Below, in pieces: positions 1 through 64,000 of a stretch of 64,000 nucleotides of DNA. Numbering within the stretch: position 1 is the first letter of the stretch; the number at the start of each line of letters is the position of its first letter. Source of the DNA: Phaeosaccion multiseriatum (Eukaryota > Protista > Ochrophyta, other classes); contig OZ218957.1 in the NCBI GenBank assembly GCA_965112735.1, forward strand, positions 310,001 through 374,000, read 5' to 3'. The position numbers and the translations under genes were made by a program. The notes below the pieces were generated by a model that was given only the letters and a program-made list of their open reading frames with translations, had not been told where the DNA came from and did no database searches.

Positions 1-57
1 ACTGTTCCGACTGAACCGCCGAATACTGCAAGCACCCAACAGCCCTCTTCCAGTTCC

Positions 58-407
58 ATGACCTCGAGCCTTCACAGCCTGCTCCACACAGCCAAGGGGG
101 TTGCAGCCCCCCTCGTCTCCACGGTGGCGGCAGTATCGTACGAGGGCGCCCGGTACACGGGAAGTAGGGCCAAGGACTATGTCACGAACATGGCTGCGGC
201 CTCCTCCGCCCGCCGAGGCTCCTCCGTGCACAACAAAGCCCCGGCTCCTGGTTGGTCGGGGCTTGACACCAGGTACGCCAGTCTCACGGCCTACGAGCGG
301 AAGCTGGTGGCCAATGGCAGCAAGCCCATCACCGAAGAGGGTAAGGCCATGACGGACCAGGACAGCCCTACGGAGAGGGAGAGGGAGAGTCAGACAGCCA
401 CCGGAGA

Positions 408-438
<31 letters not shown>

Positions 439-930
439 ACAGGGTTGAGGGGCGGGGCGGCGGCAGGGGGTGTGTTGGAGGTCAACTGCCCTGCCGCGTC
501 CCACTCTCCCACGGGTAAAGGTGTGGGATTGGTGCAGCCTCTGCAGCTGCCCTACAGCGCCGCGGAGCTTCAAGAGGAGAACTTGGAGGAGGATACGCCG
601 TCCCCAAGGGATGACGAAGAAGAAGAAGCAGCAGCAGCAGGAGGAGGAGGAGGAGCAGGAGCAGGAGCAGCAGGAACAGATGTAGCGGCGGCAGAAAGGG
701 CAGAGGGAGCGACAGCAGTAGCCGTGGTGGAAGGAGGAGGACGAGCAAGTCCTACGCGTGCGGATGAGCCTGAGGTGGACAAGGAGACCATGGAGCTGCT
801 CAAGGCCCTCGCCGCGGAGGGGGACGAGGAGGCAAGCTATCACCTCAGCAGGCGCTTCTGCGCACCGCCCTTCACCGACAGCAAGTCCTGCTTCGCGTGT
901 GGCGCGCACTTCGACCTCACCAGGTGGGTA

Positions 931-990
<60 letters not shown>

Positions 991-3891
991 TTGTGTGTTT
1001 GTGTGTGTATGTGTGTATGTGCGTGTGTGTGTGTGTGTGTGTGCGTGTGTGTGTGTGCGTGTGTGCGTGTGCGTGCTTGTGCGTGCTTGTGCGTGTATGT
1101 GCACTCAAGTTATGACTCCCCCACGTGCCCTGTGCTGCCCTGTGCAGGTACCGGCACCACTGCCGCCACTGCGGAGAGGCGTTTTGCAACCCCCACTCGT
1201 GGTATAAGCACCCCATTCCCAAGTTCGGTCCTAACACTAGGCTGCCGCAGCGCGTGTGCCTGCCCTGCAAGACGCTGCTGGAGCTGGAGGACTGGAGGGA
1301 TAGGAGGTAGGGAAGGAGATGATTGGAGGCATATGGATGGACATGAGTAGAGTATAAGGTGGGACAGGAGAGAGGGAGGGAGGGAGGGAGGCGGGGAGGG
1401 GCGTATACTGCCCTTGTTCTGTTTGCCTCTCTCTACCCTGTGGGCCTCGCATCGCCTTCCACTCTCATTCTCTCTCTTTCTCATTGTATGTCTCTCTCTC
1501 TTGCTCCCTCCCTGCCTTTTTTTCTCTCTTTATTTCTCTCTCTCCCTCATTGCCTATTCTCTCTCTTTTATCTCTCCCTCGTTGTCGCTCTCCTGGCCCA
1601 CTCACTGCCTCTCCCGTCCCCGCGAAACGGCATCGTAACGGTTTTCTGTAACCGTAACCTCAGTGCGTGGCGCTTCGAGCGTCTTGAGGCCTACCGCCGG
1701 GGGGAGCTCATCACCTACCACGAGGACCGCACAGACACCAACTACGACAAGGTACGCTGCCATCTGCTACCATCCTTATCATTTCCTTACTTCGTGTCCT
1801 TGCGATCTGCCGGCCTACTGACTGGAGGGTTAGCGGAAGGAACTCCATCCACTGCCATCCCCCCTCTCCCTGTGTGCGGTCACCGAGTCGGCACAACCTA
1901 TAACCCCGCGAGGGGCTGTGTAGTGTCTTGGTGAAGAGGCTCCCTCAATTGGTGCAGCCTGTCCGTATGCCTCCCACATGCTATGCGTCCCTTACGCCTC
2001 GCGTATTCCTCCTGCATGCATACCATCCATATGCCTTACGTATGCCTCCTGCATGCATACCATCCATATGCCTCCCGTATGCCTCCGGTGGTCCCCAGGC
2101 GTGGCGCTGCATGGACGGGGTCATCGCTGTGGCTCGACACGCACCTCTGTCCAAAGCCGTGGCTGTCTCTGTAGAGGTAGGCTAGGGAAGGGAAGGGAAG
2201 GGAAGGGAAGGGAAGGGAAGGGAAGGGAAGGGAGGGGAAGGGAAGGGAAGGGAAGGGAAGGGAAGGGAAGGGAAGGGTATGGCCAGGGCCTGGGCAAGGG
2301 AGGAGGAGAGGGCTGGGGGCCGCTCACCTCAATCTCGTTGGTGCAGTCTTCTTGTACCTCGTGCTGATGTGACTCACTCCCTCCCTCCCCATCCACTGCC
2401 ATCCCTCCCCCCCCCCTCGGAAGGTGACGGACGTGCTCCGCAAGCACGGCATGAAGGGTGTGGCGGGGCTGCTCCTCAAGCAGGAGATCGTCGAAGCCGT
2501 GGAGATGCTGAAGCTCACCACCTCCATGGAGGAGGCATGGCCCATCAGGTCAGCCTGGATGGCAGTGGATGGGTCAAGCCCATGGCCTCCATGGAGAAGG
2601 CCCTAGAGGGACTGTGTTTGCTTTTGCTGTACTGTGCTCCTCGTGATGGTGTCGGGGCCTTCCGGCGGCCTTCGTCCCTCCTTTCTTCTTCTCCCTCCCT
2701 CCCTCCCTCCGTCTCTTGACCACTCTGCTCTCCTTACCCCTCCTCTTCCTCTCATGCTGTTCTCTACTCTACTCCACCCTGCCCCTGCCCTGCACACCCT
2801 CACATACCTATCTTACGTAACTCCTTACGTAACTCTCCCCCCCTCCTCAGCATGCACGACTTGACGGCTTCGATGTGGTATCTCATGGCCCTACGCCGCG
2901 GAGAGAGGGGCTCCAACCCCGACAAGGAGATGGAGGAGCACGCCCTCACGCAGGAAGAGAGAGGAGAGGGCGGTGAGGCTATTGAGGGCATTGAGGAGGT
3001 GGCAGATGAGGAGCTTGAGGAGTTGCTCCGCCTCGCAGCGCTGCCCCTGCACTTCCTCTACGACAAGACGCCAGTAGAGATACAGGTATGTCAGTGAGTA
3101 AGTCAGAAAGGCACTTGAGATGAAGTCCACTTTTGTCTGTCAGTTGAGTGAGTCAGGCCATGGGTGCGTTGCATGCGTCTTTGTGGCATTGTGGCAGAGC
3201 CAGCACTGCGCTTCCTATATTCGTACCTGGGGGGGCGAGGGTTAGGAGGCAAAGATGTAACTATGTAGAGCGCCACCTTCCTTTTCTCCCTGCACTGTTC
3301 CCTCAGCCTCACTCTCCGCCCCTTGTCACTTGCTCCATTGGCTGCCATCCCTCCCTCCTCCCCTGCTCCATCCCATCCCCTCAGATTTGCGCCACGACTA
3401 TGGGGTGGTCTCTGCTGTTCACCAAGAACGATCAGCTCTCCACCAACGTGCACCAGCCGGCCTTCGCCGTCTTTGCCAAGACAGATACAGTTACAGAGAC
3501 AGTTACAGAAACAGTTACAGAGGGCGATGAGGCTCCCAAGGAGGTCATGAAGGAGGTGAAGAAGGTCAGGAAGGAGGTGTGCCTCGTGATTCGCGGCACG
3601 AGCAGCGTGGAGGACGTGGTCACAGACCTCAAGGTCGGTGCAATGAAATGAAGTCTGGTGTTGAAGTCCTGGCGTTGAAGTCCTGGCTTGCGCGGGAACA
3701 CACGCCACGCCGCCTCCCCCCGCCCCTTCCGCCGTCCTTTTCCCTCTCCACGTCTCTGTGCCCTCTCTCTTCTCTAGTAGGGCTGCAAAATGCTGTATCT
3801 CTTGCCCGATCCCACACACGGAGAGCACAGGCATGATCTTGTGATTCTCAGTCTCCCTCCCTCCCTCCTCCTCTCTTCACGCACGCACACA

Positions 3892-3932
<41 letters not shown>

Positions 3933-3933
3933 T

Positions 3934-3964
<31 letters not shown>

Positions 3965-4781
3965 CATTCCCGTGCCGTTCCCCACCACGAGCGGTAAGGA
4001 GGACGGGCCAGCGGGGTTCAAGAAGAAGGCCAAGGGAGGGGGGGGAGATGGAGAGGGGGGAGTGGGGAACTCTGACAGCAGCGACTCGGATGCCGTCCAC
4101 ATCGATTCGGAGACCCTCGCGAGCTACGGAATGGCCAAGGCGGCCGAGTGGTTGCAGCGGGAGGTCGAGCCGCACTTGGGTGAGAAATTGGGTGTCTTGG
4201 GTGAGAAATTGGGTGTCTTGGGTGAGAAATTGGGTGTCTTTCTCGACCCTCAACCCCAAGCAAGCCCCCCCGCCCTTACCCCTCCGTTCCCCGTTCCGTT
4301 CCCTTGGCCTAAACAATACCCCATACGCCCCTGTACCAAACAATTGCACGCAGAGGAGCTGTTCCGCGACGGTCACTCCATCACCATCCTGGGGCACTCC
4401 TTGGGCGGGGGCGTGGCGGCCCTGCTTGGGCATCTGTTGGAGCGTAAGCACCCCAAGTTGCCCGTCAAGGTGTACGCCTTCGCCTCCCCGGCGTGCGCGG
4501 ACTGGCGACTGGCCTCCTCTCTGGATTCGAACGTGACCAGCGTGGTGCTTCACGACGACCTCATCCCACGCATCACCCCCACGGCCATCCGGGGCTTGCT
4601 CAAGGACCTGCTGGCAGAGAAGGCAAGCTGGGTGGGGCACCTCAACGTAAGTCGCCTTTTCACCTTTCTTTTGTTGCTGGTTGCTGGTTTGCCTGCGTGC
4701 GTGCTGGCTTCTTGCCATCTCCGTCCCGTCCTCCTTCTTTGTCTCCCGCCCTCCTGCCCTCCCTCCCTCGCTGCCTCTCTC

Positions 4782-4812
<31 letters not shown>

Positions 4813-4907
4813 GCCTCTCTCTCTCTCTCTCTCTTGCTCTCTCTCTTTCTCTCTCTCTCTCTTGCTCTCTTACTCTCTCTCTCTGCCTCTCTCTCTCTCT
4901 CTCTCTT

Positions 4908-4940
<33 letters not shown>

Positions 4941-7044
4941 CTCTCTTACTCTCTCTGTCTGTCTCTGTCTCTCTTCTGCCTCTCTTCTTGTGTCCCTCCC
5001 CGTCCTTTTCTCTCCTCAACTCCACCCAGACTGATTTGGACTGCTTTCTGGGCCGAGTGAAGGGGTTTTGGGCCCCCCGATTCCGCACCAACCGCGCCGC
5101 CATCACCGCGGGCAGCGCAGACGAACTGAAGCTGATAGAGCCAGCAGAGGCAGCGGCAGAGGCAGGGGCAGGAGCAGGTGCAGTCGTGCCCTCCTCAAGC
5201 AGCGACAGCAAGAGCAGCAAGAGGTCCGAGGTGTCAGGACCTTCGAGCCGATTCCGCGTCGTCGATGTGGGGGCGGTAGCGAGCCGCTTGTCGCAATTCG
5301 TGGACGATGGCAGCGATAAGCTGCGCGAGAAGGTGGGTCGCGGGGTGTGAAATATATTGACTTAATGACTTAATAGGAATCACCTAATAAACTGAAACTG
5401 GTCGCGGGGGGGCTGGCGATACCCAAGCAGGAGCACTCGTGGGGAGCAGGGCCGGAAAGCCAGCCTATCGAGTGCTTTGGATCTTACAGATGGCTTGTTG
5501 TTGTTAATGTTGTTTTTGTTGTTGTTGCTGTTCTGTGCTTGCGTTGGCTGCTGCTCCTTCCTCCCTTGAAGATCGTGCGAAGCGTGGAGGGGCAGCCAGC
5601 GGCAGCGGCGGCGGAGGCGGCATCTACGGAAGGAAAAGGCGACGGCATCGACGGACAAGGAGTCAAGCTGCCGCCCATCGCAGCAGCAGTGCCTGCGGAG
5701 GAGGGAGATGGAGAGCCAGGGGCCATGCCTGTGGCTGTGGCGCTCCTTCCCAACCCCGAGGGGGGTGGTCCCGAGGGGGACAATCGCTCTGAGCAGAGGG
5801 TCGAGATGCTGGTGCACCAGATGGAGGACCTGCGGGGTGGAGGTGAGTGGGGCGGGCAGACACCCAACTTGAGGTATTGCCCAGAGGGGTCGACTTTTAA
5901 GGGCGTGAGTGGGGGTTGCGAGAACACCAAGTGCGGGTGTCTGCTGCTACTGTGTCACCAGCTGCTGCGCTGCTACTGAAGCTGCTGCTGCTGCTGCTGC
6001 TGCTGCTGCCGCACAAAGGGAGGTTGTTGCACGAGCTGCCATCTTTCTCTCCTAGACTGGCCTGTCTGCACCACTGCTCAATCGAAGGGGACCTTGAAGA
6101 GCGCGCAAGTGTCTTGTGCTCACACGGCACTGTAACACTCGTGTCGCCCTCTGACTGGAACGCGTGCTTTCCCCGCAGGGCTACAAGGAGGAGAGCCAAG
6201 CGACCAGGAGGGGCAGCAGGCCAACAAGGACAAGCAAGAGGAGGGGGAGGAGGACCTGGAGCAGGTGGGTGAGGAGGAGGGAAGGTACCTGCCCGAGCTC
6301 TACCTATGCGGCAAGGTCATCCACATCTTCTCGCACCACGGGGTGTACCACGCCCGGAAGGTGCCTCGCGACCACCCCTCCCTGCGGCGCATCGAGATGT
6401 ACGGCAACATGATCCCTGACCACACCGCTAAGAGCATGTTCGAGGCGTTGCTAGAGGTAAGAGAGGTCCGCAGGGCCGAGCGCAAGCCCGTGCCGTGGAC
6501 GAGCTACGCCGCGAGCTCTGTGTGTCAGTGCTGCGGCTCGGACTTCACGTGGGCGTCCACCAGTTCCAGCAAGGCGCAGCAGGCCAGGGACCAGCACAAT
6601 TGCAGGTACATACATACATGCAACATACATACATACATACATACATACATACATACATACATACATACATACATACATACATACATACATACATACACAT
6701 ATGCATACATACATACATACATACATACATACATACGTACATACATACATACATACATACATACACACACATGTATGCGGTGTGTGTGACTGGGGAAAGC
6801 CTGGCCCACGCCCTGTGTGCGCTCCTTGGTGTTGCGACTGAGCGCTGCTGTCCTTCTCCCCGCCGCTGACTTAAGTCTCCCCCCGCTCCCGTTGCCTTAC
6901 TACCTCCTCCTCTGCGTGGTCAGGAACTGCGGAATCTTGGTGTGCCAGGCGTGCTCTACTCGAACTCGCGCTCTGCCATCTATTGGCCTCACGGAGCCCT
7001 CTCGCATCTGCGATCGGTGCTTCTTCCAGGGCAGTGCGCGCTGA
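58..7044 (+). CDS. Multi-exon FYVE - class 3 lipase (DAG-lipase-like) - FYVE protein (~13 exons)
   Basis: Spliced reading: N-terminal FYVE (SCFACGAHFDLTR|YRHHCRHCGEAFC...RVCLPC), lipase motifs VCLVIRGTSSVEDVVTDL, GHSLGGG and VVLHDDLIPR, C-terminal FYVE (VCQCCGSDF...HNCR|NCGILVCQACS...RICDRC), stop at 7044. GT-AG introns; the start could lie upstream of the window. Confidence 0.85.
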
Positions 7045-7870
7045 TGGGCGTAGAGGGCGCGATGGGTGAGGTGTCGCCGTCTTGAAGGGCGCCCTGTGTA
7101 TTGGCTCTTGTTTCGCACTCAGTGGGAGCGTTCGTGAGCATGGCGCCAGGGCCAGAGGGTCAGCGGTAAGGGGGGAGGAAGGAAACAGTGGGTGGATGGC
7201 AGCGGATGGCCGCACCGAGAGAAGGAGTGCCCAGTCTGCTGGGGAGAGCTTGTTCATCGCTCCAACAGATCCCTTTCCAAGTTTTGGGGGTTTTGATCTG
7301 CCGATGGATTCGCCTTGGCAGCAGAGACATGAGGAGTGAGCAGCATCATACCGAAACCGAACTTGTAAACCGAACATGTACATACGTAAGTGTATTCTGT
7401 GTATTTTCGAGGCTGAGCGGCTGAGCGGTACAGCCGCTTAGCCCCGTCTTCCCATTCCGCTGCTCCTGCCTGCCTGCCTCCCTCCCTCCCTCCCTCCCTC
7501 CCCCCCTCCCTCCTCCCTCCTTCCTGATCACTGCTGCACGGCCCCCTCCCTGACGCTCCCCCTCCCCACACCCCTCTCTTCTCACTCGCACTCGATGTGC
7601 CCTCTCCCTCTGCTCTCCTCTCTTCTGTTATCAGATCACCTCTCCCTCTGCTCTCCTCTCTTCTGTTATCAGATCACCTCTCCCTCTGCTCTCCTCTCTT
7701 CTGTTATCAGATCACCTCTGCCGTCCCTCGTACCCTACCGCCTCTCTTCTCTCTCTTTCTTTCTCTCTCTCTGCGTGTGTATCTCTCCTTCAAGCGAGAG
7801 CATACCTTGCCGCAACGAGCGTCCCTCTCACACACGCCCACGCCTGCCTTTGCTCCGTACGGCCCCTTCT

Positions 7871-9007
7871 TCAGTCCTGGCAGTTGCAGGGGTGTCCATT
7901 GGCGTGCACCCACTGCTTTATCTCCTCGAAGGCTTCGTCACTGATGTCCCAGCTACGGTCGCCAAAGAATTCATCCTCTCTGTCCCTGATGACCTGTGGG
8001 CACGACGTTTCGTCCCACGGGCACTGCACTGCCTCTGACCGGAGCCACTTGAGTGTTGCCAGGCTCTTTGCCAGTACGACTGAACTTTGACAGACTTCCG
8101 CATCCCAGCGGCAGAAGCGGCGGGCTTCTGTGTGGAGGAGCTGCAGCACCCCAAGGCGTCCCTTACCAGCAGCGAAGTAAGGCCCATCGCGCCACAATCC
8201 GCCGGCATCCTGTTCCAGCCAGCTTCTCGTGAGATAGTGATTGAGCAGGTATTCCACGACGGGAACAGACCCCCCTTCACAAGCCCTATTCCAATCGGTG
8301 CCGTTGAATGGAGCACACCCCGCTTCTTCCGCAAGCAGCCACTCCAGTATCTGTAGATTCCCTACTTGTACGGTCTCTCCCGAAATACCGTAGGGAAGTT
8401 TCTTCCCGCGAGTGTGGTTGGTTTGCCATTGGAGAATGCTCAAGCCATGCTGCTTGTTTTCTAGCGCCGCACTAATCACAGGATAATCCCAGGGACAGTT
8501 CTTATAATTGAGAACCCTGCAAACTGCGACATCACCGTGCCTAGCGGCGAGTATGAAGACGTTCACAGAGAGCTCCAGGCCCCTTCTAATTGCCCACCTC
8601 ACGCACCACACAGAGCTGACCACAGACACCAAGGATGTAGTCAAGGCTGGGTACAAAAGGGTGTAGAGGGTCCTCCATTTCCTACTCGTACCCCCCACAA
8701 AGAGGAAGTGCCCAGCTCCCACGTATCCCAGCACGGCGCGGAGCAGCTTGGTTTTCGCCAAGGCCTCGTGACAAGCTGCAAAGAGGCCCGTCCCTCCTCC
8801 GTCGGATACGGACCCTTCATCTTCGCTATCTTCGCTGGATCTGGATTCAGTATAGGGTTCAGAGGCCGAGGAAGCTGTGTCATCCTCAGAGGCCGAGGAA
8901 GCTGTGTCTTCCTCAAACCTCCACTGGTTGGCCCTCATAATATACATAAAATTGTCCCATGTGTCCTCCTCGTCTTGTGCCCCTCTCTTGCGCGTGGTGT
9001 GTTGCAT
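7871..9007 (-). CDS. Intronless ankyrin-repeat-like protein, paralog A
   Basis: Single ORF with degenerate repeats AARHGDVAVC...CPWD, GNLQILEWL, AAGKGRLGVLQLLH, TLKWLRSEAVQCPWDE; first ATG at 9007; paralog of 57502-58518. Confidence 0.75.
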   Translation of the reverse strand: MQHTTRKRGAQDEEDTWDNFMYIMRANQWRFEEDTASSASEDDTASSASEPYTESRSSEDSEDEGSVSDGGGTGLFAACHEALAKTKLLRAVLGYVGAGHFLFVGGTSRKWRTLYTLLYPALTTSLVSVVSSVWCVRWAIRRGLELSVNVFILAARHGDVAVCRVLNYKNCPWDYPVISAALENKQHGLSILQWQTNHTRGKKLPYGISGETVQVGNLQILEWLLAEEAGCAPFNGTDWNRACEGGSVPVVEYLLNHYLTRSWLEQDAGGLWRDGPYFAAGKGRLGVLQLLHTEARRFCRWDAEVCQSSVVLAKSLATLKWLRSEAVQCPWDETSCPQVIRDREDEFFGDRSWDISDEAFEEIKQWVHANGHPCNCQD

Positions 9008-9280
9008 GACAGAGGAATCGATATGCTCACGCAAGGAGCCCCGTGGGAGGCGAATAGATCAGCAGCGGTCACAGCAGCCGAGGTGGGAAGCTGAGGGACA
9101 AGTTCAAAAATAAAAATAAAATATCGAGAAGCTCTATTTTCGTTTCGAAGGAATAGATATCACACCCATCTGTGACACCCGTGGACACAACACACGAGCT
9201 CCCTGGGCCTGCTGCTGCTTGTTCAGCACCATCAAACATTTTTTAATTAAAAAGGTGGCGGCGTATTGCACAAGAAGAGA

Positions 9281-10567
9281 ATGGAGAAAGGTGAGGACGC
9301 ACAGGGCTGGGTGGGGCCCTTGCTGGTGGGGCTGGCCGGGATCCTCTCGCTCGCAGTGCTGATCCACTCCTCCCGGGCAAGCGGTGAGGGCGGCGGCAGC
9401 AGGGGAGCGGGGGGAGGAAAGAAGAAGGGGGAGAGTAGCGGAATGGGATTGCGCTCGATGATGCAGCAAAAGCAGGCGCAGCAGGCATGGCAACAGCAAC
9501 AGCAGCAGCAGCAGCAGCAGAAGCAGAAGCAAGAGGAATGGTCTGATGACGATGATGACGATGGCGAGGGCGAAGCTCTCAGCAAAGACCACAGCAAGTG
9601 GGAGAGGAGCAAGAAACTGGGGAAAATGGGCTACTACTACGCCCACCACGACACGCTGAGCGACAACATACAGAGCCACGAGTACGAGGTGAGCTCGCCA
9701 AGAGTGGGGGGTGGAGGGGGCTGTCCCTGTTGCGTTGGTGCAACTGCTGATACCCATTGTTGCCGCTCTCCCTGCCGTCTCATGTTGTCTGCGCCTGACC
9801 TCACATTCGGTGGTCACAGATGGAGAAGCCCAAGCTTCTGAAGAAGGAAGGGGCGGGGGCGGGGCACAAGCGGCCGAGGCCGAGGGTGAAGATCACGAGC
9901 TACTCCTGGGAGGACGCAGGGGACACAGTAAAGTAAGTAAGAGGTCTGCTGTCTGTGGGGCGAAGGGTGTTAAAGTCAGAGGGTGATGCTACTATCTTCG
10001 GTCGTGACAAGTTTGCGGCTTGTGCATGGGGTCTACAGCGCGGTGTGGTTGGCAGGCTGTGTTGGCAAGCTGTGCCTGACGCTGCAGCAAGGGTGCAAGA
10101 CCTCTACGGCTCTCGCTTCTGCCCGGCGGACGTGCTGCTCCGTCCGACTGCCCTCCCTCCCTCCCTCGCTTCAAACTTTGAATGTGGGCAGCGCTTGCTG
10201 CGCTGCTGTTCTGTGCTGCACGTGCAAGACATGAATCCAACCCCCGCCTCCCCCCCTCCTCGCCCCTGCCCCGCTTGTTCTGTGGTGCAGAATCTCCTTC
10301 CGTGACTCCGCCTTCCCCGAGGGGTGGGCCTGGGCATCGCTGACAGCCGCTCACGTGAGCACCTCCTGGCAGCCGGGCAGCGTCAGCCTCACTGTGCAGG
10401 GTAGCGCGGCGGGGCCGGGCTGGGCAGAGAAGGATCTCGGCTTTGATGTAGATGCTCTCTTTGGCGCCATAGGAGGGGCCGAAGTGGTGCTCAAGAAGAA
10501 GCGCCTCGAGCTCGTGCTCAGCAAGGCCAACAGGGGGGGGGGGGCGTGGAGCAAGCTGGCCAAGTGA
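9281..10567 (+). CDS. N-terminally membrane-anchored CS (p23/CacyBP-like) domain protein, 3 exons
   Basis: Hydrophobic segment LLVGLAGILSLAVLI, GYYYAH, then KITSYSWEDAGDTVK|I...LFGAIGGAEVVLKKKRLELVLSKA...WSKL, typical of the CS-domain consensus. Confidence 0.65.
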
Positions 10568-11214
10568 CAGGCGTGATGATACCATGTAATGCAATACAGC
10601 AGGGCTACAGCACGGCTACTGCCACATCCAGATGCACATGTGGTCTAATATTCTTTCTCATTCTATGCATGGGCGGGCGCCGCTTTGCAGTCCCGGAAAG
10701 AGCAAGGCAGAGCCAAGGGAGGGGGGGGGGGGGGGCAGTAGGCAGGAGGGGGAGGAGACTGGGGGTGGGTGGGTGGCAATGGATGGGGGGGGGGGGGCAG
10801 CGGAACATTCTCCCGGGCAGGAAGGCAGTAAGGCAAGGAAACCATCCGCTTCCCACGCAGGTCGTCTCCCTCCTCCCCTGTACGCGCTCCCACCCTCACC
10901 CCCTCGGCCTTCCACCAGATGAGCGCAACTCCCACACTGCCATGCCCTGCCCTGTATCACCAACTGCCGTGCTCTGCTCCGCTCTGCCCTGCCCTGCCCT
11001 GCCCTTGCCCAAGTGAGTCCGTCCGTCAATTCCGCCGACTGCCAAGGCGCCAAGCCAAGGCACCAGGCCCAAACCGCCTCCCTCCGCCAGGACTCCGAGC
11101 TCGTATGTACTAGGACTTGAGCCTTCCTCGAGCTACTAATGCGCTATTGATGCTGGTGCTGGTGCTGATGCTGGCAAGGGGCTGTATTTGACCGCCAACA
11201 GTCCTGACTCGCCT

Positions 11215-12290
11215 TTATGCTCCATGCAAGAAACGGCCCTGCCCCGCCCTGCCCGTGGACCAAAGGGGCCCAAGGGCAAACAGGCCCTTCACGTGCACAG
11301 CTCTTTGATCAGGTACTTGGCGTACTTGTTCAAAGAGCTGGGCATGGATGGCCTGCTTCCCCTTGGGTCCCCTTGGTCCACGGGCCTCGCGCAGGAACAA
11401 GAGGCTTGTGGCCACGGCTGCCCGCAGGGCATTGGCGGGAAAGCTCTCTTTGTTGACCTTGGACTCGAGGACCTGGGCGTGAGCGAGGAAGCCAGACAGG
11501 GGGATGGATGTAAGCCACACCAGGCAGCCAGTGAGCAGAAGCAAGAAAGAAAACAAGACTGACTGGCTGCTGGCTGGCAGTGAGCAGAAGCAAGAAAGAA
11601 AACAAGACTGACTGGCTGCTGGCTGGCAGTGAGCAGAAGCAAGAAAGAAAACAAGACTGACTGGCTGCTGGCTGGCTGGCTGTCTCTCACCTTGGCCACT
11701 TTTGGGGCGGAGTACAGTGCGTTTCGCAGCATGGCAAACAAACTTCCATCGGGTACCACCAGAAACCTGAAGAGACAGATGGACTTGCCCGTTTCTTCAG
11801 TGCGCTAAACAAGACGCTCCCACAGCGTCACCTCCTTTTTGGGTTAGGAGGGGGGGGGGGCTTGCTGCGGTTGCTGTCGCTCCCGCTTCCGGCGTACGTG
11901 CCCTTGTTGACCTCGTCCAAGTGGTCGTTGAGGAGCTGCCTTTCCGCCTCCGTCTTGACCTTGGAGAGCACGTGGACCTGGCCTTGGTCATGGGCGTCTG
12001 CGGCGGTTGCCCCAGGGCACACGGCCTCCGCAAACGCATTGAACTCGGCGTGAGTCCCCGAGCAGAACCGAAAGGTGTCCGATCCAGGCCTGCCGTTGGC
12101 GAGCATCCCCCGGGCTTGTGGGCCATCCACAGAGTCTTGGGCCTCCCTCTCGCCCCACTCCTCGTTGTCCTTGGTACAGACTTTGATGCGCTCCTTGCAG
12201 TCGGAGCAGGTGATCCACCACAGAGTCCTGCAGTTCTCAGGGATGAGTCACCTTCTGCCCACCACATGTGTGTACTTCCTCCATCTAAGG
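11215..12290 (-). pseudogene. Fragmented coding-like sequence of unknown function (possible pseudogene or TE remnant)
   Basis: Protein-like segments (RR*LIPENCRTLWWITCSDCKERIKVC...; VPDGSLFAMLRNALYSAPKVAK; GFLAHAQVLESKVNK...) with an in-frame TGA and a ~49-bp x3 tandem repeat in a putative intron. Confidence 0.25.
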
Positions 12291-12888
12291 CAAGTCGCCA
12301 GCCTGTTGCCGAGAGCGGACCCCCCTGCTGTCCTCCCCTCACAGAGGGTAGAGGCTCTCACTGAGACTTACTCAGAGGCAAGAGCAGCACACGCCCTCCA
12401 CAGGTACTGAGACAGCGAGCGAACCCCTCTTACGCCTCGAGGCATCAACAGAGAGAAAACCCCCGCCCCCGCCCCCACGGGCACCCCCCTGTCGCTGTCC
12501 TGCAGCTCCAGCTCCAGCCCTAGCCCTCAACAAAAGAGGTGGCTCTCAACAAGCCCTGGTGCCTCTTTCGTCTCGCCGTCTTGCCTCGGCGCAGGGGAAG
12601 GGGGAGGGGACGACGCCTTACCGCCCATCACGGGGGCAACAGGCAATTAGTACCCTTCGTGAGGAGCCCTCTTGCCTTCCCTTCCCCGGCGCGGGAAGGG
12701 GCGGCGGCCAGTAGACCCAGAGATACGTCGACATTCAGAGTCGCCGTCGACATTCAGAGTCGCCGTCGACATTCAGTCCCGATGCCCTCAGTCCCTCAGG
12801 GCCTTCCTTCCCTGCTGCCCACTGCCCCGCCCACAACGACGCCCCCACCCACACCCTCGCCGCCGCCCACGCACACGCCCACGCCCCG

Positions 12889-15800
12889 TCACGCGTCCGC
12901 TGCGCCCCCCCCCGCCGCCTCTCCCTCCCCTGCCCCTGCCCCAGGCAATTCCACTTTGGATTGGTCCTTTGGCCTGGGCTCAACGAAGAGGAGAGCCTGC
13001 TTGCCGAGCCCCGCCGCCGACAGAAGGGTCGCATCGTCCTCGGGGGAGCTGAATGACGCCTGTGGAGCACCAACACGAGAGGGAGGGGCGAGGAGGGGGG
13101 CATGACTCGTGAGTCAAAGCCACATGGGCGCGGGGGTTGTGCGGGGACTGCATACACATCCCCCCCTCAAGCATGTACACACTTAAGCATGCACACAAAC
13201 TGGAGGAAAGGGCGCCCCTTCGCTGGTTACATGCCCCTGCCCGTTGTGAGAGCAAAGCGAGGCCCAACAGAGCAGAGAAGAGGGGGACCCAAAACAAACG
13301 GATGCCCAAGCAGGCTCGGCAAAGAGAGTGAACCCTAACCTTCACCCTCACCCTTACCCGATCCTAACCCACCCCACCCCATCCACCGCCATCCCCTAGA
13401 CACCCACCCATCCACTGCCATCCCCTACCCACCTTGGGGAAGGCACAAGTGAGCCTGTGTGTGGTGAGGTCCACTTCAAGCACGTCTGCCCAGTCCAGCA
13501 CCCGTCCCATCGTGCCCGTGTGCCTCCAGAAGCGCCGCTTGTGCCGCTTGCCGTCGGACATCTTGAGCATCACCGTGGCCACGTCCTTGAGAGGAGCGTC
13601 TTGGGGCGGTTCTCCCTCTTCCTGCAGGGCCTCGTGCTTGGCAAGCCTGCGGGCGGCGTCCTCCGCCTGCTGGGCCTCCTGCTGGGCCAACGCCTCCGCC
13701 TCGAGCTGTATAGAGGGACGGGGGGAGGGGGGAGGGGAAGAGAAGGGAGTACGATAATCGCATCGACATATAGTTGGAGTGGAGAGGGAGGGCGGGGGGG
13801 GGGGGGGGGTGCGAGGGCTTTATTTCGTCAGGGAGGTAGGGGGGAGTGAGGGTTGAAAATCGATGGAATGCCTCGACCTCTCCTACCCCTGCCCATATGA
13901 CTGATCCTCCTCACCTGCTGCTGCAGCTCCTCCCTGGCGATCCTGTCTCTCTCCTCCCCCTTCTCCCTCTTCTCGCGCACTCTGTCGTCCTTCACGGACT
14001 GCTTGTAGCCCTCCCTCCGCTCTGCGAAGTACGTCATTTCGTCGTTGATCTTCTCCAACGCTTGCCGGTCCTTCTTCAACTTGTCCTGTAACACGCACAC
14101 GCACACACACGGAGAGTCCCGCCCAGTAATGAATCCATCTGCTCTGCTTCACTTTGGGCCCCACTGATGTGAAGCCCCAACCTGTATGTCTAAAGCCTTT
14201 GACTCGCCACGTACGGTCGGTCATTGACTGTTCCCCAGAACGCTCATTTGCCCCACTCCACCCCAACCGCACACACAGACAGCAGACAGCAGGCAGCAGA
14301 CAGTAGACAGCAGACAGTAGACAGCAGGCAGTAGACAGCAGGCAGCAGACAGTAGACGGCAGGCAGTAGGCAGTAGACAGCAGACAGCAGACAGCAGACA
14401 CAGACAGCAGGCAGTAGACAGCAGGCAGTAGGCAGCACGTAGTAGACAGCAGGCAGCAGGCAGCAGGCAGCAGGCAGTAGACAGCAGGCAGCAGACAGCA
14501 GACAGTAGGCAGCACGTAGTAGACAGTAGACAGCAGGCAGCAGGCAGCAGCTAGCAGGCAGGAGACAGCAGCTAGCGGGCAGCAGGCCGGAGCAGCGCAC
14601 ACACAGGCCCAGGAGTGTAGAGCATACGTGCATTGCCTAGGCCAAGGCCAAGAGCTCCTTACGTATGCTTAGGTAAGATACGTACCTCGTTGAGCTGCTG
14701 CAGGCGGCGCATCCAGCTCCTCATCTGCGGGGGCGAGGGCGGCGGGTTGCAGTGGTGCAGTGACGCCACACGGCGCTTGTTGGTCTTGGCTGACGTGTGC
14801 ACCACGCACAGGAAGGGAAAGCTCCTGCTCACACAGAGAGAGCACACACACAGAGGGGGTGGGGGGGGGGGGCTTGGGTTCCTTGGCTTCCTCAAGGGGA
14901 GGGAGGGAGGGAGGGAGGGGGGCCATGCAGCAAGGATCACTGACGAAGAAACGGTGGCGGTTATTGCTCGAACTCGTGCCTCTGCCTCTCCGAGAGAGAA
15001 AGTGGTTTGCCTCCCTCACTGCCTGCCGCCCAATCCGTGCTGCGGTATCACCAACTGCTCACCTTGCCCCTAGTCTCTTTGCGACGGCCCCCCCGCCCCC
15101 CTTGCCCGGCGTGGCGGCGGTGGAGGTCCATAGCACGAAGGTCTCGTCGATGAAGGCCCCCACCTCCTCATCTGCCAGAGCGGCCATGAGCGTGTCGTCG
15201 TCCGCCCTGGAGGCCTTGGAGCCAGCGCCGCTCGTGATGACCACCAGCGTAAACTTGTTGGTCCTACATGGTGTGGGATGGGCCAAGAGAGGGAAGGGGG
15301 CAAGGAGGGGGTCAGCGAGCAGCAGGGGCTTGCCTTGGCCTGGCCTGGGGGCATGCGGAGTACACGCACCCTCTCTACCACCGCGCCTTCAGACCCAGGC
15401 CCAATTATACTCTCCCTTACCTCCTGGCCTCGTCTGTGGCCTCCTGGAAGGACTTGGCCGAGAAGGCCGGGTGGGACTGCAAGCCCCCGAACTTGTTCTC
15501 GAAGGCCGCCTGGAAGCCCCCCTGCCCCCCGCGGGTCGCCGCATTACTATTGCCTCCCCCCTTGGGCCGGAGCAGCTCCGCCTCCAGCTTGGCGTTCTTG
15601 CTGCTCTTGCTGCCGCTCCTGCTGCCCCCGCCCTTGCCCCACCACTCCTCCAGCAAGTGCACCACCTTGTCAAACAGCTTCCGCACCACAGATATAACGC
15701 CCTCACTCTCCACCAAAGCGGCGGTGGCGTGGCTCGGCGTGTGACCCTCTTCCTCCTGTGCCTCCTCTTCTTCCTCGTCCTCCCCCCCCTCCTCCTCCTC

Positions 15801-16250
15801 CCCCTCCTCCTCCTCCGCCCCTCCCTGCTGCTTCACCTTCCTGCCCTTCTCTGCTGCCTCGCTCTCCTCTGATGCGCCGTCCTCGTCATACTCCGATGAG
15901 GCGTCGTCTCCCTCCGCGCCTCCGCCCCTCAGCCGCAGCAGCAGCTCTCTACGTCCCCACCCAATACTAGACTGCCCCGTGACGCCCCGCGTCCTCCTTC
16001 TCCTGTGCTGAAAGGCTGCTCCTCGCACCCCCCAAGACTGCTGACTCTTCTGCGTCATCAAGCTTCGTTGCAAGCGTCTTCTCGCTTTGCTCTCGCTCTG
16101 TCCCACCCTCCCTTTGCCTCCCTCCCCTCTCCACGTGCATGTTCCCACTCCTCCTCCTCCTCGCGCCGCTGCTGCTGCCGCTACTCCGCCCGCTACTGCT
16201 ACCGCTAGAAGCAGCAGAAGCAGCAGCGGCCTAGTGCTTCGTCGACACAT
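12889..16250 (-). CDS. UAS + UBX domain protein (FAF1/UBXD8/PUX10-like p97/Cdc48 adaptor), ~6 exons
   Basis: Signal peptide and LRLRGG; UAS thioredoxin-like region (F.NKFG...HPAFSAKSFQEATDEARR|TNKFTLVVI...SFPFLCVV); coiled coil; UBX (VMLKMSDGKRHKRRF...RLTCAFPK|ASFSSPEDDATLLSAAGLGKQALLFVE); last exon 13059-12889. Confidence 0.8.
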
Positions 16251-16437
16251 TAGAAGCGTCGTAGAGGAGAGCAAAAGGAGGAAGAGGCAACAGAGAGGAG
16301 GAGCGGCCAGGGGGAGAGACTCTCAATATCGACTATCTCTACTTTAAAAGTAGATAGACCTTTTTTTTTGGGCTGGCGATCTGCCGCCTTTCAAAATTGT
16401 AGGCCTTCTTTTGAAAGAGAGAGCAGAGGGCCGCACC

Positions 16438-18121
16438 ATGAAGACCCCCAGCGCGTGTATGGATGGCCCCTCTCCGGCCTCCTCCACTGCGCTGCGCTTC
16501 TCTCTTCTCGTCAGCGCGATGGGCTCGAGCTTGGCCTTCGTGCAGCACGGCTACACGCCCCTTTCGTCCGTCTCGAGCAGCACTCGGAGCACCGGGAGCA
16601 GCGACAGGAGCGGGCGGCCAGTCAGCAGCAGTAGCAGCTTTGGAAACAAGCCATGGCGGACCGTGGGAGGCGGAGGAGGAGGAGGAGGAGGATATGTTGG
16701 TCGGTTCACGCGTCCCTCAAGAGCTGCAACTGCTCTCATGGCCAGAAACCTCTACGAAGTCCTCGGAGTGCCGCTACGTGAGTTTGTTGGGTGCCGAAAA
16801 AGATAAGCTTGCCCCCCCCTCGCTGTAGGGTGCAGTCTCCATGTGGCTCTTGCTGATTCTCGAGAGGATATACTGGGCGTGAGAGGGCTTCCTCCGCATG
16901 TTCTACCCCATTCCATCCCCTCACCTCCCTCTCTTCTCTTCCCTCTTCTGGCTGCTCTCCGCTCCGTCAAGGCGGCACCTCACTACTAACAAGTCCTCCT
17001 CCCAGGGTGGTCTACTCCTGCAGTTCCTCCCTCTGTTTTGTGCTTCATATCCTACCTGCTGTGTCGCTGACACCCTCCGACACGCCGGTACTGCCCCTGT
17101 CTTTGTGCTGTCTTCCTTCCCTCGAGCAGGCTCAGAAGTCAAGGAGGTCAAGAGCGCCTACCGGAAGCTCGCCAGGAGGTACCATCCAGGTAAGAGCTGC
17201 ATTGCGCCTGAATGCCGTGTGCCGCGCTCGCCAAGGGATATCGCGGCACAACCGGCTTTCGGTGTCGAGTGTAAGCCGCCCCTCGTGCCGTCGTGCTCAT
17301 GTTTCCCTCTCTCTTGTCCGCTCCCTCCCCTGCTGCCCCCCGCAGATGTGAACCCCGACAAGTCCTCTCTGGACATGTTCAAGGAAATGACCGCGGCTTA
17401 CAATGTGAGTGGGCAAGTGGGGGCAGGGCAATGCGAGGAATGGAAGGACAAGGAGTGAGGGAGGGCAGGAGTGAGTGAATGTGGATGTGGAGGTGCTGAG
17501 GGCATTGTGGATGCGTGGAGAAGGTGCGCTTTGTCATGTGCGCCATGAATCGGCGAAGGGAGGCTGCTGAAGAGAAAGAAGGCTTGCGGAAGCGAACACC
17601 TCGACTCTCGCCAGTGCAGCGCAGTGGGATGGAAATTGATAAGAGGGAAGACAGACACGGAGACGAGGGAAGGGAAGACACGGAGACGGATGATGGAGCG
17701 ATACGCGCCTCCATGCCGTGCCGATGTGCCACGCTCCTTCACCAGTCCTTCACCAGTCCTTCACCAGTCCTTCACCTGTCCTTCACCAGTCCTTCACCAG
17801 TCCTTCACCAGTCCTTCACCAGTCCTTCACCAGTCCTTCACCAGTCCTTCACCAGTCCTTCACCAGTCCTTCTCCAGTCCTCCTCCAGTCCTCCTCCAGT
17901 CCTTCTCCAGTCCTTCTCCAGTCCTTCAGTCCTTCAGTCGTGGGTCGTCCCCTCCGTCGCTGCTGAGGCCAATTCATGACCACGCGTATGAACCTAACCC
18001 CCATCCCCGCCCCCCCTGACTTTTTCGCACACACCACACACACACACACACATACACACACGGACACACACACACAAACACACACACACTCACACACTCA
18101 CTCACACACACACACACACGG

Positions 18122-18157
<36 letters not shown>

Positions 18158-19986
18158 ATTTTGTCTGATCCGGAGCAGAAGAACCGCTACGACCTTTACG
18201 GCGAAGCGGGCATCTCGGGAGCGGATCCAGCGGGCGGGTATGGGGGAGGCGTGGAGGTGGACCTCACAGACATCTTCGACAGCTTCTTCGGCAGGGAAGG
18301 ACACGCCGGGGGGCAGCAGGGGGGGCACAGGGCGGGCGGCAGCAGATCACAGGGCGGCGGCACCAGATCACAGGGCGGCGGGATGGGAGGAATGGGGGGC
18401 GGGATGGGAGGAGTGGGGGGCGGAATGGGGGGTGACAGCGGCATGGGCGGCTTTAGCAGCTTCAGCACGCCAGGGAGGGGCGGCACCGGCAGCAGAGGCA
18501 GTCGGAGCCGAGCGGGGGCAGGGCAGCAGCAGCGCAGCGGGCCGCAGAGGGGCGCGGACCTGGAGGTGAGCAGGGAGGGAGGGAGGGAGGGAGGGATGGC
18601 AGTGGATGGGGAGGGAGGGCGAGGAACTTATGCAGTGCTTTCGTGGCGGCAGGCAGGGCCTCTTGGCTCCTCCGGGCAGGACAGCGCTGGCCCGACTTGA
18701 AGGCCCCTTTGCCCCCCTTCTGCTCGGCGGTGGTGCAATTGACTTCCTAAGAGCGACAAGCTGGCTGTGGGGCCCACTGTCCGCTTCCACTCCGCGCGCC
18801 TGGTCTTATTCAACACCACGCCTAAGCTTGTCCTCCTGCCCATGCTTACGCTTGGGTGTCCTCTCTCCTCCTGTGCCCCCCCCCCCCAAACAGCTCAACC
18901 TGGAGGTGGACTTTGTGACGGCATGCTTTGGCGGGGTTGAGAAGGTTCGCATTCGCCACCAAGAGGGCTGGTGAGTGAAGCAAGTAGAGTAAGTGGGGTT
19001 AGGGTCGGCAAGGGAAAGGGATGCAAGGGCTGGTAGTAAGTGGTTAGTGGTTAGTCACGTATTAATAAGGGCTTTGGTAAGTGGAGTCAGGACCGGCCTT
19101 GCCGAACAGCGCGCCGTCATCTCTCCTCTACATGGAGCGGTGCCCTAACACGCAACTTGCTGCACCTCTGTCTCTCCCCTCTGGCTGTCCCCTCTCATCT
19201 CTGTCCCTCCCCTCCACCCCTCTGGCTGTCCCCTCTCCCCTCTGTCTCTCCCTGCCACCCCTCTGTCTCTCCCTCCACCCCTCTGTCTCTCCCCTCCACC
19301 TCTCTGTCCCCTGCGTGCGTGCTTGTGTGTGTGCGTGCCCAGTTCGGTTTGCAACTCGACAGGCGTGGGGGCGGGCGGCTCTCGACGCTCCTGCGGCAGC
19401 TGCGGAGGGTCGGGTGTCATCACGACGCTGCAGCAGACCCCCCTGGGCAACTTCTCCACGCAGACGCCCTGTCCGTCGTGCAACGGGGTCGGAGAGGTGC
19501 GCATTTACTATGGCAGCGGATGGGGAGGGGGGGGGGGGGGCAGTCTCAGTCAAAGTCGTCAATTGCATGTATTCACCGTCCTCCTACCTCCTACTCCTAC
19601 TTCGTCCCCTCTTCTTCACCCTCCTCCTCGTCCTCCTCCTCACACCTTCTCCTCCTCCTCCTCCTCCTCTCACCCCTCCTCTCATCTCCCTCCTCCCCCT
19701 GCCCCTCACTTCTCCCCCTCCCCCCCCCCAGAGCATCGACTTCCCCTGCCAGGCATGTAACGGCAAAGGCGTTGTGCAGCGAAGCAAGAAGATGGACTTG
19801 GCCATCCCCTGTGGCGTGGACGACGGTATGCGGCTCACCGTACAGGGGGAGGGAGATGCGGGGCCCATGGGAGGACCGAGTGGCCAGCTCTACGTCGTGC
19901 TCAGCGTCAGGAAGGACCCGGGCTTTAACAGGAAGGGTAGCGACATTTACTCCGACCTCAACGTGAGTGCGTGTTTGTGTGTGTGC

Positions 19987-20037
<51 letters not shown>

Positions 20038-21675
20038 TGCGTGTTTGTGTGTGTGCGTGCGTGTGTGTGAGGGGGTGTAGGAGGAGGGGGTGGAGGCTGG
20101 GCGTGTGAGGATGTAGGGGTGTGAGTGAGGGGTGTGGGTGAGGGGTATGGGTGTGAGTGAGGGGGTGTCCTCCCACGCCACCCACATCAGAAGACAAGAG
20201 CCTGACTCCCATCCACTGCCATCCTCCCTGTCCTCCCTGTCCCATCCGCTGCCATCCACAGGTGGACTACACGACCGCTATCTTGGGCGAGTCCAATGTG
20301 CGTGTGCGCACCATCGACGGAGAAGTCGACATTCGCCTCCCCAAGGGCAGCCAGGTAGGGAAGGTAGCGAGGGTAGCGAGGGTAGGGAGGGTAGGGAGGG
20401 TAGGGAGGGGAGGGAGGAAGAAGATGCAGAGAGGGAGGGACAGAGGCAGAGAAAGAAGGGGCCAAGAGGGAGAGAGAAAGAGGGAAGAGGCAGAGAGGGA
20501 AGGGGCAGATAGAAGGGAGGTTTGAGGGAGAGAGAGCGGGGGGGGGGGGGTAGCGAGAGAGAAAGGGCAGAGAGACCTTTGGGCAGATGGAGGTGAAACC
20601 GTCTTCCCAGATGCTGCTTTCCTTTCAACTGATTTGAACTGGCACTCGAACTCAAGTCGACTATCTCCAACTATGTAACCGTCCCCCTCCAGCCCGGCAC
20701 GGTGCTGCGCATCAAAGGCAAGGGCGTGCCCGAGCTGACGGACGAGAGCCGCAGAGGGGACCACTTCGTCAGCATCAAGGTGGACATTCCCTCCTCCGCT
20801 GACCTTAACCCCGACGAGGTGGAGCTGCTGCGGGAGCTCAGCCAGATGAGCATGAGGAGGTAGGAGGAGGGGCGCGGGGGGGGGTAGGTGTGGCAGATGA
20901 GCACCAGGAGGTAGTAATCGGCCCCTGACAAGGTTCTGAGGCGACCCAGGTTCCAGGTTCTGGGGGAAAGCCATGCAATAAGGCAATGATAAGGGCCAAG
21001 GCTGCTCTGCCAAGCCTCGCCAGCGGGCCAGGTTCCAGCTTCTGGCCTGGGTCGCCTCAGGACCTTGTCAGGGGCCGATAGTAAGACTTACAGTTACAAG
21101 GGTCTGGGGCAGAGGCATCAAGGAGGAAGGAGGCCGGGTGACTCTCAAGAGGCAGGGGGGCTGCCCGACAGGACAGCGCTCATTGACACCCCGTGTACCT
21201 CTGGACACCTCCGGCGGAGCCCATCGATGTTGATGGAGTATCGTTTCGATGTTGATGGAAGATCGATCATCGATGTTGATGGGAATATCGATCATCGATG
21301 TTGATGGAATATCGATGGAGAGATCGTACTCCTGACATACATGCCTTTCCCTATACACCTCTCTCTCTGTCTTTCCCTCTCTATTTCTCTCTCCCCCCCC
21401 CCCTATCTCTCCCTCTATCTCTCCCTCTCTCTCTCTCTCTCTTGTCTCTCTCTCTCTCTCTCTCTAGGAGGAAGAATGAGTGGGCAGCGGCGAGAGAGGC
21501 GGAGGAGGCGCGGGCAGAGGCCAAGCGAGAGGCGGCAGAACACATGAAGGTCAACTCCACCACTGCCCAGGCCACAGACAGGGGCGGGGTGAGCACCATC
21601 AGCACCAAGAACGGGGGGGCGACGGTGGACAACAAGAAGAAGGGGGGGTTCTTCAAGGATGTGTTTGGCTTATAG
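16438..21675 (+). CDS. dnaJ: Type I DnaJ/Hsp40 chaperone, probably plastid-targeted, ~10 exons
   Basis: NLYEVLGV...[13 protein letters not shown]|DVN (HPD), G/F-rich region with DIFDSFFG, four CxxCxGxG repeats, C-terminal [11 protein letters not shown]...GEGDAG, GKGVP..RGDHFV; N-terminal SSLAFV bipartite-like signal. Confidence 0.92.
17736..17937. repeat. 11-bp minisatellite (CCTTCACCAGT)n in a DnaJ intron
   Basis: Direct tandem copies without spacers. Confidence 0.9.
20918..21078. mobile_element. MITE family A (161 bp), 33-bp TIRs, 6-bp TSD TAGTAA, in last DnaJ intron
   Basis: TCGGCCCCTGACAAGGTTCTGAGGCGACCCAGG matches the reverse complement of the right end at 32/33; TAGTAA at 20912-20917 and 21079-21084; related copy at 37258. 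Confidence 0.93.
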
Positions 21676-21819
21676 TACGTTACGTACACTTACGTACGCA
21701 GCATCTATTGGAGAGGGTCGTCGTGTGAGGCCTTTGGTACGTGCTGAATGCTATTGTGGAGGGACAAGGGAAGCACGTCCCAGCACGGCAGCAGCAGCAG
21801 CAGCAGTTGGTGATACGAT

Positions 21820-21855
<36 letters not shown>

Positions 21856-22609
21856 TGCTGCGCAGAGGGGCGGGAACGCTAGGGGCGGCGAACAAGACGG
21901 CTCCTCTCTCAGCCACTCATCACTCATCGACGGCTCCTCTCTCAGCCGCTCATCACTCATCGACGGCTCTCGCAAGCAGCGACCCCTGCACCCCCACCAT
22001 CGCCTTGCAGGACAGGCAGAAGGCAGCAGACGGTATCGCAATGGCTGTGTGCGAGGGTGTTTGTGTTTGTTTGTGTGTGTGTGTGTGTGTGTGTGTGGTG
22101 TATGTACGTATGTGGTCAAGCTGTCACCACTGCTCTCTTTTGCACGCGCTGTGCTGTGCAGCTGACACCAAATCGAATCCATTTTGCCGCTTTTGACTCG
22201 CCGTATGGGTGGAGCTGAGGAGTATGGGGAAAACGGACCCTTACGTACACGCATCCTAACTGACACTTGACACCCTTCGGTAAACACTTAAGTAAGTATT
22301 ATACTTATAAAGGGAGCAATGCACTCACTTCTCTTTTCAGAAAGAAATAAAACTAAAATTCTGTCAGTCCTCCGCCCTCCCCACCCCCTATCCCCCTCAG
22401 CTCGCCTCTACTTCTAAGTACTCCCCCCCCTTCTCCATCTTCACCTCGGCTCCATCTTCACGCCATCTCTGTCCGCCATACAGCTGCCTCTCCGCTCAGC
22501 TAGCGGCGGCCACTTGAAGCACGGCCTCCTTCAGCTTCCACACCCTTCCAATCAGTCAGCCCCCCCTCCTCCCTCGGCTCTCCTCCTCCTGCAGCAGCGA
22601 CGAGCACCA

Positions 22610-22833
22610 CTCAGCACCAGTCAGCACCACTCAGCACCAGTCAGCACCAGTCAGCACCAGTCAGCACCAGTCAGCACCAGTCATCACCAGTCAGCACCAG
22701 TCATCACCAGTCAGCACCAGTCAGCACCAGTCAACACCACTCAGCACCAGTCAGCACCAGTCATCACCAGTCAGCACCAGTCAGCACCAGTCATCACCAG
22801 TCAGCACCAGTCAGCACCAGTCAGCACCAGTCA
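22610..22833. repeat. 10-bp minisatellite (TCAGCACCAG)n
   Basis: About 22 tandem copies with minor variants. Confidence 0.9.
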
Positions 22834-23056
22834 TCTCGACTCCCCTCCTCCTGCGGCAGCAAGCAGCTACCAGCGGCCACTTCAAGCCACGTCCTGGGGG
22901 GAAGTACATGTAGTCAGAGCACGAAGTATGCACCAACGAGCAGCTGGCAGCCACTTGACGCATCTCCTTCCCCAATTCAACTTGCAGCGGCCCTCTCTTC
23001 CTCAGTATTTCGCAGTACTAATCAATCAATCAAGAGAAAGTTCAAGAACTGATCAA

Positions 23057-23865
23057 TCAACTTGCAGCGGCCACCTCCAGCATCTCCTGCAGCTCCCCCG
23101 AGGAGTACATCTCCATGAGGATGTCCGCCCCCCCCACGAACTCCCCCGCGATGTAGAGCTGCGGGATGGTGGGCCATGAGCTGAACTCCTTCACGCCCAC
23201 CCTCACGCGCTCGTCGGCCAGCACATCCACCGTCTCGAACTCCACTCCCATGCTGAGGGGGAGGGGGAGGGGAGGGGTCAAGGGAGGGAGGGAGGGAGGG
23301 GAGGGAAAGAGAGAGGGTGGGAGGGGAGCGCAAGAGAGAGCGGGTCGTTCCAAGTCATTCGTCCGTCCGTCAGTCAGTCACTCGTGCACCCTCCTCACCC
23401 GACTCACTTCTGCAGGATGGCGACGCACGTGCCGGAGTAGCCGCACTGCGGCATGAGCTTGTTTCCCTTCATGAATAGGAGGATTGTGTGCGCTTCCACA
23501 AGAGCCGCAATTTTCTCCTGCGTGGCTGCAGCAGCGTAATCGAATTCGTCGTCATCATCGCCCGCGGTGGAAAAGTCGGAGGACATGCGCAGGGGGGCGG
23601 GTCCACTCGCGCGACACCGCTTGCGCCCTCCTCCTCTGGTGCTGGCCCTGGCCAGGGCAGTCTCGCAGCATGACCAATTTCCGCTGCTAGTGTGCCTCGG
23701 CAAGTTCGCCGTTGCTGTCGCTGCCGTAGCTTCTACTCGCCGCGTCGGATCACTACCGCTGATTGCACTGATTGCGTTCGCACCGGCGCTGCTGCTCACC
23801 AGGAAGGCTGCTGCCGAGTGGAGGGACAAGGAAAAAATCAAGCCCAATACAAAAGCCTTCATCAT
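23057..23865 (-). CDS. grxD: Plastid-targeted monothiol glutaredoxin (Grx4/GrxD/GRXS14-like), 2 exons
   Basis: Signal peptide + SAAAF|L; [40 protein letters not shown] motifs. Confidence 0.9.
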
Positions 23866-23968
23866 CAAACCCTTTCAGAACAAAGTCGCGCCCCCTATTG
23901 TTCTCCCTACGCACTACAGCTGACCAATGGATGGGCGTGGGACGTCTCCCAACAAGCCAAGAGAGTTG

Positions 23969-24012
23969 ATTGCACACCCTTAAGTGCCATCTATGGTTGT
24001 CTAAAAGTAATG
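23969..24012. repeat. 44-bp dispersed element, copy 1 (39/44 identical to 58569-58612)
   Basis: ATTGCACACCCTTAAGTGCCATCTATGGTTGTCTAAAAGTAATG, ~100 bp upstream of the glutaredoxin ATG. Confidence 0.7.
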
Positions 24013-24287
24013 GCTCACCGCCCCGGGGAACTTAGCCCCCGAGGCTCGTATCCCTCCGATGCGTCAATTCTCCCCATCGGAACAAAGTTGATACCAGCCA
24101 GGATCCTGTGTCGGATCGATCGTTCGTGTCGGGCCCGCTGAAAGAGAGAGCTGAGGCAAACACCACGGGCGGGAAACTTCAATTCGTTCTGCCGACTCAT
24201 AGATTTATGTGCAAGAACTGCACATGTGTAAGCATGCGTGTATGTGCAGGTCGCCACATCCAGCGGGGTAGGGCCCGAGCCCACAAA

Positions 24288-24491
24288 TCGGGCCCCCGCG
24301 AGGTTTCTCTGCCCCCCGATAAGCAGAAGAAGCCAGAGGCGGCCTGCGGCCGAAAGCCGAGAAGCCAGAGGCGGCCTAACAGCCGAGAAGCCGAGAAGCC
24401 AGCGCTGACCTGCGGCCAGAAGCCCGAAGCCCGGAGGGGGCTACGGCCAATCGAAGAAGCCCGGAGCCAGAGAAACCTCGCGGGGGGTCGA
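24288..24491. mobile_element. MITE family B (204 bp), ~24-bp TIRs, 6-bp TSD CACAAA
   Basis: Left TCGGGCCCCCGCGAGGTTTCTCTG vs right-end reverse complement TCGACCCCCCGCGAGGTTTCTCTG; CACAAA at 24282-24287 and 24492-24497; internal GAAGCC repeats; second copy at 37438. Confidence 0.92.
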
Positions 24492-24831
24492 CACAAAGGC
24501 TCAAAGGGCGGCAGCGAAGGATGCAGTGGCAATGCACACGCAACGGTGCTTGACGGGGGCTCCTCCCCCTGAATCTCTGCGGGTGATGAAGCGCATCCAC
24601 GGTGGTGCCTCGCGTCAGCGTCACGGTCCCTCTGAGGAGGAATGCGGCCACTGCCTTGGTCTCATCGTCCAGGGCCGCTCCCAGACAGGCAGATAGACAG
24701 GCAGATAGACAGGCAGATAGACAGGCAGACAGACGGCTGGTGCTGGTGCGGGTGCTGGCCCAGGGGGGCTCAGGACCTTCCTCTGCAAGGCCCTTCCCTC
24801 CCCCTTCAGTCTTTCCTCACTGCTCAACTGC

Positions 24832-26542
24832 TCACCCTCCCCCCTGTCCCGGCTCCTCCTCCCCCTTCCTTGCCCCTCCAGCCTTGCGCATGACGTAAGC
24901 AAAGTACCCGAAACAGCCGCCGCCGCCTCCGTCCTCCTCCTCCTTCGTCACCTCGTGCGTGTCCAGTGCCCACCCATACGCCCCATCACCCCCCCTCTCT
25001 CCCCCGCTTGCGTCGAGGCTGTCGGCTTGCCCCTGACCTATGCAGTGCCGGGCGTGGTGGCCGTTGAGGTACTTGGTTCTGAAGTGGGGCTGCGCGAAAG
25101 AGATCTGCACAAACACACCCCCGGGCTTGAGCACCTGCAGTGCAGCACACATTGCATAGGCCAAGGCCGAACAAGGTTGAGCTCGTGACAGTCTGGGTCG
25201 GACTCGTCCCCTTCCTCTCCTCCGAGAGCAAATCGATAGTCCTCTCAGGCCAATATCGATGAAAGAGTCTCATGAAAGCCTCCGAAGATCGATCAAGAGC
25301 CTCCAGTTGCCCACCGGGGCCCACCCAGCCCCCCCGGAGCGACGGACGTAGCGCGCACGCACGCACGCACCCACGCATGACTTACTCACCCTGTTGACGC
25401 TGCTGCACATTTGGTGAGCCCTTTGCACCACGCTTGTGTCGGGTTGCCACACAGAGCCCTCGTCCACCATTAAAGCGTCCATCGCAGCCTTGTCCAGCAC
25501 AGAGGCGAAGCTGCTTGGGGGGGGGAGGGGAGGGGAGGGGCCCAAGGAGGAGCAGCAGGTCGAGCAGAGGTGCCCGACACAGGACTGGCATATGAGAGAC
25601 TGGCTGACTGACAGACTGGGTGCATGCTCTCTCTCTGGGCTCCCTTTTCTGCTCTCTCTCCCTCTGTCTTCGGATCTCTCTCTCTCTCTTGTCTCTCTTT
25701 TACGCTTCCTCCCTTTCTCCCCCGCTGTGGACCTCTCCCTCCGTCCCTGCCCCTCTCTCGTTCCCACCATCCCCGTCTCCCTCTCTCTCCCTCCCCTCTC
25801 TCTCCTCTCCCCTACCTCTCGTCTGGGTACTGCTCTAGGCTCAGCATGTCCGCCACTTCCCACGAGAGCCCTTCCCGGGGGGGCGTCCTTTGCTTCATAG
25901 CCTCAATGACCACCTCTGAGTAGTCCGTGGACACCACCCTCTCGAAGCCGTCGGAGGTGAGGTCCAGAGAGAAGCTCGAGTTGCCGCAGCCCACCACCAG
26001 GCATGGGCCTTGCTTGTCTACGCAGGAGTCCAGCACGCCCCTGTGGCGAGGAGGGGAGAAAGAGAAAGAGAAAGGCAAAGGAGCACAATCAACGAGGGGC
26101 AGCAAGGACCACGCCGAGAGGGATACGGGTACACTCCTGGCGTGTCGGTATGGAGAGAAGGACTCAAGTGGGACGGATGCGAGTGTGGAGGGTGTGCTGC
26201 AACTCACTTGACGTGCCGGTAGCTAAGCAACCACTCGTAGCTCTCCTCCTCTGCGAAGCGCTTCTCCCAGTACTGCGTTTAATAGAAGAGGAAGCAGTGG
26301 GTTCAGGCTTGCCAAAGAAATAATGAAGCCTTCAATGGGCATTGCATTGCAGGCTCGTATAAAATATATCTTCCTTCGTTCTTCCGTACCTCTTTCTTGC
26401 CGTATTGTTTGTTGTCCTCCTGCTCCTCCACACCGTCTTCGCCAGTGCTCCCTGAAGCTCGACCTGCAGCTCCCGCCGCTTCTGCTAGGGCTTCATCTGT
26501 TTCCACTTCATCTACTGTATTCCCCACGCTTTCTTCAGCCAT
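24832..26542 (-). CDS. EEF1AKMT4: Class I SAM-dependent methyltransferase, EEF1AKMT4/ECE2-like, ~5 exons
   Basis: YGKKE|YWEKRFAEEESYEWL, LVVGCGNSSFSLDL, DYSEVVIEAM, VADM, VLDKAAMDALMVD..SVW, VLKPGGVFVQISFAQPHFRTKYL. Confidence 0.85.
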
Positions 26543-26881
26543 TAGAGGACAGAGGGGAGGGAGGAAGGGGGAAGGAGGTGGGAGAGAGGGAGAAGAGAGA
26601 TTGGAGAGGATATGTGGATGGCAGTGGAAGGCCTCCTCCTCTCTCTCTCTTGAATCCTCTTGTGCTCCCGTTCCTCATCCTTCACGGAGAGTAGCCGGAT
26701 AAACATGTCTTGGTGCTGTAGACTCCAGGCGCTGAGCAAGCCCGTGTTGTCCTTGTTCCTCCTGTGCAGCGGGGTAAGGACGCTGGTGGTTCTTCCCCTC
26801 TCCTCTCGCTCCTCCTGTTCTTCTTCTTCCCCCTCTGGGTGTCATCCTCCTCCTCCTCCTCCTGCTCCCCGTCTTGCACCA

Positions 26882-27429
26882 TCACCTCCTCCTCCTGCTG
26901 CTGCTCCTCCTTAACATCAGTCTGCCCCTCCTCCTCAACTTCAGTCTCTTCCTCCTTCTGCTCTTCCTCCCTCTCCTCCTCCTCCTCCTCCTCCTCCCAC
27001 TCAACTCCTCCTCCTCCTCCTCCCCCTCCTCCTCGTTAAGGTGACCAAGCTCAATCCCAAGTTTGCGGGCGATGGACTGCACAACTACCTTGTCAACCGC
27101 TACCGATCGAACCTCAAGCCGCTGTGGGTCGAAGCTACGGGTGTTGAATTTGATGCGGACGACGTGAGGGAGATGGTGGCCACGTGAGTAGCAGTACGAG
27201 AGGAATCACGCCGCTCCGGTGGTTGGGAAGGTGCTCAGGAAAAGGTGTTGGCCGGAAAGAAGGCCAAGGCAGGCGCTCATCTGCGTGAGCCAGCCCGGGC
27301 CGAAGCCCATGCGAGGCACCTCGGCACTCACTCTTTTCGTGCGCCTTTGTACAGGGTGGAGCTGGTTGGCGCGTTCCTGCTGTTCGTGCCGGCGCTATCC
27401 TCAGGAGTACTTGTCCTCTTGTCCGCCAT
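26882..27429 (-). pseudogene. Degenerate AP2-domain-like coding remnant (one frameshift, one stop)
   Basis: SSTLYKGARK / ...GWLTQMSAC...HLFLSTFPTTGAA*FLSYCY...RIKFN loosely follows the AP2 pattern YKGVR..W.A.I...LGTF.T...AA.AYD...NF. Confidence 0.25.
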
Positions 27430-28517
27430 GATGCTCACCTCGCTCTACGCGCACGTAAGTCGTGTGTCAGGGCCTTGACTCTTCTGCTGTGCACCCTCCC
27501 CTCCCCTCCCCTCCCCTCCCCTCCTCTCCTCTCCTCTCCTCTCTGGTCATCACTCGCCAGCTTGACGCCTCTCCATGCCCCCCTCCCCGCTGCCCCTACC
27601 CCCTTGCCCCTCTCCGTGTAGTCTGAATTGGGCGAGACAGGGGTGGACATGGCGACTCCTCTGCTGATGCTCGCGTGCTGTGTAGGCGCCGCCCTCCAGG
27701 GACAGCGAAAGCCCTCGGTCTGCAAGGCACAAGCACAGGGGCAGTCTCGGCCCGCCAAGGGACAGGTGCAGGTGAGGGAGGAGGGGGAAGGACGCCAGGC
27801 AAGAAGGCCAGGCCAGTCCTGTGGGGGGTGGGTAGGGGGAGGGGAGGCTCACGTGTCTGCTATCCATATGGTGCCTTCTCCCGCGCCCCTCGTATCATGG
27901 CCTCTTACGCCCCCCACCCTTGGCTCTCTGTGTCTCTCCTTGCCCCTCTGACCCCTGCTTTCTGCGTGTATTTACTCCAATACTCTGCTGCTCTGGTCTG
28001 CTGTCCTCTGCCCATATGCCTTTACTCTGGCTCTGGTGGCATGCTGTCCTCCCTGTCTCTTTTGTTGTGGCTCTTTTGCCGTCGTCAAGTCGCGAACGAA
28101 CAAGAAGGGCAACTGAGAAGAATGAGAACGAGAAGGGTACGGGAGAAGAATGAGAAGGCCCGGTGGGGACAGGACTGCTGGTGTGCATGCAGCAGCAGCA
28201 GCAGCAGCAGCAGCAGCTGGCAACAGACAGACTGACTGACAGTGACTGACTGACTGACTTGCTGAGAACCGCCCCCCCCCCTTCTGGCGCCTCGACGCGT
28301 TTGAAGGGGTGAGTGTCGAGTGAGGCAGGCGGGAGAGAATGTGTCCACCAGGTCGACAAGAGAAGAAGGGGGTAGAGAGAGAGAGTGTACATAAAAAAAA
28401 AAAAAGGAGGAGGGAGCGGGGACAAAAAAACGAGACTGAAACTGAAACTGGATCGCTGACGAGGTGAGCCGATGATTTAACAGAGCGTAATAAGACATAT
28501 AAGACGCGAATACAGAG

Positions 28518-29644
28518 ATGAGGGTTTGGTTACTGCTTCTCGCCCTCCAGGCGCTTGCGAGCCAGGAAGTTGCTTCTGCCTTTGTCGTCAGTAGCAACAG
28601 CATCTGTAGAAACAGCTTTGACGGGCGGCCAGGCGCAGGGCATGGTGTGCCTCGGAGCACCAGCAGTCAGGGGAGGACGAGCGTAGCTACGCTGTCTATG
28701 CTTCAGGTGATCGATATTTTCTTGATTGTTTGTTGATCTGCTGTGTGAACTGTGGACAAGTCCTGCAAGGGAGAGGAGAGAGTGTTCTTCCTCTACGTCT
28801 GCCTGCCTGACCTCTGATGTGCCTCTATGCGCGTCAGATTAAGCCCCTGGAGGTGGCGGAGGCTTCAAGTGTGGCCAACTTCTTCGTGAACAGCTTTTGG
28901 GCCTCCGGCGGTATCACCCCCGGCCAAGCTAACAGGCTGGCCAAGGAGCAGGCCTTGGACCTCAAGAGGAAGTACTCCCCGCCCATGAGGGGCCAGAAGA
29001 AGGCAAGTAGGGCATTAAGCCTCGTCGATAGAGTGCCAATGGTCGCGCTCCTCATTCTGTTCCACCCCAGAACGGTCCATGGCCCGCCTCTCCCTCTTCC
29101 TCTCACCCGCTCTGCTCACGGTGCCTACTACATGTGTCCACTACAGGCGCAGGGGGTGTTCCTCGTGGCAACGGACAAAGAGGACTCGTACGTGGGCTGC
29201 GCGGGGGTGGACGTGGGGCCCGTGGGCTACGAGGTGACAGGGCTGCAGCAGGTATGGTAGGGTGGGGTAGGTGGAGTGCATTGGGGGCATTGACGGGGTC
29301 GCTGCTTGGGGTGCGAGAGAAGCCGTCTGCCTCAGAGCGATATGATGCCGCTTTCACCGCTTGGAGATGCACCGCCTGACGCTTCTCCCCCCATCTCCCC
29401 CCTCTTGATGTATGTGTGTGTGTGTGCGCGCGTGTACATGTCCGTAGCTGCGGGCGGACGAGGCCCGGCCCCGGCCTTTGTTGTCCAACGTGACGGTGTC
29501 CTTCAAGGCGCGCAGGAAAGGCGTGGCCAAGAAGCTTGTCAGGGAGTGCGAGAAGACTGTCAAGGTCAGTGGGCAGGCACGGAGGAGGAGGAGGAGCGCC
29601 CGCCTTGGTGCCTCTCTCTCCACACTGCTGAGCTCCTCTGCCTG

Positions 29645-29681
<37 letters not shown>

Positions 29682-29848
29682 CATGCGTGGTTCTGCAGGA
29701 GTGGGGCTTCGACGAGATGACCTTGCTGGTGCGGGAGGACAACAAGGCCGCTGTGCGCCTCTACAAGAAGCTCGGCTACAAGACGCTCTCCAAAAACCCC
29801 TACGGCAAGACCCTCAAGGTGTGTGTGTGCGTGTGTGTGTGTGTGTGG

Positions 29849-29879
<31 letters not shown>

Positions 29880-30112
29880 GGTGGGTGTGTGTGTGTGTGA
29901 GTGAACAGTGTGTGCGTGGGCTTGCTCGGTCCCTTTCTGATGTGTCCTTTCACGCACTCACGCACGCACCCACCCAACCCCTCCCCCTTCCTGTGTTCCT
30001 GCCCTGGAAGGTGACTCCTTCGTCGCTGCAGAATGTACCCTGCACGACTGTCTTCATGCGTAAGAGCCTGAGCGGCCCCTTGGAGTCAATATTGGAGCTC
30101 TTCGGACAGTGA
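28518..30112 (+). CDS. Plastid-targeted GNAT acetyltransferase, ~6 exons
   Basis: Signal + VASAFV; LSNVTVSFKARRKGVAKKLV (motif A), LLVREDNKAAVRLYKKLGY (motif B); one GC-AG intron (AAG|GCAAGT near 29003). Confidence 0.88.
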
Positions 30113-31230
30113 TGATGAGGGGAAGGCTCTGACTGCATCGCAGCGTGCAAAAGGGCCTACTACGTAACTACTACGTAGAGGACACAATTGGAGGAATGGG
30201 CACTCCTTATCTGGAGGGCCTCTGACAGTTTCGCCAATGGAACTGAAACGCATCATCCGCGATACACCACACTCATCCGAGCGCGCCCCTTGGGGTCCCT
30301 CCGAGCGCGCCCCTTGGGGTCCCTCTGTGGCTTGGGCCTCTTCGGTGTCCATTGTCCATTGGCGAGAGAGATAGAGAGAAGCGGAGCAGGTCCTCCTTTG
30401 GAGGGCTGAGGGCAGACGGCAGCAGAAGGCTGAGGGCGAAGGGCCGAGGGGCGCAGGAGGGTGGAGGCGGGTGATGCCGCCTCCACTTACCTTCCACTGC
30501 CTTCCATGGGCCCTGACCCAAGCAGTGCAGGTGCTGTATCACCAAGTGCCTTGGCTGCCCGGCGGTACCAATCGGTCGGGAGAGGGCTGCAGAGTGTGCT
30601 GACGTTTATGTCAGTGGGAGGGCCCGAGGCACTTAGACGGTTGGCGTGCGTGGTGGTGTCAATACAGACACACACACACACGCACACACACACATGCTTT
30701 GATGTAGGCAAGAGGGCGAACGAGAGAGACAGACGGCTGCCCCTAAAGCTACGATACAGATACAGGTTCACAGATGGAAGAGACGAAGCACCACCTAGTG
30801 AACTAGCATATCCCCTCGCGGAGGGTGCAGGTGTATGGGTATGGGTGAGCAGTTCAACATGGTGGGGTCGACATTCGTTTGAAGTGCCTGTCGAAGGGGT
30901 GGCAGTAGATGTAACGGCTTCTTGCTTCGGCACTGGCTTGCCGCTGAAGGGCTGAACCCCATTCTTAATTAAAGCATATATGAATATTTGAATGGGTTGT
31001 TCATTGCGTTATTACGGCCAGAGCAGCGGGTGAGGCGGTTCATGCTGATTTCCTCTCTCTCTCGCCTCTCTCGAGGTGCATTACTTCGGGTTTCACTCAA
31101 CCCCCCCTCCCCCTCTTGATGCAAGTCAAGACCGGGCTGACCCACACGCTCGAGAAAAAGGTAGCCACGGGCCAGCGCGACGCACTCACATGCTTTCGCA
31201 GCCCCCCCGTGCCTCTGTTCACACAAGACC

Positions 31231-31695
31231 TCACACGACGCCCTTGTTTGCCTTTGACCTCCCACGGGCCTCCGCGGCGAAGGTGGTATTCCTCTGCAGC
31301 TTGGCCTTCTTGGGTCCCTTCTTGGGTCCCCCCCCCCCTCCCCCTCCTGCGGCTTCGCTGCGGATATCTCTGAGCACGTCGCCGCCCTTGCGCTTGCTGC
31401 CTGGCGTGTCGTCGCAGGCGAAGGGGTTGAGGCTGCGCCCCCCCTGGGGCGTGCCCCCCTGGGTCCTGCCCTTACCCACAGGAGAGTCGTCTTCATCGCC
31501 GGACGTGGTGGGCGACGCAGGGGCCTCCTCCCTCCCGTCTCGACCCCCCCTGGCCTTGCTACCCCTCCTCGCCTGGTGCGGTTCGTCCCCAGCCCCCTCC
31601 TCGTCCTCGTCCTCCTCCTCCTCCTCCTCCTCCTCGTCGTCGTCGCCACCGCCGTACCTCGGCCCGCCGCTCCTTGGTCCCTTGGCGCGCTGTGC

Positions 31696-31736
<41 letters not shown>

Positions 31737-33405
31737 GTTTGAGTTTGAGCTTCTTGTCCGCCTCGTGCCTGCGGGCGATGTCCGCGATGGGCCCCTCGGA
31801 CAAGCGCTTCGGCGCCCTTCCCCCGTAACCGCCATACCCGCCGCCCCCGTCGTCTCCCCCTCCCCCCTCCCCGTCCTCGTCCTCCTCGCCATCCCTCCTT
31901 TGCCTGTCCAGCAGCTGCTTGTGCACGGCCCCTGCCAGCCCCACAAGATTGTGCCTGTTGGCAAGCTGCACAGCGATGCCCAGCGCCTTGTCGAGCTGAA
32001 GACGCCCCGCCAGCTCCAGCGCCCTCAGCGGCTTCTCCAGGCGGCACGCCTTCTCGAACATTCGGATGGTGAGGCTGTCGAGCTTCGACTGCTGCACCAC
32101 CAACTGCTCCTCCAGCTCATCCTCCCCCAGCCCGTCCACCTGTGGGAAGAGAGAGATGGAGAGAATCGAGGGGGGATGGATTAGGACAGACGTGTGGATA
32201 GAGAGAATCGAGGGAGGATGTATTCGGGCAGATGTGTGGATAGAGAGAATCGAGGGGGGATGTATTTGGGCAGATGTGTGGATAGAGAGGGCCGCAGGAG
32301 GAGGGCCAAGCAGGAGGCGGGCATACATCCGGCCAGGCCAAGCAGAGCATCTTCACCTCATCACCTCATCAAATACCTTCCCTCTCACCTCCACCTGCCT
32401 CTCCACGCAGAGTTCCTTCTGCCGGATGCTCATGTTGCCGCTCAAGAAGGCCGCCTCGTACCCCCCCACGTCCTTTCCCTCCGAGGCAGGGTTCTTGAGC
32501 AGCAACAAGTCGAGCTCCAGCACGGTGAGCACGGGGCGGGGGAAGGTGGTAGGGTGCTCCTCCCCGCCCTTGAGCGTGACGCACACGAGCTGCCCGTTGA
32601 GTACCGCCACTGGCCAGGAGCGGTCGCTGTCGTTCCTGCGGGCGGCCACGGTGTCGAGGAGGGGGGTCCACTGATCACCGAAGGAGCGGCACAGCCCGGT
32701 GAGCACGCCTGAAGGAAGGAGCCGAGCAAAGCATTTGGCCCAGAGAAAGGCAAAGCAGTGAGTAGAGTCACAAACGACAGCGCAGGCAAAGTAGTAGGCA
32801 AACGGCAGTTGAGCAGCAGTGCCAGGGCGGCGGGGATAGGCAAGATGGCAGTGGATGGAGATGGCAGTGGATAGAGATGGTGGTACACTCAGTCAACAGG
32901 CCTCCGCACTCCGAACTCGTTGCTTGCTTCCTTCCCTCCGAGGTCGAAGGTCGAACCGAATGTCACGGTGAGTGAGGTCAAATGTCAAGATCGAATCTCT
33001 CTGAATCGAATGCCACTCTCGATCACTCACCAGCGGAGTCCATGCCCACGAGGGTTCGGTCGTCGCCAAATCCGAGCCACTCCAGCGTGGCCCCCGGGGA
33101 CAAGCTCAACGGCCCCTGCGCCAGCTGCCGCCCCCCGGGGACGTCAAGCAACTTGAAGGCTAGACCCTGCCCCATGCTAGCAGAGGGGCTATGGGCGTGG
33201 TAGACGAGGGCTAGGAGAGGTCCTGCCCCGCAGGAGGTCACCACCGGGCCAGGCAGGCACAGCACTGCCCCCTGCAGGCCCGAGGCGGTGAAGGTGCGCA
33301 CCAGGCCACGGGTGGTGCACGCGGCCACCCATCTGTACAAAGAGGAAGGACAACCGTGTACATGTTGGTCAGCCTTTCTCTCTCTCTCTCTCTCTCTCTC
33401 TCCCC

Positions 33406-33440
<35 letters not shown>

Positions 33441-35558
33441 CCTCTCTCCCTCTCCCTCCCTCTCTCCCTCTCCCTCCCTCCCTCCCTCCCCCTCTCTCAC
33501 CCCTTGCCGCAGGCCACGCCGAGCACGCCCTCTCCCCTGGGCAGCGCCTTGGTCCAGCTGCTGGCGGCTCCCCGGCGTGCCGTGCTGACGTAGTAGAGCA
33601 CGCTTTTGCCGCCCTCTTCGCCGCCCTCGGAGGTGCCGTCATCGTCCTCCTCCATGGCGCTGACGTGTGTGCGTGTGTGTGTGTGTGCAGATACGACGTG
33701 GAGAAGGAGGAGCAGAGCAGCCACGGTTGGTGATACAGCGGCAGGCAAACACTTCGTTTCGTCTCGTTGTGTTTTGTTCGTTCGACGGTGGATCAAAGTG
33801 GCGCAAAGAGGAGTGACGGTATATAAGCAATTACACCACTGCCCCTCACCCCCCAGCCCTATCCTCGCCATGCTTGCCATCCTGCCATCCCCTTTCACCC
33901 CCCTTCACCCCGCCTCACCTGGCGAACACTGCCCCGTCCCCCCCAAGGGCGGCCATAACGAATCCCCAAGTGTCTGAGAAGCGCTGTGCCCTCCCCGCAG
34001 ACATGTCGGAGAAAGAAACCTCCACCGCGTTGTGAGAGCCCTGCACGTAGGCCATGGATAGGGGGGGATGGCAGTGGATGAGGAGGAGGAGGGGGGGGGG
34101 TGGCAGTGGATGAGGTAAGGGGCCAGCCGCGCGATACGATAAGGGCCGGACAGAAAGGCTTCAGGCGAGGGGCGCACAAGCCTCTCCCGCCTATACCCAT
34201 ACGCCTGTCTGCATGCCCATACGCCTGTCTGCCTGCCCATACGCCTGCCTGCCTGCCCATACGCCTGTCTGCCTGCCCATACGCCTGCCTGCCTGCCCAT
34301 ACGCCTGCCTGCCTACACGCCTGCCTGCCTGCCTGCCTGCCCATACGCCTGCCTGCCTGCCCATACGCCTGCCTGTCTACACGCCTGTCTGCCTGCCCAT
34401 ACGCCTGACCTCATCGACGGAGGTGATGGTGCCCAGCGCGTTCCAGCAGAGGTACCTCCTCCTGCTGCCGAGCGGCGTGGAAGAGGGCTGGAAGGGGTCC
34501 TGCGGGGCTATGACATCGCTGTCGTGCCCTCCTCCGCCCCCGCCGTAGGGGTCGGCGTACAGGTCTTCTCCCGTGGCCTCCCCCCCGGCGGCGTTCTCTA
34601 GATCCATGTCGTCGTTTGCGGCGCCCCCCGGGTTCGTGTTGTCTCCCTCCCCCTCCCCCTCCCCCTCCCCACCCCCGCCCTCCCCGTCGCCTCGTTCGTC
34701 CCCTTCGTCTCCCTCCGCAGCCTCCGCCGCCTCTTCATCGAGGAATCGCCTCTTCATGGTTTCCACGCTGTCCTCCCCGAGCTCAAGCCCTTCGTCATCT
34801 GAATCGCCATCTGTGGTTCGGGGCTGCACCGCCTTGGCCGCCGCCTTGGTCGGTGCCTTTCCTGAGAAGCCGCCCTCCCCCTTGCTGGCACCCTGCTTGT
34901 CCTTCTGTCCCTCCTCGCCGACGATCTTCTGCGCCTCCTCTGCTTTGGCCTTGCCGGTCGCCGCCTCCGCCCCTTCCTGTCGCAGCTCCTTCTGCGTCTC
35001 GGTGCGCCCCTCTTCCTCCCCCTCCCCATCCTCCTGCAACTCTGTCTCCGTCTCCGCTGCAGCCTTCGCAGCCGGCGCACTGGCACGCACTCCCTCGGGC
35101 ACGGGGTCATGAATCTCGCCCCTCTCGCCCGCGCTCGTTACGAAGGCGAGCGCCCCATAGGCCTTATTGCCCCCCCCTTGCCCTTCCACCCACTCCATGC
35201 CCGATAGGGTGGACCGGTCGGCCTTGTCGAGCAGCAGCAGCCTGACGGGTGCGTCCCCCTCCGTACCTGGCGTCAAGTCCCACACCGCCACCCTCTGATC
35301 CAGCCCTGCCGTGGCGAGGTACTTTCCGTCTTTAGAGAAGCTTAGCACAGCGATGGCGGCCACGTGTCCGTCCGCGCGCTTCTCCGGGGCGAGGTAGGTG
35401 CCATCCTTTGCCCACTCCCCCGTGCGCACGAGCAGGGCCGCGCGGTCTCCGGGCAGCGCAAGAGAGTGCCCCGAGGGGTGCCACGCCAAGCCGCCCACCT
35501 GATGACATAGCGCACAGTGTGGTAGTAAGTCAGCGGAACGGAGAGAGTAGGTTTATAG

Positions 35559-35591
<33 letters not shown>

Positions 35592-36983
35592 TGTGTGTGT
35601 GTGTGTGTGACCGAGTGACCCAGCGCGGTAAGTCCAGCCTCCCGCCGTCTCCCCCTCCTTTGTCATTGTCATGGGCCCACACGATGCGGGGCGGCAGCTC
35701 TTTCAAGTGGGACACGCGCACTTCTTTCCCAGCCGCGATAGACACAGGCCCTGCCCTGGCGGTGAGGGAGGCATTGACTGACACGCTCACCTGCTTGGTT
35801 GAGCTGGCCGGCGTCTCCTTGTCGCAGCAGCGCTTCGTCATGACGCACTCGCAGGACAAGTCGTCCAGGGACGGGGACACCGCCCACACCTGACACAAGG
35901 CACATACATACATACACAGGTGCCGGGCAGAGTGGGTCAGGGGCTTCATTTCTGTCTTGTAGTATTGTAGTCTCCTGAGAGGGTGTCTTGCCCCCAGGTA
36001 GTGACCAGGAGGGGACTGAAACCTCCCACTCCCACTCCCTCTCCCACTCACCTTGGCCATACCGTCGAACCCCGTGCTGGCGAGTAGCTCCCCCTCGGGG
36101 TGCCACTTGACGGCTCGGATGGCCCCGTCGTGCCCCTCGAGCGTCACCAGCAGAGAGGGGTTCTCCACCATGACGACGCGGAGCCCGGGCTCCTCTCCGG
36201 CAGCGGCCAGTAGCGAGCCGTCAGGGCTGAAGGCCACTGCACGCACCTTGGCGGAGAAGCGCGTGAGATTGCTCACAAACTATCGATGGAGAGAGAAGGC
36301 GAGGGAGATGGGCCAGAGAAACGGGACGCGTTCGGGAGAGGGAGTGAGTGAGGGCGAGGGAGAAGGAAGAGAGAGAGGGGGGTGGGCGGGAGGGGGCGTG
36401 TGATATAGTTGCAGTGGCTGGGAGGTGGGAGGGTCAAAGGAGGAAGTCAGTGGGACCCACGGCAGAGGGAGCTTGCACTGACCTCAAAGGAGGGCAGCTG
36501 GAAGAGCTTGACAAAGCCGTCTGCGAAGCCCACTGCGGCCTGCTTGGTGTGTGGGTGTAGCGAGAGGGAGGTGGCTTCCTCCTCGAATTCGTGCGAGGCA
36601 AGATGCGCCCCTGTCAAGGGGTTGCAGATCTGCAGGAGGAAGGAGGAATGGAGTGGGTGATCAGGTCGTGCGGTCAACTTGCTCGCCCTCGCTCTAGCCC
36701 TGCATGCCGCCAGTGCCGCCGCTTCCCTAGTGCCTGGAAGCTGCTGCTCTGGGCAAGAGGCAGGGGTCAGCTGCCCTGCGGCCCACAAAACAAAAACAAA
36801 AACAAAAAAACTCACCTCCACCTTTCCATCCTCTCCGCACGAGGCCGCCACCACTTCAGTGCGTGCATCCCCTTCGCCCCCAACCAGACACCGCCCTACC
36901 GCAAAGCCGCACACGCCCGCTCCGTGCACTCTGCGCAGCGAGTTGGCGAGCTCTGAGAGCCGCTCCGGCTCGACAGACGACAT
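31231..36983 (-). CDS. WDHD1: WDHD1/And-1/Ctf4 replisome hub protein (WD40 + SepB), multi-exon
   Basis: N-terminal WD40s (LTRFSAKVRAVAFSPDGSLLAAAGEE, LEGHDGAIRAVKWHPEGELLAS), SepB signature PQDPFQPSSTPLGSRRRYLCWNALGTI, WVAACTTRGLVRTFT, QWTPLLD..WPV, LDSLTIRMFEKAC..RALELA. Confidence 0.9.
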
Positions 36984-37257
36984 AATCCTTTTTAATCAGT
37001 TGTTGGCGTTTTCCGTGCGGGCCTGCCGCTTTATACACGGCAAGAACGCCAGCACGAGCGCAGAGGGCTACCTTAGCTTCACTACGCGTGGAGCTGCTCT
37101 TCTGTGCTCCTCCTACTGTAGCTGCTGCTGTCCCCCGAGTATAGTGTGCTGTTGGATTGATTCAAAAAAAAAATTTGATCATCCCGTCGCGGAGCCCCAA
37201 AACGCTTGGTTCTGGGCGGGAATGAGGGGGGGTGAGAAAAAAGAAAAAAGGCGAGTG

Positions 37258-37430
37258 CCGGCCCCTGACAAGGTTCTGAGGCGACCCAGGTTCCAGATTC
37301 TGGCCGGCGCCAGCTGACCAAGTTCCAGGCTCTGACCGGCGCCAGCCGGCCAGGTTCCAGGTTCTGGGGGAAAGCCATGTAGTAAGGCAATGATGAGGGC
37401 CAAGGCTGCTCTGCCAAGCCTCGCCAGCGA
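37258..37430. mobile_element. MITE family A, second copy (right TIR mostly deleted), 6-bp TSD CGAGTG
   Basis: Left end CCGGCCCCTGACAAGGTTCTGAGGCGACCCAGG and internal body match 20918-21078; ends in ...CGA; CGAGTG at 37252-37257 and 37431-37436. Confidence 0.85.
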
Positions 37431-37437
37431 CGAGTGA

Positions 37438-37692
37438 TCGGCCCCCCGCGAGGTTTCTCTGGCCCCCGATAAGCAGAAGCCAGAGGCGGCCTGCGGCCGA
37501 AAGCCGAGAAGCCAGGGGCTGGGCTGCGACCAGCAGAAGCCAGTCACCAGCCAGCCAGCCAGCGGGGAAGAGAGGCGGCCTACAGCCGAAAACCGAGAAG
37601 CCAGCGCTGGCCTGCGGCCAGAAGCCCGAAACTAGGAGGGGGCTACTGCCCGCCCAGAAGCCAGGAGCCTGAGAAACCTCGCGGGGGGGCGA
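37438..37692. mobile_element. MITE family B, second copy (255 bp), 6-bp TSD GAGTGA
   Basis: TCGGCCCCCCGCGAGGTTTCTC...GAGAAACCTCGCGGGGGGGCGA; GAGTGA at 37432-37437 and 37693-37698; body homologous to 24288-24491. Confidence 0.9.
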
Positions 37693-37699
37693 GAGTGAG

Positions 37700-38790
37700 G
37701 AAGTGAAAGTGAGGGGAGTGAGGGAGGGGTGGGAGGGAGGGACGGAGGGAGGCAGAGGGGGTGGGAGGGAGGGAAGGAGGGAGGGAGTGAGAGGGAAGAG
37801 GGAGTGAGTGAGTGAGTGAGTGAGTGAGTGAGTGAGTGAGTGAGTGAAGGTGGGAGAGAGGGAGAGAAGGAGAGAGGGAGGGAGGGAAGGAGGGAGGGAG
37901 GGAGGGAGGGAGGGAGGGAGGGAGGGAGGGAGGGAGGGAGGGAGGGAGGGAGGGAGGGAGGGAGGGAGGGAGGAGGGAGGGAGGGAGGGAGGGAGGGAAG
38001 GAAGGAGGGAAGGAGGGAGGGAGGGAGGGAGGGAGGGAAGGAAGGAGGGAAGGAGGGAGGGAGGGTGGGCGAGCCAGGGGGTGAGTGCGTGAGTAGCGGG
38101 TGAGTGAGTGAGTGAGTGAGTGTGAGTGAGTGAGTGAGTGAGTGAGTGAGTGAGTGAGTGAGTGAGTGAGTGCGTGAGTGAGTGAGTGAGTGGGTGAGTG
38201 AGTGGGTGAGTGAGTGGGTGAGTGAGTGGGTGGGTGAGTGAGTGAGTGAGTGAGTGAGTGAGTGAGTGGGTGGGTGAGTGAGTGAGTGAGTGAGTGAGTG
38301 AGTGAGTGAGTGAGTGAGTGAGTGAGTGAGTGAGTGAGTGAGTGAGTGAGTGAGTGAGTGAGCGAGTGAGTGAGTGAGAGAGGGAGGGAGGGAGGGAGGG
38401 AGACGCCGGCGGCGGTAGGAGTTAGCGGTAGGGAGTTAGCGGTAGAACGTCCGGCCAATCGTATTTTTTGTTCCTTTCTTCGCGTGCCCTGCCTCTGATC
38501 TCAGTCAGAATTTGCAGATTCAGAACAGGTCAACAACTGACATTTGGGAGTGAGTGAGTGAGTGAGGGAGGGAGTGAGTGAGTGAGTGAGTGAGTGAGTG
38601 AGAGAGTGAGTGAGTGAGTGAGTGAGAGAGGGAGGGAGGGAGGGAGGGAGACGCCGGCGGCGGTAGGAGTTAGCGGTAGGGAGTTAGCCCCCCCCCCCCC
38701 CCGTATTTTTTAACCCTTTTCTTCGCGTGCCCTGCCTCTGATCTCAGTCAGAATATGCTGATTCGGAACAGGTCAACAACTGACATTTTC
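37700..38790. repeat. Compound (GAGT)n/(GGGA)n microsatellite field with a ~250-bp tandem duplication
   Basis: Unique block AGACGCCGGCGGCGGTAGGAGTTAGCGG...AACAGGTCAACAACTGACATTT occurs at ~38401-38545 and ~38649-38790. Confidence 0.85.
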
Positions 38791-39435
38791 ATTACCTCTC
38801 CCCCCCCCCCCAGGGAGGGACGACCTAGTGAGTGAAGCAATGAGTAAGTGGATGCGTGCGTATGTGCATGGGTACTGAAAATACAATTCAATTGAACGTT
38901 TTTGAGTGAGTAGGGCACGTGCGTGAGCGGGGGGTAGAGTTCATCGAGCGCCCCTGCTCCACACCCAGTCCACACCCGCTCTCCCAAAAAACAAAAACAA
39001 AAACGCGGCCCGGCCCGAAACACGGCAAACTTGACACGGTGGGCACGGCCAAATCATCGACCCCTGACGTGCTATTATGCTATCTGCTATCGCCGGCGCC
39101 AGCCGGCGTGCTATCTGCTATTGCCGGCGCCAGCCGGCGTGCTATGTGCTATCGCCGGCGCCAGCCGGCGTTTTGTGCTATTCGCCCCCCCGGGGTCGGG
39201 GGTGGGAGGGTGCGCGTGCGGGGGGCTAGGAGCGGAGGAAGCAACTCACACGTGTTTCATTGCCATTAATTCGCGTCAGTTCTTGTATAGTATGCCTAAG
39301 GGAGTATATCAAGGTCCACCCTCTGCCTGGCCTGGCTGACCTGCTGCCCGTGCACCCCTACCTCTCCGCCCTGTGATTGACTGGCTCTCCGCTAGCTCAG
39401 CCGGCGGACGGCCCGATCGACATTGTGCTCGCCAA

Positions 39436-42400
39436 TCAGTCACTTTTACCACTAGGGCAGGCAGCATTCACTCCGTCACAATACCAGTCCCCTTCAGGAA
39501 GCGTAGAGAGGGGAGGGGTCAGGCAGTACGTGTGAAACTCCTCATCGCAGCCGTCACATAGCAACATTTTGTCGTGGTCAACATCTTTCTGACAGACTAG
39601 ACATGCAGTGGCTTCGCTGGAGCTAGAGTCTGCTGCTTTTGCCGTGCCACGAGACAAAGCCCCATAACTCTCGGGCTTGTTTACCGTGCGCCCACGTGAG
39701 GACATCGCCCCCACCACCTTTCCGATGATGTTCTTGCGCAGTGTTCTCAGGTTCAGCGCCTCCTGCTCGCCATCACTGCTATCGTCCTCAGACATGTCCT
39801 CTCCCATGTGCACGCTTGGGTCGGGGGGGGCGTATCCCATCGCCTTGGCCACCTCTTGGCCCTCCGCCTCTCTGTTGACAATCTGCTTGCACTCCTCGTG
39901 CTGCTCCTCCGTGATGGCAAACCTCCGAAGCCTTCTCTGCGCGCACACCCCTCCTGAAGCTGCATGTGAGCCTTCGATGTACATTGCTTCGTGGTAGCGG
40001 GGCAATGCGCCATAAATGGCAGCACAAGACACAGAAGCCTCTTTCCCGCCGTCGACTTCGTAGACGACTGCTGCAGCCCCATCCCCGTCCTGGGACTCGT
40101 CGGTAGAGTCCTGTTCAGCGACGTGAAAGTATGAAACACCAGGCTTTGCCGGAACCACCTTCTGCTTGGAGCCTCGTCCCTTCTTCGAGACGATCACCTC
40201 CTTCCGAAGATCGACGCGAAGCTGTGCAAGAAAAAAGCTCTCCTCCGACCCCTTGTCTGCCCTGACTATCACAACGTCATTTGCCCTGTAGAGAATGCGA
40301 GTTCGGACGGATTCACCGGTCTTCCGTCCTTTCTGTCCGCGCTTCCTCGCTCCCGAGCTCTCATGCAAGCGCGACAGGTATCCACTCGGGTCGTTGCTTT
40401 GCGCAGAGTTGGGAGCAAACGCCCCCGAACGCGGGGCCGCTCCAACATTGTACTTCCTCTTGTTGGTTACACGCTGCTGCGGAACCTTCCTAAGACGAGC
40501 CGCCGCATTGCGAAGCGTCTGCGTGTCCTTCTTGCGCTGCTTCCGTTGCCCTTCGTCAAGCTTCTCCGCTACCCTTGGTCGCTTCAACACGGGTGAAGCC
40601 ACCAATCTGCTCTCGTTTTGCTCCAGCTGGTATCCCGCCCTGAGCTTTCGACCGCTGCTGTTGACGCTGCTTGTGCAGTAGGCAAAACCCATGCTGGGGT
40701 TGGCCTTCTTCGCAGCCTCAAGCATCACAAGGCCCCTTCTTCGGGCATACTCAAGAGCGTCTGGAACATCCTGGCGGCCTTCCCTTTGCTTCGTGAAGAA
40801 AGTCTCAACATTGAGGGTCAAAACGCTCCTCATCTGCATCTTCTCCACGATGCCGCGAGGCACTCCCTGCTGACGGAAATGAGCGAGGAAGCATCAAGCA
40901 AGGAGCGAACAGCGAAGCCGTGAGACGAAAGGGCAAGGCTGATTTCCAAACGCACGCGCCCACGGACACGGACATTTTTACTCACGCACTCACGCACACA
41001 CACGCACACAGCCATGGGGAGCACCCCCTTCTCACCTCTGCAAGCATCCGATGTAGCATCCGAGGTAGTGCCTGCAGGCTCGCCTTGATAGCACCTCGAA
41101 CTTCGCGTGATGGCATTCCTTCAGGGCCCTGGAGAGAGACCAGGGATTTGCCTGTGGCAGCTGATATCGCTTTCCCCATGTGACTGAGAGCCAAGTCGAC
41201 CACATGAAGCTTGGCAATGCTCTCCTCCATCGTGCGTGCGTTGTTTTGCATGTCTTTGCCATTCTCATCCAAGTCTTCGCCCTGGAGCTGATACGCCTCA
41301 CTCAACATCCGTTGTAGTGGGATGAGGTGCTGGGCGTAGACGTAGCAGTCCGAGATCATTCGAATGCACTGGTTTCCAGTGTCGGACAAGAAGAAAGCGT
41401 TGTACACGAAGCAGCCGAACGTAGGTCTGAACAAAGGTACTTTCGATGCCGTACCGCTGGCAGTGCTCTCTCCGGGTTCTGTGTTTCCCTGTCCGCCCAT
41501 CAGCACGGATGATCCCTTCCAGCTTAGCACCCCACTGTCACGACGAAGGAGAACCTTGACAAGCGCATGCAAACCTTCATCTAGCATGAGGATGACGATC
41601 ATATCTTCATCATCGTATGCACCGGGTGGGGCCAACGTGAGTCCACAAGGCTGAGTCCCCACGTGAGACTTCACGCACGTGAGGTGTGCGCGCCTTGGCT
41701 TCTCAACAGTACCATCTTCCTCGTCATCAGTCAGAGCCATGAGTGTATCTCCGTCATTGCCACTGCCACCCTCTGGTCCTCCGGCACGTTCCACATTGCC
41801 CTCCCAGACAAAAAGCGAGCTGTCGGCGATGCAGGCAACGCAGTCATGCGAGAGTGCTGTGAGGCCCGCAGGTCCCTTGGGTAGGTCACACAGCTTCTCG
41901 CTCACAGGTGCAAAAGGGTTGCCAGCGTCAAATGAGAGCCGGTGTAGTGCTCCCCCCCCGCCAGGTTCCTCTTGGGTGACAAAGAGGTCGAACGCGCGCT
42001 CAGAGGACACGGCAAGCGCAATGGCAACGGGGCAACGGATGCCCTCCTCTTCTCTCTCCTCGAGGACATTCTCCTCAGAAGTGCAACGCTCCTGGATCCG
42101 ACGGACCAAGGGCACTGCCTTCAAATTCAAATGCCGTTGCTGAGTCTGTCTCCCCCGACCACGCGCTGCTACATGCCCGTCCGGTTGCTGGTCGTCGTCA
42201 TCATCATCGTCGCCCTCCTCCGCCGCCGCGCGGGATCCCCTGTTTCCTGGAAGAGCGGCCAGCACATGCACCACCCAAATCTGATTCGCTCCACTGTCAC
42301 ACATGTACACGTAGTCGCCAACCACGACGAGAGACCCAAGACTCTGGAAGCAGTCGTCTCGCAGAACAACCTCTGTGGTACAAGGCACATGATGGGCCTT

Positions 42401-44718
42401 GAGCATGCGCAGATGCCTGCCTGAACGATCGGCGTTGAAGATCATGCCAGAGCCATGATGGTAGCCCATACCAGTCGGCTTCTGAGTCTGCGAGGCCATG
42501 TTCTGATGCCAGAAACGCCACGGCTCCGGGCACACGGTCACCCCCACGAGAGCACGGCGCTTCTCCCGCTCCTCCTCTGAGAGTAGAGCCAACTGCAGAG
42601 ACGCCGTCGTAACAGCGATTGCGCTCTCCACTGAGAAAGGATCCTTGTTTTCAATGGCGTCAAGGCCAACATTGGCTTGTACTGCTTCACTTCGAGCCGG
42701 GTCCAGATCGTGGAATCTGGCGCGAAGAGTTCGCAGTCCGACTAGCCAGCCCTGGCAGACGACCCACCAATTGAATGTCGTAGCACGAACACACTTTACA
42801 AGGTGAGCCCCGTCAGGCAGTGCCTCATACCACCCCAGGGGGTCGTCCTCTCCGAGGGTTCTTGCCGCCATTTTCCGAATGAAGGCAAGCTGTGCGCCAT
42901 TACAGTCTGTTGAGATGCACAATGGTCGGAGACTCTTGCACACGAGCCCTTTCCTCTTGCACCTCGAGCAGACTCTGCTGGAGAACTGAGTCGCGCAAAC
43001 GCACTCACTTTCACCGCAAGGACCCTCCCCTCCGGTGGGACAAGCTTGGTGGCAATCACACGCCTCGCCCATCTCCACCCACGAGGGGTTCTCCCCCGTC
43101 AGAATCCGCTGCCAGAAAAGCTCGAGACAAGGGATGCAAACACGCAGCGCCTTCATGATTTCGGTCACGCTCGCGGCAACACTTTTGTAGTCACCCCCTG
43201 CGGTGTGAAGCTGAAAACCGATGGAGCCCGTGTATGCCCCTTTCAGATCCATCATCATAACTTCCATCATCTCGGAACCCAGCTTAGGTGCGTCCTCGTC
43301 TCGCAGCTGGAACAGAACGAGTAGCGATAAGGGAGGGTTGACAGGAGGCGAAGCAAAGGCGGGGCTGCAGCGTGAGCGAGCGAGCGAGGAGGCGTGATTA
43401 AGATTGACGATGGATCAACAGTGATTCTGCCCCGAAAGATCAGTGGGAAGGAGGGGACGCCACGCACCTGAGCATCAGACTTTTCCAGTATTGCCTTCGC
43501 CTGCTCCAGTGTTGTATTTCCAAACTGATGTGCATTGCCCCAATTGGTTTGGCTGGTTGTATCAGTATGATGGCCCTTGGCAATGACGAAGCCATCCATT
43601 TTGACAGTCACGGGAACCACAATCTTCTCGTTGCCTTTGTCGCCAAGAGTGTAGGCTTGGTCGGCACAGAAGCGGGCGAAGACATTGACGACGTTGATAA
43701 TGTCTTCGACTTGCAGACCGTACCTCTTGATTAGGCCAGGCCTGCGCCTAATGAGTGCTCTCGGATGAAAGCCGCCTGTGTTCGCCCTGCGGAAGTAGTC
43801 CTTCATGGCCTGGTCCCTGGAGACGTTGGGGCCACGAACCTTCTTTCTGCGGGGTGCCCCATAGGAGAGCATGGAGCATGCTGAACCAAATACGTTCTGC
43901 TGGGTCTCATTAAACTGTCGCAGCGTCTCGTAGCCATTGAGCTGCTTGCTCGCGGCCACAGTCTGACGCCTGGACCAAAGGCCGCTGTTCATGACCCAAC
44001 GATGCACCGTTTGATACATGAAGTGACTCCGAGTAAAGTGCCCTCGATCAAGATGGAATTGGATCGCAAAGGGAACAATGTCGACATCGTTTACGTCCCG
44101 GGTAAGCTCTACACGCCCGCTGTCCGCGTCTTCCGTCACAGCCACCCGCCCATGGTCTTCTTCTGTCGCGGACGAGCCCGCGGCGCCCATCGCCTTTGTT
44201 TGTGGCCAAATGTGAAACGGCAGAATCTTTATTGGCTTATAGCTGGCTGGGCCCATGGCTGGGCCCCACTGGTTCAAAAGTCCTTCATGTCTGGCCGCGA
44301 TGGAGGGAGGAGTTGGGGGGGGGGGGGCGACTACTACAACAGCAGGAGAGGCACGCCAAGTCCAGTTGGCAGCAGGAGTCGGAGCCGGGAGAAGGCCCCT
44401 GAGAGGGCGAGGAGAGGGAGGAGTGCCAGCAGGAGTTGGAGCAGGGAGAAGCACAGTGAGAGGAGGAAGCGAGGGAGAAATGCCAGCAGGAGTCAGAGTA
44501 GGGGGAAGGACACCGAGAGGAGGAGGGCAGGGAGAAGTACCAGCAGGAGTCGGAGCCGACCCAGATCCGGAGGAGGAGGAGGGAGGAGGGAAGGAGAAAA
44601 GGGTCGAAGCAAAGGGAGACGGGGCCGCAGTCCCAGCGAAAGAGGATTCCCAGCAGGCGCGAGGAAAATGCGTCGGAACCAAAGTCCCAGCGACAGGGGA
44701 GTACGCCGAAGCAGCCAT
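39436..44718 (-). CDS. P-element/THAP9-like DDE transposase with Cys cluster, NHL beta-propeller insert, BAH-like domain and PHD finger (exons 44718-43468, 43306-41036, 40869-39436; up to ~1651 aa)
   Basis: Two phase-0 GT-AG introns join three long ORFs in frame. Motifs in P-transposase order: VTVKMDGF (D), LGSEMMEVMMMDLKGAYTGSIGF, LCISTDCNGAQ (D), LPDGAHLVKCVR (DxxH), NKDPFSVESA, TLNVETFFTKQR..DVPDALEY (E). The true start may be downstream of 44718. Confidence 0.82.
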
Positions 44719-44744
44719 TCACAACACGCTTCTCACGAGCTGGG

Positions 44745-47087
44745 GTGGGAGGAGGGGGGCGGCTTGAGGACACCTATCTCCAGAGTACGGCAACCTTGGC
44801 ATCGTCTTCTGAGGCACAAGACTTCGATTATGCCTTGCCCCTGAGTGCAGGGATGGGACAGGCAAAACCTACCCCTCTCATGTTCGCGCATGTGGGGACA
44901 TTTCCAAGAGGATGCCTCAACCCCGTCGAGGCTGATTTCAGTCTCGGCACATCGGTGTCCTGCAACACGACCGAGCTCTTCGAGACCTTGCCCTACACGT
45001 TCCAGCTGGCTAATGAAGACAAGCGATTCTCCAGCTTCAAGGCCTTCCGTGGACATTTGACCAGCGAATTGCTCTTTCAGACGGAACAAAAGAAGAACGA
45101 CATCACGATCAGAGCCTCCACGGCATTCAGACGTGGCAGAGGGTTGGATACAATCCGCGACGACGTCTCCCTGCGCCGCGTGGTACGTGTCGGGTACAAC
45201 TGCCTCTCGATGTTTGTGCATTGTCTGCTACGGCAGCAACCCTTTCTTAAACCCGCCCCCCCCCCGCCCCTCTCTGTCTCTTTCTCCAACACACACCCAA
45301 TACAGGTGCGCTCGTTCTACACTTTCCCTCCGGGCCGTATCGATCCCGACAAACGGTGGAGACTGGATCTGTACTGCGAGCTACGCCCGAAATCAGGGGC
45401 GAGACAGCAGGAGAACGTGCAAATTTGCCTGTCTTTCCCTACCCAATCTCTGGACAGCGCCACAGATTTTTCGACCCATACCCCACCCAAGAAGGCAGGT
45501 CATCGAGGTGGTGCTGCCCGTGTCAGTGAGACCACCAGTGATAGTGAGGGAGAGAGTGCCGGCGGGACGAAAGGCGGGAAGGCGGGGCAAGAGGGGGCAC
45601 TGACGAAGAAGGCGAAGAGCTGGCTCCACGCGCAAGGAACCAAGTTCTTTTACCTTTTGCGGGAAATGCCTGATGTGGAGATGCAAACTCTCAGCGGAAG
45701 CAAGGTCGGTGATGCAGCAAGCTTCGTGAAGATCCATACGCCAGCTTTGATTCAGCTTGAGGCCAAAGCGAACTTCTCCATCAGACACGCCAGAACATCA
45801 TTGGATATGCTGGTATCTGTTGTGTGCACCAGGCCTGCTTGTCAGAGCGCCGGGAAGGGCAAGTACAAGCCTCAGTGGACTCATTTGTCTGGCGTTAAGC
45901 GCCACAGAGACTCCCACTCATCGAGCGGTCAGAAAAGCATGCAAGCTGCACTCTCTCACTTCCTACTGAAGACGGCGTTGGGGAAGCAGGAGGAGGAGGA
46001 GCAGGAGGAGGAGGAGGAGGAGGAGGATGATGGTGGTGGTGATGATGATGAGGAGGAGGAGGAGGAGGAGGAGGAGGAGGAGCAGGAGGGGGGGGAGGAG
46101 GAGGAGCAGGAGGAGGAGGAGGAGGAGCAGGAGGGGGGCAGCAGCCCTTCTTCCCACCAGAAGAAAAGCAGGGCCATGCCTGCGGCACAATCAGTGGCCG
46201 AAGCTGAGCAGCTGACAGGGGACATGAAGGCGAGGCTGCTTGTCCTCGGCGCTGAGCAGGACATGCACAAGGAAAAGGGGGAGTACACCTCCTTCTTTTT
46301 GGACGCGATGATGACCACTGTATCCGTGAACGGAAACAGGGCACTACTCCCGTGCGCGTCTCTTGGTCACATTTTCAACCCAGCTGTGGAGAACTCCCCC
46401 ATGCCCAACGTGTTGGCGACGGCTCCGAAAGGGTTCCTGCCGAAAGGTTACAGGGAGTCTGGTCTTACAATGACGAAGTGTGAGCTCCTCGTCCTCCCTG
46501 CGAGTTTCAGCGGCCATTTCTCGACTGTCGCTGTCCTTCTACCTACCTCTGCAGCTAGTGACGACGGGGAGGGTGCTATGGCGTACATTCTGCACTTTGA
46601 TACGGTCCGAAATGGGCGCCTCGGTCACCACCCTTCGAAGCGAGTGCTCCAAGCGACGCAGGTGTATGTGGAGAAGGTCATGGAGGACGAAAGAGCCCCT
46701 GGGACGGCAGCCCTCCGATTCCGGCAGGTCTTTGTTGGTGTGCCACAGCAGAAGGCCGGCTCGAATTCTTGCGGTCCGGCAACAGCTCTATTCATGTCGA
46801 AATTGGCTGTGGCAGACACCAGCCCCGTGCGCAAAGTGCTCTATGGTGTTGAGCAAGACAACAGCTGGGAAAGGGACGACGGTGTAGCGATTTTGTCTAG
46901 TGCGGCGGGGGCAAAGAAGGAGACCGTGGACCGCTTCTTGGCCGCGTGTGGGCTGCCGTGTCTGACCTGCGAAGAGTATGAGGCAGAGAGAACTCGCCTC
47001 TTTCGGGCGTACCTGAGCTCCGGGATGCGCAACGGTTCCTTGCCCGACGTTTACAACTCGGCCTTGCATAAGTGCGTCCTGGGTTAG
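44745..47087 (+). CDS. Transposon-encoded Ulp1/SENP-like (C48) cysteine protease with upstream C2H2/BED-like zinc finger and acidic tract
   Basis: ELLVLPASFSGHFSTVAV (His), YILHFDT (Asp), VPQQKAGSNSCGPATALFM (Gln/Cys); CTRPAC...HLSGVKRHRDSH; probable in-frame 123-bp intron 45183-45305; 5' start uncertain. Confidence 0.8.
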   Translation: MGGGGRLEDTYLQSTATLASSSEAQDFDYALPLSAGMGQAKPTPLMFAHVGTFPRGCLNPVEADFSLGTSVSCNTTELFETLPYTFQLANEDKRFSSFKAFRGHLTSELLFQTEQKKNDITIRASTAFRRGRGLDTIRDDVSLRRVVRVGYNCLSMFVHCLLRQQPFLKPAPPPPLSVSFSNTHPIQVRSFYTFPPGRIDPDKRWRLDLYCELRPKSGARQQENVQICLSFPTQSLDSATDFSTHTPPKKAGHRGGAARVSETTSDSEGESAGGTKGGKAGQEGALTKKAKSWLHAQGTKFFYLLREMPDVEMQTLSGSKVGDAASFVKIHTPALIQLEAKANFSIRHARTSLDMLVSVVCTRPACQSAGKGKYKPQWTHLSGVKRHRDSHSSSGQKSMQAALSHFLLKTALGKQEEEEQEEEEEEEDDGGGDDDEEEEEEEEEEEQEGGEEEEQEEEEEEQEGGSSPSSHQKKSRAMPAAQSVAEAEQLTGDMKARLLVLGAEQDMHKEKGEYTSFFLDAMMTTVSVNGNRALLPCASLGHIFNPAVENSPMPNVLATAPKGFLPKGYRESGLTMTKCELLVLPASFSGHFSTVAVLLPTSAASDDGEGAMAYILHFDTVRNGRLGHHPSKRVLQATQVYVEKVMEDERAPGTAALRFRQVFVGVPQQKAGSNSCGPATALFMSKLAVADTSPVRKVLYGVEQDNSWERDDGVAILSSAAGAKKETVDRFLAACGLPCLTCEEYEAERTRLFRAYLSSGMRNGSLPDVYNSALHKCVLG

Positions 47088-47892
47088 TGAAGGAGAGATG
47101 GCTGCCTCGCGAGAGAGGGAGATGGGGGGAGAGGGGAACGCCAAGGTTCGCCCAGCCACCATTGTATTGGTAATATAAGACTGAAGGCTCGCATACTCTC
47201 TGCGCTCGACGTATGCTGATTAGGCAGGCAGCTAGGAGTGGAAAGGCTGTCGCAGGGCGTCTGCTATCGCCGGCGCGACGGGGCGTGCTATCTGCTATTC
47301 GCCGGCGCCAGGAGGCGTGCTATCTGCTATTCGCCGAGTGCAAATAGCATGCTATTGGGCGCCGGGGCGCCCAATAGCATGCTATCGCAGATAGCATAAT
47401 AGCACGTCAGGGGTCGAAAATCACACGCCCCTGATGGAAGCGTTTATCCTAACTCGCCCTTTCGAAAAAGCTTTGAATCGGGCGGTTTCATGATCGTTTC
47501 ATCTTTCGTACCCCCGCGACTATTTGAACAGGCGACCGTTTGGGTGTTTGGGACGGCGGTAGTTTGGGAATAGGCGGTAGGTAGGTAGGAGATCGGCTCG
47601 CGGACCCCTCTGCAGCCTCACTTTGCACCATTACTTTCCATAACTCTGGGGTGCGGTAGCGGTAGCGGTCCAGGGTGTGTGTGTTGAAGTGGGAGCGCAG
47701 CGAGGTTGAGTTGGGAGAGAAAAGATTAGGGGGGGCAGGTACAGTTAGGAGGAATCGGGGGGCGGAGGAGGAAGAATTGCCTGGAGGAGGCAACCGAGAT
47801 CCAACCGACCAACAGGCGAGACGCATTGAATTGCACTGTGGGCAGGGGATGGGACATGACGCCCCAGGTAGATCCTGAGGCCGGCATAGAAC

Positions 47893-47949
47893 ATGGATAG
47901 GGCTTTGCATAGCGCTTTGACCGCGAGGCAGGCCTCTCGTGACCACCAC

Positions 47950-47987
<38 letters not shown>

Positions 47988-48520
47988 CCATCACCACCAC
48001 CACCACCACCCACAGCAGCAGCACCCACAGCAGCATCACCACCACCACCACCAGCAGCAGCCCCAAGAGACCAAACCTCAGCACGAGCAGCATCAGCAGC
48101 AGCAGGCGTTTGGAACACCCGCAGCGGCTGGGGGCGCGATCGGGATGGAGATGGGGATGGGGATGGGGAGCCAAAGCCACGGCCAGGGGCAGCAGCAGGG
48201 GCAGCAGCAGGGCCAAGGCCAGAGCCTCGGCGGAGGTGGGGGCGTGTATGCTTGCATCCCCGTGGGCGCCCCGCTGCACTCGAGCAGCAGCCGCGTGTAC
48301 TACAACTCCGTGCGGCTGCGCGAGGACAGCCCCGTGGTGATATCTGTGGACGATTCGGTGGAGCTGCTGGCGGGCGGCACTCACATGCCGTTCGTTGCGC
48401 TCGTGGAGGCACTTTGGCATGACATGCAGACGAGGGAGTGGAAGGTGCGTGTGTTTGTTCCCCCCTCTCTCCTCCGGCCCTCTCTCTCTCGCTCTCTTGA
48501 CCCATGCATTCACCAAGCCT

Positions 48521-48563
<43 letters not shown>

Positions 48564-50100
48564 ACTGCTGCTTGTACAGGTCCGCACGCGTTGGTTCTAC
48601 CGTGCCGAGGACGTGTCCACAGACGCGCTGCGCTCCTCCTTCCCTCTCGAGGGACCCCCGCATCCCCGAGAGCTCTTTCTCAGCGACACGGACGACGACA
48701 ACGATATTCGCAGCATCATCGCCAAAGTGTCCGTCATCCCGAGTGAGTGCTTCTTGCTGCCGGGGCGGCATTTGTTCCGTGCCTGAGAGGGGAGAGGGGT
48801 CTGGCAGCCGCAGACAAAATCAGGAGGAGGGGTCGGAGGAGGGGAAGGAGTTGGTTGTCCTTCAGTGAGTCCGTCGCCCCCTTGTGCTTGATGCCCACCA
48901 GCGTAGCTCATTGGCTCCCTGCCTGCCTCCTTCCCTCCCTCTCTCTCTGTCTCCCTCCCTCCCCCCCTTCCCCACTTCCTTCAGCTCTGGACCCCCCTGC
49001 CGTGCTGAGCAACGGAGAGTATGTCCTGCGTTGTCTGTACAGCCCACAGACAGCGACTTTCAACCTCCTCCCGCAGCTCGTGCAGCAGCAGGAGCAGCGC
49101 CAGCAGCAGCACGCCATGCAGGCGGCGGGCATGGGGGCAAGCGCGTCATCGGCGAGCGGCAGCAGCGGCGGGGGCGAGGGCGGCGATGAGGCCATGGTGC
49201 CTGTGGCTGAGCGTAGTATGCTTTCCTCGAGCGGCAGGGGGGTGCCCACCTCCGGCAGGGGCAGCAGGGGAAGCACTGATAGCCCCAGCCTGCAGGACAG
49301 TCACAGTCAGTTACAGGGGTCAGATGGACAGACACAGGGGCCGGAGGGGCAAGATGCCAATAAGCAGTCACAAGCACCGGCACTGGCCCCTTCCTCAGCC
49401 AACGCCGCTCGGGAGTCGGGACTGGTACACGACCAAGGGGGCAGCGTGAGTGCTGCGGGGAACGTGGGGAGTGGGGGGGGCGCGACCGTCAATTCGGCAG
49501 ACGCCCCCCCCCCCCGAGCCGCACCCACCGACTCGCACGCGCATTCGCAAGGCCAGGGACAGGGACAGGGACAGGGACAGCAAGCGCCACCACAACCACA
49601 GGGAGGACATGGACAGGTATACACGGCACAGAATCAGGGGCAGGCACAGGGGTCGTTTGGGGCCTCCTTGGAACACGCCAGTCAGATGGTGCGTGTGGAG
49701 GATGGGGAGGACGGGGTGGGCGTGGTGAGGTGGGGTGGATGTGATGCGTGTGGGTGGCGGCTCCTTTCGCAAGGCTTTTTTTCAGAGGACAGTGTGTCAA
49801 AAGTCCAATTGTCAATGCTCCCCTCCGCCCTTTGACCCACGCCATGGCGCCCCTCCGCTCCCCCCCTCCTATGCGATACCATACCACACCATCCCTCCTC
49901 GCAGCGCCTGCACCTGCCAGATCGGAACCCCTCGCCCTTCAAGCGCCAGCGTGGAGCAATCGCGGAGGGCGCCGTGCAGAGCAGTTCTCATAGGGGGGGT
50001 CCCCAGGGGGGCGATGCCCAGGGGGGGGGGTGGAGCAGCAGCGGGGGGCAGCAGCAGCTACAGCAGCATCAGCAGCAGCACCACCACCACCAGCAGCAGG

Positions 50101-50131
<31 letters not shown>

Positions 50132-50303
50132 ACGAGAAAGTTTGAGTTTGAGGGGTAGCCCGGGACCTCCTCAGCCTCACCCTCAACCTCACCCTCAGGC
50201 CCACTCTCAGGGGATGGGCGGCAGCGGGCTTGCTAAGGTAATCCTGCCCCATCCCACGGTTGGCGGGCTCCACCATCAGGGGCCACACGGTATGGGGCAC
50301 GGT

Positions 50304-50367
<64 letters not shown>

Positions 50368-50656
50368 CGCAGCAGCAACAACAATATCAGGCGCAGCAGC
50401 AGGCGGCGCAGCAGGCGGCAATGTACGATCCACAGCGGCACGCCCACGGGCAGGGGCTCGGCCAGGGGCACGGCTTGGGGGGCCAGGGCAACAGCGGGCA
50501 CTTCTTCCAACAGCACGGCCAGCAGCAGCACCAGCAGCACCACCAGCAGCTCGGCATGTACGGCGCACAGCAGCAGCAGCAGCAGCAGCAGCAGCGGCAA
50601 GGGCAAGGAGGACAGGGGCCCTTACTGCAATACCCCCAACACCATGGGCATCACCC

Positions 50657-50702
<46 letters not shown>

Positions 50703-50880
50703 GTGAAGGGCTCCCACCAAGGGAGGGCTCCACCTCCACCCTCCTCCTCCATGCCCTCCTCCACGCGCTGTGTGTACCGCGGGGAGAGCGGGCTCGAGTG
50801 GCGCTCTTACGCCTACCCGGGCATGGCCAACATCGTTGTCAGCCCCGACGGACAGGAGTGAGTGTGTAGGGGGGCAAGGG

Positions 50881-50937
<57 letters not shown>

Positions 50938-53587
50938 TGTGTGTGTGTGTGTGTGTGAGGTGTGTGTGTGTGCGTGTGTGTGTGTGTGCGTGCGTCGGAG
51001 GAAAAGGGCGACTCTTGAGTGTCGTCTTGTCGAGGCGAGGAACGTCATGCCTCCCTCCCACCCACCCTGCCTGCCTGCCTGCCTGCCTGCCCCGCTCCAG
51101 CCTGGCGTATCTGCAGCGTAACCGCTTCCGCGCCCCCCGTGGCACCTTCATCTCGAGCTTACGTCGCTGGTACAAAGAGTGGGGAGTGAGGCCCGATGTG
51201 GTCCTGCGGGAGTGGAGGGCTCAGCCCGATGAGAAGAGCCCCTCGTCCGAGTACTGGCAGGACTACAAAAAGGTAACTGTCATCTCCTCTGGTGCCATCC
51301 GTCTACTGCCATCCGTGTACTTCCCATTGCGTGTTACCCTTGTAACCTCTTGATCCTTACCCCAACACTCCAACCCGGTGTCCCTCCGTGACCGTTACTC
51401 AGGTGCGCATCGACTGGAGGGAGAGGGCCGGGCTGCGGACAGACCACTTCGTCCTCATGCTGCAGGTGAGTAATCGTTAAGGCGTGCAGGTTAACGGTTA
51501 ACGGTTCACCGTCATGGTGGGCAGGTCAACCGTTAAGGTGGGCAGATTGGCCGTTGAGGGGGTCAGGTCAGGTTTTCTCGTCTGCGCTGTGCTGGCCTGC
51601 CCATTGGGTCGCGTGTCATTGACTTACGATACCCCCCCCCCCCTCTCTCTACAGCACTTCATGCGCATCGACGGCGTGTACAAAGTGACGTACGAGAACA
51701 GCGTCACCAACATCGTCAATCGCCTCAAGGCCTTCGTCCCCACCAAGAGGAAGTGAGTAGCAGTCTTCAGCAGCCGTTATTCAGTGCCTGGTGTCAGTCT
51801 GCCCCCTCACCACAGTCGAAAGAAACCCCATGTCTTTCTTCTCTTCTCTCCTCTCCTCACTGTAACCTGTCCCGCCCATATGTCAATGAATGTGTCTGTG
51901 TGTTGCTGCCCATATGTCAATGAATGCATCCACACAGACGCGGAGGTGGGGGCGCCGGGGCGGGTGGGGTGGACCCGGGGGGGCGGGGCGGTGGCGGGCA
52001 TATGGGTCTGCCCATGCCGCAGGGAAAGCATATGGGGCTGGGGCAGGGGGGGGGGCACTTCTCCCAGGGGGGGGTCGGGCACTTTCCGCAGTCCCAGGGG
52101 GGGCAGCAGTCCCAGGGGGGGCAGCAGTCCCAGGGGGGGGGGATGTACCCGGGGGAGGAACTGTCCGCGGGGCAGCAGCAGCAGCAGCAACTCGTGTATC
52201 AGGAGGCGCAGTTCCACAGAGATAATCCCAACGGGGGCAAGCTCAACATCAGCAACAACGGCAAGGACAAGAGGGAGCGTACCGGCAAGGGCGTAGGCGC
52301 CGCCTACGGAGAGACTCGTGGCAAGCACTGGTGGGAGGAAGAGGTGCTGGGCTCAGGTCCGCCTCTGGGCCTCGAGGCTAAGGACTCTGTGGCCATTGTG
52401 CACCCCACCTCAGACACGCATCAGTGGTCCACACACAACGGCATTGAACACCGGATCATGGAGGTTAGTCACGAGAGAGGCTGCTGGGCCAGTGGATGGC
52501 AGTGGATGGATAGCACCTCTCTGGAGTCCTGAGTGTCGAATCTACAAGTAGAGGTCGAGTCTCTAAATAGAAGTCGAGTCTCAGCAGAGTAGAAGCAAGC
52601 GAAAGTTTAGCGGAGCCTCGCTCTTCTCTCGCCTAAACTCGGCGTCAGTCTCACCCCCTACTCCCCGCTGCCTGCCTGAATCACCAACCGCTGCACTGAC
52701 CTGAATTACCAACCCCCCCCCAACTCGCCAGTTGGAGTTCGAGGATGGCAACGACCTGAGGCCGCCAAAGGAGTCGCTACTCGACTTCGCTCTCAAGTGG
52801 CGCCCCGACAGCGCCTATCGATACGTGTTGCTCCCACAGGTAAGGCACCACCTTCCTTTGACTGACTTGGCTGACACCAAGTACAGACAGACTGCCTTGA
52901 CTGAGTTGACTGACACCATCCCAGGCACTGACTCTCTGACGCACCTTGACTGACTTGACTGACTGACTTGGCTGACACCAGGCTGTGCTGGACCGAGAGG
53001 GGCAGGGGAGGGAAACGGAGTTCACCAAGTACGTGCCGCTCATGGGCATCTACGAGAAGCAGGCAAGTGATGCTATTTGGGGGGGGGGGGGGGGTACCCA
53101 ACTGCATGTGGGCCGGCCCAGGCGACTGAAGAGGAGAGAGAGGGTGTGCGGTGTCAGCGGTATGACAGGGGAGAGGAGAAATAAGGCAATGAAATAAGGC
53201 AATGCACAGTGCTGTGCTGGGCTGTGCCGTATCACCAACTAGTAGGCTATGATGAGTCTGCCGCATGCATCCGTAACGACGCTCTCCCTTTCTCCTCCCT
53301 CTCCCTCCTCCCCTCTCTCCCATACCCTTCCATCTCCCCTCAGGAGGAGCTGCGGGCGGGGCGCTATTGCTGGAAACAGCTCTGTGTTCGCGGCCCCTCA
53401 GGGGAGGGCGGAGAGGTGGTGTCCGTGATCCACTTCCATCCCTCTACCTGCTCCTACGTCATCGAGCGAAGAGAGTGAGTCAGCCAGCCAAAGAAAGCCA
53501 AAGAGTGGGGGTGGTCTAAACCCTTGTGCTGCGATTGCCTTTCTCCCCCTCCTCCTTTCTCACGCCCTCGTTCGTGTGTGTGTGTGC

Positions 53588-53632
<45 letters not shown>

Positions 53633-56600
53633 GATGTGCGCGTCCGCGCCCGCCCTCCTTCTCAGACCCAACCGCGACCCTGTGATCCTCCCGTGCGAGC
53701 TTCAAGAGAGTGCCATCCCGGTCCACACCGAGAACGACTGGGGGAGAGTGCCTGTGGGAGGACTGCCAGGGGTGACAGGGGGGGCAGGCCAGTCCCCCAT
53801 GACGGGGTCGGGGGCTTTGCTCGTGCTGGGGTGTTGCACGCTCTACCCTCCCCGGAGGATTGTGTCTCTCATGGGGATGGACGTGAGGGCCGTGTGCTCC
53901 ATCGTGTGGCAGGGATGCTTCAGGGACAATCCCGATAAGGTAGGCGCGGGGAGGCGGAGCGGTGGGTGGGATGGGGCGGGGTGGCAGTGGATGTGGTGTT
54001 TGGAGGCGGGAAGGCAGTGGATGTGGTGTTTGGGGGCGGGAAGGCAGGGTGGGCCTTGTTGTGTAGGAGCGTGTTGGTGTGTTGGTTGGCCACTTATCCA
54101 CTTTTCCATGTACAAATGGCAAATGGTCGGCGCGACACGAGCAAAAAATGCCTTTGTCCTCCTCCTCCTCCTCCTCCTCCTCCTCCTCCTCCTCACACCT
54201 GCTCCTCCTCCTCCTCCTCCTCCCAACTCCTCACCCTCCTCCTTGTGCATGGTGTCAGGTGGCTTTTTCTCTGTTCTGCCGCCTCATCTTCGCACGCGAG
54301 TCGCCGGACACGGGGGAGATTGGAGTGGAGCAGTCCAGAGCCTTCGACGCAGAGAGAGTGGAGGTACGCGCAACACAGAGTAGCACAGAGTAGGGATCCC
54401 AGAGTACTCAGCAGCAGATGCAGAGTACGCAAGCTTAGGCAAGAGTCTTATACACAGAGAGAGAAGTCGAGTGGAGTGGGGTAATATGAGGGGAGGGAAA
54501 GGCAGTGAGAGGGAGGGCAGTGGTGCATAGGCACTTGACTTGATAGGCAGGCAGGTCTCCTTGCGTGCCTCCTTGCGTACTGTTGGTCTTTGTAAGAGCA
54601 CCAGATGAGCCGATGAGAGAGGCACGCCTGACCTGGCCCCCTCCCCGTCCACTGCCATCCTCTGCCATCCTCTGCCGCCGCCCCCCCCCCCGCCCAAGAT
54701 TTGCAACATGTTCCTCGTGGTGCGGTCCCCGGACGGCACATACGTGTACAGGGAGCACTACCTCGCCTTCATGGAGTGGTTCATGCGTCTGTTGCCCGAC
54801 ATGCCCCTCGTCGTCAAGGTAGGCCGTGTGGTTGTTCACTGTCCCTATATCTTGTGCTGATGAGCCTGTGAGTACCCCTGCTAGACCCCTTCCCTCGTAC
54901 TCTCCTTGCCTACCCTCTTTGCCTTCATCCTACTCTCCGGTCCTGACCCCTCCTACTCCCCTCCCCCTGCGTGGTGTCAGGTGCATCGCCTGTATCGCGT
55001 GCTGCGGGACGAGGAGGTGCCCTTCTGCTCCTTTCCGGCATCTGTGAGTCGCTTGGGCCGTCTACGGCACCGAAGCGTGCTGAGGCAGCAGAGCGAGGGG
55101 CAGACGGGCCACTACTGTCTTCGCGTGGGCAAGTGCCCTGGGCAACTCGTCATGGACTACACCGTCGCACAGGCGCCGCAGGTCAGGCCTGCTCTGTCTT
55201 TGTCTCTGTCTCTGTCTCTCTCTCTCCCCCTCTCCCTTTCTCCTCCGAGAAGGGCCGTCTCTAGGGGGGGATCGAAGCACTCGCAGCCAGCCCTGCTCCA
55301 TAGCTCCACCGGTGGGGAGGAGGGCACCGACCTTCAGACTCAGCAGCCGACAAGCGCAAATCTGTCGTCTCTCTCTCTTCCCTCCTCTATTCGAACCTGT
55401 GCCTGCACGTGTGCTTCCTTCTCCCTTTCTCACCCCACATTTCTCTCTCCCCCTGCCTCTCTCTCGTACGCCTCCTGTCTCTCTCTCTATATATATATAT
55501 ATCTCTCTCTCTCTCTTGCCCTTCTCTCTGCACCCTTCCTCCAGGCCGAGACAGACAGCGAAGACAGAGAAGGCATGCCCCTCCCTCCAGGCACGCAAGA
55601 GGCCCTCGTCAAGTCGTACTACCTCAGCATCAAGCACATCAGCCGCAGCGAGCTTGTCCTAGTCGGAGACAGTAACAAGCCGTCCGACCTTGAGGGGAAG
55701 ACGGTGTCCAGCAAGAAGGGGGTGGAGAGGAGAGAGGGTGGCGGAGAGGGCGTGGTAGTGAGCGGCGGGCAGGGCAGGGAAGGAGGAGAGGGGGGGGGCA
55801 AGGAGAAGGGCAAGGACGACACTATTGTTGATACTCAGAGGGTTAGAGACGGGGAGGAGGAGGGGGAGGAGGAGCAGGAGGAGGAGCATCAGTCGAGGGA
55901 CAGGAGCGATGGCAACGGAAGGGACGGGGCTGAGGACGGTGGTGGTGATGATGATGATGACTTTGCGCACATCGCACGGGTCGGCGGAGAGAGAGGAGAG
56001 GCGGCGGCAGAGGGGAAGGGCAACGGTGATCGCACAGGGGCGAAGCCGACTGTAAAGAGAGAGGGAAGCGAGGAGCGCGGGGCCAGGCCGGAGGGGGAGA
56101 AGGAGCAGCAGCGGGGGGAGAGCACCAAGGGAGAGGAAGAGGGCCATGAGCGGGAGAGCGGAAGCGAAGGCCACCGATCAGAGGCGGGATCCAGGAATAT
56201 GGATAGGGGCAACGGAGACGGGGAGGAGGACGAAGAGGAGGAGAAGAAGGGGGGCACCGAGGAGCGAGGGGCGAGGGGCAGCGAAGGGAGTCGCGAGGAG
56301 GACCAAAGGCGCGCGTCCGCTTCCCCAACGCTCCCCCCCGGTCAGCCGCACGGTCAGCCGCCCCACCGGAGAAGGGAGAGAGAACCTCTGCGGCAAAGCC
56401 CCCAGAGCTTGCCAGGGCAGGAGGTGTCGGAGGTGTCGGAGGTGTCGGGCATTCTAGCCCTCATCCGTCTCTTCAAAGATAAAGTGAGTGCGTGAGTGAG
56501 TGAGTGAGTGAGTGAGTGAGTGCGTGAGTGAGTGAGTGCGTGAGTGAGTGAGTGAGTGAGTGCGTGAGTGAGTGAGTGAGTGAGTGCGTGAGTGAGTGAG

Positions 56601-56855
56601 TGCGTGAGTGAGTGAGTGCGTGAGTGAGTGCGTGAGTGAGTGCGTGAGTGAGTGAGTGAGTGAGTGAAGGCAGAGGCCTCAGTCAGGGCAGCGGTCTGCA
56701 GTCGATCCGCATGACCCCTTTCTGACGCTATCCCTTCCCCTTGCTTCAATCTTCTCCTCCCCAAGCAGTTCCGCGTCAAGTGCCCGACTGTGCCACACAT
56801 GGAGGAGCGCTGCCTCGCTCCCGTGCCCGTGGCCAGGGCCAAAGTGGAGCTGTGA
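47893..56855 (+). CDS. Large multi-exon nuclear protein: polyQ + BAH domain + C-terminal STAT-type linker/SH2-like region
   Basis: BAH: VYYNSVRL...ISVDDSVELL...PFVALVEALW...VRTRWFYRAEDV...RELFLSDTDDDNDIRSIIAKVSV. Late exons YLAFMEWFMRLL...VPFCSF...VLRQQSEGQTGHYCLRVGKCPGQLVMDY...VKSYYL; stop at 56855. Confidence 0.7.
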
Positions 56856-57336
56856 GGGACACGCACGCACGCACACACGCACGCACACACGCACGCACAT
56901 GGCGTGGCTCTGTTTCCCGCCGACGGCGTGCAACAAGACGTGGCACAACAGGGTGTGCAATACTTGTTTTAAAGCTAAAGCTTATCGACTTAAAAAAGGT
57001 TTACAATATAGAACAGCAAACGCTTCGATTTTCCCACGTTCCTTGAGTCACTTGTCATTGACTTACTCACTACTGACGTCATTTTAAGGGGATACCATGA
57101 TACCACCGCATGCCCCGCACACCTCTTGGCGGGGGATGGCAGTGGACAGCGTCAGACCCGTGAAGGAGCGCGGCGGCCTCACTTGCCCGATCCGCTCCCA
57201 TGCCTTCTTCCCCTCTGCTGTGGGGGACGGGACGGGTCCGCCTCCCCCGTCACTCCTTCCCTCAGGAGGCGCGCGTTCTCTCTCGCAGCAGCAAGGCGCC
57301 TCTGCTGAAGCCTGAAGCCCCCCCTGCACCCCACTC

Positions 57337-57411
<75 letters not shown>

Positions 57412-57501
57412 GCCCTCTCTTTCGCGGTCATTCCGAGAGTGCCCCCTGCAGGTGTTGAGAGGAGCGTTCTTAAAGGCCTTCATGCCTGACATCGGCCTGC
57501 A

Positions 57502-58518
57502 TCAGTCCTGGCAGTTGCAGGGGTGTCCATTGGCATGCACCCACTGCTTGATGTCCTCAAAGGTCTCGGCGTCGATGCTAAAAGGTACCCCTTTGTCCCT
57601 TAGGACCTGTGGGCAAGTATTTTCGTCCCACGCGCACTGCACGGCCTCTGACCGGAGCCATTTCAACGTTGCCAGGCTATTCGCCCTCGTGACTGCAACA
57701 GTACAGGCCACTCCACCCCGATCCCAGTCGCAGAATTGACGGGCATGGGCGTGGAGGAGCTGCAAGACCCCAAGTTGTCCCTCCATAGCAGCGAACACAG
57801 CCCCATCGCGCCATTCTCCGCCTCCATTCTCTTCCAGCAAGGCCCTCGTGCGAGGATGATTGAGAAGGTACTCCACGACGGGAGAATGTCCTCCCATACA
57901 AGCGCCGTTCCAAGCGTCGCAGGACAATGAAGCATTTCCCTCCTCCGACAGCAGCCACTTTAGCACATCCAGATTCCCTTCTCTTGCAGCATCTCCACAA
58001 ATTTGTTCGGGCCATGGACACCTCGCCTGCTCGGGCCGGTCTCTGGATCGCATCCATTGGAGAATACTCAGGCCATGCTGCTCATTGTCTAATACCGCGA
58101 GGCACACGTCTTCATTCCAGGGACAGCCCTCGGCATGAATGGCCTTGCACACCCGTATATCCCCATGCTGGACAGCAGTTTCGAAAGTCTCAGTGCTCAG
58201 CACACACCCGAAGCGCCTTGCCCAGTGCAAGCGCTCCACGGACTCCACCAAGCTGTTATCAGAAGTGTTCTTGGCGGGATATACACGCCTGTAGTGGTCC
58301 TTCCACTCCTTGCTCACCGTCGCTAAGAAGGCGTCATGCCCTTCTCCGACAAAGCGCATGACTCTGTCCAATACCAGAGCCTGCGCCAATGCCTTCGCAC
58401 AAGCCTCAAAGCTGGCCACAGCAGGAGCAGGTGCCGTTGCTGCCGGGGGGAATGCTTTCGTTTGGCCGCTGCTGCTGCTGCTGCTGCCGCTGCCGCTGCT
58501 GCTCATACTGCATCCCAT
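57502..58518 (-). CDS. Intronless ankyrin-repeat-like protein, paralog B
   Basis: AVQHGDIRVCKAIHAEGCPWNE, AAREGNLDVLKWLL, same C-terminus IKQWVHANGHPCNCQD as 7871-9007; ATG 58518 preferred because the 58590 ATG lies inside the 44-bp insertion. Confidence 0.75.
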   Translation of the reverse strand: MGCSMSSSGSGSSSSSSGQTKAFPPAATAPAPAVASFEACAKALAQALVLDRVMRFVGEGHDAFLATVSKEWKDHYRRVYPAKNTSDNSLVESVERLHWARRFGCVLSTETFETAVQHGDIRVCKAIHAEGCPWNEDVCLAVLDNEQHGLSILQWMRSRDRPEQARCPWPEQICGDAAREGNLDVLKWLLSEEGNASLSCDAWNGACMGGHSPVVEYLLNHPRTRALLEENGGGEWRDGAVFAAMEGQLGVLQLLHAHARQFCDWDRGGVACTVAVTRANSLATLKWLRSEAVQCAWDENTCPQVLRDKGVPFSIDAETFEDIKQWVHANGHPCNCQD

Positions 58519-58568
58519 CCTCTTCCTTTCCTTTTCTACCTTGCTTTTTGTATCCCGTGATCGAGGAT

Positions 58569-58612
58569 ATTGCACCCTTTTAAGTGCCATCTACGGTTGT
58601 CTAAAAGTAACG
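58569..58612. repeat. 44-bp dispersed element, copy 2, flanked by 8-bp direct repeat TCGAGGAT
   Basis: TCGAGGAT at 58561-58568 and 58613-58620; 39/44 identity to 23969-24012. Confidence 0.7.
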
Positions 58613-58646
58613 TCGAGGATCTTTTCTACCACCCCAGTGTGCTGCG

Positions 58647-60690
58647 ATGGGCGAGGGAAAGTCTCGACGTGTGTCAGTGCTCGGTTCGGGCTCGTTGTTG
58701 GCCCCGGCCGAGTGGATCAAGGTGCTGCGGCGGACACCGAGCCGGAACGAGGCGGAGGGCAGAGGGGCATGGCAGGCGCTGCTGCTCGGGGCGGTGGTGC
58801 TTGGTGAGGCCTGCCTGTGTGCGCTCATCATACTGAAAGTGGCATGTGAGTCGGCCCATAGTAAAAGGAGGAGCCCGGGAAGTGAGGGGATTGGCGTATG
58901 TGAGCTCCCCCGCCTGACGCAGTACTTGCTCCAGGCTCCCAACTCCCTTTCCTTTTCCCTCCTCACGACGGGAGAAGAACACACCGAGGCCTGGCTCAAC
59001 CGCTCTAGTGCGCCCCCCGCTTCCCTCCCGCCCCCCTGCAGACACGGAGATCGACTGGGTGGCCTACATGCAGGAGGTGCAGGGCTTCCTCCTCGGGGAG
59101 AGGGACTACTCTCTGCTGCGGGGTGACACAGGCCCTCTGGTGTACCCCGCCGGCTTCGTGTACGTGTACTCCGGCCTGTTCCACCTATGTGACGAGGGAA
59201 GGGACGTGCGTCTGGCGCAGTGGATCTTCCTGGGCCTGTACGTGAGCCTCATGGGGCTCGTGCTGGCCATCTACCGTCGCGCCGGGAGGACCTCTCTGCC
59301 ACTGTACTGCGGCCTTCTCACGGCGCTGTCCCGCCGCGTGCACTCCATCTTCGTGCTGCGGCTATTCAACGACGGGGTGGCCATGTGGCTTCTCTACCTC
59401 GCTGTGCTGCTCTTCCTGCACCACCGCTGGCGCTGGGGCTGCCTGTGGTTCAGCCTTGCCGTGGGCGTGAAGATGAACATCCTGCTCTTCGCCCCGGGCT
59501 TGCTGCTGCTTCTGCTGCAGGTATGTGGCGGCATTGGTGGCCGTCTCGCCCTAGTGCTCTCTGTACCCTCCACCTACCCCTTCTCTGCTTCTCTTTAGAT
59601 ACAAGTGCGCCCCTCCCTCTGCCTCTCTCCGTCTCCTTGAGGCTCATCCCCTCCCCCTCTTGCCCTCCTTCCTCTCAGTGTACGGGGGTGGTGGAGACTG
59701 CCGTGTGCCTGTCCATCTGCGCCTCTGTGCAGCTGCTGCTGGGCGCGCCCTTCCTACTCACTTTCCCTGTGCAGTACCTGAGCAAGGCTTTCGAGCTCAA
59801 CAGGGTGTTCGAGCACAAGTGGACCGTCAACTTCAAGTAAGTGGGCTTGGGTCGAAGTATTAGAGCTTGGGTCTAAGTGAGAGAGTTTGGGTCTATGTGT
59901 GAGAGCTTGTCTAAGTAAGAGGACTTGACTTGAGTCTATGTAAGTGTAAGTGGCCATGGGTCTAGGTGAATAGGCTTGGGTCTAATAAGTGGGCTTGGGG
60001 CGTCCCATACCACCCACCCACCTCTCGCTCGCCTCCTCCTCCTCCTCCTCCTCGTCGTCGTCGTCGTCGTCGTCGTCATCCTCCGCTCCATCCCTTACTC
60101 CTGACCCTGCCCCCGCCCAACTGACTGCCTCTGCCCACACGCCTGTCCCTGCCACCTTGGCTAGGTTCTTGGCGGAAGAGACATTCGTGTCCCCTCGGGT
60201 GTCAGTCCTCCTGCTGGTCTGCACCGCGCTGAGCCTGGTGCTCTTTGCCGTCAAGTGGGTACGAGAGGCCCAAGCGCAGCAAGTAGCAGGCCGGGCGGGT
60301 GCCACTTTGCAGCCCCTGTACATTGCCAAGACACTCTTCGTGTCAAACTTTCTCGGCGTGGCTTTCTCGCGCACGCTACACTTTCAGTTCTATGTGTGGT
60401 ACTTGCACTCACTACCGCTGCTGCTGTGGACCACCGCCCTTCCCGTCCCGCTGTGTCTGGCGGTGCTGGGCGGGGTGGAGGTGGCCTTCAACTCCTTCCC
60501 GGCCTCTGCGGAGTCGTCTCTGCTGCTGCAAGTGTGTCACTTGACCCTCGTGGCGGCACTCGCCCTCGCACCCGTGTTCCCCGCCGGAGAGGAGGGAGAG
60601 GAGGAGAGGAAGCAGGGGGGGGGGACGGGGAGGAGGAGGAGGAGGAGGAGGAGGAGGAAAAGGAGAAGGCCACAGGCAGTACTCATATAA
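58647..60690 (+). CDS. ALG3: Dol-P-Man:Man5GlcNAc2-PP-Dol alpha-1,3-mannosyltransferase ALG3, 4 exons
   Basis: Y|[12 protein letters not shown]...[73 protein letters not shown]. Confidence 0.95.
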
Positions 60691-60944
60691 AGTCAAGCTG
60701 ATCAATTCACTACCGAAGGGACGAAGGAAGGGCTTGGCGTGCTGTGGCATGCTGCGTCTGTTCGAGTACCGTTACACAATGTTGTTACAGAAAGAGATCG
60801 TTCACGTTCATTCCTCCTTATTACACCATATGACTGCACAGCAGAGCCATATGACTGCACAGCAGAGTGGTGATTGGCGGCCTTCTCAAGCCTCACAGCT
60901 CTCCGCACAAGTGCTCTCTCTCTCGCCTTCGCTCGCCTCTCCCC

Positions 60945-63900
60945 TCAGGGCAGGCCGCGCCCTCCCCCCTCCTCTACGATGCCACGCCCTGCGGTACTGC
61001 TCGGTCTTGCCACACTGCCCGCCCCGCGTCTGAGCTGGTCCTTGACATCTCTGAACGAGTACATTCTGTAACGGGCCCAGAAGGGGCTCTCCCTCCACTG
61101 CGCCGCGGGGAAGCACGCGCTGCCAATCCCGTGCAGTATCCTCGCTGCCGCCCGCCTGAGCAGAGCGGGGTCCTTTAACAACCAGGCGTGCTCCGCCACG
61201 CTCGACGCTCCACTCGCCGCCCTGTGACCGGAGCCGTACGGTGTGTGGCCATCGCCATTGCCGTGATCCGCCCCTGAGAGCGCGAGGCCCCTGAAGGAGG
61301 GGTCCCCCACCAACACATTGGCATCCCTACTGAGCATGCGGCAGGCCTGCTCATCGTCCACTAAGCTCTTGTGCGGGAGACTCTCCTCTGCGAAGAGGGC
61401 GTGCTTCTCCAGCGCCGATCCGTCTCCCTCCAAGTAGGCGCGGATCATACCACTCAGGGCCTGGGCGGCGGTCTCACTCTCTCCCTCGTTGGTGTCAGGA
61501 CTGCCACCGCCGCTGCTACTGGGCGTTGGCTTCTTCTCCTCCCCCTGCCGCGGCCGCTTCTTGCCCTTGGTCCCGCCCGCATGGCTGCCACTGCCGCTGC
61601 CACCCGTGCCCACCTCTTGCTCCTCCTCCTCCTCCTCCTCCTCCTCCTCCTCCTCCTCCTTTGCGCTTCCCCCGATACCTATCTCGCCCATCTCCACGTC
61701 CCCGTCCTCAGCCCCCCCTTTGGCCTTGCGCTTGTGGGCCGCCACCGCACTGAGCGCTCTATATACCCCTTCCACCTTGCCCGCCTCGCTCGCCTCCGCC
61801 GCTTCTGTCGACACGTGCAGCGCCTCCACCAGCACCTCGAGTTGGCGTTGCTGCTGTTGGGCATCCCCCGCCCCGCCCCACTTGTTGCGCCCCCCAAGCA
61901 GGCTAACGTGGAAGGCCTTGTCGCTGAGGCGGTACTCAATGTCCCCCGCCCATTGCATCCTCTGCAGGGCCCTCACCGCGTCCGCTGCCATCCATCCCAG
62001 CGCCTCCAACAGCTGCACCAGAGAGGCCGTCCAAGAGCCGTGGCCGTAGCTGTAGCCCGCCTGTTGCTGCTGCTGCTGCCCATCGGAAGGTGATGTTCCC
62101 TCCTCCTCCCTGTGGCCCAGCACCACAAGCATAGCGATGAGAGGCTCCTTCTTGGCGAGCTTGCGAGGGGCCACCTTGCGGAAGCTCACCTACGGAGCAA
62201 GGGGAAGGCAGCAGACGGCAGACGGCAAAGTGAGCGCGTATGTGTGTGTGTGTGTCGCGGAGGACCGCGCGAGGAGCGCACAGACAGGCCTTGTCCTAAG
62301 CGATGCCCTGCCCCTTTGCTGCCTTTACCTTGAGTTTGTCGTCGACTTGTCCGTGCAAGCGGATGGCCCTGTGCGGCTCGCCCTCGAGCAGTGTGAGCAC
62401 CGTCTCCGCCACTTGCTCCTTGAGGTCGAGGCGCCGCTCCAGATCGGACACGCGTAGGGCTCGCTGCGGCAAGTGCTGAGGTAAAGGGGAGGGGGGGGGG
62501 GGGATGGCAAGCGGACGGGGCAGACATGAGGCCCCGCTACAGGGAAGAGTATCAACACCCGGCACGGCAAGGGAAATGGAAGGGTGGGGGGAGACAAGAC
62601 AACGCATGGTAATGCAAGACAAAGTAAAGTAAGTTACACCTGCTTGACACCTGCTTGACACCTGCTTGACATCTGCTTGACACCTGCTTGACACATGCCT
62701 CTCTTCGCACCGCACCTGTTCTTTCCGCCCCTCCCTCTCCTCCTCCTCCTCGTCCTCCTCCTCCTGCGCCTCTCTGCCCGTCACGAAGAGCGCTCTGAGT
62801 AGGCCTCTGATCTGCACCTTCTCCAGCCCGTTGGCGTGCGCCAGGGAGTGGTGCACCAACGCGTCTGCCTGGCTCAGAAGGAGGCGACAGAACGCCGGGG
62901 ACCCGTCCCGACCTGCGCGGCCGATCTCCTGCGCAGGAGGGGAGAGGGGCAAACATTTCGGAGCGTATGGGCAGGTAGAGAGTTAAGGAGCCGCACAGGT
63001 GTCAGAGCAGGGCAGGGCAGGGCAGGGCAGGGCAGGGCAGCGTCACCACAGAGGGAACAGTACGGAGGGAAGAAGAGGGAGGGAGGTGCTGTCTCTGCCG
63101 TTACACGCCCATACACTTACGCAAGGCGACAGTTACGGATTTACTGACTTACTGACCTGCACGTAGTTCTCGATGCTCTTGGGCATGTCCATATGAATCA
63201 CGCCCCTCACGCTGCTCATGTCCACGCCCAGCCCGAAGGCCACAGTGGCCACCACCACCCTTGCTTTGCCCCTCATGAAGCTTGCTTGCGCCTTCTGCCT
63301 GAGGCGTGCGTCCATCCCTCCGTGATAGCACACGCAGCTCACACCACGGCCCTGCAGCTGCTCCGACACCACCTGAGCCGTCACCTGTGGTGTGAAGGAT
63401 GCCACGCACGTCAAGGGGCGGGGTGCCAGCGGATGGCAGTGGATGGCAGAGGATGGGGAGGCGGGGGGGGGGGGCAGAGGAGGCACGGGGGGGAGGCGAA
63501 GGGAGGGGCGAAGGGAGGGGTGAAGGGAGGGGTGAAGGGAGGTCAGCTGGTGGTCACGGTGGATAGGGCTGTAACACACCCACGTACGCACGCGCGCACG
63601 CGCGCACGCACGCACGCACGCACGCACGCACATATCCACACACAAGGCAATTGACCCTGCCCCTCCTTGCCCTTTTCTTGCCCCTTGCAGGCCTGCAAGC
63701 ACTGCCGTGTGAGTACGAGTTTGAGTTTAGGGTATATATAGCGTACCTGTCTCCACACGTACACAATGACGGACCCCCTATCGTAGGGCCTGTTCTGAAG
63801 GAGCCGCTCCACCGCCGTCTGCTTCTCCTCCTCCCCCGCCACACGCTGCACAGAGATGCGAAGGTTGGGCCTATCCCAGGACCCCACTCGCACCCCGCCA

Positions 63901-64000
63901 CCGCCTGCTGTACCTCCAACAGCTGTACCACCAGCTGCTGTATGACCAACTGGTGCATCACAAGGGATGGGGCCTGTGGCGTGTGTAAGTTGGCGGAGCT
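60945..64000 (-). CDS. RECQL4: RecQ-family helicase, RECQL4-like (3' part; 5' end beyond window)
   Basis: DRPNLRISV, SVIVYV, YHGGMD, VVVATVAFGLGVD, VIHMDMPKSIENYVQ|EIGRAGRDG; C-terminal ARILHGIGSACFPAAQW...FWARYRMYSF resembles RECQL4. Confidence 0.85.

Follow-up and report, generated by a model that had tools for sequence, protein, structure and literature searches.

Within a 64,000-nucleotide stretch of contig OZ218957.1 from the ochrophyte Phaeosaccion multiseriatum (the window), we identify an element of 8,361 bp, at 39057–47417, that is very probably an autonomous, recently active class II (cut-and-paste) transposon from a deep, hitherto unannotated branch of the P-element/THAP9 (TNP-like) clan. 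Published descriptions and motifs set it apart from Kolobok and Dada, and its lineage appears to be undescribed. A first-pass annotation of this DNA had held that no superfamily with terminal inverted repeats (TIRs) fits the element; this was too strong, as the fold places it in the P/THAP9 clan, but the branch is indeed deep and atypical.

Re-reading of the window confirmed the reported size of the element, its perfect 31-bp TIRs (the first mismatch appears at position 32) and the exact AAATCA target-site duplication (TSD) around it (Table 1). The 19-nt terminus occurs at two sites in the window, both of them ends of the element, where 0 chance matches are expected. Four long open frames, three of them on the minus strand and the fourth on the plus strand, account for the long uninterrupted ORFs first described. 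Dinucleotide microsatellites, of which the flanks are full, are absent from the element, also as described, and repeats within it are limited to the subterminal 31/32-bp arrays, the 57-bp repeat and an AGG tract.

Table 1. Features of the element and of related MITEs, in window coordinates.
Feature	Position	Strand	Evidence
MITE, 161 bp, ends TCGGCCCCTGAC..GTCAGGGGCCGA, TSD TAGTAA	20918–21078		end and flank reading
MITE, 204 bp, ends TCGGGCCCCCGCGAGG.., internal 32-bp array, TSD CACAAA	24288–24491		end and flank reading
MITE, second copy-like member of the 24288–24491 family, TSD GAGTGA	37438–37692		end and flank reading
Left TSD copy, AAATCA	39051–39056		read directly; same letters as 47418–47423
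Left TIR, begins TCGACCCCTGACG	39057–39093	+	37 nt, 95% against right end; outermost 31 nt perfect
Left subterminal array, three direct copies of 31-bp unit TGCTATCTGCTATCGCCGGCGCCAGCCGGCG	39078–39171	+	repeat analysis
Transposase exon 3, 477 codons plus stop at 39436–39438	39436–40869	-	gap-free P0005 and P0004 alignment over exon 2/3 junction
Transposase intron 2 (predicted), 166 nt, GT..AG	40870–41035	-	homologue alignment continuous over junction
Transposase exon 2, 757 codons	41036–43306	-	homologue clusters, motif columns
Transposase intron 1 (predicted), 161 nt, GT..AG	43307–43467	-	P0004 and P0013 alignments gap-free over junction
Transposase exon 1, conserved part	43468–44256	-	homologue N-termini at spliced positions 174–206; Met positions
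57-bp tandem repeat, 3.3 copies, between the two divergent genes	44370–44556		repeat analysis
Accessory gene, first ATG at 44853, open frame from 44745	44853–47087	+	ORF, RNA contigs, homologue in L001
Right subterminal array, two to three copies of a 32-bp unit akin to the left array	47267–47330	+	repeat analysis
Right TIR	47381–47417	-	pairs with left TIR; DNA contigs diverge after 47417
Right TSD copy, AAATCA	47418–47423		read directly

In two DNA runs, contig depth within the element was about seven times that of the flanks; such summed contig depth does not equal copy number, and it suggests about seven near-identical copies in the genome. Four to five different contigs from the DNA runs diverge exactly at the right terminus. 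Depth and divergence at the exact terminus together make recent activity, as had been suggested, likely. They also bear on the possibility that the two genes form a domesticated or immobile pair that resembles a transposon. Such a pair would accord with transposase transcripts going unseen in one RNA data set and with the annotation of a distant relative as an ordinary gene in the animal Priapulus, but we regard it as highly improbable given the perfect TIRs and TSD, the sevenfold depth, the several flanks that follow the exact terminus and the matching MITEs with 6-bp TSDs nearby.

Three such MITEs lie in the window. Counting the element, four TCG..CGA pairs are bounded by perfect 6-bp duplications where 0.027 would be expected by chance, and both the TCG termini and the 6-bp TSD originally noted for the element recur at all four. 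The duplications (AAATCA, TAGTAA, CACAAA and GAGTGA) mark target sites that are unrelated in sequence. In the 161-bp MITE, 11 of the 12 outermost nucleotides match those of the autonomous element. A related, complete element was found in metagenomic DNA (L001), with a perfect 23-nt TIR beginning TCGGCCCC, a terminus that it has in common with the window element. It likewise contains subterminal arrays, a multi-exon transposase gene with a PHD end and a second gene that bears a protease. No TSD is present in the flanks of L001 (CTTCAC versus TCATCT), which may reflect an assembly chimera. No clear element ends were seen in the sequence surrounding distant relatives in a further locus, L007, and an exact scan of a metagenome collection that excludes the sample of L001 returned neither the window TIR nor the L001 TIR.

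The subterminal arrays are likely to be binding sites for the transposase, a putative role read from their sequence. Beyond the right array, at 47344–47385, lies a perfect palindrome of 20 nt; the array itself has a read depth about four times that of the element body. Between the two genes, the region of the 57-bp repeat is the probable shared 5' or promoter region of both.

The minus-strand gene is predicted to have three exons and to encode, once spliced, a transposase of about 1,475–1,500 amino acids, with the ATG at 44256 or 44190 as its probable start codon. An alternative in-frame acceptor lies 3 nt downstream of that given for intron 2. The mechanically called ORF reaches 44718, and its first 155–176 codons or so, which are Pro-rich and overlap the 57-bp repeat, are kept in no homologue and probably do not encode protein. 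Accordingly, the divergent layout of two genes in the first-pass annotation holds, but the minus-strand gene is probably shorter at its 5' end than had been drawn, and the plus-strand ORF contains an intron. RNA contigs from one data set contain almost nothing from the 3' half of the transposase gene.

Exon 1 carries a helical region predicted to bind DNA, together with the first strands of the RNase H fold, which bear the putative first catalytic Asp in VKMDGF (codon 43594–43596). Exon 2 runs from a helical region with a Cys cluster through the candidate second catalytic Asp in ISTDCNGAQ (codon 42905–42907) and the DGAHLVK motif (His codon 42803–42805) to an NHL-type propeller with an acidic loop. 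Exon 3 supplies the catalytic-helix motif LNVETFF...R, whose Glu (codon 40804–40806) is invariant in the family alignment; two conserved parts, a C-terminal helical region and a beta-rich module, come next, and then a PHD finger (about 39475–39603). As read from these motifs, the DDE core would be formed by the Asp of VKMDGF, the Asp of ISTDCNG, DGAHLVK and the Glu of NVETFF, with the Cys cluster placed between the two aspartates.

Searched against Pfam, the window's own proteins match the PHD family only, with no transposase, NHL or C48 match; because Pfam detects neither the DDE transposase nor the Ulp1 protease in them, both readings needed other evidence. An exhaustive phmmer search with exon 2 recovered transposase homologues in 79 clusters (defined at 50% identity) at E ≤ 1e-3, 27 of them at E ≤ 1e-10. 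This family is without annotation and almost wholly metagenomic, the distant member in Priapulus being from an animal. Columns corresponding to D, D, DxxHxxK and E..F...R are conserved throughout its alignments. When 43 members were scanned against Pfam, TNP-like_RNaseH_N (PF21787) matched 8 of them, at best with 4.8e-5, and apart from PF21787 no family was common to more than one member. A profile of the core, compared with PDB sequences, had P transposase as its top match, with D230 and D303 collinear and an E of 0.34 that is weak alone; across profile-to-sequence comparisons, similarity to P stays below significance (E 0.17–0.34). Single pieces of the window, and a profile of the C-terminal core, gave no match when compared with PDB sequences, and word-indexed protein searches with exon 2, the protease region and the family profile returned nothing useful, low-complexity words having probably swamped the exon 2 search.

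Fold comparisons were made with a homologue, P0004, that is about 30% identical to the window protein. Because the full 1,179-residue model of this homologue matched propellers only, its N-terminal core was folded alone. For the resulting AF2 model (pLDDT 85), Foldseek matches were significant only for P transposase (6p5a and 6pe2, 4e-7 and 1.3e-6), the next value being 0.15; among Swiss-Prot models the same core matched P transposase at 2.2e-6 and THAP9 at 4.5e-4. The match spans P transposase residues 128–428 and includes the exon 1 region, with modest TM-scores of 0.37–0.42. In the VIA comparison, P-element transposase reached a Z of 9.4 over about 280 residues, and the next best scores were 5.6, 5.2 and 4.2. 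The ESM Atlas neighbours are TNP-like clusters. The P-like catalytic core proposed for the element is upheld by the conserved motif columns, by PF21787 and by Foldseek, VIA and ESM Atlas, in which P transposase and THAP9 clearly lead all other matches.

In its general plan the family resembles Drosophila P transposase and human THAP9 (6P5A, 6PE2; Pfam TNP-like_RNaseH_N, TNP-like_GBD and TNP-like_RNaseH_C): a DDE core of RNase H fold comes after a helical DNA-binding region, a large domain is inserted ahead of the Glu-bearing helix, and motifs of the type D(E/G)M..k, sD....N/Q, (s/p)D..H..K..RN and E.FF...R are present. Its TIR of 31 nt, with internal or subterminal repeats resembling binding sites, is also P-like. 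In contrast to P and THAP9, the family appears to lack a THAP domain: none was matched in the window exons or anywhere among the 79 members of the family, and the conserved N-terminus opens directly with the helical region, although an upstream exon may have gone unrecognised. A Cys cluster of about 100 residues widens the spacing between the two aspartates to 176 residues. A C-terminal PHD finger and a second gene distinguish the element from P elements, as do its 6-bp TSD and TCG..CGA ends in place of a 7–8-bp TSD and CA..TG ends.

A GTP-binding insert like that of P is absent; its position is occupied by a six-bladed NHL beta-propeller, and Pfam TNP-like_GBD matches no family member. Searched with a family profile, the PDB yields NHL propellers at E 1e-16, although the window propeller sequence alone has no match there. 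The propeller of the homologue model is six-bladed (TRIM71 NHL, Z 30.3; Pizza6, TM 0.84), and window exon 2 aligns to 318 of its 329 positions. Pfam NHL matches four family members, and an Atlas search with exon 2 also gives an NHL lead. The chromatin readers reported earlier fared unevenly. The PHD finger is real: residues 421–463 in the ORF of exon 3 match PF00628 at E 1e-11 with 45.1 bits, where the gathering score is 24, and the finger recurs in relatives of the window transposase. The BAH domain is unsupported: the region of exon 3 once read as BAH is conserved and beta-rich, exon 3 has no BAH match in Pfam, and no BAH chain was matched when an 11-sequence profile of the region was compared with the PDB. 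In the modelled order, the protein begins with a helical DNA-binding region of P-like type and continues with a DDE core of RNase H fold, in which the Cys cluster separates the two aspartates, an NHL propeller in place of the GTP-binding domain, a beta-rich module and a C-terminal PHD finger.

These departures raise the question of rank. The family could be a separate superfamily-level lineage, sister to P or to P plus Kolobok, with TCG..CGA ends, the 6-bp TSD, the NHL insert, the Cys cluster and the PHD finger as hallmarks of its own. Apart from the core fold, each of the features that define P elements is missing or altered, the similarity to P in sequence is subsignificant, and the family is large and old, to judge from its many clusters and its distant animal member. 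We nevertheless consider this doubtful, since no Pfam family other than that of the P/THAP9 RNase H domain is touched repeatedly and P/THAP9 is the only significant fold match; superfamily rank is, moreover, a convention. Placement as a deep branch within the P/THAP9 clan remains our preferred reading.

Two described superfamilies were weighed against this placement. Kolobok elements, for which we know of no solved structure, have DxxH and, like the window family, a DG motif after the first Asp, and some Kolobok lineages have a zinc finger after the first Asp that can be compared with the Cys cluster between D1 and D2 here. Kolobok elements, however, make TTAA duplications and end in RR..YY (PMC9587614), whereas the TSDs in the window are 6 bp long, mutually unrelated and not TTAA, and the ends are TCG..CGA. 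The Kolobok E and D2 motifs are ES.N and DNDS, in contrast to the P-like VE..F...R and DC...Q/N of the window family, and matches in Pfam, by fold and in the ESM Atlas go to P/THAP9. A Kolobok-related element is, on balance, quite unlikely. Dada was considered for its TSD length. It belongs to the DxxH group, makes 6–7-bp TSDs, is without TIRs and inserts only into snRNA or tRNA genes (PMC3706591). The duplication length and the common DxxH motif fit, but the window element has TIRs and the four target sites are unrelated. The Dada core motifs of the published alignment (KMDSTKK, VDRDCC, LDVWHFMRR, SLESFH) are unlike those of the window family, and a search for the latter in the Dada dataset found none. 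Membership in Dada is extremely improbable, and motifs and anatomy rule it out as a candidate.

The plus-strand accessory gene is transcribed and spliced, at an RNA depth about nine times that of the flanking host gene. Its intron of 123 nt, at about 45182–45304, is in frame, with a GT..AG joint seen in RNA contigs, one of which reaches 640 nt or more upstream of position 45000. The protein consists of a weakly conserved N-terminal region, a finger-like CX4C..HX3H motif, an acidic tract and a C-terminal protease-like domain (about 46260–47084). A homologue is present in L001 (E 6e-8), and the family-specific N-terminal region is weakly common to L001 and L004. The protease-like domain has the motifs GHFS, LHFD, VPQQ and NSCGP (H, D, Q and C), which L001 retains and L002 retains in part. 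Neither Pfam nor the PDB yields a sequence match to this region even at E 10, and a protease profile likewise finds none in the PDB. Atlas language-model features resemble those of Peptidase_C48 clusters (0.94, with 177 shared features), and the other top Atlas rows for the region are CE-clan families too (C57, YopJ). From its motifs, the language-model similarity and the L001 homologue, the plus-strand gene product probably ends in a Ulp1/C48-like cysteine protease; the SUMO-type protease first suggested is probably right, by the C48 similarity and the four residues conserved in the homologue. Ulp1/C48 protease genes ride in other DNA transposons, among them plant MULEs, CACTA elements and hAT–Ulp1 fusions. 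A mention of Ulp1 in cut-and-paste elements is found in a grapevine survey (PMC2528002). As in those transposons, a probable CE-clan Ulp1-like protease would here form a second gene or domain of a TIR element, and a structural neighbour of the best Atlas hit of the protease is a hAT transposase–Ulp1 cluster. The present case differs in that the carrier is P-like, the protease lies beyond the reach of Pfam and a family-specific N-terminal region is attached to it.

We infer a mechanism in which the transposase would bind the 31-nt TIRs and the 31–32-bp subterminal arrays, excise the element and join its 3' ends to the two target strands at positions 6 bp apart, a stagger that would produce the 6-bp duplications at the four elements in the window. 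The propeller and PHD finger would probably serve as anchors that hold the transpososome on histone H3 tails or on a partner. Processing of ubiquitin-like modifiers on host or transposon proteins is a plausible role for the accessory protease. The same enzyme, or a relative, would mobilise the short TCG..CGA MITEs.

In RAG1–RAG2 and ProtoRAG, a Transib-type DDE core works with RAG2, which has a six-bladed Kelch propeller and a PHD finger. The window family similarly unites a recombinase of the DDE RNase H type with a six-bladed beta-propeller and a PHD finger, by analogy and not homology: RAG1 and Transib belong to another DDE lineage, with Z of only 4–5 to the homologue core, and the window family has a single polypeptide and an NHL, not a Kelch, propeller, inserted inside the catalytic domain. 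A more far-reaching proposal, which we put forward only tentatively and think less likely than not to hold, is that the family is a distinct superfamily-level clade in which the NHL propeller replaced the GTP-binding insertion and a PHD finger was added. It would then be a single-chain counterpart of RAG1 plus RAG2, would choose or license its integration sites by reading chromatin, and would drive TCG..CGA MITEs with 6-bp TSDs, some perhaps intronic.

P-type transposases are known nearly entirely from animals, and GTP regulation through an inserted domain is a hallmark of theirs. In the branch described here, a propeller of a protein- or RNA-binding type stands in for the GTP-regulatory insert and a finger that reads histones is added, which marks the insertion site of the RNase H fold as a swappable regulatory socket. 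With it, P-like elements would join the transposons that carry Ulp1-type proteases. The element is a candidate autonomous partner of this genome's TCG..CGA MITEs that have 6-bp duplications, and, because the 79 clusters are without annotation, giving the family a name would help the annotation of repeats in genomes of protists and from the environment. It also offers an apparently active natural system for the coupling of chromatin state to integration, a question in common with the RAG1/RAG2 field.

The ends of the 8,361-bp autonomous element lie where the first-pass annotation had placed them; the first 31 nt of its terminal inverted repeats (TIRs) are identical, and AAATCA abuts the element on both sides as a 6-bp duplication. 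Within the window, the 19-nt terminus has no further occurrence besides the two element ends, with 0 chance matches expected. Direct arrays of 31–32-bp units are found inside each end, with 3 copies on the left and 2–3 on the right. Just interior to the right TIR, a perfect 20-nt palindrome is present at window 47344–47385 (ATAGCATGCTATTGGGCGCC / GGCGCCCAATAGCATGCTAT), for which the left end has no counterpart. The element contains no dinucleotide microsatellites, while the host DNA around it is packed with them. In a scan of the window for TCG(N1-2)CCCC...GGGG(N1-2)CGA pairs bordered by the same 6 bp on both sides, the 110 pairs tested yielded the autonomous element and three MITE-like elements, compared with a chance expectation of 0.027 pairs. 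Because all four carry 6-bp flanks, the 6-bp target-site duplication (TSD) claimed in the first-pass annotation is a property of the TCG..CGA element group and not an accident of one insertion; none of the three MITEs lacks it.

Coordinates (window) of repeats, MITE-like elements and transposase introns
Feature	Position	Strand	Details
Terminal inverted repeat pair	39057-39093 and 47381-47417		37 nt, 95%
MITE-like element	20918-21078		TSD TAGTAA
MITE-like element	24288-24491		TSD CACAAA
MITE-like element	37438-37692		TSD GAGTGA
Transposase intron	43467-43307	-	GT..AG; P0004 and P0013 (metagenomic homologues) gap-free over junction
Transposase intron	41035-40870	-	GT..AG; P0005 and P0004 (metagenomic homologues) gap-free over junction

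The first of these MITEs matches the autonomous element in 11 of 12 terminal bases. At window 20910–21085, the same MITE plus one copy of its TSD (G|GTAGTAA...CCGATAG) could act as a 171-nt GT..AG intron whose length is divisible by 3; given introner-like introns nearby in the genome, TCG..CGA MITEs might create introns. A 32-bp × 2.5 array at 37286–37366 (CCAGGTTCCAGGTTCTGACCGGCGCCAGCCGA), possibly a remnant of a further member of the family, unites the internal motif of this MITE with GCCGGCGCCAGCC, the core of the subterminal repeat in the autonomous element. A GAGT/GGGA microsatellite block of ~1.1 kb (37693–38790) directly follows the third MITE and is located a short distance upstream of the point where the transposon inserted.

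The transposase gene lies on the minus strand and consists of three long frames linked by two GT..AG introns; this splice model is based on alignment across both junctions to metagenomic homologues that are single ORFs. Nothing in the transposase homologues corresponds to the first ~155–176 codons of the mechanical ORF, a Pro-rich stretch overlapping a 57-bp tandem repeat; translation probably begins at the ATG at 44256 or 44190. The predicted spliced protein is ~1,480 aa long. The divergent plus-strand accessory ORF is real, with a 123-nt in-frame intron at ~45182–45304 whose GT..AG joint is seen in an RNA assembly.

Word-indexed protein searches with the window sequence gave no matches, and a PHD finger was the sole Pfam match to the window proteins (1e-11). 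Exhaustive phmmer with the N-terminal part of exon 2 recovered representatives of 79 clusters, of which 27 reached E<=1e-10. All 20 transposase-family clusters looked up are unnamed; 19 derive from assemblies of metagenomes or raw runs, the other being a predicted protein of Priapulus caudatus. The family shares four conserved blocks, DG..(k)pG, sDC...Q/N, PD..H..KS and TL.VE..F...R, with the E of the last invariant. Among its distant members are the Priapulus protein (KQ715819.1; XP_014674326.1, annotated as uncharacterised) and one on a 917-kb eukaryotic contig (ENA ERZ25069866); in this subgroup (loci L006 and L007) the motifs read DGTALKPGLEY, DCEEKNKKAM, PDAVHVGKSLK and VENLHAVSHFKH.

The kinship with P transposase that the first-pass annotation had read from these blocks is backed by several lines of comparison. 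Of 43 family cores scanned singly, eight touched Pfam TNP-like_RNaseH_N (best 4.8e-5), and no other Pfam family was touched by more than one member. P transposase also ranks first when the core profile is compared with PDB sequences, at an E of 0.34 that is not significant alone; in this alignment two family aspartate blocks are collinear with the P blocks around D230 and D303. The core of P0004, a homologue ~30% identical to the window transposase, was then modelled with AlphaFold (residues 41–553, 43-row alignment, pLDDT 85.3). With Foldseek, this model significantly matched only P element transposase in the PDB (6p5a, 4e-7; 6pe2, 1.3e-6), TnsB following at 0.15. When this homologue core is compared with Swiss-Prot models, the leading matches are P transposase (2.2e-6) and THAP9 (4.5e-4), followed by hAT-derived proteins at >0.02. 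VIA-align to P transposase gave Z of 9.4 and 9.3 over 272–281 residues; HIV integrase scored 5.6, Transib 5.2 and Hermes 4.2. An ESM Atlas shape search returned TNP-like and THAP9 clusters. The fold match spans P residues 128–428, that is, the helical DNA-binding region and the N-terminal part of the RNase H domain.

In other respects the proteins differ. The THAP domain of the P element was detected in none of the 79 family members, and a Cys-rich helical insert lies between the two aspartates, which are spaced 176 residues apart (D375 and D551 when counted from the ATG at 44718). The position that houses the GTP-binding domain in P transposase, between the DxxH block and the helix with the E, is occupied in this family by an NHL beta-propeller of six blades. 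With the family profile, PDB chains of SOQ1, NHLRC2, PknD, TRIM71 and Pizza designs were matched at ~1e-16; in a PDB sequence search the window sequence alone did not reach NHL chains. Pfam NHL is matched by four family members, and window exon 2 aligns to 318 of 329 propeller positions. A full-length homologue model (pLDDT 83.5, pTM 0.81) compares with TRIM71 NHL at Z 30.3 and with Pizza6 at TM 0.84. The putative catalytic E (E1196 in the same numbering) is located in a helix beyond the propeller and a helical bundle, and is followed by a conserved beta-rich module. Our literature search turned up no DDE transposase with an internal propeller. The first-pass interpretation stands in part: the P-like core is recovered by fold and the C-terminal PHD finger is common to close relatives, whereas the propeller occupies the place of the GTP-binding insert and the beta-rich module could not be shown to be a BAH domain.

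RNase H-fold DDE transposases cut at element ends and join the 3' OH to staggered target phosphates, the stagger setting the TSD length. The window transposase would join with a 6-bp stagger, its helical and Cys-cluster regions would recognise the TIR and the 31–32-bp arrays, and the MITEs would be mobilised in trans. The propeller and PHD finger may tether or license the reaction. By analogy, the window transposase may be likened to RAG1 with RAG2, an assembly that also joins a PHD finger and a six-bladed propeller to its DDE core.

The accessory protein had no match in HMM or PDB sequence searches. Its C terminus contains the motifs GHFS, LHFD, VPQQ and NSCGP in order, and language-model features of residues 470–744 resemble those of Peptidase_C48 clusters (0.94, 177 shared features); these clusters make up 67 of 100 hits, with CE-clan families such as C57 and YopJ also among the top rows. 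A complete relative of the element, on a metagenome contig of 10,965 bp (L001), encodes in its second gene a homologous domain (E 6e-8) in which the four motif residues recur, and a remnant occurs in a further locus, L002. The N-terminal parts of the accessory proteins show weak mutual similarity. The C terminus is thus likely but not proven to be the Ulp1/C48-like protease first proposed, on the strength of motif order, language-model features and the L001 homologue, though not of any HMM or PDB sequence match. L001 has perfect 23-nt TIRs starting TCGGCCCCGGAC, subterminal arrays, a multi-exon transposase gene ending in a PHD finger and, in divergent orientation, an accessory gene of two exons with the protease at its end; locus L004 shows the same divergent two-gene layout. 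The L001 flanks (81–86 and 10814–10819) show no duplication, CTTCAC versus TCATCT, which may reflect chimeric assembly of a multi-copy element.

Contigs from three sequencing runs were compared with window 45000–50900: two are DNA runs from the sample used for the assembly, and the third comes from another sample. The third run is evidently RNA, since host exons are joined in it at GT..AG joints. In the DNA runs, word depth of the element is ~7× that of flanking host contigs (3,484 versus ~450; 21 versus ~3), and 4–5 different contigs diverge exactly after 47417; we estimate about seven copies, summed contig depth not being a copy number. The subterminal array is ~4× deeper still than the element contigs, which suggests derivatives of the element. 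In the RNA run, coverage of the accessory gene, whose intron is spliced out, is ~9× that of the host gene next to it. Almost no words sampled from 39057–42000, the transposase 3' region, were found. Position 45653 is C in the window and T in all three runs, and 46827 is A in the RNA run alone; both variants fit several slightly different copies, the main transcribed copy being another one. The host gene to the right (48227–49902) is transcribed, with introns at ~48443–48577, 48743–48984 and 49614–49901 in RNA contigs, and a short repeat at 49077–49111 has very high depth in all runs.

Two other superfamilies share traits with the window family. Dada combines a 6–7-bp duplication with DxxH, both of which recall the window family; it has no TIRs and small-RNA genes are its only targets (PMC3706591), and its published-alignment motifs are unlike those found here, so membership in Dada was rejected. 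A closer tie to Kolobok, in some lineages of which a zinc finger follows the first D, is very unlikely given TTAA duplications, RR..YY ends (PMC9587614) and different D2 and E motifs, a separation drawn from TSD, ends and motifs. Of the four defining traits of P elements, the element has one, the P-like fold, and departs from the other three. Judging from the modelled core, it would best be described as a new, deep variant within the P/THAP9 clan, a lineage that possibly deserves superfamily rank.

Follow-up and report, generated by a model that had tools for sequence, protein, structure and literature searches.

A probable distant relative of the P-element transposases with a cysteine cluster and an NHL-type beta-propeller within its catalytic core

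The P-element and THAP9 transposases (Pfam PF21787, PF21788, PF21789; PDB 6P5A) are the described enzymes closest to the protein reported here. In P transposase the catalytic residues D230, D303, D339xxH342 and E531 and the position of the insertion have been defined, and this is the only DDE transposase described with a GTP-binding insertion domain (PMC7776569). In Hermes/hAT, Tn5 and RAG1, insertion domains likewise place an extra domain at the topological RNase H site that is occupied in our protein; no description of a beta-propeller at that site was found in the literature searched. RAG1-RAG2 combines a DDE RNase H core with a six-bladed propeller and a PHD finger, and has zinc-binding modules in its catalytic region. 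NHL propellers form terminal modules in the TRIM-NHL proteins (TRIM71/Lin41, Brat, TRIM2/3), PknD, NHLRC2 and SOQ1, whereas the one described below is nested in a catalytic domain. The RNA-binding face of TRIM-NHL domains is basic.

We analyzed a window of 64,000 nucleotides from Phaeosaccion multiseriatum, which holds a complete element with the following features.

39057-47417, no strand: whole autonomous DNA transposon of 8,361 bp; seven genome copies, at least 99.4% identical end to end, stop exactly at these ends
39051-39056, plus strand: left TSD copy, AAATCA, the same 6 bp as at 47418-47423
47418-47423, plus strand: right TSD copy, AAATCA, repeating the left 6 bp
39057-39087, plus strand: left TIR of 31 bp, beginning TCGACCCCTGACG, perfect reverse complement of 47387-47417
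47387-47417, minus strand: right TIR of 31 bp, perfect reverse complement of the left TIR
39078-39171, no strand: three copies of a 31-bp subterminal tandem repeat (TRF, 95% matches)
47260-47355, no strand: about three copies of a 32-bp subterminal tandem repeat at the opposite end (TRF)
44745-47087, plus strand: second element gene, a 780-aa ORF in divergent orientation, present in all copies

The 6-bp duplication flanked all seven copies, and the seventh base agreed in only three of them, which is the chance level. The termini of the element are TCGA, and zero matches to the first 19 bp of the TIR were expected by chance. The seven full copies are separated by 0-18 substitutions, and exon 2 of the transposase gene is uninterrupted in five of them. 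The element is a young, recently active, cut-and-paste DNA transposon and is probably still active today. The 31-bp subterminal repeats at 39078-39171 are putative transposase-binding sites. An inverted-repeat search of two homologue contigs did not find clear element ends. Duplications of 6 bp are known from Dada, IS3EU, Sola and hAT6. These groups were set aside, since none of the searches led to them and no target gene is shared among the insertion sites of the element. The element differs from P elements, which duplicate 8 bp, and also in its second gene. The product of that gene had no Pfam match, its language-model features scored 0.95 to Peptidase_C48 clusters, and it resembles a Ulp1/C48 protease in its C-terminal part.

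The transposase gene lies on the opposite strand and was modeled as three exons.

43468-44718, minus strand: exon 1, an ORF of 417 codons, 5' end uncertain, conserved only from about residue 204
43307-43467, minus strand: intron 1, 161 nt, CAG/GTGCGT...TTCCAG/, GT..AG ends, frame-shifting if retained
41036-43306, minus strand: exon 2, 757 codons, AlphaFold pLDDT 87.8 and pTM 0.88
40870-41035, minus strand: intron 2, 166 nt, GAG/GTGAGA...CGTCAG/, GT..AG ends, frame-shifting if retained
39436-40869, minus strand: exon 3, 477 codons plus stop, with the E helix, the C-terminal region and a PHD finger (homologue alignment, Pfam)

Exon 1 encodes a helical region ahead of the core, then strand beta1 with the first catalytic aspartate (D1). 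Homologues align to its residues 204-409 only; the first 200 or so amino acids are proline-rich and overlap 57-bp tandem repeats (TRF). Exon 2 supplies, in order, beta2-beta3, alpha1, a cysteine cluster, the second aspartate (D2), the DxxHxxK motif, a helical flank, the propeller and another helical flank. The initial annotation had predicted introns at 43467-43307 and 41035-40870, and the homologues agree with this model, being colinear and unbroken over both junctions. Homologue P0014 runs across the exon 1/exon 2 junction with a length difference of 1 aa, and in P0003 the final exon-2 residue and the initial exon-3 residue align to the neighbors 541 and 542. Intron 2 has an alternative in-frame acceptor, a CAG 3 nt downstream. 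These alignments support the joining of the three ORFs by two predicted splices into one transposase gene. It is very improbable that the ORFs are not one gene and that the propeller is encoded separately, as a protein of its own or as a fragment captured from a host gene and carried as a passenger. The index of sequencing runs listed no RNA run for the organism, and the four runs holding this stretch, all from one study, behave like DNA of the genome itself and contain no joints, as such a reading would allow; against it stand the single continuous homologues, one of them an intron-free ORF of 1,475 aa, the canonical intron ends and the constant DxxH-to-E spacing across the family. Furthermore, D2 and DxxH share an exon with the propeller, which therefore lies physically between catalytic residues.

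Four catalytic motifs were located on the three exons.

43594-43596, minus strand: catalytic D1 (VKMDGFV), exon-1 residue 375, D in 27 of 27 homologues, aligned to P transposase D230
42905-42907, minus strand: catalytic D2 (ISTDCNG), exon-2 residue 134, D in 48 of 50 homologues, aligned to P transposase D303
42794-42814, minus strand: D(2)H motif PDGAHLVK, with DxxHxxK at exon-2 residues 165-171; D in 53, H in 51 and K in 53 of 54 homologues
40804-40806, minus strand: catalytic E (LNVETFF), exon-3 residue 22, invariant in 24 sequences, aligned to P transposase E531 (IVEHFF)

Every codon named as catalytic beforehand (the two aspartates, DxxH from 42814 and the glutamate) was thus in its place and conserved, and conservation across about 100 homologues means that the motifs are not chance occurrences. 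D2 was invariant in profiles A3 and A5, and PDGAHLVK aligned to SDTPHLIK of P transposase (D339, H342). D1 and E are 821 aa apart in the exon model. In the predicted topology D1 lies in the long strand beta1, D2 ends beta4, DxxH follows beta5 and E sits on a later helix; the blocks holding these motifs were modeled at pLDDT of at least 89, with an order of strands and helices compatible with an RNase H fold. The protein resembles P transposase and THAP9 in its RNase-H-fold DDE core with the same D, D, D(2)H, E order, in having beta5 and the E helix separated by a large insertion, in the VE.FF...R...P motif around E, and in the presence of introns in the transposase gene.

The assignment to transposases of the P-element kind, already proposed in the initial annotation, was borne out by two family profiles that retrieved P transposase and by one family member that passed PF21787. 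That member, P0132 from Mytilus trossulus, scored 26.7 bits against PF21787 (TNP-like_RNaseH_N; cut-off 24.6); it is linked to exon 2 of the window by BLASTP (E 8e-14) and to the family profile by hhalign (probability 100%, E 2e-52). Four others (P0047, P0063, P0077 and P0120) matched PF21787 below threshold. The top PDB match of profile A3, which covers the N-terminal part of the core, was 6p5a, on D230, D303 and D339xxH342, and the separate C-core profile A4 also retrieved 6p5a, on E531; these matches (E 0.34 and 0.87) are individually non-significant, while only about 1.6e-4 chains would be expected by chance in both match lists. The ten best named language-model clusters were all TNP-like. 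We conclude that the enzyme is in all likelihood a distant P-element/THAP9 (TNP-like) RNase-H-fold DDE transposase with a cysteine cluster and an NHL propeller in its core.

Several searches returned no such signal. The exons of the window had no Pfam transposase match at E<=10 (PF21787, PF21788, PF21789, PF12017), a six-frame genome search with PF12017, PF21787 and PF21789 gave nothing usable, and no family member matched PF21788 or PF21789. The subclade profile A5 did not retrieve P transposase from PDB, and phmmer with exons 1 and 2 found nothing among PDB sequences. Pfam detected no THAP finger in exon 1, but the gene's 5' boundary is uncertain and an upstream exon may exist; nor was there a PF21788 signal for a GTP-binding domain, despite about 210 helical residues at that site. 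The absence of both signals from these results counts among the differences from P transposase. The family might instead be a separate, unnamed DDE superfamily, with nothing but the generic (C/D)xxH RNase H core in common with P, hAT, Kolobok and others. This reading draws on the 6-bp TSD with TCGA termini, on the absence of THAP and GTP-binding-domain signals from the Pfam results, on the failure of the window's protein and most members against every Pfam TNP-like model, on the high E values of the PDB profile matches (0.3-0.9) and on the failure of A5. We consider it unlikely, given that P/TNP-like transposases were the only ones retrieved by any sequence, profile or language-model search, that one member lies above Pfam's own cut-off, and that all four motifs are in register with D230, D303, D339xxH342 and E531.

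The structure between DxxH and E was modeled from exon 2 of the window itself.

41348-42550, minus strand: six-bladed NHL-type beta-propeller, exon-2 residues 253-653, about 400 aa (AlphaFold model of exon 2)
42551-42802, minus strand: helical segment ahead of the propeller, exon-2 residues 169-252 (DSSP of the model)
41036-41347, minus strand: three long helices behind the propeller, exon-2 residues 654-757 (exon 2 model)

A six-bladed propeller had been expected between DxxH and E, and the model contains one, a closed ring of six four-stranded blades. The blades listed earlier from sequence coincide with its 24-25 strands. Two disordered acidic loops (42032-42265 and 41687-41800) extend from the propeller. 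The claim that the blades are NHL-like stood for the fold and the family profile, whereas the Pfam NHL scan of the window's own protein was empty even at E<=10; its NHL identity is therefore taken from family profile and fold together. Pfam NHL (PF01436) was present in 10 of 106 family members (best E 9.1e-11), P0047 and P0077 also carrying NHL matches, and the family profile retrieved Pizza (E 2.6e-25), NHLRC2 (5e-15) and TRIM71 (1.3e-10) from PDB. The best structural matches were NHL propellers (TRIM71/Lin41, TRIM2/3 and Brat among them) and not Kelch, and the fold searches aimed at the catalytic core (VIA wide, ESM Atlas, BFVD, and Foldseek PDB on both models) returned propellers only. In about 20 full-length members, 510-560 aa separate DxxH from E, which indicates that the propeller is a family-wide feature.

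The insertion had been placed at the position of the GTP-binding insertion of P transposase. The sequence position agrees, but the helices flanking the propeller are retained as well: about 210 helical residues, running on into exon 3, compared with 189 aa from H342 to E531 in P transposase. Since these lengths are close, the propeller looks, in the model, to be nested inside a helical insertion domain rather than to be a plain replacement of the helices. The whole insertion measures about 610 aa here. The pTM of 0.88 in both multi-domain models indicates a fixed arrangement of domains, and the propeller would be rigidly integrated into the insertion domain and not a floppy tag.

The structured part of the propeller is net acidic (pI 5.7; 5.2 in a homologue), which does not favor general nucleic-acid binding. 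It differs in this charge, and in its two long disordered loops, from TRIM-NHL and other NHL propellers, and the copy in the window has also diverged below Pfam detection. The initial annotation proposed that the propeller may lie next to the active site and recruit a host protein or RNA. The acidic charge bears on the RNA side of this suggestion, in which the propeller acts as in TRIM-NHL proteins and binds a specific host or element RNA to regulate or guide transposition. Its best structural matches do include NHL domains that bind RNA, those of TRIM71/Lin41, TRIM2/3 and Brat, but PknD, NHLRC2, SOQ1 and lactonases, which do not bind RNA, match equally well (within 1-2 Z units), and we regard RNA binding as quite doubtful.

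Two further modules complete the protein.

42902-43060, minus strand: Cys-rich cluster of 11 cysteines, exon-2 residues 83-135, with 8-9 Cys and one His at least 90% conserved in the family
39475-39603, minus strand: C-terminal PHD finger (Pfam PF00628, E 1e-11, 45.1 bits against a cut-off of 24)

The Cys cluster, an insert of about 80 aa between alpha1 and beta4, lies between D1 and D2 as first described, by both coordinates and conservation. It showed weak matches to RING and Zn2Cys6 modules (E 0.6-0.8) and probably binds zinc. P transposase has neither this conserved cluster nor a PHD finger. The finger, which was the only Pfam match of any exon at E<=10, also terminates homologues P0002 and P0003.

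With exon 2, 109 homologues were found among 1.84 billion representatives. A word-indexed homologue search with exon 2 found nothing, and the same kind of search with profile A3 added two members. The named members of the clade come from bivalves, cnidarians and a priapulid, and the layout is ancestral to the whole clade in protists, bivalves, cnidarians and a priapulid. None of about 150 member proteins retrieved had a functional name and most lacked a Pfam match, so this transposon family is effectively unannotated. The layout of a P-like core with an internal NHL propeller was not found in the literature and family libraries searched.

The propeller most likely serves the transpososome as an extra binding platform, on which flanking or target DNA, a nucleosome or a protein partner could be held next to the catalytic core. 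By analogy, a role of this type is filled for RAG1 by the separate propeller of RAG2. The PHD finger, for its part, would direct the enzyme to marked chromatin. RAG1-RAG2, and Transib/ProtoRAG with a RAG2-like partner, have the same list of parts, but here these are on one chain; moreover, the RAG2 propeller is Kelch and the RAG1 core Transib-like, whereas here the propeller is NHL-type and the core P-like. Searches by sequence and by fold listed no RAG or Transib chain, nothing suggests common descent, and the comparison is one of analogy only. On a bolder and improbable reading, the clade would be a single-chain counterpart of RAG1-RAG2, in which the propeller is needed for DNA cleavage and clamps flanking or target DNA or a nucleosome by the active site and, with the PHD finger, couples transposition to a histone mark. 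Were this so, evolution would have brought together a DDE core, a propeller and a PHD finger on at least two occasions, and the element would give a tractable system in which to ask why RAG1 depends on RAG2.

The RNase H insertion site is where DDE transposases diverge most, and throughout the clade described here this site holds a folded propeller, accompanied by a zinc-type cluster within the core and a terminal chromatin-reader finger. The element could be tested directly through its near-identical copies. The contribution of a propeller to a DDE recombinase, the question posed by the RAG1-RAG2 partnership, can be approached here through a natural experiment.

The transposase gene lies within a repeated unit at 39057-47417, 8,361 bp long in the window. 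When the neighbourhood was compared by BLAST with six other places in the genome (67 Mb in 22 contigs, roughly 60% GC), every copy was at least 99.4% identical and the similarity stopped abruptly at both ends. The unit terminates in perfect 31-bp inverted repeats, whose first bases are TCGACCCCTGACG, and three tandem repeats of 31-32 bp lie inside each end. All seven copies are surrounded by a 6-bp direct duplication; a seventh base agrees in only 3 of 7, which is the chance level. The long open reading frames of the transposase and the second gene of the element are as follows.

44718-43267, minus strand: first long ORF of the transposase
43270-40982, minus strand: second long ORF of the transposase
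40863-39436, minus strand: third long ORF of the transposase
44745-47087, plus strand: ORF2, second gene of the element, divergent from the transposase

Copies differ from one another by 0-18 substitutions, and transposition was therefore recent. The seven target duplications (39051-39056 / 47418-47423 in the window) are 31% GC compared with 60% for the genome (binomial P 1.3e-4), and this low value suggests that the element prefers AT-rich targets. In two of the seven young copies (C3:605450-607719 and C3:504956-507224), exon 2 was recovered as two overlapping matches with a single TGA inside, and the break looks like a frameshift; the remainder of each copy is still at least 99.4% identical. 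Older, diverged transposase relatives (33-41% amino acid identity) were found at C10:2891751-2893880 and about 30 other places, scattered across many contigs and in several cases carrying in-frame stops. The family has therefore long been resident in this genome, as more than one lineage.

The introns proposed by the initial annotation, of 161 and 166 nt, have GT..AG ends, and retention of either one would shift the frame. The four public sequencing runs containing the stretch came from one study and showed no joints, and they therefore look like the genome's own DNA. Contigs from these runs differed from the window at 40424, 42235, 42517, 41023 and 44753, in all four runs alike: three base differences, a 1-bp insertion in intron 2 and another shortly after the ORF2 frame begins. 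The probable source is either another copy or the collapse of the copies during assembly.

The putative three-exon model (exons at 43468-44718, 41036-43306 and 39436-40869) rests on homology, with the exons used as separate queries and never joined. Aligned with the homologue P0003, exon 2 ends at residue 541 and exon 3 begins at the very next residue, 542. A second homologue, P0014, spans the junction of exons 1 and 2 with a length difference of 1 aa; the region of the catalytic Glu could be aligned across the exon 2-exon 3 junction in 23 homologues, and P0036, a 1,475-aa ORF without introns, covers all parts. The proline-rich first ~200 codons of exon 1 lie over 57-bp tandem repeats (44370-44556), and a 280-aa Arg/Ser-rich ORF (44002-44844, plus strand) runs antisense to them. 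Homologue matches to exon 1 begin only at residue ~204. Given this limit, the repeats and the antisense ORF, the start of the transposase and a promoter shared with ORF2 are uncertain.

The putative catalytic residues were found exactly where they had been placed, with D1 at 43594-43596, D2 at 42905-42907, the DxxH motif (DGAH) from 42814 and E at 40804-40806; a Lys follows at 42794-42796. The Cys cluster was likewise present, with eleven Cys from 43060 to 42902. In family alignments D1 was Asp in 27/27 sequences and D2 in 48/50, the DxxH residues were conserved in 51-53 of 54 and the Lys in 53 of 54, and E was invariant. Between D1 and D2, 8-9 Cys and one His were conserved at 90% or more. 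In the model of a homologue, D1 lies inside a long strand and D2 at a strand end; DxxH comes directly behind the following strand, and a helix carries E. All of them are in blocks with a pLDDT of at least 89. This predicted order of strands and helices fits the requirement of an RNase H fold. From the N-terminus, the chain reads:

N-terminal part: proline-rich start (uncertain), helical region from exon-1 residue ~204, beta1 with D1
Core: beta2, beta3, alpha1, Cys cluster, beta4 with D2, beta5 with DxxHxxK
Insertion: 84 helical residues, propeller, about 125 helical residues
C-terminal part: E helix, long C-terminal region, PHD finger (E 1e-11)

Pfam transposase models did not match the window's protein, and three TNP-like models searched against the genome gave nothing usable. 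For exon 3, including the stretch that leads up to the PHD finger (39436-40310, minus strand), Pfam likewise gave no BAH match at E<=10. Four lines of evidence nevertheless converge on the P element group as the probable affiliation of this transposase. With language-model features, the best named clusters for exon-2 residues 1-255 were TNP-like in 10/10 cases (score 0.92). When the N-terminal core was profiled with the propeller left out (A3), the best PDB match was the P transposase of Drosophila (6p5a; E 0.34), with the family's D1, D2 and DxxH aligned to D230, D303 and D339/H342. The C-terminal core, profiled independently (A4), retrieved 6p5a again (E 0.87) and placed the family's E on E531. 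The catalytic residues of P transposase are D230, D303 and E531, and its GTP-binding insertion domain lies between beta5 and alpha4 (PMC7776569). By chance, match lists of the sizes given by A3 and A4 (7 and 4 chains out of 177,635) would have about 1.6e-4 chains in common. A subclade profile (A5) did not retrieve 6p5a. The homologue P0132 from Mytilus trossulus matched PF21787 (TNP-like_RNaseH_N) at 26.7 bits, above the curated cut-off of 24.6. Its direct match to exon 2 of the window (E 8e-14) starts at the end of the Cys cluster, takes in D2 and DxxH and runs into the first blades, and it matched the family profile with an hhalign probability of 100% (E 2e-52). Four further homologues (P0047, P0063, P0077 and P0120) had PF21787 matches below threshold, and in P0047 and P0077 these occur in one chain with an NHL match.

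The NHL propeller described by the initial annotation was borne out as a predicted fold, but not by Pfam NHL on exon 2 of the window. In an AlphaFold model of that exon built with the family alignment (pLDDT 87.8, pTM 0.88), residues 253-653 were predicted to form 24-25 strands in all, arranged in six blades, the strands being broken up by two disordered acidic loops (residues 348-425 and 503-540). Foldseek with this model placed Pizza6 designs at the top and also listed PknD (TM by target 0.71-0.77); the propeller wholly occupied the structural match lists. Pfam NHL had no match in the window's exon 2 even at E<=10, and matched 10/106 family members (best E 9.1e-11). Against NHL chains in the PDB, the family profile matched Pizza (E 2.6e-25), NHLRC2 (5e-15) and TRIM71 (1.3e-10). 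At the family level, the NHL assignment appears sound. The helical flanks of the propeller together measure about 210 aa, close to the 189 aa from H342 to E531 in P transposase, and we therefore read the predicted propeller as nested within a helical insertion domain rather than replacing it. Because pTM was high in both models, these suggest that the propeller is packed at a fixed position.

An exhaustive HMMER search of 1.84 billion cluster representatives yielded 109 relatives of exon 2; the ten looked up were unnamed or labelled hypothetical. DxxH and E are 510-560 aa apart in about twenty full-length members, and the large insertion is therefore ancestral to the clade. A distant branch occurs in animals (Priapulus caudatus, Mytilus species, Porites, Oculina, Paramuricea and Exaiptasia). 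Within that branch, P0120 (Mytilus coruscus) has an extra ALS2CR8 domain (E 6e-7), and P0065 has a SAP domain between core and propeller (E 6e-8), with a weak SAP match in P0077.

By language-model features, the C-terminal 280 aa of ORF2 resembled clusters of Peptidase_C48/Ulp1 (score 0.95, with 181 features in common); ORF2 had no match in Pfam or among PDB sequences. An (AGG)49 run at 45988-46134 encodes poly-Glu.

The element is like P elements in its core, insertion site, 31-bp ends and subterminal repeats. It differs in its propeller, Cys cluster, PHD finger and 6-bp duplication, in a second gene resembling Ulp1 protease, and in that no THAP finger was detected. Full-text searches of the literature turned up no account of a transposase with an internal propeller or NHL domain. 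The favoured reading is that the propeller would act as a platform next to the core, binding DNA (flanking or target), a nucleosome or a protein partner. Targeting to chromatin would come from the PHD finger. Binding of RNA, suggested by the initial annotation, is possible but not favoured, as the structured part of the propeller is acidic overall (pI 5.7; 5.2 in the homologue P0006) and NHL propellers outside the RNA-binding group are equally good matches. RAG1-RAG2 unites parts of the same kinds as the window's transposase (DDE core, six-bladed propeller, PHD finger). This comparison is apt as an analogy and offers a testable mechanism.
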